From: a virus
Taxonomy: Duplodnaviria > Heunggongvirae > Uroviricota > Caudoviricetes
Strand: one strand, 5' to 3'
Length of the DNA: 6,969 nucleotides
IMG/VR virus record: IMGVR_UViG_3300003155_000382
Shown here: positions 1 to 6,969 of the stretch, in pieces
How the letters are laid out: each line of letters starts with the position of its first letter
How positions within the stretch are numbered: the stretch's first letter is position 1
Made by a program: the position numbers and the translations under genes
The notes under the pieces: model-generated
Told to the model about the DNA's origin: nothing
The model's database searches: none
The model's input: the letters and a program-made list of their open reading frames with translations, nothing else

Positions 1-88
1 GCGCGGGGTATGCCCCTTACTGCCACCTTTACCCATAGATAATTCCCGAAACAGTAATCAATTTTATGCGAACCATATAACGACCGCT

Positions 89-134
89 TGCAACAAAAAT
101 GCATCTGTTGTATTTCATTTGTTAAAACTTAAAT
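89..134 (+). promoter_or_regulatory. Candidate promoter region for sodC (hexamers not confidently assigned)
   Basis: TTGCAA at 89-94 and AT-rich -10-like hexamers (e.g. TTAAAT around 129-134) lie 35-80 bp upstream of the sodC ATG. A weak Shine-Dalgarno (ACGGGG) sits 5-10 nt before the ATG at 170. Pattern-based only. Confidence 0.2.
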
Positions 135-169
135 CACCTTGATTAACAACACGAAATGACGGGGTATTT

Positions 170-691
170 ATGATAAAAAAAATACTTGCTGTAACTGCGC
201 TACTTAGTGGAGCCGTAATGGCTGATACAATGACGATCCCTGTAAATCTCGTTTCCTCAGAAGGAGTAGGGAAAAATATAGGGGAAATAACTATTTCAGA
301 AACCAGCTACGGATTGCTGTTCACTCCTCATCTGAAAGAACTGCCACCAGGGTTACATGGCTTTCATATCCATGAAAATGCCAGTTGTGATCCCGGTCTG
401 ATTAATGGAAAAAAAGTGCCAGCTCTTGCTGCCGGTGGGCATTATGATCCTGAACAAACAAATAAACATCTTGGGCCGTACAATCCGGAGGGCCATCTGG
501 GTGATCTACCAGCACTCTATGTCAACTCAGAAGGAAATGCAGAAAACCCGGTTCTGAGTCCAAAAATAAAAAAAATAAGCCAGATAAAAGAACGGGCGAT
601 CATGATTCATGCCGGAGGGGATAATCATTCCGATTCACCTGCTCCTCTGGGGGGTGGGGGCGCAAGACTGGCATGCGGAATAATTAAATAA
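170..691 (+). CDS. sodC: Periplasmic Cu,Zn superoxide dismutase (SodC family), prophage-borne copy
   Basis: 173 aa with an N-terminal signal peptide (MIKKILAVTALLSGAVMA, AxA-type cleavage site). SodC hallmarks are present: HGFHIH copper-ligand motif, GGHYDP...KH...GHLGDLP zinc-loop histidines and aspartate, the disulfide cysteine pair (NASCDP and RLACG), and the C-terminal GGGGARLACGIIK with the conserved arginine. The gene is AT-rich, consistent with horizontal acquisition. Confidence 0.9.
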   Translation: MIKKILAVTALLSGAVMADTMTIPVNLVSSEGVGKNIGEITISETSYGLLFTPHLKELPPGLHGFHIHENASCDPGLINGKKVPALAAGGHYDPEQTNKHLGPYNPEGHLGDLPALYVNSEGNAENPVLSPKIKKISQIKERAIMIHAGGDNHSDSPAPLGGGGARLACGIIK

Positions 692-706
692 CAAACAGCC
701 TAAAGC

Positions 707-732
707 AATCACCGTCATAGCTGGCGGTGATT
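707..732. other. Perfect 8-bp inverted repeat (AATCACCG-N10-CGGTGATT) just after the sodC stop
   Basis: Read directly from the sequence. There is no T-run on either side, so it is not a canonical intrinsic terminator; it may be an RNA stability element or a protein-binding palindrome. Confidence 0.3.
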
Positions 733-733
733 A

Positions 734-940
734 TCAGCGACCAATAACCACAACCTGACCACCATCCCCTTCATCTGCCGTGCTGATCTCCTGAGAGACC
801 ACACGTGACCCCACGCGCAGTTCACCGTACAGAACAGGCAGAACATTGCCCTGGGCAACCAGGTTATTCAAAGGCATCCTCAACGAATGGGATTCCCTCG
901 TCGCTCTGTTGAAGTCTGAAATGAAGATACACGGAAACAA
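734..940 (-). pseudogene. Short GC-rich ORF, probably a remnant of a longer gene; function unknown
   Basis: 68 codons with a TTG start and an in-frame stop only 4 codons upstream. GC content is clearly higher than the flanking AT-rich sodC and intergenic DNA. I do not recognise the protein sequence. Confidence 0.2.
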
Positions 941-1044
941 AGCACCAGAGACTTACAGAAGAATTAGCGAGCTACGCAAGGACTAACCACAGCCTCACAC
1001 TCAATGAGGCCTGTTCATTTCTCAAGATATCCAGACCTACCATT

Positions 1045-1067
1045 GCCGCATCAATGCGGCTTTTCTT
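1045..1067 (+). terminator. Rho-independent terminator between the sodC unit and xis
   Basis: GCCGCA-TCAA-TGCGGC stem-loop (1045-1060) followed directly by TTTTCTT (1061-1067). On the opposite strand there is no T-run, so it is unidirectional (+). Confidence 0.6.
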
Positions 1068-1091
1068 GCGTGTAATTGCGGAGACTTTGCG

Positions 1092-1310
1092 ATGTACTTG
1101 ACACTTCAGGAGTGGAATGCACGCCAGCGACGCCCAAGAAGCCTTGAAACAGTTCGTCGATGGGTACGCGAGTGCAGGATATTCCCTCCTCCGGTTAAGG
1201 ATGGAAGAGAGTATCTGTTCCACGAATCAGCGGTAAAGGTTGACTTAAATCGACCAGTAACAGGTAGCCTTTTGAAGAGGATCAGAAATGGGAAGAAGGC
1301 GAAGTCATGA
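1092..1310 (+). CDS. xis: Excisionase Xis, lambda type
   Basis: 72 aa, [72 protein letters not shown]. As far as I can recall this is essentially identical to phage lambda Xis. GGAG Shine-Dalgarno at 1080-1083. The 3' end overlaps the int start by 23 bp, as in lambda. Confidence 0.95.
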   Translation: MYLTLQEWNARQRRPRSLETVRRWVRECRIFPPPVKDGREYLFHESAVKVDLNRPVTGSLLKRIRNGKKAKS

Positions 1311-2358
1311 GCGCCGGGATTTACCCCCTAACCTTTATATAAGAAACAATGGATATTACTGCTACAGGGACCCAAGGACGGGTAAAGAGTTCGGATTAGG
1401 CCGAGACAGGAGGATAGCAATCACTGAAGCAATACAGGCCAATATTGAGTTGCTATCCGGGAACAGGCGTGAGTCACTGATAGACAGAATTAAAGGCGCT
1501 GACGCAATCACTCTTCATGCGTGGCTTGACCGATATGAAACAATCCTCAGCGAGAGGGGTATCAGGCCGAAAACTCTACTCGACTACGCCAGCAAAATCA
1601 GGGCAATCCGAAGAAAATTGCCGGACAAACCGCTCGCAGACATATCAACGAAAGAGGTGGCAGCAATGCTAAACACCTACGTAGCAGAAGGTAAAGCGGC
1701 TTCCGCAAAATTAATCAGGTCAACCCTTGTTGACGTTTTTCGTGAGGCAATAGCCGAGGGGCATGTGGCTACGAATCCGGTAACAGCAACCCGCACAGAA
1801 AAATCAGAAGTAAGGCGTTCAAGACTGACAGCTAATGAATATGTCGCGATTTACCATGCAGCCGAACCGCTCCCAATCTGGCTGAGGCTGGCAATGGATT
1901 TGGCTGTCGTTACAGGGCAGAGAGTAGGCGATTTATGCAGAATGAAATGGTCAGACATAAACGACAACCATCTTCACATTGAGCAGGGTAAAACAGGGGC
2001 TAAGCTCGCCATTCCGCTGACGCTAACGATTGACGCGCTCAATATCTCATTGGCTGATACACTACAGAAATGCAGGGAGGCCAGCGGCAGTGAAACAATA
2101 ATTGCATCAACGCATCACGAACCGCTTTCCCCGAAAACAGTATCTAAGTATTTTACAAAGGCGAGAAATGCATCTGGACTCTCATTTGATGGAGACCCGC
2201 CAACATTCCATGAACTGCGCAGCCTGTCGGCGAGGCTATACCGGAATCAGATTGGCGATAAGTTTGCTCAACGTCTTCTCGGGCATAAATCAGATTCAAT
2301 GGCGGCGCGTTACAGGGACAGTCGCGGGCGGGAGTGGGACAAAATTGAAATATCATAA
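1288..2358 (+). CDS. int: Tyrosine site-specific integrase, lambda Int family
   Basis: 356 aa, the same length as lambda Int. The first ~55 residues (arm-binding domain) match lambda Int as I recall it. Catalytic residues are conserved in context: R in [10 protein letters not shown] in [13 protein letters not shown] and R in [12 protein letters not shown] in LLGHKSD, and Y in AARYRD. AGAGGA Shine-Dalgarno sits upstream of the ATG. Confidence 0.95.
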
Positions 2359-2979
2359 TGGTTTTATTTTGATTAATAATGACCAGCGCACATTAACATA
2401 TTGATAATTAATGAAATTTTTAATATACAACTTCCATGTCATAAGTTGTTGCAGACTGACTGCGCGCATTCCGTTGTCAGTTTTTGTGGCGCTTCCGGTG
2501 TGGTAGATGATGTAACGTCCCATCCATACCATTAAGTGCTGGTCATCGCCCTGATCGAAAAAAATCATATCGCCAGGCAACGCCTGGTTTATGTCCTGGC
2601 CAATAAAATGGCTGTTGTACTGAATCAAATTAATTGCGGTCACATAGGGGCCAGTTTTCCCATTCCCCTGGCTCCAGTTTTGTGCCAATTGCCGCTGTTC
2701 AGGTGTTAGCGCCATCTCCGGCGGCAGATATTGGTTAGATATGCTGTTATTTTTTAGCCATTTACTGTCATGAACTTTCAACGCCTCGTTTGCCGCAAAG
2801 CGCACCAGACCCGCGCAATCCTGCTGATACCAACGTGGGCTTGGCCCCTGACGAAGTTGTTCCTGGGCAATGCGCACAAACCAGGCACGAAATAGTCCCG
2901 ATTGTTCGACATCCAGCATTTCGCTATGGGCGAAAAAACAAAACAGCCAGCAAATCAGCGCCGACAACACGCGCCTCAT
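2353..2979 (-). CDS. yfaT: YfaT-like DUF1175 family protein; 3' end runs through the att core into prophage DNA
   Basis: 208 aa. Assigned from position and size: in E. coli K-12 the gene order is gyrA-yfaA-yfaT, all on the same strand, and YfaT is about 207 aa. Its start overlaps the yfaA stop (ATGA), suggesting translational coupling. The last ~26 codons are extremely AT-rich and lie on the phage side of the att core. Confidence 0.7.
2356..2448. other. Prophage attachment site at the int-proximal junction (attL-type: P' arm, IHF site and core)
   Basis: Starting at the int stop codon, the sequence is colinear with the lambda P' arm as I recall it from lambda attP and attL, with identical segment lengths. 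It contains three arm-type-like repeats (2356-2386), an IHF-like site, and a core CAACTT(2428-2433)-ccatgtcat-AAGTTG(2443-2448) with the same 6-9-6 architecture as lambda CAGCTT-N9-AAGTTG. Confidence 0.7.
2394..2406 (-). promoter_or_regulatory. IHF binding site candidate (H'-equivalent)
   Basis: The reverse complement reads TATCAAtatgTTA, a full match to the IHF core consensus WATCAANNNNTTR. It lies at the same distance from the core as the lambda H' site (TATCAAtttgTTG). Confidence 0.5.
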
Positions 2980-4673
2980 AATGGTTGCCAGCTAACAGGC
3001 AACCACTGCCAGGCAGCCCCGGGCTCCATCTTGACCAGTTTCATTGCATAACGGGGTTGTTGCGATAAAGCGTCCAGCTTCGGCATTAATAAAGTCTGCG
3101 CTGCGTTATAAAAAACAGGCTCAAGGTTTTTTGGCAAGCTGGCCAATGTTTCATTACGCAGTAATTTTGCCACCCCTTGTGGATTGATATAGACCGGAAT
3201 GACGCCATCAGCCGGTATTACATCCACCATTGCCGGGCGCGTTTTGTTCAGCGTTTGCAGCGCGTTATTGACCAGCGTGTCGTCAAGGGAGAAAATCAGC
3301 GTCTTGTTCTGCATCGCCAGCGAGACGCGGAAAAAATAATCGGACATCAGTTGTTCTGGTTTCGCCGCCTGGGCTGCGGGATACTGACCATAACGGGAGC
3401 TGACTTCACGCCGCCAGATTTGCGCGTCGCCCTGTTGTGTTTGCGTTACCGGCAACACACCTTCAGGTGCTTTGCTCTCGAGGGCCCCGATTGTTTGTGT
3501 AAACAGCTTCCCTGGCAGTTGCGCTTGCTCGGCAGCGCCATCAAATTGGCCAACAAACAGGGGGGTTTGCAACCTGGAATCTTCATACCAGCATAGCCCG
3601 GCAGCACCGTCCAACATCCCGCTCAATTTGTCGTTTTCCTGGCTGATATGCGAGAGCATCTCTTCGGCAATACCGTGCGAATAAGGCAGCGCCACGCAGA
3701 AGCTGGCACCAGCAGGCATACTGCGCCATACCGGAGTGAAATCAAAACTGGCATCGACACTGGCGGATTCATCATTCAACGCCAGAAAGCTGCGCCAGCC
3801 ATCATTGCTCATTTCAAAGCGCACGCCAGCAAAAGAAGGAATTAACCGCTGGTAACCTAAACCCAGCAAATTAGCGCTAACCACGATACGCTGGCGAACA
3901 AGTGTTTTTTCAGCGGAGGATTGTAAACGGTCTTCCAGGCCAAAGCTGGCCTCCCAGTGTTTTTTCCCGCTCAACAAATCACTCGCGATCGCCGTGGCTT
4001 CGGTATCCTGCTGGTCGCCTTTAAACAACATATCTGTGCTGGAAAAAACCAGCATCTTGTCCTGATAACGGGTAAACAGCAGTGAGTTATTGCCGTTATA
4101 GCGCAGTTGATAAACAGGTATGGTTTCATTATTAATCGTAATGCTACTGATCTCCGTCTTACTTAACTGGCTGTCGCTGGTGGCGGCAAACAGTAACGGC
4201 TCCAATAACTTACTCAAACCACTGCGTTGAATCAGCACGATATAATGCGAGAGATGGCCTTGTTTGTCGTGCCACAGCGCCGCTTGCGCTGGCTGGTCTA
4301 ACAATGAAGAAAAGAGCTTATCTTTCAGCGTTAAATCATGTTCATACACAATGCGCCGAATACTACCTTCAATCCCCAGACGGTCAGCATGGTTCTGATA
4401 ATAAAAAACAAAATCTTCACTTAGAACATCGCGCAGAAAAGGAATTGTGAGGAGGTCTTTGGGAAGCTGGCTTAACGAATCGCTGTCGAGAAAGAGGTCC
4501 GGCTCATTGAGATCGATTTGCAGATTGTTGTGCACCACCAGAGGCGACAACGTTTTTTCTGGCCCACTGCCAGCATATTGCAATGCCCAGACACCCGCGG
4601 AAAGCAGTGCTATTGCGCCAAAACCTACAAGACCATAAAACCGCCAGCCTTTCGCCCTTTTTTCACCACTCAT
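2976..4673 (-). CDS. yfaA: YfaA-like DUF2138 family protein (N-terminal membrane anchor)
   Basis: About 565 aa, lying immediately downstream of gyrA as in E. coli K-12. The likely start is the ATG at 4671-4673, which has an AGGAA Shine-Dalgarno 7 nt upstream; the GTG two codons further up (4677-4679) has no usable spacing. The N-terminus has a hydrophobic segment ([22 protein letters not shown]). The stop overlaps the yfaT start. Confidence 0.7.
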
Positions 4674-4780
4674 TGCCACATTCCTTGTGTAAAGCCAGCC
4701 ATTTTTTACGGGCGATGCAAAATTTTCTCGCGCCTTAATACAACAAAAGCCCAGACTTTGCAGCCTGGACTTTTCAATTC

Positions 4781-4804
4781 AAAAAAGGGAGATTACTCCC
4801 TTTT
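4781..4804 (-). terminator. Rho-independent terminator of gyrA
   Basis: GGGAG-ATTA-CTCCC hairpin (4787-4800), extendable by A:T pairs, about 20 nt after the gyrA stop. On the minus strand it is followed by TTTTTT (complement of A6 at 4781-4786). Confidence 0.65.
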
Positions 4805-4821
4805 GGCATGAAGAAATAAAA

Positions 4822-6969
4822 TTATTCTTCTTCTGGTTCGTCGTCAACGTCCACTTCCGGAGCGATTTCATCGTCCCCTTCCGCTGCGCTGCCGTCAATA
4901 GCATCCAGATCTTCATCGTCAACTGGTTCTGCAACACGTTGCAGCCCCACCACGTTCTCCCCTTCTGCAGTACGGATAAGGATCACGCCCTGGGTGTTAC
5001 GGCCCACGATGCTGATCTCCGACACGCGAGTACGGACCAGCGTCCCCGCATCAGTGATCATCATGATCTGGTCGCAGTCATCAACCTGCACCGCGCCAAC
5101 CACTAAACCGTTACGTTCGGTAACTTTGATGGAGATGACCCCTTTCGTCGCACGCGACTTAGTTGGATACTCCTCCACCGCGGTACGTTTACCGTAACCG
5201 TTCTGCGTTGCAGTAAGGATTGCGCCATCGCCGCGCGGCACGATCAGAGAGACGACTTTATCGCCTTCACCTAAACGGATACCGCGAACACCGGTAGTGT
5301 TGCACCCCATTGCGCGGACGGAAGACTCTTTGAAGCGCACCACTTTACCTTCGGCGGAGAACAGCATCACTTCGTCTTCACCGCTGGTCAGGTCAACGCC
5401 GATAAGTTCATCGCCTTCAACCAGTTTGATCGCCACTTTACCAGCAGTACGCAGGCGGTTGAATTCGGTCAGGACCGTTTTCTTCACGGTACCGTTAGCG
5501 GTCGCCATGAAGACTTTCACGCCTTCTTCAAACTCGGTCACCGGCAGGATCGCAGTGATACGTTCGTCCTGCTCCAGCGGCAGCAGGTTGACTATCGGAC
5601 GACCACGCGCGCCACGGGTCGCTTCCGGCAGTTGATAAACTTTCATCGAATAGACGCGACCACGGCTGGAGAAGCACAGGATATGATCGTGGGTGTTCGC
5701 CACCAGCAGTCGGTCGATAAAGTCTTCATCCTTAATACGTGCGGCAGATTTACCTTTACCGCCACGACGCTGCGCTTCGTATTCAGAAAGCGGCTGATAT
5801 TTCACATACCCCTGATGAGAGAGCGTGACAACAACATCTTCCTGAGTGATCAGATCTTCCAGGTTGATATCTGCGCTGTTGGCAGTGATTTCCGTGCGGC
5901 GTTTGTCACCGAACTGTTCACGAACCAGCTCCAGCTCTTCACGGATCACTTCCATCAAGCGATCGGCGCTGCCAAGAATACGCAACAGTTCCGCAATCTG
6001 ATCCAACAACTCTTTATATTCATCGAGCAGTTTTTCATGCTCAAGGCCGGTCAGTTTCTGCAAACGCAGATCCAGAATCGCCTGAGCTTGCTGCTCGGTC
6101 AGATAGTACAGCCCGTCACGCACGCCAAACTCGGGTTCCAGCCATTCTGGACGCGCAGCATCGTCGCCAGCACGTTCCAGCATTGCGGCAACGTTGCCCA
6201 GCTGCCACGGATTAGCAACCAGTGCGGTTTTCGCTTCTGCCGGGGTTGGCGCATGACGGATCAGTTCAATGATCGGGTCGATGTTCGCCAGCGCCACAGC
6301 TAATGCTTCAAGGATATGCGCACGGTCACGGGCTTTACGCAGTTCGAAAATGGTACGACGGGTCACCACTTCGCGGCGGTGACGAACAAACGCAGCGATG
6401 ATGTCTTTCAGGTTCATGATCTTCGGCTGACCATGGTGCAATGCCACCATGTTGATACCGAAGGAAACCTGCAACTGGGTCTGGGAGTAGAGGTTGTTGA
6501 GCACCACTTCACCGACCGCATCGCGTTTAACTTCAATCACGATGCGCATCCCGTCTTTGTCAGACTCGTCACGCAACGCGCTGATGCCTTCCACGCGTTT
6601 TTCTTTTACCAGTTCCGCAATTTTCTCGATCAGACGCGCTTTGTTCACCTGATACGGAATTTCGTGGACGATAATAGTTTCACGCCCGGTTTTGGCGTCA
6701 ACTTCCACTTCAGCACGCGCACGGATGTACACCTTACCGCGACCGGTACGGTAAGCTTCTTCGATACCACGGCGACCATTAATGATCGCTGCCGTCGGGA
6801 AGTCCGGCCCCGGGATGTGTTCCATCAGCCCTTCAATGCTGATGTCTTCATCATCGATATACGCCAGACAACCGTTGATGACTTCCGTCAGGTTGTGCGG
6901 CGGGATGTTGGTTGCCATACCTACGGCGATACCGGAAGAACCGTTCACCAGCAGGTTAGGAATTTTGGT
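4822..6969 (-). CDS. gyrA: DNA gyrase subunit A, 5'-truncated by the window edge
   Basis: The translation matches E. coli GyrA from about residue 161 ([27 protein letters not shown]...) to the acidic C-terminal tail (...[19 protein letters not shown]). The gene continues beyond position 6969. The first in-frame start in the ORF track is not the true start. Confidence 0.97.

Follow-up and report, generated by a model that had tools for sequence, protein, structure and literature searches.

Phage-borne genes for Cu,Zn superoxide dismutases are known from prophages of Salmonella and of Escherichia coli O157:H7. The sodCI gene of the Gifsy-2 prophage is regulated by PhoP. Even with the lytic genes of the prophage silent, sodCI is expressed at a high level (PMC7067206). 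In E. coli O157:H7, sodC-F1 and sodC-F2 (CP-933R/V) encode a periplasmic Cu,Zn superoxide dismutase additional to the chromosomal sodC, and the phage SodC of these lambdoid prophages, which is made in log phase, gives protection from oxidative challenge (PMC2569942).

Here we analyse a further sodC gene, found in a stretch of 6,969 nucleotides (the window). As read from its sequence, the window contains the right-hand end of a lambdoid prophage remnant of ~7 kb, which is lodged at the 3' end of the yfaT gene of Escherichia albertii, an emerging enteropathogen. Our overall explanation, to which we assign a probability of about 0.85, is that sodC is a moron of the slot between tail genes I and J, that a deletion left the remnant at yfaT, and that the first of two A tracts in the gene is a slippage hotspot. 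The features on which this explanation is built are collected in Table 1.

Table 1. Features of the sodC locus and its surroundings, in window coordinates.
Feature	Position	Strand	Remarks
J, tail-tip/host-specificity gene, 5' end	1-36	-	start codon 36-34; MGKGGSKGHTPR...; continues past left window edge
sodC upstream spacer	37-169	+	AT-rich, 33% G+C; identical in 40 aligned copies
sodC, periplasmic Cu,Zn superoxide dismutase precursor	170-691	+	intact ORF, 173 aa
A8 tract 1	175-182	+	codons 2-5, ATA AAA AAA ATA; length-polymorphic
A8 tract 2	568-575	+	codons 133-136, ATA AAA AAA ATA; rarely polymorphic
G6-T-G5 stretch	649-660	+	codes conserved GGGG loop; third indel hotspot
11-bp stem-loop, 3' end of cassette	707-732	+	15 nt past sodC stop; terminator-like, without U-tract
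Tail assembly gene I, 3' fragment	734-867	-	last 44 codons; stop codon 734-736
Deletion junction	866-867	.	I homology ends 867; 434/HK022-like homology begins 866
434/HK022-type region upstream of xis	867-1091	+	95-98% identical to phages Gally, HK022, 434
Terminator of int-xis region	1045-1067	+	hairpin GCCGCA-TCAA-TGCGGC then TTTTCTT
CII site TTGCGTGTAATTGC of pI promoter	1067-1080	+	matching position annotated in phage 434 record
xis, excisionase, 72 aa	1092-1310	+	Pfam PF07825, E = 3.9e-41
int, lambda-type tyrosine integrase, 356 aa, intact	1288-2358	+	Arm-DNA-bind_1, SAM-like and Phage_integrase domains (Pfam)
attL core CTTCCATGTCATAAG	2431-2445	.	within 3' end of yfaT (DUF1175)

Judged by homology, the gene is a secreted Cu,Zn superoxide dismutase carried as a phage moron. 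Its product matches Pfam Sod_Cu (PF00080; E = 1.6e-32, 113.2 bits against a threshold of 28.9) and the NCBIfam SodC equivalog NF007628 (214.5 bits, cutoff 165), and its best relative of solved structure is Salmonella SodCI (6d52/1eqw, E = 7e-68). The solved relatives align with it end to end, with the mature SodCI chains starting from residue 19-20; the metal ligands (six His and one Asp) are conserved, the motifs HGFHIH, AGGH, KH..GHLGD and MIH being aligned, and so is the disulfide Cys pair (NASC, LACG). By inspection, the N-terminus holds a putative Sec-type signal peptide, MIKKILAVTALLSGAVMA, in which a KK n-region precedes a hydrophobic core and V-M-A serves as the cleavage motif, with DT following and no lipobox Cys. 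An earlier note, made from the letters of the window, had proposed a secreted Cu,Zn superoxide dismutase about 400 bp from xis, and both proposals are borne out, the distance from the sodC stop (691) to the xis start (1092) being 400 bp. The note had also advised placing the protein by search among its phage relatives: the closest characterised phage SodC is SodCIII (66.7% identity), followed by SodCI (61.0%) and the Stx2-phage SodC (57.1%). By analogy with Gifsy-2 SodCI and O157 SodC-F, for which this role has been shown, the product, exported by Sec, would detoxify exogenous superoxide.

The exact protein occurs on 324 contigs, most of them named E. albertii, and a literature search returned no paper tying this species to sodC in a relevant way. 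At the megablast level the cassette is absent from all 5,426 complete E. coli genomes, and this collection is therefore unusable for tract statistics. A 25-mer upstream of tract 1 had no match in representative genomes, and a metagenome scan for the locus returned one locus only.

The two A8 runs reported by the earlier note are both present. They are copies of the same 12-mer, ATAAAAAAAATA, coding for I-K-K-I, and a further run (A7) lies at 409-415. The probability of two A8 runs is 0.0007 from base composition, 0.007 from shuffled codon order, and 0.27 under synonymous-codon permutation, which preserves the protein sequence and the codon usage of this gene; all 12 Lys codons of the gene are AAA and 8 of its 15 Ile codons are ATA. 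The tracts thus arise because I-K-K-I motifs are written in AT-rich codons. The closest homologues (71-73%) have AAGAAAAAAA or AAAAAG at site 1 and RITKL, with no tract, at site 2, while sodCI, sodCIII and the Stx2-phage sodC contain no runs of at least 7; a tract kept beyond coding need, or conserved in relatives, is not seen.

Comparison of tract lengths across isolates, which the earlier note had recommended, showed that tract 1 varies. Among 43 copies it is A8 in 31, A7 in 10 and A6 in 2; A9 is absent from these 43 copies, contractions being the only changes. The length alleles stand on seven SNP backgrounds, four of which also occur in the A8 state with an identical haplotype. Comparing a contracted copy over 6.4 kb with its nearest A8 relative (L014 with L010, L023 with L034) shows no indel other than that at tract 1. 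With A6, A7 or A9 at tract 1 there is no in-frame start before Met17, and an in-frame upstream start rescuing the signal peptide in the A7 alleles was sought and none was found. Tract 1 hence combines two traits of contingency loci, a frame-setting homopolymer in the 5' coding region and length polymorphism on otherwise identical backgrounds. Tract 2 is A8 in 40 of the 43 copies and A7 in three (L044, L045 and L046), which were recovered solely through a look-up of the predicted truncated product of tract 2. Alleles of tract 1 are, as a rough estimate, 10 times commoner than those of tract 2, though the 12-mer is the same (2/13 against 0/13 where sampling ignored ORF integrity, and, for the two truncated products, 130 database blocks against 3), an excess not predicted by neutral decay at equal rates. 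In a collection of 15 billion proteins, the predicted tract 2 products of A6, A9 and A10 and the Met1-read product of A7 were absent, and the Met17-initiated A7 product was the only predicted variant found.

Other length differences were observed in the same set of loci. L044 and L046 are shortened at both tracts, and L016 shows a second homopolymer difference, A5/A6, 2.5 kb from tract 1. The G6-T-G5 stretch, missed by the earlier note, appears as G12 (L007, L019, L033), G15 (L030), G9AGG and G9TGG, and the frameshifted products P0001, P0125, P0126 and P0128 are without the C-terminal Cys.

We read tract 1 as a mutational hotspot and not as an established switch. Replication slippage would have contracted it repeatedly to A7 or A6, putting the start codon and the signal peptide out of frame and giving alleles that are probably null or leaky; such alleles would arise in a species with several copies of the cassette. 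The on/off switching by slippage envisaged by the earlier note is not supported here, with contractions only and with tracts that codon usage explains and that the closest homologues lack. The static data nevertheless fit both reversible switching and recurrent loss-of-function mutation, and cannot separate them. A true contingency locus, in which reversible A8<->A7 slippage toggles superoxide dismutase export and maintains mixed populations, would draw on the occurrence of A6, A7 and A8 over seven haplotypes, four of them also as A8, on A7 alleles lying in otherwise intact tail modules (L017, L023, L043) with the rest of the ORF intact, on the greater variability of tract 1 relative to the identical tract 2, and on a tract directly after the start codon, the classic position for translational phase variation. 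A8 would then be a working switch in E. albertii prophages, reversed by slippage back or by -1 ribosomal or transcriptional slippage on A-AAA-AAA, and the excess at tract 1 would reflect selection. We consider this unlikely, given that only contractions and no A9 were seen, that the tracts are predicted by codon usage (P = 0.27) and are not conserved in the nearest homologues or in sodCI, sodCIII and the Stx2-phage sodC, that a genome with several copies of the cassette loses little by a null allele, and that A8 is shorter than the 9 nt from which selection against slippery A/T runs is evident in many bacterial genomes (PMC1088944). Were it true, lysogens would keep a mixed population for a phage-borne periplasmic superoxide dismutase, and a virulence-type prophage gene would be under homopolymer control in an Escherichia species. 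To our knowledge, homopolymer control of such genes has rarely been reported in Escherichia.

Equally improbable, in our estimation, is that the differences in tract length are sequencing or assembly artefacts and that all real copies are A8. Homopolymer under-calling usually runs toward contraction, the only direction seen here; several of the A7/A6 loci come from complete genomes, possibly obtained with long reads (CP117556, CP117678, CP117590, CP043266), and both the A5/A6 difference in L016 and the double shortening in L044 and L046 would be expected from such errors. However, A7 was also found in small-contig drafts and metagenome assemblies from several projects (L014, L030, L033, L039, L041), whose contig sizes suggest short reads, L014 and L023 differ from the nearest A8 copy over 6.4 kb by no indel except the contraction of tract 1, and tract 2, the same 12-mer, is unaffected in 13 copies sampled regardless of ORF integrity. 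Assembly error could account for some of the length differences, and recurrent slippage at a hotspot remains our reading of tract 1.

The sodC cassette measures 696 bp (37-732) and fills exactly the gap between I and J, on the strand opposite to both. In phage PhiR26_1, which has no sodC, homology to the window breaks off at the J start codon (36) and resumes at the I stop (733 onward), and I and J are 59 bp apart; at the start of J the match is 97% and goes exactly as far as the ATG. J homologues of 1137-1159 aa occupy the corresponding position in loci L004-L013. The I fragment is 94-96% identical to annotated tail assembly protein genes of E. coli prophages and phages, and is continuous with full-length I (PF06805) in the same loci up to window position 867-873. 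Full-length I and J flank the cassette in 9 of the 10 E. albertii loci retrieved with the identical protein. The G+C content is 33% in the spacer, 44% in sodC and 56% in the I fragment. Applying the moron concept in the sense of Juhala et al. (2000), we found extra DNA between genes that are adjacent in relatives, with a base composition unlike that of its neighbours; we read sodC as a conventional moron, a low-G+C cassette made of spacer, ORF and stem-loop. The earlier note had also called the gene a moron, and was right as regards a discrete low-G+C insert, here located between I and J, but the terminator it named is no part of the cassette and its candidate promoter was not confirmed. Its remark that the position beside the recombination module is unusual does not hold, the actual place being the tail I/J slot, as for Fels-1 sodCIII and the Stx2a-phage sodC.

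The spacer contains a weak GGGG Shine-Dalgarno-like element at 161-164. A sigma-70 consensus scan and a relaxed scan of 37-169 gave no match of at least 9/12. The candidate promoter placed by the earlier note at 89-134 cannot be singled out: its best reading, TTGCAA(88-93)-N17-TATTTC(111-116), reaches 7/12, below the scan threshold and no better than other 7/12-8/12 pairs in this AT-rich spacer. A PhoP-box pattern with 3 mismatches gave 22 matches against 14.7 expected, which is not above chance, and the match at 109-125 is therefore meaningless. The upstream regions of four phage sodC lineages (window, sodCI, sodCIII and Stx2-phage) could not be aligned and contain no conserved block. Being antisense to the tail operon, sodC needs a promoter of its own, and the spacer presumably holds it; the layout and the relatives suggest that the gene is transcribed independently. 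The failure of the scans to locate a promoter and the missing U-tract of the stem-loop count against this. Since the cassette points against late transcription, a lysogen may express sodC with the tail operon shut off.

At the 3' end of the cassette, the segment 686-760 folds with a minimum free energy of -16.1 kcal/mol (z = -3.5; 0/200 shuffles as stable). The stem-loop is followed by AUCAGCGACC and ends one base before homology to the sodC-less phage resumes (733). The hairpin with a T-run that the earlier note had assigned to sodC as its terminator does exist at 1045-1067, but not in the cassette: it begins 354 nt past the sodC stop, beyond the tail-gene fragment and the deletion junction, and matches the terminator annotated just upstream of pI in the phage 434 record (PMID 6305007). 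Together with the pI/CII site it belongs to the native controls of int-xis, and in the remnant it may also stop read-through from sodC.

The junction was placed by a three-way comparison of the window, intact I (L004) and phage 434 (L002). It was spanned by no complete E. coli genome or phage record among those searched, and a 19-mer taken from gene I and ending at the breakpoint gave only chance matches to unrelated taxa in representative genomes; L024-L027 and L029 share this junction. Between the junction and xis lie the 3' part of an 'ORF114' homologue (ending at 986), a hairpin at 992-1010, the terminator and the CII site. An ORF at 734-940 (68 aa) has no Pfam match; it is a chimera of the tail of I and antisense 434-like DNA. 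The int gene has near-identical counterparts (99.7% at the DNA level) in the yfaT prophages of O26, O111 and O103 E. coli. A direct repeat of the attL core, CTTCCATGTCAGAAG, is found 7,074 bp leftward in L025, adjoining yfaS (core repeat of 15 bp), with AT-rich phage arms on the inner sides of both core copies. The Int domains, Xis, a pI/CII site after a terminator and att repeats identify a lambda-type recombination module. As to the host, none of the 5,426 complete E. coli genomes exceeds 93.7% identity to the gyrA portion, and the protein names point to E. albertii.

A large internal deletion would have taken out everything from the 5' part of I onward, including the genes for head, lysis, replication, immunity and recombination, ending ~225 bp short of xis and bringing the cassette to its present 400 bp from xis-int. 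The proximity of sodC to xis-int results from a join at 866/867 between the 434-like DNA upstream of xis and what is left of I, its 3' end, and their adjacency is, on this comparison, a deletion scar. That sodC was instead acquired directly into the distal pL or recombination region beside xis-int, to which a shared strand of sodC, xis and int, a spacing of 400 bp and an intervening terminator might point, is rejected by the junction analysis as extremely improbable, given that the cassette is separated from the junction by 134 bp belonging to the 3' end of I and is bordered on its other side by the start of J, that homology to xis-bearing phages begins only at 866, and that 9 of 10 loci with the identical protein hold the cassette between full-length I and J. 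The ~7-kb remnant keeps int, xis, sodC, an NleG-type effector gene and a 440-aa ORF, while nearly all virion, lysis, replication and immunity genes are gone and just 191 aa of J are left in L025, a gene content consistent with retention of useful cargo.

These findings illustrate how gene order in a single window can make a deletion scar look like unusual architecture, and they mark the I/J tail slot as a place where sodC cassettes have landed repeatedly, in three lineages, those of Fels-1, of Stx/O157 phages and of E. albertii phages. The recurrent A7/A6 alleles divide automatic annotation between 173-aa and 157-aa products, and offer a cheap experimental handle on homopolymer-driven variation in an Escherichia prophage gene.

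Among systems with slippery runs, of which Shigella mxiE is an enterobacterial example, homopolymer phase-variable genes resemble sodC in a tract placed right behind the start codon, with length alleles that put the ORF out of frame; the window tract differs from those of contingency genes in being short (8), in varying by contraction only and in not being conserved. Of the phage sodC genes, Fels-1 sodCIII (STM0924) of Salmonella, the closest characterised one, shares slot and orientation, lying between gpI and gpJ homologues antisense to the tail operon, and its DNA match extends through sodC into gene I; unlike the window, Fels-1 is a complete phage, its sodCIII has no homopolymer of at least 6, and its upstream region is not alignable. 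The sodC of Stx2a phage EH2201, 57.1% identical at the protein level, is likewise lambdoid prophage cargo in the I/J slot on the opposite strand, but has no long A runs. Gifsy-2 sodCI is also an antisense moron of the tail module, although it lies between lom/M and L, and its regulation by PhoP contrasts with a window spacer in which PhoP boxes do not exceed chance. The O157 SodC proteins carry a lipid-modification signal (PMC2569942), whereas the signal peptide of the window protein has no Cys. Finally, the int-xis module is of the type of phages 434 and HK022, matching them in xis, int, the CII site and the terminator upstream of pI (95-98% DNA identity upstream of xis, and 79% to 434 over the whole module), but in the window it breaks off 225 bp before xis, where a tail-gene fragment is joined to it, and is served by an att site in yfaT.

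The coding features of the window are collected in the table below. Its host is Escherichia albertii rather than E. coli, because the gyrA portion shows no more than 93.7% identity to each of 5,426 complete E. coli genomes, the exact SodC protein occurs on 324 contigs that are mostly labelled E. albertii, and three E. albertii-type records, including CP007025.1, match the entire 6,969-bp window at 99.94%. In a metagenome scaffold (L027) carrying the same remnant, sodC through yfaA diverge from the window by 0-0.35%, while against window 4680-6969 gyrA diverges by 6.5% and the yfaA-gyrA spacer by 10.6%, a step that suggests that recombination has its boundary here, or that the remnant region moved from one lineage to another.

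Coding features of the window, with strand and basis of assignment
Feature	Position	Strand	Basis	Remark
gene J start	36-1	-	ORF listing	product N-terminus MGKGGSKGHTPR
sodC	170-691	+	ORF listing, family search	
short ORF	ends at 734	-	ORF listing	
xis	1092-1310	+	ORF listing, family search	
int	1288-2358	+	ORF listing, family search	
yfaT	2353-2979	-	ORF listing, family search	DUF1175
yfaA	2976-4679	-	ORF listing, family search	DUF2138
gyrA	from 4822	-	ORF listing, family search	

In DNA searches, the left part of the window fell into three pieces without relation to one another. Positions 1-36 and 733-870 form the first, matching the start of the lambdoid tail gene J and the end of the lambdoid tail assembly gene I; the second, 866-2400, matches the xis-int end of HK022/434-like phages, as well as yfaT prophages of O26, O111 and O103 E. 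coli (99.7%). The third, holding sodC between 36 and 733, gave no megablast-level match in complete E. coli genomes. The sodC-less phage PhiR26_1 aligns as far as the J start codon (36); its alignment resumes at the I stop codon (733), the two stretches being separated by 59 bp of its own DNA. Therefore, the sodC cassette spans 37-732, exactly intergenic, with sodC antisense to I and J. Full-length I (190-200 aa) and J (1137-1159 aa) flank the identical protein in 9 of the 10 retrieved E. albertii loci, these nine being complete tail modules, and type III secretion effector genes lie past the tail fibres in E. albertii loci with the identical SodC. The earlier note rightly placed the known phage sodC genes in the tail region, and the position next to xis-int, which it considered unusual, is explained away, since the window gene sits in the tail region as well.

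The adjacency of sodC and xis is the scar of a deletion which, judging from the usual lambdoid gene order, would have taken K through the head, lysis, replication, immunity and recombination genes. In a three-way comparison, I homology stops at 867, leaving the last 44 codons only, and 434-type homology starts at 866, within the ORF that precedes xis in phage 434. The CP007025.1 element, from yfaS to yfaT, holds a 440-aa ORF, an NleG-type effector gene, tail-fibre scraps, 191 codons of J, sodC, the I fragment, and xis with int. A distance of 7,074 bp separates the two copies of a 15-bp core, CTTCCATGTCAKAAG, each flanked by an AT-rich phage arm on its inner side. The prophage has thus shrunk to ~7 kb. 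Integration lies inside the 3' end of yfaT (window 2353-2445): phage DNA supplies the final ~26 codons of the 208-aa ORF, whose stop codon overlaps the int stop region. A 68-aa chimeric ORF created by the deletion (734-940, minus strand; no Pfam match) joins 24 N-terminal residues, read antisense from the 434-like region, to the final 44 of I. The sister genome L006 (CP117580.1) carries the same remnant without xis and nearly all of int: at its positions 10694-10697, window 1-866 (100% identical) is fused to 2309-6969 through GTTA microhomology (window copies at 863-866 and 2309-2312), and this second deletion has its left end 0-4 bp from the first junction (866/867), a coincidence. The 440-aa ORF (L025 4653-5975; also in L006, L008, L011 and L024) had no Pfam or NCBIfam match; it recurs, with NleG-type effector genes as neighbours, both in the remnant and at the tail-fibre end of these prophages.

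Regarding expression signals, a sodC promoter had been proposed at 89-134, and was not confirmed: the candidate TTGCAA-N17-TATTTC is a 7/12 match, and several other pairs in the 33% G+C spacer score at least as high. The hairpin and T-run proposed as the sodC terminator (1045-1067) are real, but we reassign them to the int-xis control region, because the phage 434 record annotates a terminator (PMID 6305007) abutting the CII-dependent pI promoter, which extends into the xis start, and these map, shifted by an alignment offset, to window 1046-1068 and 1067-1098, respectively; a CII site, TTGCGTGTAATTGC, is found at 1067-1080. The cassette itself ends in an 11-bp stem-loop (707-732), 15 nt after the sodC stop, folding at -16.1 kcal/mol (z -3.5) and without a U-tract. 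In the remnant, the 434-type terminator would halt any sodC read-through ahead of xis.

Two A8 runs had been correctly located in sodC, at 175-182 (tract 1, codons 2-5) and 568-575 (tract 2, codons 133-136); an A7 run is also present at 409-415. For the assessment of length variation, 43 cassette copies were gathered along five routes: four proteins (the exact 173-aa form, the 157-aa product starting at Met17, a designed truncated product, and Int), and viral and metagenome contigs that contain a 25-mer from upstream of tract 1. The variation anticipated in the earlier note was found at tract 1, which reads A8 in 31 copies, A7 in 10 and A6 in 2; tract 2 reads A8 in 40 and A7 in 3, with no A6 there and no A9 at either tract. 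The spacer is otherwise identical across 40 aligned copies. Seven backgrounds, distinguished by SNPs or the G tract, carry A7 at tract 1, and four of them are also found as A8; therefore, the contraction arose repeatedly, or was spread by recombination. Between L014 and L010, and between L023 and L034, tract 1 is the sole indel in 6.4 kb, and its variation does not appear to be general sequence sloppiness. Nonetheless, part of the variation may be decay or error, since L016 has another homopolymer difference near tract 1, and both tracts are short in L044 and L046. The full set is subject to sampling bias; among copies sampled regardless of ORF integrity (n=13), A7 was present in 2 at tract 1 and in none at tract 2.

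Tract 1 alleles of A6, A7 or A9 have no in-frame start upstream of Met17 (ATG at 218-220), which falls two residues short of where the signal peptide is cleaved, so these alleles are predicted to be unable to export SodC unless the frame is restored. GGAG at 208-211, eight bases upstream as measured to the A of the ATG, gives Met17 a better Shine-Dalgarno match than the true start has in its GGGG. Gene callers for Logan and ENA assemblies choose Met17 for copies with an A8 tract 1 as well, and therefore 157-aa database entries mix A8 with A7 and A6 alleles. The A7 tract reads A-AAA-AAA, and AAA-AAA reportedly allows ribosomes to shift frame by -1 in E. coli (PMC1851650); such a shift would put the allele back in frame, so A7 alleles may be leaky. 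The conserved GGGG loop is encoded by a G6TG5 stretch (649-660), which reads as unbroken G12 or G15 in some copies (L007, L019, L030, L033), and databases contain frameshifted SodC products without the C-terminal Cys (P0001, P0125, P0126, P0128); this site is a third hotspot, potentially more slippery than the A tracts.

As to why the tracts exist, two A8 runs are unexpected against composition alone (P=0.0007), and expected with the protein and the gene's codon usage fixed (P=0.27). The gene uses AAA for 12 of 12 Lys and ATA for 8 of 15 Ile, and each tract encodes I-K-K-I. At site 1, the nearest homologues (71-73% identity, outside phage tails) read AAGAAAAAAA or AAAAAG, and at site 2 they read RITKL; runs of at least 7 are absent from sodCI, sodCIII and Stx2-phage sodC. 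Selection against slippery A/T runs is evident from 9 nt in many bacterial genomes (PMC1088944), whereas these runs are 8 nt. We conclude that the tracts are by-products of drift in an AT-rich gene, and that tract 1 behaves as a mutational hotspot. The on/off switching by slippage suggested previously retains the tract 1 length alleles in its favor, and their excess over tract 2 is the sole observation that simple neutral decay leaves unexplained; a programmed switch at tract 1 stays the minority reading.

The product itself appears to be a bona fide Cu,Zn superoxide dismutase, matching Pfam Sod_Cu (E 1.6e-32) and the NCBIfam SodC equivalog (214.5 bits; cutoff 165). Its best solved relative is Salmonella SodCI (E 7e-68), with every metal-ligand motif and both cysteines aligned, and mature SodCI chains aligning from residue 19-20 of the product. 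The closest non-phage homologue, 71% identical (L056, CAJGEW010000022.1, 3001-3519), has plasmid-like surroundings (CcdA/CcdB and a TraD fragment); therefore, sodC cassettes of this clade would also travel outside phage tails. With identities of 67% to SodCIII, 61% to SodCI and 57% to Stx2-phage SodC, the window gene is a new lineage within a familiar class of phage cargo, in a known slot of a degraded prophage. Slot and orientation are those of Fels-1 sodCIII and Stx2a-phage sodC, whereas Gifsy-2 sodCI, likewise antisense, sits two genes off. There is no lipobox cysteine in the signal peptide, MIKKILAVTALLSGAVMA, in contrast to the O157 phage enzymes, whose sodC-F genes have a role in peroxide resistance, with expression in log phase and under anaerobic conditions (PMC2569942); sodCI is one of the few genes of Gifsy-2 with high expression in lysogens (PMC7067206).

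Follow-up and report, generated by a model that had tools for sequence, protein, structure and literature searches.

An HK022-type xis-int module with an att core unlike that of HK022 in a lambdoid prophage remnant at yfaT of Escherichia albertii

Positions 1092-2358 of the 6,969-nt stretch of DNA analysed here (the window) are, with high confidence, the site-specific recombination module, xis and int, of a lambdoid prophage with an HK022-type integrase, and no observation speaks against this identification. The module joins lambda-like and HK022-lineage sequence within Int. This mosaic is real, but it is the well-known, textbook HK022 version, and as a finding it is ordinary: HK022 and lambda Int are a classic model system for recombinase specificity, and the mosaic nature of the HK022 integrase was reportedly described in 1989 by Yagil and colleagues, whose int record we take to be X51962. 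The preliminary description of this DNA overlooked that the integrase is of the HK022 type, that the prophage has decayed, and that the att core is unlike HK022's as well as lambda's. The mildly new point is an explicit comparison of att cores, in which the same Int is seen with two overlaps and two targets. We lean towards a reading in which a nearly unchanged HK022-type Int serves the torS-torT site in HK022 and in Stx1a phages, and yfaT here and in an E. coli O26 prophage. The att region with its overlap would have been exchanged by recombination some 50 nt short of the int stop, so that att DNA would have done the retargeting by itself; the 7.1-kb islet with its nleA-like gene, nleG and sodC would then still be excisable and mobilisable. 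The module and the elements just upstream of it are arranged as follows.

1045-1060, plus strand: terminator-like hairpin GCCGCATCAATGCGGC followed by a T-run (terminator scan), marking where the lambda-shared block begins on the left
1066-1079, plus strand: TTGC-N6-TTGC box of the predicted cII-dependent pI promoter region, which lies upstream of xis and runs into it
1092-1310, plus strand: xis, winged-helix excisionase of 72 aa (Pfam Exc, PF07825, E = 4e-41)
1288-2358, plus strand: int, heterobivalent tyrosine integrase of 356 aa, HK022 type (ORF listing, Pfam and alignments)
1288-1452, plus strand: int codons 1-55, arm-binding part, identical in amino acids to lambda and HK022
1453-2309, plus strand: int codons 56 to about 341, linker, core-binding and catalytic domains of the HK022 lineage, with specificity residues in the HK022 state
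2310-2358, plus strand: last 16 int codons and the stop, from another lineage together with the att region; second mosaic junction, about 50 nt before the int stop

The coordinates first given for the module are exact, and in the ORF listing xis and int overlap by 23 nt, as lambda's do. Xis had been called identical to that of lambda; near-identity holds (71/72 residues) but exact identity does not, residue 59 being serine here and glycine in lambda. All 72 residues are shared with HK022 Xis, and the full length of the protein matches the lambda Xis structure 1pm6. Int carries the Pfam domains Arm-DNA-bind_1, Phage_int_SAM_1, Phage_int_M and Phage_integrase. The first of these, the N-terminal arm-type DNA-binding domain, is PF09003 over residues 1-68 (E = 7e-29), and this part also fits the N-domain structure of lambda Int, 1kjk; PF02899, PF22022 and PF00589 cover the core-binding and catalytic domains. 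Residues 1-355 match the lambda Int structures 5j0n and 1z1g (E = 1e-179). An arm domain, core-binding and catalytic domains, and arm and IHF sites on either side of a core in which inverted core-type sites border a 7-bp overlap are all present, as in a heterobivalent integrase of the lambda family. The protein is 97% identical to HK022 Int, identical at 355/356 residues to the Int of the O26 prophage and 76% identical to lambda Int, and over the xis-int DNA, identity is 96.7% with HK022 and 99.1% with four Stx1a-converting phages (LC744181-LC744184). Near-identity and the specificity residues place the module with HK022, whereas the HK022 att core (AGGTGAA) and its torS-torT attB are not those found here.

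The rest of the window is prophage cargo and debris on one side of the module and host chromosome on the other.

170-691, plus strand: sodC, periplasmic Cu/Zn superoxide dismutase, prophage cargo (Pfam Sod_Cu, E = 2e-32)
733-870, minus strand: 3' end left from a lambdoid gpI-type tail assembly gene; E. coli 'tail assembly protein' genes match it at 95.7% nucleotide identity
2353-2979, minus strand: yfaT (DUF1175), the host target gene (Pfam DUF1175 over residues 20-182)
2976-4679, minus strand: yfaA (ORF listing and Pfam)
4822-6948, minus strand: most of gyrA (ORF listing and Pfam)

The window differs at 4 of 6,969 nt from CP007025.1, the genome of E. albertii KF1 (PMC3907721), and its chromosomal portion shares about 92% identity with E. 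coli. In KF1 the remnant spans 7.1 kb and contains a 440-aa nleA-like ORF, nleG, tail-fibre and J fragments, sodC, the 3' end of the tail assembly gene, xis and int. Here attL and attR enclose a unit that has no replication, lysis or morphogenesis genes, as in a defective (grounded) lambdoid prophage. The sodC gene sits between fragments of gpJ and gpI, which are on the opposite strand. For window positions 1-732, megablast against 50,697 phage records and 5,426 complete E. coli genomes found no match, in contrast to the rest of the element. Homology of the HK022/O26 type upstream of xis begins at 866, just inside the right-hand end of the tail fragment, and positions 866-870 thus read as a deletion scar at which the tail gene was fused directly to HK022/434-type sequence upstream of xis and almost the whole prophage was removed. 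Pfam returned no match for two ORFs in this region, one of 68 aa (737-940, minus strand) and one of 46 aa (846-983, plus strand); the former is assigned to the 3' end of the tail assembly gene because of its DNA similarity.

A much fuller relative occupies the same site in E. coli O26:H11 11368, where Int (WP_000533670.1) closes a lambdoid prophage of about 50 kb at yfaT. The two elements have identical attL and attR cores, interrupt yfaT at the same point and carry nleA-like and nleG genes next to attR. They differ in that the O26:H11 prophage has early, lysis, head and tail genes, whereas the E. albertii element is a 7.1-kb remnant to which sodC is added. More widely, int lies next to yfaT-yfaA-gyrA in 176 complete E. 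coli genomes. The type III effector genes nleA or nleA-like (440 aa) and nleG adjoin attR in both species, at positions 4653-7316 of the KF1 locus and 7729-10392 of the O26 locus. Judged by gene content, what is left of the prophage in E. albertii, an emerging pathogen, is a small islet of effector genes and sodC that has kept the full excision module.

Insertion into the 3' end of yfaT is evident from comparison with the uninterrupted K-12 gene. The resulting hybrid reading frame consists of 183 native codons followed by 25 phage-encoded codons that run through the core and the P' arm, and it ends 6 nt inside the 3' end of int. Compared with K-12 YfaT, the protein has lost its last 24 residues and has gained 25 unrelated ones, for which the P' arm codes. 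The gene is a published prophage target (PMC3603311) and is listed in a screen as a candidate for a gene whose integrity is regulated by an integrative element (PMC7192596). With the target already listed and the protein annotated in hundreds of genomes, the discovery value of the locus itself is small. The att elements next to int, all on the minus strand, are these; the arm-type sites were placed by their string positions.

2355-2364, minus strand: arm-type Int site P'3 (aligned, like P'2 and P'1, with the lambda and HK022 P' arms)
2366-2375, minus strand: arm-type Int site P'2
2376-2385, minus strand: arm-type Int site P'1
2394-2406, minus strand: IHF site H', TATCAATATGTTA, which fits WATCAANNNNTTR (consensus scan; aligned with lambda H')
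2428-2448, minus strand: attL core, with B CAACTTA, overlap TGACATG and C' GAAGTTG on the canonical strand (phage/host junction set against the empty K-12 yfaT site)

The int stop codon falls within P'3. Lambda is arranged alike, in that the 'int 4' binding feature of NC_001416 overlaps the end of int. The matching attR, GTCCTTC CATGTCA GAAGGAG, was found in both KF1 and O26:H11 11368; in KF1 it adjoins yfaS, 7,074 bp from attL. The attP deduced from the two junctions aligns lengthwise with those of HK022 and lambda, through P1, H1, P2, H', P'1-3, the region of the Xis sites and the sib hairpin. The preliminary description had predicted lambda-like control of directionality, and the layout agrees with that prediction: P'1-P'3 and H' adjoin int, and P1, H1, P2, the Xis-site region and sib lie at the far end of the element in KF1. 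The recombining sites of this element and of HK022 can be set side by side.

This element: attP CTCCTTC TGACATG GAAGTTG; attB CAACTTA TGACATG GAAGGAC
HK022: attP ATCCTTT AGGTGAA TAAGTTG; attB GCACTTT AGGTGAA AAAGGTT, located between torS and torT in K-12

The two overlaps, TGACATG and AGGTGAA, are unrelated. The flanking core sites follow a common pattern, with CCTT at C and B' and ACTT at B and C', and the CTT triplet is present in all four core sites of the yfaT element. Both lambda and HK022 Int require CTT in their core sites (bioRxiv 10.1101/2023.11.06.565760), and for HK022 Int the overlap may be arbitrary provided that it is identical in the two partners (PMC7736782). The element at yfaT is a clean natural case of an HK022-type Int paired with a different overlap and attB, and it agrees with the free choice of overlap that experiments have demonstrated and that is put to use in gene-therapy work with HK022 Int. 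Among deposited phages we found no attP of the yfaT type, the best match being HK022 at 83%, which stops immediately short of the overlap; only prophages were seen to carry this att variant. The exact att sites could be used for strain engineering or for tracking the element.

How the module would work can be laid out on established lambda and HK022 biology. Residues 1-64 of Int, the first 55 of which are identical to lambda's, would bind the arm-type sites P1, P2 and P'1-3, and the core-binding and catalytic domains of the HK022 lineage would bind the four CTT-containing core sites, with strand exchange at the edges of the 7-bp overlap TGACATG. IHF would bend the arms at H1, H2 and H'. Together with arm-bound Int, IHF, Xis and probably Fis would build the intasome and set the direction of the reaction, and binding of Xis with Fis to the P arm in attR would enable excision. 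Expression of int and xis is uncertain because the remnant appears to be devoid of phage regulatory genes: in the gene content of KF1, it seems to have no cII, pL or phage regulators of its own that normally drive the two genes. Transcription would then depend on read-through or on co-resident lambdoid prophages.

It is possible, though we consider it unlikely, that int and xis are functionless relics of a dead prophage and are intact only for lack of time to decay. An element cut down to 7.1 kb, scarred by deletions and without a visible cI/cII/N/pL region, would suit such an origin, and a substitution private to the E. albertii Int allele, A171E (codon 1798-1800), is consistent with it; lambda, HK022, the O26 prophage and the Stx1a phages all have alanine at this position. 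Residue 171 belongs to the linker that joins the core-binding domain to the catalytic domain, near E174, which we take to be the site of the IHF-independent Int-h mutation. Against decay, however, both ORFs are intact and the catalytic residues R212, K235, H308, R311, H333 and Y342 are invariant in an alignment of the window, HK022, O26 and lambda Ints, bearing out the earlier statement that all of them are retained. The dN/dS relative to HK022 is about 0.12, and at least 10 contigs, drawn from several E. albertii assemblies and metagenomes, encode exactly this 356-aa Int. The attL, attR, arm, IHF and sib sites are intact as well. The intact ORFs, the dN/dS, the recurrence of the identical protein and the two intact att sites speak for continued selection, and co-resident lambdoid prophages could provide cII or transcription for int. 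The sequence comparisons show the relationships, the junctions, the att sites and the residue states; we infer that Int is active on its present core and that the remnant may still be able to excise.

The residues thought to set core specificity agree with the assignment to HK022. Five positions, which we take to distinguish lambda from HK022 core recognition, are 99, 282, 283, 287 and 319. When the substitutions were mapped onto these positions and onto 329, as the preliminary description had proposed, the window Int was found to have D99, P282, K283, K287, R319 and R329, that is, the HK022 state at every position checked and a non-lambda state at all of them. A literature search for N99D, S282P, G283K, R287K and E319R by name found nothing; according to a review, the difference in specificity between lambda and HK022 comes down largely to five residues (PMC6007267), and N99D and H329R are named in this connection elsewhere (PMC10863862). 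The altered core specificity that had been predicted for this Int is consistent with these HK022-state residues and with an att core unlike lambda's.

The module has a second junction, near position 2310. The int genes of the window and of Stx1a_NIID112183 differ at 13 nt, 11 of them within 2310-2355, whereas over 1453-2309 only 2 nt differ from the Stx1a phages. At the protein level, Stx1a_NIID112183 Int equals the window Int except at residue 171 and at the C terminus, where S356 is replaced by DK; likewise, the window Int ends in ...EIS and that of HK022 in ...EIDK. Beyond the junction, the P' arm is 76-83% identical to HK022-type arms. Stx1a_NIID112183 has an HK022-type core (TTCACCT overlap) with the torS-side flank. 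The Stx1a phages LC744181-LC744184 as a set resemble the window throughout xis-int, with an Int that differs only by E171A and the C-terminal residue or residues, and depart from it in their HK022-type core next to torS and in their divergence from window position 2310 onward. From these alignments, the module is a three-part mosaic made of a block of about 400 bp shared with lambda, which runs from the terminator across pI and xis as far as int codon 55, an int body of the HK022 lineage and a separate att region. Since nearly the same Int is found in a Stx1a phage with an HK022 core, and the junction falls about 50 nt before the int stop, a swap of att DNA is probable; retargeting to yfaT thus probably came from the exchanged att DNA and not from a change in the protein. 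If true, this is a natural example of the retargeting of an integrase through att DNA alone.

The converse, that the Int protein evolved a new core-recognition specificity distinct from that of HK022 and that this explains the location at yfaT, strikes us as quite improbable. There are nine amino acid differences from HK022 Int, several of them in the catalytic domain (G234, K261, G267, T275, E278 and D303), and the C-terminal residue differs from HK022's, all of which such a change could draw on. Yet Stx1a_NIID112183 resides on an HK022-type core with an Int that differs only at residue 171 and at the C terminus, and neither of these two differences between users of yfaT and users of torS-torT is at one of the five specificity positions or at 329. 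Moreover, the specificity residues of the window Int are in the HK022 state, its four core sites share the HK022 CCTT/ACTT pattern, and published work leaves the overlap free as long as the partners match (PMC7736782).

The comparison with HK022 itself (NC_002166 gp29/gp30; X51962) can be drawn as follows. The likeness extends over Xis (72/72), Int (97%), the junction with lambda at codon 55/56, the states at 99, 282, 283, 287, 319 and 329, and homologous P and P' arms with their arm-type, IHF and sib elements. The differences are the overlap (AGGTGAA in HK022, TGACATG here), the C site (ATCCTTT versus CTCCTTC), the target (the torS-torT intergenic site versus yfaT), a P' arm that is 83% identical, the nine amino acid changes, and an Int of 357 aa in HK022 compared to 356 aa here. 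Lambda (NC_001416; 5j0n, 1z1g, 1pm6) shares the architecture, the catalytic residues, Int residues 1-55, 71/72 residues of Xis, the pI/cII box and the layout of the arms. It differs in Int past residue 55, where identity is 71%, and in its specificity residues, core and attB.

The junction with lambda within Int is sharp. The preliminary description had Int matching lambda up to about residue 55 and falling to roughly 70% identity from residue 56 onward, and the alignment agrees on both counts: residues 1-55 are identical (55/55; 157/165 nt; dS 0.26, dN 0), and residues 56-356 are 71% identical (214/301). Divergence along the whole protein is not uniform (Fisher exact p = 7e-8), a point on which the original proposal of a mosaic could have failed. 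By domain, identity to lambda is 91% in the N domain (1-64), 70% in the core-binding domain (65-169) and 74% in the catalytic domain (170-356). In the DNA, lambda is matched at about 36% in 892-1054, at 92-96% over about 1045-1452 and at 67% over 1453-2355; for int codons 56-356 nucleotide identity is 67% to lambda and 96% to HK022. The profile of HK022 against lambda is exactly the same as that of the window.

Synonymous sites locate the boundary independently of the protein. Divergence from lambda at these sites is low in xis (dS 0.13) and in int codons 1-55 (dS 0.26) and is saturated in codons 56-356 (pS 0.80). This jump at codon 55/56 identifies the boundary as a recombination junction and not as a difference in constraint alone. 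A selection-only account, in which the whole gene diverged from lambda at once and stronger purifying selection preserved Xis and the arm-binding part, draws on the dN of 0 over residues 1-55, a sign of strong constraint, and on the 8 synonymous differences within those 55 identical residues, by which the block is not a very recent transfer; we rejected it as extremely improbable, because synonymous divergence is unequal on the two sides of codon 55, the switch in identity is completed within a few codons, and lambda identity is also high (92%) in the non-coding stretch 1055-1091, just 5' of xis, compared to 36% at 892-1054.

The left edge of the lambda-shared block coincides with the terminator-like hairpin at 1045-1060, where identity to lambda climbs from about 36% to more than 92%; in phage 434 records, a terminator is annotated in the homologous stretch. 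The TTGC-N6-TTGC box that follows at 1066-1079 is invariant in the window, HK022, the O26 prophage, the Stx1a phage and lambda, and the homologous stretch of phage 434 carries CII-site and promoter annotations. From established lambda biology, we take this box to be the cII-dependent pI region.

A scan for Int in one genome per species returned mostly 76%-identical matches, which are lambda int, and a single partial HK022-type match, in E. whittamii. The 76% matches were often on contigs of about 1x coverage, in assemblies of Shewanella, Pseudomonas, Oceanobacillus, Bradyrhizobium, Pseudoxanthomonas, Paenibacillus and others; lambda int in such unrelated bacterial assemblies looks like contamination with lambda DNA. 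In phage mEp506 (PV340542.1), the int frame breaks near codon 14 relative to HK022, and the record annotates a shorter integrase; either the record has a sequencing error there or the frameshift is real.

Follow-up and report, generated by a model that had tools for sequence, protein, structure and literature searches.

An HK022-type integration module in yfaT of Escherichia albertii: a probable attL with a target apparently switched through its att DNA

The stretch of DNA analysed here (6,969 nucleotides; referred to below as the window) contains one end of a prophage and the chromosomal genes next to it. The phage part carries sodC on the plus strand (170–691; Pfam Sod_Cu), a 3' fragment of a tail assembly gene on the minus strand (737 to approximately 866), which matched only the C-terminal part of its profiles (PHROGs 4554 and 32, tail), and the 3' scrap of an early ORF on the plus strand (846–986; positions 74–113 of the 116 in phrog_1229). 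Pfam gave no match for the small ORFs at 737–940 and 846–983, both of which were matched by PHROGs. A deletion joint lies near 866, the point at which homology to a full-length O26 prophage begins. Two plus-strand genes follow: xis (1092–1310; 72 aa) and int (1288–2358), which encodes a heterobivalent tyrosine integrase of 356 aa of the HK022 type. The remaining genes are on the minus strand and are chromosomal, namely yfaT (2353–2979; DUF1175/MagC, Pfam DUF1175), which is fused to phage DNA, yfaA (2976–4679), and gyrA (4822 to the end of the window). The initial annotation had described the integration site as lying next to gyrA; the yfaT locus was correctly recognized, but yfaA intervenes between yfaT and gyrA.

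The window as a whole is 99.94% identical to assembly GCA_027566075.1. The chromosomal DNA in it shares 99.1% identity with NBRC 107761, the type strain of Escherichia albertii, against only about 92% with E. coli, and by this sequence comparison the host of the prophage is therefore E. albertii.

Where did the integration module come from? In Pfam searches, Int is resolved into an arm-binding domain (Arm-DNA-bind_1, PF09003), a SAM-like core-binding domain (PF02899), and a catalytic domain (Phage_integrase, PF00589), and the catalytic residues R212, K235, H308, R311, H333, and Y342 are all present. The gene adjacent to the att region thus encodes the type of recombinase that accompanies a lambda-family attL, with an arm-binding domain and the R-K-H-R-H-Y set. 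It had been proposed that the phage is a derivative of lambda, which kept the lambda arms, Xis, and arm-binding domain while the core-binding and catalytic domains of Int diverged to read a core in yfaT. The pattern behind this proposal is certainly present: the first 55 residues of Int are the same as in lambda Int, the protein is 76% identical to lambda Int overall, the core is not that of lambda, and Xis, although not strictly lambda-identical as had been stated, differs from lambda Xis at a single residue (S59 against G59). However, this pattern is a long-known difference between lambda and HK022 and is not specific to yfaT. The closest relative of the module is HK022, not lambda: the two Xis proteins are identical, and the two integrases share 97% identity. 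Int of the window is also 99% identical to that of the Stx1a-converting phage NIID112183, which is integrated at torS-torT with its attL abutting torS. The domains that appear to have diverged are thus those of HK022 and are shared with phages that use torS-torT, and the choice of yfaT is not accounted for by their divergence.

The same relationship is seen at the nucleotide level. Over positions 1000–2433 of the window, identity is 95.8% with HK022 and about 78% with the int region of the lambda/434/HK97 type. Identities to lambda, HK022, and the Stx1a phage, respectively, are 96, 97, and 99% in xis; 90, 97, and 100% in the part of int that encodes the arm-binding domain; 64, 98, and 99.7% in the core-binding domain; 69, 95, and 97.9% in the catalytic domain; and 67, 82, and 75% in the P' arm. 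Int has the HK022 states D99, P282, K283, K287, and R319, where lambda has N, S, G, R, and E. These are the positions that we take to determine the difference in specificity between lambda and HK022 Int, following the chimera work of Weisberg and Yagil, although N99D was the only one of these substitutions confirmed in the open literature that was searched. In their protein sequences, then, Int and Xis are of the type that goes with HK022 att specificity. The attributes of lambda att specificity, namely the overlap TTTATAC, lambda-state Int residues, and an attB between gal and bio, are not found, and neither are the overlap AGGTGAA (TTCACCT) and torS-torT location of HK022 itself; the overlap is CATGTCA, and the flank is yfaT. 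Judged by these comparisons, the integration module is of HK022 type and not derived from lambda.

The attachment region begins at the end of int. Taking the sequence GGGACAAAATTGAAAT in the 3' end of int (window 2336) as an anchor, CAACTT is found exactly 92 nt downstream, as it is in lambda, HK022, and the Stx1a phage. Arm-type and IHF sites were positioned by aligning the region without gaps to the P' arms of lambda and HK022, and the P' sites are named after the established anatomy of lambda attP. Three arm-type Int sites are predicted on the plus strand: P'3 (2355–2364; ATAATGGTTT, lambda ATAATGATTT), which overlaps the int stop codon, P'2 (2366–2375; ATTTTGATTA, lambda ATTTTGACTG), and P'1 (2376–2385; ATAATGACCA, lambda ATAGTGACCT). 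They are followed by a predicted IHF site, H', on the minus strand (2394–2406; plus strand TAACATATTGATA), where the minus-strand sequence TATCAATATGTTA fits WATCAANNNNTTR and, in this alignment, occupies the position of the lambda H' core TATCAATTTGTTG; IHF would presumably bind here. The arrangement of three tandem arm-type sites and H' at a fixed spacing from the core is that of the lambda family, and the colinearity with lambda described in the initial annotation is fully borne out. The P' arm of attL, that is, the phage DNA from the int stop codon to the core (2356–2427), is 81.9% identical to HK022, 75% to the Stx1a (torS) phage, and 66.7% to lambda, placing it nearer to HK022 than to lambda, and it is 100% identical to the arm of a prophage at yfaT in E. 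coli PE164.

The 21-bp core, CAACTTC-CATGTCA-TAAGTTG (2428–2448), consists of two inverted half-sites around a 7-bp overlap, as is typical of lambda-family att sites. The C' core-type half-site CAACTTC (2428–2434, plus strand) is phage-derived and reads CAACTTA in both lambda and HK022. The B half-site TAAGTTG (2442–2448, plus strand) is bacterial, lies within yfaT, and reads CAACTTA toward the overlap. Between them is the predicted crossover region CATGTCA (2435–2441), the limits of which we infer from its position relative to lambda and HK022. The lambda core had been quoted correctly as CAACTTAGTATAAAAAAGCTG, and the core in the window is indeed different from it, but the nine nucleotides between the hexamers, which had been taken as the overlap, are too many; judged by position, only the central 7 bp form the overlap.

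AT-rich DNA after the end of a gene might by chance resemble an att arm. The arm is in fact AT-rich, and a 6-bp inverted repeat alone would be weak evidence for a core. However, window 2330–2460 matches HK022 attP at 82.7% identity with a BLAST E value of 9e-22, and lambda at 77.1% with an E value of 6e-11; the 92-nt spacing is identical; and the pattern CAACTT-N9-AAGTTG, which occurs once in the window, at 2428–2448, is expected only 0.01 times (200 shuffles). Furthermore, the breakpoint between phage and host homology falls exactly at the core: homology of int, xis, and the P' arm to HK022 ends at CAACTT (window 2433), and homology to yfaT begins at window 2431. A chance resemblance is refuted by these observations, and its probability is practically negligible.

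The core was compared with the other sites that an integration at yfaT should have left. Uninterrupted yfaT of K-12 and of the type strain of E. albertii has the sequence gggtgtcCTTCCATGTCATAAGTTGttgcag at the corresponding position, an empty attB with the core GTCCTTC-CATGTCA-TAAGTTG, which supports the proposed location of the prophage at the 3' end of the gene. The site is also empty in E. whittamii and in other Escherichia genomes that were matched (E. coli, Shigella flexneri, and Escherichia sp.). On the other side, the second copy of the core that had been anticipated at the far end of the prophage was found outside the window, 7,074 bp away in GCA_027566075.1, where the 11-bp block CTTCCATGTCA is followed by GAAGGAG and the P arm to form attR. 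The same attR, with a P arm colinear to the HK022 and lambda P arms, is present in E. coli PE164. Of the two findings that the initial annotation had named as grounds for refutation, the lack of a second core and the lack of a core-like site in uninterrupted yfaT, neither was obtained. The 11-bp block (2431–2441 in the window), which contains the overlap, is common to attL, attR, attB, and attP. With a core that is repeated at the other prophage end and an attB that is empty in relatives, the junction has the hallmarks of a lambda-family attL.

From attL and attR, the core of attP is predicted to be CAACTTC-CATGTCA-GAAGGAG (CAACTTCCATGTCAGAAGGAG). An exact search retrieved this sequence, flanked by the P' and P arms, from 12 IMG/VR contigs, and an intact attP arrangement was found, at a coverage of at least 80%, in 456 of the 5,426 complete E. 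coli genomes. A single O157:H7 genome was examined; in it, attP adjoins nleA within a prophage in which int is a pseudogene, and the O157:H7 prophages with this fossil attP also carry nleH1-2, nleF, and espM1. The possibility that the IMG/VR copies represent free phage genomes was rejected, since they have an int pseudogene and are attP fossils inside prophages of the O157:H7 type. Among the phages deposited in INPHARED, none has this core together with this P' arm, all matches ending at CAACTT or earlier. By sequence, all four att sites of the yfaT system are documented, and the att anatomy, attB, attR, attP, and the identity of Int are each shown directly.

Lambda-family integrases are able to use secondary sites with core-like half-sites, and the half-sites in yfaT do fit the HK022 pattern. 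A phage of the canonical HK022 type, with a TTCACCT overlap, might thus have entered yfaT by accident, followed by vertical inheritance of the junction. However, the overlaps of attL and attR share a single sequence, and neither retains TTCACCT. The CATGTCA overlap is also found in an intact, albeit fossil, attP, and the junction is found in E. albertii as well as in 177 E. coli genomes, in prophages that are either full-length or decayed. Accidental insertion of this kind is thus very unlikely to account for the junction, although a secondary-site event is plausible as the remote evolutionary origin of the CATGTCA attP.

On comparative evidence, the explanation that we favour, with a probability of roughly 85%, is that 2356–2448 is attL (B-O-P') of an HK022-type module of the lambda family, integrated in yfaT of E. 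albertii, and that its target was switched via the att DNA. According to this scheme, a phage attP with the P' arm, the core CAACTTC-CATGTCA-GAAGGAG, and the P arm would have recombined with the bacterial 21-bp site GTCCTTC-CATGTCA-TAAGTTG near codon 183 of yfaT, with strand exchange across the 7-bp overlap CATGTCA and cleavage presumably at its limits. Int would occupy the three P' arm-type sites as well as the core half-sites, and IHF would bend the arm at H'. Int and Xis would be those of HK022-type phages that normally use torS-torT, presumably with the specificity of Int unchanged, and the target would have been altered through the att DNA, mainly the overlap. Since the overlap has to match between attP and attB, a change in the att DNA would be expected to change the target.

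How could a phage change its target without changing its integrase? The attB of HK022 is located between torS and torT (PMC6814406); in our reading, its sequence is AACCTTT-TTCACCT-AAAGTGC. Over residues 1–355, there is no position that separates two yfaT-type Ints from three torS-type Ints, and the only difference between the two types is at the C-terminus, S356 versus D356-K357, which is encoded inside P'3. E. coli 2013C-4187 carries modules of both types, with Ints that are 96% identical. The absence of residues that correlate with the site, along with the kinship to HK022 in both Int and the P' arm, largely refutes an origin in which the core-binding and catalytic domains of a lambda derivative diverged to read yfaT, and we regard this origin as very unlikely. 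The HK022-type module, on the other hand, appears to have been retargeted in its att DNA, chiefly through the overlap CATGTCA in place of TTCACCT, with the protein unchanged, because no residue from 1 to 355 distinguishes the two types of Int. According to published experiments, an arbitrary 7-bp overlap works for HK022 as long as it is identical in both partners (PMC7736782).

As far as can be read from the alignments, the att DNA has changed in three respects: the overlap is another one, two half-sites have a different base next to it, and the arm sequence has diverged. Read toward the overlap, the HK022 and yfaT-type half-sites are, respectively, CAACTTA and CAACTTC for C', ATCCTTT and CTCCTTC for C, GCACTTT and CAACTTA for B, and AACCTTT and GTCCTTC for B'. 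The ACTT/CCTT pattern that is read by HK022 Int is kept in all four half-sites of the yfaT type. The base beside the overlap differs from HK022 in two of them: C' ends in C rather than A, and C, in the orientation GAAGGAG, begins with G rather than A. The half-site bases, the P' arm (75–82% identical to the torS type), and the C-terminus of Int may all contribute to the choice of site. Identity with the torS Stx1a phage falls from 98–100% across int to 75% in the P' arm, and this sharp drop suggests that the att region was exchanged as a module separate from int.

Integration has consequences for yfaT itself. Compared with the type strain, the last 24 residues of native YfaT are replaced by 25 unrelated residues from the P' arm, and the Pfam DUF1175 match covers only residues 20–182 of the protein, corresponding to positions 20–202 of the 226 in the profile. 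The prophage also comes between yfaA-yfaT and the alpha-2-macroglobulin gene that lies downstream. The same attL junction is present in 177 of 5,426 complete E. coli genomes, including O26 and O103 strains and a pig isolate, and the best matches to the whole window include O26:H11 and O103 strains. In O26:H11 strain 11368, yfaT is occupied by a full-length lambda-like prophage of approximately 50 kb, while E. coli PE164 has a remnant of approximately 15 kb with nleA and nleG. Comparative surveys list yfaT as a gene that is disrupted by prophages or whose integrity is regulated by integrated elements (PMC3603311, PMC7192596). These two surveys, which give no att detail, were the only literature found on yfaT as an integration site, and yfaT is not mentioned in the supplements of PMC7192596.

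In this E. albertii genome, decay has left approximately 7 kb of the prophage, in which int, xis, attL, and attR are still intact. Its order is attR, an nleA-like gene of 440 aa, nleG, a tail-fibre scrap, sodC, the tail-assembly scrap, the joint at approximately 866, the early-ORF scrap, xis, int, and attL. Some E. albertii genomes, such as GCA_028622315.1, have also lost the DNA equivalent to window 867–2308, including xis and int, and keep both att sites. Modules of the yfaT and torS types would share the specificity of Int and Xis, with differences in the att DNA only, and they reside together in some strains, so that Int and Xis of one prophage could act in trans on the att sites of the other. 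It is a tentative and rather doubtful suggestion that the sodC/nleG/nleA-like islets of E. albertii, some without int and xis, are satellites that are mobilized by an HK022-type helper. If this were true, the overlap would serve as a natural address label, with an evolution uncoupled from that of the recombinase.

What is gained by defining these sites? In E. albertii and in E. coli of the O26 and O103 types, the prophages at yfaT carry effector genes; their att sites and the type of recombinase are now defined, and the sequences provide sites and primers for detecting occupancy of yfaT or excision from it. The locus also offers a natural case of a lambda-family phage that apparently relocated by a change in its 7-bp overlap and the att DNA around it, with the integrase retained, something that was previously known mostly from engineered substrates, and it suggests that tools based on HK022 Int might be redirected to yfaT by swapping the overlap in attP. 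The explicit definition of the four att sites and the use of an apparently unchanged HK022-type integrase may be new. Otherwise, the module adds one more att specificity, at a known prophage site, to the lambda/HK022 family, which is already well understood, and there is no new mechanism. Of what had first been reported, the observation is confirmed and the interpretation is partly supported.

The yfaT module is most readily compared with HK022, with which it shares the arm architecture and spacing, the CAACTT of C', the ACTT/CCTT half-sites, and a colinear P arm. It differs from HK022 in the overlap (CATGTCA rather than TTCACCT), in the target (the coding sequence of yfaT rather than the intergenic region of torS-torT), in the last residue or residues of Int, and in a P' arm that is 82% identical. 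In lambda, which has its attB between gal and bio, the int stop codon, P'3-P'2-P'1, H', and core follow the same layout with identical spacing, but the core-binding and catalytic domains of Int are only 64–69% identical at the nucleotide level, and both the overlap and the target are different. Phage 21 and e14, which are found in icd, are examples of prophages that enter a protein gene at its 3' end and restore it. In yfaT, too, the insertion lies close to the 3' end of a chromosomal gene that is conserved; however, only 11 bp are shared there, and the 24-residue tail of YfaT is not reconstituted. The closest parallels to the change of target are the site-affinity (saf) mutants of lambda, in which an altered 7-bp overlap reportedly redirects an unchanged integrase to another partner. 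The engineered HK022 'attP'/'attB' pairs (PMC7736782) likewise redirect an unchanged integrase by a change of overlap. The saf mutants and engineered pairs are products of the laboratory, whereas the yfaT type is natural, widespread, and accompanied by additional divergence of the arm.

The prophage in the window is itself strongly reduced. Within positions 1–1091 it carries an internal deletion with a joint near 866, where two gene remnants abut: one is what is left of the 3' end of a tail assembly gene (737 to about 866, minus strand), the other the 3' remnant of an early ORF (846–986, plus strand). The immediate left neighbor of the pair is sodC (170–691, plus strand). In a genome that is 99.94% identical to the window, the whole element measures only 7,074 bp from core to core.

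Related assemblies have undergone further losses and insertions. Window 867–2308 was compared with three assemblies (L042, L043 and L047) that encode the YfaT fusion protein exactly as it is found in the window. In all three, this segment, which comprises xis and most of int, is exactly absent; int is reduced to its final 50 nt, and the P' arm and attL are retained. The other prophage junction, attR, was found in two of the three (L042 and L047). The left breakpoint of this deletion, at 866, coincides with the window's own deletion joint, and the shared position points to a breakpoint that is recurrent or IS-mediated. (In L045, an IS3-family insertion is located between window positions 990 and 1096.)

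What does integration do to yfaT? The reading frame stays open for 25 codons through the AT-rich P' arm (2353–2430, minus strand), so the fused protein is 208 aa long, compared to 207 aa for YfaT of K-12, and its stop codon adjoins that of int on the opposite strand. This open tail could be due to chance or to selection for a tail that is tolerated. The 18 bp of attB and the DNA on either side, in a part of yfaT that encodes ...LMTWKD..., are kept in the yfaT homologue of Enterobacillus tribolii (L034 1531–1548), whose overall identity is only about 66%. Thus, the part of yfaT in which the phage integrates is strongly conserved.

In E. coli O26:H11 11368 (L018, about 46802–46900), a T run of the P' arm is shorter by one T, giving an anchor-to-core spacing of 91 nt rather than 92; the difference is either genuine or due to an error in sequencing the homopolymer.

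In E. coli O157:H7 Balcarce_14.2 (L019 8136–9505), as in 12 IMG/VR contigs (L006–L017), an intact yfaT-type attP and an int pseudogene directly adjoin nleA. The surrounding prophage in Balcarce_14.2 also has nleH1-2, nleF, espM1 and nleG. The intact attP arrangement, which 456 of 5,426 complete E. coli genomes carry, looks like the fossil of a yfaT-type nleA phage that was captured by another prophage.

Compared with a torS-type Stx1a phage (L001), identity across window 2336–2433 is 98–100% within int and drops abruptly to 75% in the P' arm. The drop points to recombination with a boundary close to the int stop codon, by which att regions would be swapped independently of int. E. coli 2013C-4187 (L048 and L049) harbors both a torS and a yfaT copy of the HK022-family xis-int-attL module, and since the two integrases are 96% identical, it is conceivable that Int and Xis of either prophage act on the other.

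Follow-up and report, generated by a model that had tools for sequence, protein, structure and literature searches.

A probable HK022-type attL with a changed overlap inside Escherichia albertii yfaT, and the apparently fortuitous protein tail read from its P' arm

What becomes of YfaT, a protein of the DUF1175/MagC family, when its gene runs into prophage DNA, and what kind of integration brought the two together? The 6,969-bp stretch of DNA analysed here (the window) raises this question, as its minus strand holds an open reading frame in which yfaT crosses an att core and continues into a phage P' arm, just as a first-pass annotation of the sequence had described. That annotation further proposed that lysogeny exchanges the native C-terminus of YfaT for a phage-encoded tail, translated by accident from AT-rich arm DNA. 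We conclude, with a probability of roughly 90%, that the junction is the attL (B-O-P') of a lambdoid prophage, or of the remnant of one, that it is of the HK022 type with a new overlap and lies inside E. albertii yfaT, and that the tail is fortuitous. The earlier proposal therefore held in outline, but it lacked the HK022-type module with its changed overlap, the identity of the host and the splitting of the operon to which yfaT belongs.

The features of the window are collected in Table 1. On the host side, positions 2431-6969 aligned without gaps to the E. albertii type strain NBRC 107761 at 99.27% identity (yfaA being 99% identical to its counterpart in this strain), while the host part of the window was only about 84-91% identical to E. 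coli; judged by these identities, the host DNA is E. albertii chromosome and not that of E. coli. The yfaA stop and the yfaT start overlap by 4 bp. On the phage side, xis overlaps the start of int, the same arrangement as in lambda and HK022. Directly upstream of xis (window 1-1090) sit sodC and a fragment of a tail-assembly gene, and homology to the xis-int module of E. coli begins only at position 866, which places a breakpoint near 865/866. None of the complete E. coli genomes contained positions 1-1300 as one contiguous stretch. The left part of the window, and hence the prophage, looks as if it may have been deleted or rearranged, leaving a remnant.

Table 1. Features of the 6,969-bp window, with window coordinates and the basis of each assignment
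Feature	Position	Strand	Basis or remark
sodC, phage moron	170-691	+	ORF listing and Pfam
Tail-assembly gene, C-terminal fragment	about 734-870	-	phrog_4554/phrog_32
xis, excisionase, 72 aa	1092..1310	+	Pfam Exc PF07825, E 3.9e-41, full length
int, HK022-type heterobivalent tyrosine integrase, 356 aa	1288..2358	+	Pfam and alignments
Hybrid yfaT (DUF1175), 208 aa	2979..2353	-	ORF list, Pfam, protein alignments
P' arm block homologous to arm-type Int sites P'3-P'1	2356..2386	+ strand TAATGGTTTTATTTTGATTAATAATGACCAG	HK022/lambda attP alignment
IHF-consensus site TATCAATATGTTA, at the position of lambda H'	2394..2406	-	Aligns with lambda TATCAATTTGTTG
C' core-type Int half-site CAACTTC	2428..2434		Aligns with HK022 C' CAACTTA
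Putative 7-bp overlap	2435..2441		CATGTCA on the plus strand, TGACATG in yfaT sense, within codons M180-W182
Host B core-type half-site TAAGTTG, inside yfaT	2442..2448		Present in K-12 and E. albertii empty sites
yfaA (DUF2138), same operon, upstream of yfaT	2976..4679	-	Pfam E 4.4e-275
gyrA, 3' part	from 4822	-	ORF listing and Pfam

Empty sites with an uninterrupted YfaT of 207 amino acids are found in both E. coli K-12 and E. albertii NBRC 107761. The hybrid protein was identical to the E. albertii YfaT through K183, after which the alignment collapsed, and in the comparison with both prophage-free strains identity held through W182-K183 and no further, close to the point where the first-pass annotation had expected it to end. 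Neither of these native proteins carries the C-terminal ~25 residues of the hybrid. In place of the last 24 native residues, the hybrid has 25 different ones: residues 1-183 are encoded by host DNA (2431-2979) and residues 184-208 by the phage P' arm (2356-2430), followed by a TGA stop codon at 2353-2355. The tail had been counted as 26 residues; its replacement stands, yet its first K is encoded by the shared core and only 25 residues are new. The frame was also said to end 3 bp before the int stop codon, which proved incorrect, as the two convergent genes in fact overlap by 6 bp (2353-2358), the last sense codon of the hybrid (TTA, 2356-2358) being the complement of the int TAA stop and its TGA stop the complement of the last Ser codon of int. 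At the DNA level, homology to the empty E. albertii site broke exactly at 2431. We defined the core by three junctions, namely the one in the window, the opposite end of the prophage in E. coli F2_81 and the unoccupied site, and found a common core, CTTCCATGTCA, of 11 bp (2431-2441) that is identical in all three and reaches 15 bp if one mismatch is allowed. These empty-site comparisons support the view that lysogeny replaces the native C-terminus of YfaT with a tail encoded by the phage.

The arm between the int stop codon and the core (2359-2430, 72 bp) is 79% A+T. It aligned with the non-coding P' arms of HK022 (63 of 77 positions identical, 82%) and lambda (54 of 78, 69%), and since it does so directly downstream of an HK022-like int, the AT-rich stretch is phage DNA, in agreement with the earlier assignment. 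Within it, a block homologous to the arm-type Int sites encodes 11 of the tail residues when read on the minus strand; we take this block to be P'1-P'3 on the model of lambda attP, whose arm consensus is C/AAGTCACTAT. The lambda GenBank feature 'int 4' (27814-27854) was tried as a guide to the arm sites and rejected in favour of alignment, as it falls within coding sequence of int, away from the P'1-P'3 block. The candidate IHF site, which encodes part of the sequence INYQYVN in the hybrid tail, is the sole match to the IHF consensus WATCAANNNNTTR in the window, though a statistically weak one, with 0.40 matches expected and at least one match in 65 of 200 shuffles; because a consensus match is not rare by chance, its assignment rests on its position. 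With alignable arm-type Int sites and a predicted IHF (H') site adjoining int, the stretch has the composition expected of a P' arm.

The integrase encoded next to this arm contains the Pfam domains Arm-DNA-bind_1 (E 7.3e-29), SAM-like and Phage_integrase (E 4e-41), and the lambda catalytic positions R212, K235, H308, R311, H333 and Y342 are invariant in its alignment with the lambda and HK022 proteins, so that it combines the arm-binding N-terminal domain and the R-K-H-R-H-Y catalytic residues of a heterobivalent integrase. Its amino acid identity was 76% to lambda Int, 97% to HK022 Int (about 10 positions and the C-terminal residue differ) and about 100% to the Int found at yfaT in E. coli F2_81. 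The sole difference from the latter is E171 (window 1798-1800), a position at which the HK022, lambda and F2_81 integrases all have A. The likeness to HK022 extends to the rest of the recombination module: the DNA from int through the P' arm is 95.4% identical, with the match ending at window 2433, the core edge; a homologous Xis is present; the P arm, seen at the far junction of F2_81, is nearly identical to that of HK022; and the core half-sites form the same CTT / AAG inverted repeat, with the same order of int, P' arm and core.

Where the module departs from HK022 is the overlap, which is AGGTGAA there and TGACATG here, and the attB, which here lies inside yfaT; the attB of HK022 itself is torS-torT. 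Combining the window with the second F2_81 junction and the empty sites, we reconstructed the attP core as CTCCTTC-TGACATG-GAAGTTG, compared with ATCCTTT-AGGTGAA-TAAGTTG in HK022, and the yfaT attB as CAACTTA-TGACATG-GAAGGAC, spanning codons 178-184. The C' half-site of the window has the same last 4 bp as the host B' half-site and forms an inverted repeat with TAAGTTG at 2442-2448, and this host B half-site is the exact reverse complement of the HK022 C' half-site. Inverted Int half-sites flank a 7-bp overlap identical in attP and attB, whose register and cleavage positions we infer from the BOB'/COC' layout of HK022, a phage in which the overlap can be arbitrary provided that attP and attB are the same (PMC7736782). 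The Int half-sites (..CTT. /.AAG..) are kept relative to HK022 and only the 7-bp overlap is new. As the overlap must match in attP and attB, the replacement of AGGTGAA by TGACATG indicates that the phage was retargeted from the HK022 site to yfaT. An Stx1a-converting phage, Stx1a_NIID112183 (LC744181; L005:2540-2760), carries an int with 97.4% DNA identity to that of the window next to an HK022-type core, CAACTTATTCACCT. Since Stx1a phages keep the HK022 core with a near-identical int, near-identical integrases appear to serve two chromosomal sites by means of different overlaps.

The junction is not peculiar to the window. Its type was found in 169 of 5426 complete E. coli genomes (about 3%), many of them O111 EHEC, and a short-tail variant of the arm, taken up below, in 7 of the 5426. 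The junction is identical in two species whose host sequences are only 84-91% identical, and the fact that E. albertii carries the identical phage module at exactly this position argues that integration is site-specific and recurrent. The yfaT integration site itself is already known and has been in the literature since 2013, when Bobay et al. named yfaT as one of the core genes that phage integration disrupts (PMC3603311). Mageeney et al. 2020 (TIGER) subsequently described the islands Eco557.50.DUF1175 and Eco615.14.DUF1175 with a truncated DUF1175 match, and the HMM span in their supplement is 18-216 for the uninterrupted and 18-194 for the interrupted protein (PMC7192596). These elements resemble ours in that they occupy the same gene and truncate the DUF1175 match without restoring it (20-225 versus 20-202 in the present case), and differ in that they were reported from E. 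coli, without a description of the hybrid tail, of the kinship with HK022 or of how the att site is built, whereas the present instance is in E. albertii.

We propose that site-specific recombination took place inside yfaT, the MagC/DUF1175 gene of an alpha-2-macroglobulin operon. Strand exchange would pass the yfaT frame from K183 into the P' arm, which by chance contains no stop for 25 codons, until the TGA complementary to the last codon of int; on the way, the arm-type Int sites would be translated into the 11 tail residues and the IHF H' site into INYQYVN, and the hybrid would end without the C-terminal block and without the final beta-strand of the MagC fold. What is lost can be read from the Pfam DUF1175 model (PF06672), which matches the native protein at positions 20-225 of its 226 with 195.9 bits and the hybrid at 20-202 with 157.9 bits. 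The 183 host-encoded residues clearly belong to the DUF1175/MagC family (E 3.6e-46), and the hybrid lacks the C-terminal block and strand that belong to a full-length PF06672 match. No block of the family is more conserved than the lost native tail, in which 14 of 24 residues are invariant in 40 diverse homologues, and in the model of native YfaT the C-terminus has a pLDDT of 91-94 and the last beta-strand spans residues 196-202. MagC of Pseudomonas aeruginosa (PDB 7bk8; magABCDEF), a close homologue of YfaT (E 1.8e-103) with which the native model superimposes at a TM of 0.87/0.94, shares the conserved C-terminal block with native YfaT, and the hybrid is without it. As a near-invariant C-terminal block and the last strand are gone, a loss of function is likely, and conservation and structural models together indicate that the hybrid is probably non-functional or unstable.

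Other YfaT homologues also end in unrelated C-terminal replacements, at other places in the protein (P0088, P0005, P0006, P0032 and P0065). The Cronobacter sakazakii homologue P0088 diverges after DTRWI and the E. coli homologue P0005 after DTR, into membrane-protein-like sequence, while P0006, P0032 and P0065 diverge earlier. The sequences of these divergent C-termini suggest other insertions, deletions or frameshifts in yfaT.

The exchange of the tail is probably not the larger effect of the integration, which more likely lies in the split of the yfaA-yfaT-yfaS-yfaQ-yfaP operon. yfaS, coding for a MagD-type alpha-2-macroglobulin, begins within about 20 bp after yfaT, and in F2_81 the other junction lies 15 kb away, adjoining yfaS. 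The prophage would thus separate yfaS-yfaQ-yfaP from yfaA-yfaT and from the operon promoter. E. albertii NBRC 107761 has a yfaS frame without a stop over at least 1125 codons (L011:6324-9701), and in K-12 (L001:1-1402) and F2_81 (L003:15209-19723) yfaS is an annotated pseudogene with an internal stop, so that certain lineages may already be able to do without the operon. A scan of positions 2200-3100 for promoters and terminators revealed nothing above the shuffle expectation, and no terminator-like site on the minus strand from yfaT to int. With no terminator between the two genes, host read-through would be antisense to int; transcription of yfaA-yfaT could continue in this orientation through int and into xis. 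Next to the far att junction of the degraded 15-kb element of F2_81 are two T3SS effector genes, nleG and nleA (L003:11912-14494), from which it follows that elements at yfaT can be effector-carrying exchangeable loci.

As neither Int nor Xis shows signs of damage, yfaT would be regained by precise excision, with CAACTTATGACATGGAAGGAC as the junction product. In the strongest of the alternative accounts, regulated gene integrity, the element would act as a reversible switch that turns yfaT and the downstream alpha-2-macroglobulin genes off by integration and on by excision. yfaT is among the new candidates that Mageeney et al. 2020 put forward on the criterion that attB falls within a conserved Pfam domain and that the attB:attL/R bit-score ratio exceeds 1.1 (PMC7192596), and here that ratio is 195.9 for the native to 157.9 for the hybrid protein, or 1.24. 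Intact int and xis genes fit such a switch, as does the coexistence of interrupted and uninterrupted alleles in two species (169 + 7 of the 5426 E. coli genomes interrupted and the rest intact, and the E. albertii window versus the type strain), and elements at the site can be short remnants that keep int, as in the 15-kb element of F2_81. Yet the low, lineage-restricted occupancy (about 3% of E. coli) is what ordinary lysogeny at a tolerated site would give, in line with Bobay et al. 2013, who read such sites as poorly populated secondary ones (PMC3603311). On balance, we consider a regulatory switch of this kind unlikely.

A narrower form of this idea draws on the mag alpha-2-macroglobulin operon of Pseudomonas, which protects against peptidoglycan-targeting T6SS effectors (PMC12663445). 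Lysogeny would here be a reversible off-switch for a Mag-type envelope-defence operon, by truncating the MagC homologue and uncoupling yfaS-Q-P from the promoter; we regard this as slightly more doubtful still. If it were true, lysogens, including many O111 EHEC, would differ from cured cells in their resistance to peptidoglycan-targeting T6SS effectors or other envelope attacks, and excision might in turn be influenced by operon read-through antisense to int. How much is at stake biologically depends on the importance of the yfaA-yfaT-yfaS-yfaQ-yfaP operon in Escherichia.

A different alternative is that the gene is repaired rather than broken. Phage 21 and e14 in icd offer the precedent, since there too a conserved protein gene is entered in its 3' part by means of a lambdoid tyrosine integrase; in icd, however, the phage carries a homologous 3' end, by which ORF length and function are kept (PMC3603311), whereas the yfaT arm has no homology to the 3' end of yfaT, no attP homologue of the target's 3' end is present and 14 invariant positions are lost. 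A non-homologous version of this icd-type restoration would hold that the arm was shaped to supply a C-terminus of near-native length that leaves YfaT functional. The lengths agree well (25 residues against 24 in the native protein), and the same frame that is open here contains two stops in the homologous HK022 arm and one in the lambda arm. An open frame of 24 codons nevertheless arose in 8.4% of composition-preserving shuffles of the arm (P=0.084), in which the median tail was 6 codons, so that its openness is no more than chance expectation and fits a fortuitous frame, as the first-pass annotation had suspected. Moreover, a sister variant of the P' arm (L032:3530-3635, P0004), 82% identical to that of the window and present at the identical yfaT core in E. 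coli/Shigella contigs, yields a YfaT of 186 amino acids ending TWK-LHV, with a tail of merely three residues. A supposed third variant, P0003 ('...TWKLYIKIS', 189 aa), was discarded as a partial gene at a contig end.

Similarity between the tail and the native yfaT 3' end was not significant, either in DNA local alignment (P=0.27) or as protein (P=0.30), even though 14 of the 24 native positions are invariant. A shared 9-nt sequence, AATTTCATT, and the residues 'NFI' were considered as a vestige of homology between the arm and the native 3' end and rejected, being out of register and not significant. In an AlphaFold model of the hybrid, the tail had pLDDT values of 57, 46 and 36 and was modelled as disordered, the Pfam match is truncated, and the tail residues are accounted for by the conserved Int and IHF sites. 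The greater frequency of the long-tail arm (169 versus 7 E. coli genomes) could in principle reflect selection for the long tail, or else a clonal expansion of O111; the 169 genomes are largely from O111 and related lineages and are not independent, and 168 of the 169 window-type copies are at least 99% identical. Taken together, a functional substitution is very improbable. Given the absence of native similarity and the three-residue sister tail, the tail is best explained as a by-product of the arm sequence, and the gene as not restored; the sequence of the tail looks fortuitous, set by DNA sites for Int and IHF and presumably without selection as protein. The last alternative, namely that the AT-rich stretch derives from the host and the junction lies elsewhere, is refuted, as homology to the E. 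albertii and E. coli empty sites ends at 2431, the P' arms of HK022 and lambda have their counterpart in positions 2359-2430, and the analysis yielded no point in its support.

The attL of an HK022-type prophage or remnant inside yfaT, with a fortuitous tail, is thus the reading that we retain. What it adds to the published site is incremental, namely the layout of the att region, its kinship with HK022, the derivation of the tail from Int and IHF sites, a second variant of the arm and an occurrence in E. albertii. It also bears on annotation, for the chimeric C-terminus, which the annotations of hundreds of genomes assign to a normal 'DUF1175 domain-containing protein', would consist of translated Int and IHF sites, and annotators and pangenome analyses should count the 208-aa form as a disrupted allele. 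For the biology of these phages, the locus would provide a clean example of a lambdoid phage that enters a conserved protein gene without rebuilding it, and of an HK022-type module that switches its chromosomal target by a change in the 7-bp overlap alone.

Follow-up and report, generated by a model that had tools for sequence, protein, structure and literature searches.

What becomes of a host operon, and of the integrase gene that faces it, when a lambdoid phage integrates at yfaT? The question is raised by a stretch of 6,969 nucleotides (hereafter the window), for which a sequence-only reading had proposed that a prophage separates yfaA-yfaT from the remainder of an alpha-2-macroglobulin gene cluster and exposes int and xis to antisense transcription from the yfaA promoter. 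The genes and orientations named in that reading are correct: gyrA, yfaA and yfaT lie on the minus strand, xis and int lie on the plus strand, and the two groups converge on yfaT.

Nucleotide comparison assigns the window to Escherichia albertii (99.94% identity to strain KF1), with near-identical genomes differing from it at 4 substitutions over 6969 bases and the host part showing 85-93% identity to E. coli. The right-hand 2.1 kb (4822-6969, minus strand) is the 3' part of gyrA, 93.4% identical to K-12 gyrA, annotated as such in all matching genomes and continuing past the right edge. The far end of the element lies outside the window and was read from genomes near-identical to it (KF1, L018 and relatives). 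Ten related carrier loci, a small and non-random sample (L012, L013, L015, L016, L017 and L018 among them), were compared.

Site-specific integration within yfaT

The prophage had been proposed to start directly at the 3' end of yfaT. Instead, the junction between phage and host DNA falls inside the ORF, at 2430|2431, where identity breaks from 99.6% to an E. coli O26 prophage on the left to about 90% to E. coli host DNA on the right.

Both genes of the integration module are intact. The 72-aa excisionase encoded by xis (1092-1310, plus strand; Pfam Exc, E=3.9e-41) is identical to HK022 Xis, and the gene lies directly upstream of int (1288-2358, plus strand), with which it overlaps. The product of int is a heterobivalent tyrosine integrase of the HK022 type, 356 aa long, with 347/355 residues (98%) identical to HK022 Int. 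It contains the arm-binding, core-binding and catalytic domains (Pfam Arm-DNA-bind_1, Phage_int_SAM_1, Phage_int_M and Phage_integrase), aligns over its full length to the lambda Int structures 5J0N/1Z1G and conserves the catalytic residues R212, K235, H308, R311, H333 and Y342. At D99, P282, K283, K287 and R319, the residues that we take to distinguish the core specificity of HK022 from that of lambda, the alignment shows the HK022-like state in every case.

Adjacent to int lies the P' arm of attL (BOP'; 2359-2430), which is AT-rich, homologous to the P' arm of HK022 and lambda, alignable as far as the core with the attP annotated in HK022 and 100% identical among the E. albertii relatives. 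Read on the minus strand, the same arm forms the foreign tail of the yfaT ORF (yfaT'). The 21-bp attL core (2428-2448) is composed of a C-type site, a 7-bp overlap (2435-2441) and a B'-type site, and reads CAACTTC-CATGTCA-TAAGTTG; attR in L018 reads GTCCTTC-CATGTCA-GAAGGAG. The overlap is the same at both junctions and is surrounded by imperfect inverted Int core sites, with the P' arm beside int and the P arm at the opposite end, and each arm can be aligned to the attP annotation of HK022. Apart from a single mismatch, the far end of the element repeats a 15-bp stretch (2431-2445) of the core (CTTATGACATGGAAG and CTTCTGACATGGAAG in L018, 7,059 bp apart). The attB site, GTCCTTC-CATGTCA-TAAGTTG (GTCCTTCCATGTCATAAGTTG), is located within the yfaT coding sequence and precedes the stop of that gene by 75 nt and the start codon of yfaS by 8 nt. 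Compared with K-12, and likewise with the E. albertii type strain, in which the site is empty, the two host homology blocks overlap by exactly 15 bp; within the species, an occupied site has the element and one further copy of the core, and is otherwise the same as an empty one. Scans for tRNA genes and Rfam families gave no match in the window, which means that the phage did not integrate at an RNA gene and that 2353-4821 contains no known riboregulator.

Public data do hold chimeras, such as the metagenome scaffold L021, in which an E. coli-like gyrA is fused to an E. albertii-like segment, and the adjacency of int and yfaT could in principle be an assembly or recombination artefact, or the result of illegitimate insertion. 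Yet several complete chromosomes of E. albertii share the junction base for base, as do 176 complete E. coli genomes, the 15-bp core is duplicated, HK022-like P' and P arms stand on the correct sides, and the empty site matches exactly. Such an origin is already refuted, and we put its probability close to nil. Very probably, a lambdoid phage with the int-xis-attP module of HK022 and the overlap CATGTCA integrated site-specifically at yfaT and then decayed to about 7 kb.

From 866 up to the core the window shows 95.8% nucleotide identity to HK022, with the same C-O-C' architecture. In contrast, the overlap is TTCACCT in HK022, and the core sites are off at one or two positions (CAACTTC and GAAGGAG here, CAACTTA and AAAGGAT in HK022); the target here is therefore yfaT and not the attB of HK022 itself. 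HK022 Int accepts any overlap if it is identical in both partners (PMC7736782), so the changed overlap accounts for the identity requirement at the yfaT site, though the core-binding half-sites differ too.

The nleA-carrying lambdoid prophage of E. coli O26:H11 str. 11368 is 99.6% identical over window positions 866-2430 (xis-upstream region, xis, int and P' arm) and has the same yfaT junction, with a 3' fragment of yfaT and yfaS-yfaQ-yfaP on its far side. It is a near-complete prophage of 49.7 kb in E. coli, in contrast to the remnant of about 7 kb in E. albertii. At least 80% of the window is held by 176 of 5426 complete E. coli genomes (about 3% with a full prophage at the yfaT site), and yfaT has already been listed among the genes disrupted by phage integration (PMC3603311), beyond which our literature search on the regulation of yfaA/yfaT/yfaS and on E. 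albertii prophage integration at yfaT returned nothing. The insertion is of an ordinary, previously catalogued kind, and the split, the chimera and the use of the site are unsurprising for specialists. A protein search showed no native YfaT of the E. albertii type, which would suggest that the insertion might be fixed in this species; the empty site in the type strain refutes this.

Content and decay of the element

The whole element measures about 7 kb in the near-identical genomes (7,059 bp in L018) and contains int, xis, sodC, tail-gene fragments, nleG and an nleA-like effector gene, with both att sites kept. No immunity, replication, lysis, head or tail module was found in the 7,059-bp element of L018, which is not an intact lambdoid prophage.

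At the left edge of the window lies the 5' end of the tail-tip gene J (1-36, minus strand; 94% identical to the gpJ start in the E. coli O26 prophage). This gene extends left of the window and is a mere fragment in KF1 itself; the adjoining ORF of L018 carries an FNIII-A_GpJ domain. Between tail genes I and J, the cargo gene sodC (170-691, plus strand; Pfam Sod_Cu, E=1.6e-32) encodes a phage-borne periplasmic Cu/Zn superoxide dismutase, and many intact E. albertii prophages encode the same SodC protein, flanked by Lambda_tail_I and gpJ. A 3' fragment of the tail assembly gene I (733-865, minus strand; 93% identical to 21419-21551 of the O26 locus L003) is fused at 865/866 to the region upstream of xis, and from 866 the match moves to position 8001 of locus L001, immediately before xis. 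The deletion at this joint took out the head, tail, lysis, replication and immunity genes. Directly upstream of xis, an exact match to the pattern TTGC-N6-TTGC (1066-1079, plus strand) marks the CII box of a lambda-type pI promoter, the same in position and sequence as that of lambda pI, with two terminator-like hairpins just upstream of it (992-1010 and 1045-1060).

A chimeric yfaT and a divided macroglobulin operon

The yfaT' ORF (2353-2979, minus strand; 208 aa) encodes a MagC/DUF1175 homologue (Pfam DUF1175, E=3.6e-46). Host DNA (2431-2979) supplies its residues 1-183, and the phage P' arm (2353-2430) supplies residues 184-208 as well as the stop, which overlaps the last sense codon of int. 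The Pfam match ends at residue 182 (profile position 202 of 226), compared to residue 205 (225 of 226) in K-12 YfaT, and BLASTP similarity to K-12 YfaT stops at residue 183. In these loci yfaT is a chimera in which the conserved last 24 residues have been swapped for 25 residues read off the P' arm, and its product is not a full-length MagC/DUF1175 protein. The E. albertii type strain has the native 24-residue C-terminus, and P. aeruginosa MagC (PDB 7BK8) has one that is nearly identical. In the case of icd, phage 21 and e14 provide a replacement 3' end (PMC3603311). We considered the same for yfaT and rejected it, as the tail supplied by the phage shows no resemblance to the native residues and varies in frame and length from carrier to carrier: owing to a single base pair that differs in the P' arm, the chimeric YfaT is 201 aa long in O26 and 208 aa long in the window.

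The gene order of K-12, gyrA-yfaA-yfaT-yfaS-yfaQ-yfaP on a single strand and with yfaT overlapping yfaS, confirms the earlier statement that yfaA and yfaT are followed there by yfaS, yfaQ and yfaP on the same strand. The cluster had also been called functionally unresolved, which is incorrect, as it is the homologue of the P. aeruginosa macroglobulin operon magABCDEF. Both share the order DUF2138-DUF1175-A2M-DUF2300, with a DUF2138 gene preceding MagC in Pseudomonas, and YfaT matches the crystal-structure sequence of MagC (7BK8) over its whole length (E=1.8e-103). The equivalents are magB for yfaA, magC for yfaT, magD for yfaS, magE for yfaQ and magF/A for yfaP. In contrast to the six genes of P. 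aeruginosa there are five in Escherichia, with no magA-like gene upstream of yfaA; moreover, the operon of the window is broken between the magC and magD equivalents, and its MagC homologue lacks the conserved C-terminus. The MagB equivalent yfaA (2976-4679, minus strand) is intact, with a DUF2138 match covering profile positions 2-560 of 560 (E=4.4e-275), a predicted N-terminal membrane helix and a likely start at the ATG at 4673.

A genome scan of the E. albertii type strain NBRC 107761 found the site empty and yfaT and yfaS intact and contiguous. The contiguous, co-oriented series DUF2138-DUF1175-A2M-DUF2300-YfaP that is present in K-12 and Pseudomonas is absent from the window and the KF1 lineage, where yfaA-yfaT' and yfaS-yfaQ-yfaP are the two separated parts of the five-gene type-II macroglobulin operon. 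The proposal that yfaA-yfaT is cut off from the cluster thus holds for the split, the DUF1175 and A2M genes of the KF1 lineage lying about 7 kb apart, but not for yfaT, which is itself truncated rather than left whole. The suggested search for yfaS past the other prophage end was borne out, as the gene is found directly there in KF1 and its relatives (99.9% identical to the window). The downstream yfa genes are displaced as predicted, but not by a full prophage length: yfaS has moved by about 7 kb of decayed prophage.

Duplication of the core has left yfaS with its start codon and an upstream AGGA, a putative Shine-Dalgarno sequence, while the DNA upstream of yfaS is now phage. Transcription of yfaS-yfaQ-yfaP could start from a promoter specific to these genes or from one within the attR arm; scanning the DNA upstream of yfaS in L018 for promoters yielded a weak match at 17189-17218, not above chance. 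In P. aeruginosa, processing of MagD requires MagB and MagC, and co-expression out of one operon matters. By analogy, the Mag-like complex is likely to be impaired in carriers, and the yfa/mag operon crippled. The dN/dS values against E. coli (0.057 for yfaA, 0.10 for yfaT and 0.048 for yfaS) show no relaxed long-term selection on yfaA or yfaT, purifying selection persisting; the low values of all three genes fit a recent insertion and are no proof that the split operon is non-functional. Either yfaA or yfaS is broken in four of the ten carrier loci, by frameshifts in yfaA (L013 and L017), an IS66 insertion in yfaA (L016) or a stop at codon 708 of yfaS (L012).

Possible antisense transcription into int

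Read-through from a yfaA promoter, antisense over int and xis, would lower Int and Xis and tie excision frequency to the activity of the host operon. The convergent gene geometry is compatible with such an arrangement, and an antisense crossing of int is possible on this layout. As in the attL-int region of lambda, int is transcribed toward attL, the host gene facing attL converges on it, and a CII-dependent pI box precedes xis. In contrast to lambda, the facing host gene is here translated over the P' arm into the int stop, and repressor, pL and cII have been deleted. We read the convergence of int and yfaT as nothing more than the orientation that lambda-type integration always imposes, and not as a regulatory device.

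Translation of yfaT' up to the int stop codon implies that transcripts must reach at least 2353. The earlier remark that no terminator is evident between yfaT and int agrees with our terminator scan and folding, which found no intrinsic one on the minus strand from the junction at 2430 to about 1650; the first candidate beyond the junction (1622-1602) is weak, at about -8 kcal/mol. In the native operon the site is internal, with yfaT overlapping yfaS, so no terminator is expected there. Upstream, however, gyrA ends in two strong tandem intrinsic terminators (4745-4804, minus strand; hairpins at 4804-4783 and at 4774-4745, both with a U tract behind them), which fold at -12 kcal/mol (z = -3.7) and -19 kcal/mol (z = -5.4). 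These block read-through from gyrA, and any yfaA promoter must therefore fit in the approximately 65 nt before yfaA. No sigma-70-like promoter was found on the minus strand between these terminators and yfaA, where scan matches were at or below chance.

Downstream, a rut-like untranslated stretch begins right after the yfaT' stop. The region 2391-2275 contains 28-33% C and 14-19% G, and its RNA is unstructured (z = +2.2); such C-rich, G-poor and unstructured RNA, untranslated past the yfaT' stop, resembles the signature of a Rho-loading site. Transcripts from yfaA would be translated across attL to 2353 and, past this position, would be untranslated, C-rich, unstructured and devoid of an intrinsic terminator, so that Rho would probably stop them within the 3' part of int.

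In lambda, sense transcription of int depends on pL and cII. As the remnant lacks both, the int sense transcript is probably barely made; with only the CII-dependent pI box left, int is expected to be nearly silent, and there would be little int/xis sense transcription to disturb. In addition, the element is unable to form phage and int-xis has been lost in three of the ten related loci, which argues against selection on excision control. We consider it very unlikely that antisense transcription lowers Int and Xis and couples excision frequency to the host operon, and any antisense effect on the integrase is probably unimportant.

Is the remnant a reversible switch?

The retention of int and xis could point to a domesticated switch of the active-lysogeny type, in which Int and Xis, its own or supplied in trans, excise the remnant precisely and restore yfaT and a contiguous macroglobulin operon. 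Both genes are intact while nearly all other phage functions are gone, though int-xis kept beside att is the usual outcome of prophage decay by internal deletion. The arms are kept at both att sites, and recombination in the 7-bp overlap would recreate the exact empty-site sequence of the type strain; the element, however, has no remaining regulator, int-xis is deleted in L012, L013 and L017, and an IS displaces xis in L015. Similarly, the dN/dS of yfaA, yfaT and yfaS is still low, but yfaA or yfaS is broken in four of the ten carrier loci. An excision module kept under selection next to an interrupted but functional gene was not found among these ten loci, a small and non-random set. We regard a switch as very unlikely, and give equally little credence to the wider proposal that the remnant would be excised in cis or by a co-resident HK022-type prophage at a rate modulated by host transcription across attL into int.

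Implications

Site-specific integration followed by decay, our preferred account of the locus, provides a natural example of an HK022-type integrase (98% identity) that was used elsewhere in the chromosome, where the overlap is changed and the core half-sites diverge slightly. The main consequence concerns annotation: what is called a "DUF1175 protein" of 208 aa in these E. albertii genomes is a host-phage chimera without the conserved C-terminus, and the same holds for a similar cluster from E. coli. The type strain, with its intact operon, and the carriers form a natural pair of genotypes for studying the type-II macroglobulin complex in Escherichia.

Gene layout and host background

The feature is real but ordinary: it is a decayed HK022-type lambdoid prophage at a known integration site, here in Escherichia albertii. 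From six-frame ORFs and Pfam matches, the plus strand of the window carries sodC (170-691), xis (1092-1310) and a lambda-family int (1288-2358), and the minus strand carries yfaT (a DUF1175 ORF, 2353-2979), yfaA (a DUF2138 ORF, 2976-4679) and the 3' 2.1 kb of gyrA (4822 onward). These agree with the gene identifications of the sequence-only reading, and its K-12 gene order, gyrA-yfaA-yfaT-yfaS-yfaQ-yfaP on a single strand, was confirmed in K-12. Together with the split of the operon this is the part of that reading that stood; its prophage boundary, element size and description of the cluster as functionally unresolved did not. A scan of the window for tRNA, tmRNA and Rfam families gave no matches. 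We assign the DNA to E. albertii by sequence identity, because E. albertii chromosomes, e.g. strain KF1 (CP007025), match the whole window at 99.94%, whereas the host part matches all complete E. coli genomes, at only 85-93%.

Prophage boundary and the chimeric yfaT

The prophage had been placed right at the 3' end of yfaT. Positions 866-2430 are 99.6% identical to a prophage in E. coli O26:H11 str. 11368, and from 2431 on identity falls to the host level of ~90% with both O26 and K-12, which puts the phage/host junction at 2430|2431, within the yfaT ORF. Codons 1-183 of the truncated ORF (yfaT') are host DNA, codons 184-208 and the stop are phage DNA, and the stop codon (2353-2355) overlaps the final sense codon of int. 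The Pfam DUF1175 match of the window protein ends at profile position 202/226, whereas K-12 YfaT reaches 225/226. The displaced native tail of 24 residues is kept in the E. albertii type strain (NBRC 107761) and is nearly identical in Pseudomonas aeruginosa MagC (solved structure 7BK8), so that the lost segment is, judged by these comparisons, highly conserved. A phage-supplied replacement for the C-terminus was ruled out, as the new tail is unrelated to the native one. Because the P' arms differ by 1 bp, the chimeric protein has 201 aa in O26 and 208 aa in the window.

Integration module and att sites

The xis-int-P' arm region shares 95.8% nucleotide identity with phage HK022; Xis is identical and Int differs at few positions (347/355 identical, 98%). 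The lambda Int crystal structures align with Int over its full length, and every catalytic residue is conserved. Aligning the window to the attP annotated in HK022 and to the far junction in KF1 gives, in window orientation, attL as CAACTTC-CATGTCA-TAAGTTG (2428-2448), attR as GTCCTTC-CATGTCA-GAAGGAG (KF1 far junction) and attB, in K-12 and the E. albertii type strain, as GTCCTTC-CATGTCA-TAAGTTG. The att architecture is shared with HK022, but the core half-sites differ slightly from HK022 attP (CAACTTA-TTCACCT-AAAGGAT, ~2160-2185 of the HK022 sequence compared) and the 7-bp overlap is CATGTCA instead of TTCACCT. HK022 Int reportedly accepts arbitrary overlaps if both partners are identical (PMC7736782), which would account for the use of a different site by a near-identical integrase; in sequence, the element resembles an HK022-type module that has been retargeted naturally to yfaT. 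Stx1a phages in a phage collection (LC744181 and others) retain the HK022-type overlap.

Reading along yfaT, the yfaS ATG comes 8 nt after attB and the yfaT stop 75 nt after it. Because the att core is duplicated, yfaS retains its start codon and an upstream AGGA, read as a candidate Shine-Dalgarno sequence.

The window and KF1 differ at 1166, 1172, 1263 and 1638, all in xis-int and three of them within 100 nt of xis, with no difference in the other 5.7 kb; one gives Xis G58, as in HK022, versus S58 in KF1 and O26. These grouped differences may have arisen by gene conversion from a second prophage of HK022 type.

Structure and size of the remnant

On the strand opposite to sodC, matches to the O26 prophage identify the start of tail gene J (1-36) and a 133-bp fragment of the 3' end of tail gene I (733-865). 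At a deletion joint (865/866) the latter is fused to the region directly upstream of xis, and this jump means that the element has lost its head, tail-shaft, lysis, replication, immunity and recombination genes. The I fragment and the J start flank sodC, which is antisense to both, and many intact E. albertii prophages likewise have the same sodC protein encoded between I and J.

Displacement of the downstream genes by a full prophage length had been expected. In KF1 and other genomes 4-6 substitutions from the window, the two core copies are only 7,059 bp apart (5.6-8.2 kb across E. albertii strains) and enclose int, xis, sodC, J and tail-fibre fragments, nleG and a 440-aa nleA-like gene. Beyond the element these genomes carry the yfaS sought past the other prophage end, intact at 1534 codons.

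Transcription across the junction

It had also been proposed that transcription from yfaA reads antisense into int. The two units do converge, yfaT' translation extends to 2353, the RNA of 2340-2440 has no significant folded structure, and, in agreement with the claim that no terminator is evident between yfaT and int, the first intrinsic terminator on the minus strand is a weak candidate at 1622-1602. However, gyrA ends in two strong tandem terminators (4745-4804, minus strand; -12 and -19 kcal/mol), no sigma-70-like site was found upstream of yfaA, and the ~65 nt left there for any promoter gave no promoter-like match. The untranslated RNA from 2391 to 2275 is C-rich and G-poor (C 28-33%, G 14-19%), and 199 of 200 shuffled versions of the RNA at 2360-2250 are more structured than the real one, features of a putative Rho loading site; Rho suppresses untranslated antisense transcription. 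Also missing from the remnant are the promoters and the activator on which int and xis expression depends in lambda-type phages, so that such transcription would have little to act on. These results do not refute the proposal but lend it no positive support, and it remains speculation.

A lambda pI-type CII box (TTGCGTGTAATTGC, 1066-1079, plus strand) is retained upstream of xis, in an element without cII, cI and pL. In principle, int could be switched on in trans through this box by the CII of a further lambdoid prophage in the same cell.

Distribution and decay

In the type strain, 99% identical to the host DNA of the window, the site is empty and both yfaT (207 aa) and yfaS are intact; by this comparison the insertion is therefore polymorphic within E. 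albertii. At least 80% of the window, i.e. this int-xis beside yfaT-yfaA-gyrA, is carried by 176 of 5426 complete E. coli genomes. O26 11368 has a 49.7 kb element, a prophage with nleA, followed on its far side by a 90-nt yfaT 3' fragment and yfaS-yfaQ-yfaP. Bobay, Rocha and Touchon had already included yfaT in their list of conserved genes that phage integration disrupts (PMC3603311).

Decay has gone further in some of the ten E. albertii carrier loci surveyed: L013 and L017 have a frameshifted yfaA, L016 has an IS66 element within yfaA, L012 has a yfaS with a premature stop codon, and int-xis is missing by deletion from L012, L013 and L017. The dN/dS values versus E. coli are low (yfaA 0.057, yfaT 0.10, yfaS 0.048), which fits a recent insertion.

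In L013 (GCA_024529815.1, 12400-20627) the remnant lacks the second att core and is followed, in place of yfaS, by genes for an OspG-like kinase, a Peptidase_M91 protein, an HSP70-family protein, an AlkA-like protein and a large MASE1/PAS/GGDEF protein, the last three presumably yegD-alkA-yegE. Such an arrangement points to a rearrangement or deletion of large extent, with recombination between prophages as the probable route. A metagenome scaffold (ENA, MUNK18-1 scaffold_120) is identical to the window over the remnant and yfaT and near-identical over most of yfaA, but only 93.5% identical in gyrA and 89.4% in the yfaA-gyrA spacer (equivalent of window 4540-6969); either the assembly is chimeric or the scaffold is a recombinant whose breakpoint falls close to the yfaA 5' end.

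Consequences for the macroglobulin operon

Far from being functionally unresolved, the yfa cluster has a counterpart in the characterised magABCDEF operon of P. aeruginosa, and the gene order is the same in Pseudomonas (YfaP-like, DUF2138, DUF1175, A2M, DUF2300). MagD is a type-II macroglobulin tethered to the inner membrane by MagB, magB and magC mutants lack the processed 100-kDa form, and the authors concluded that the Mag proteins require co-expression from a single operon (PMC3735191; PMC5764988). The operon is indeed split by the element, with yfaA-yfaT' on one side and yfaS-yfaQ-yfaP on the other. With YfaT truncated and yfaS-yfaQ-yfaP uncoupled from yfaA-yfaT, the complex is, by homology, probably impaired in carriers.
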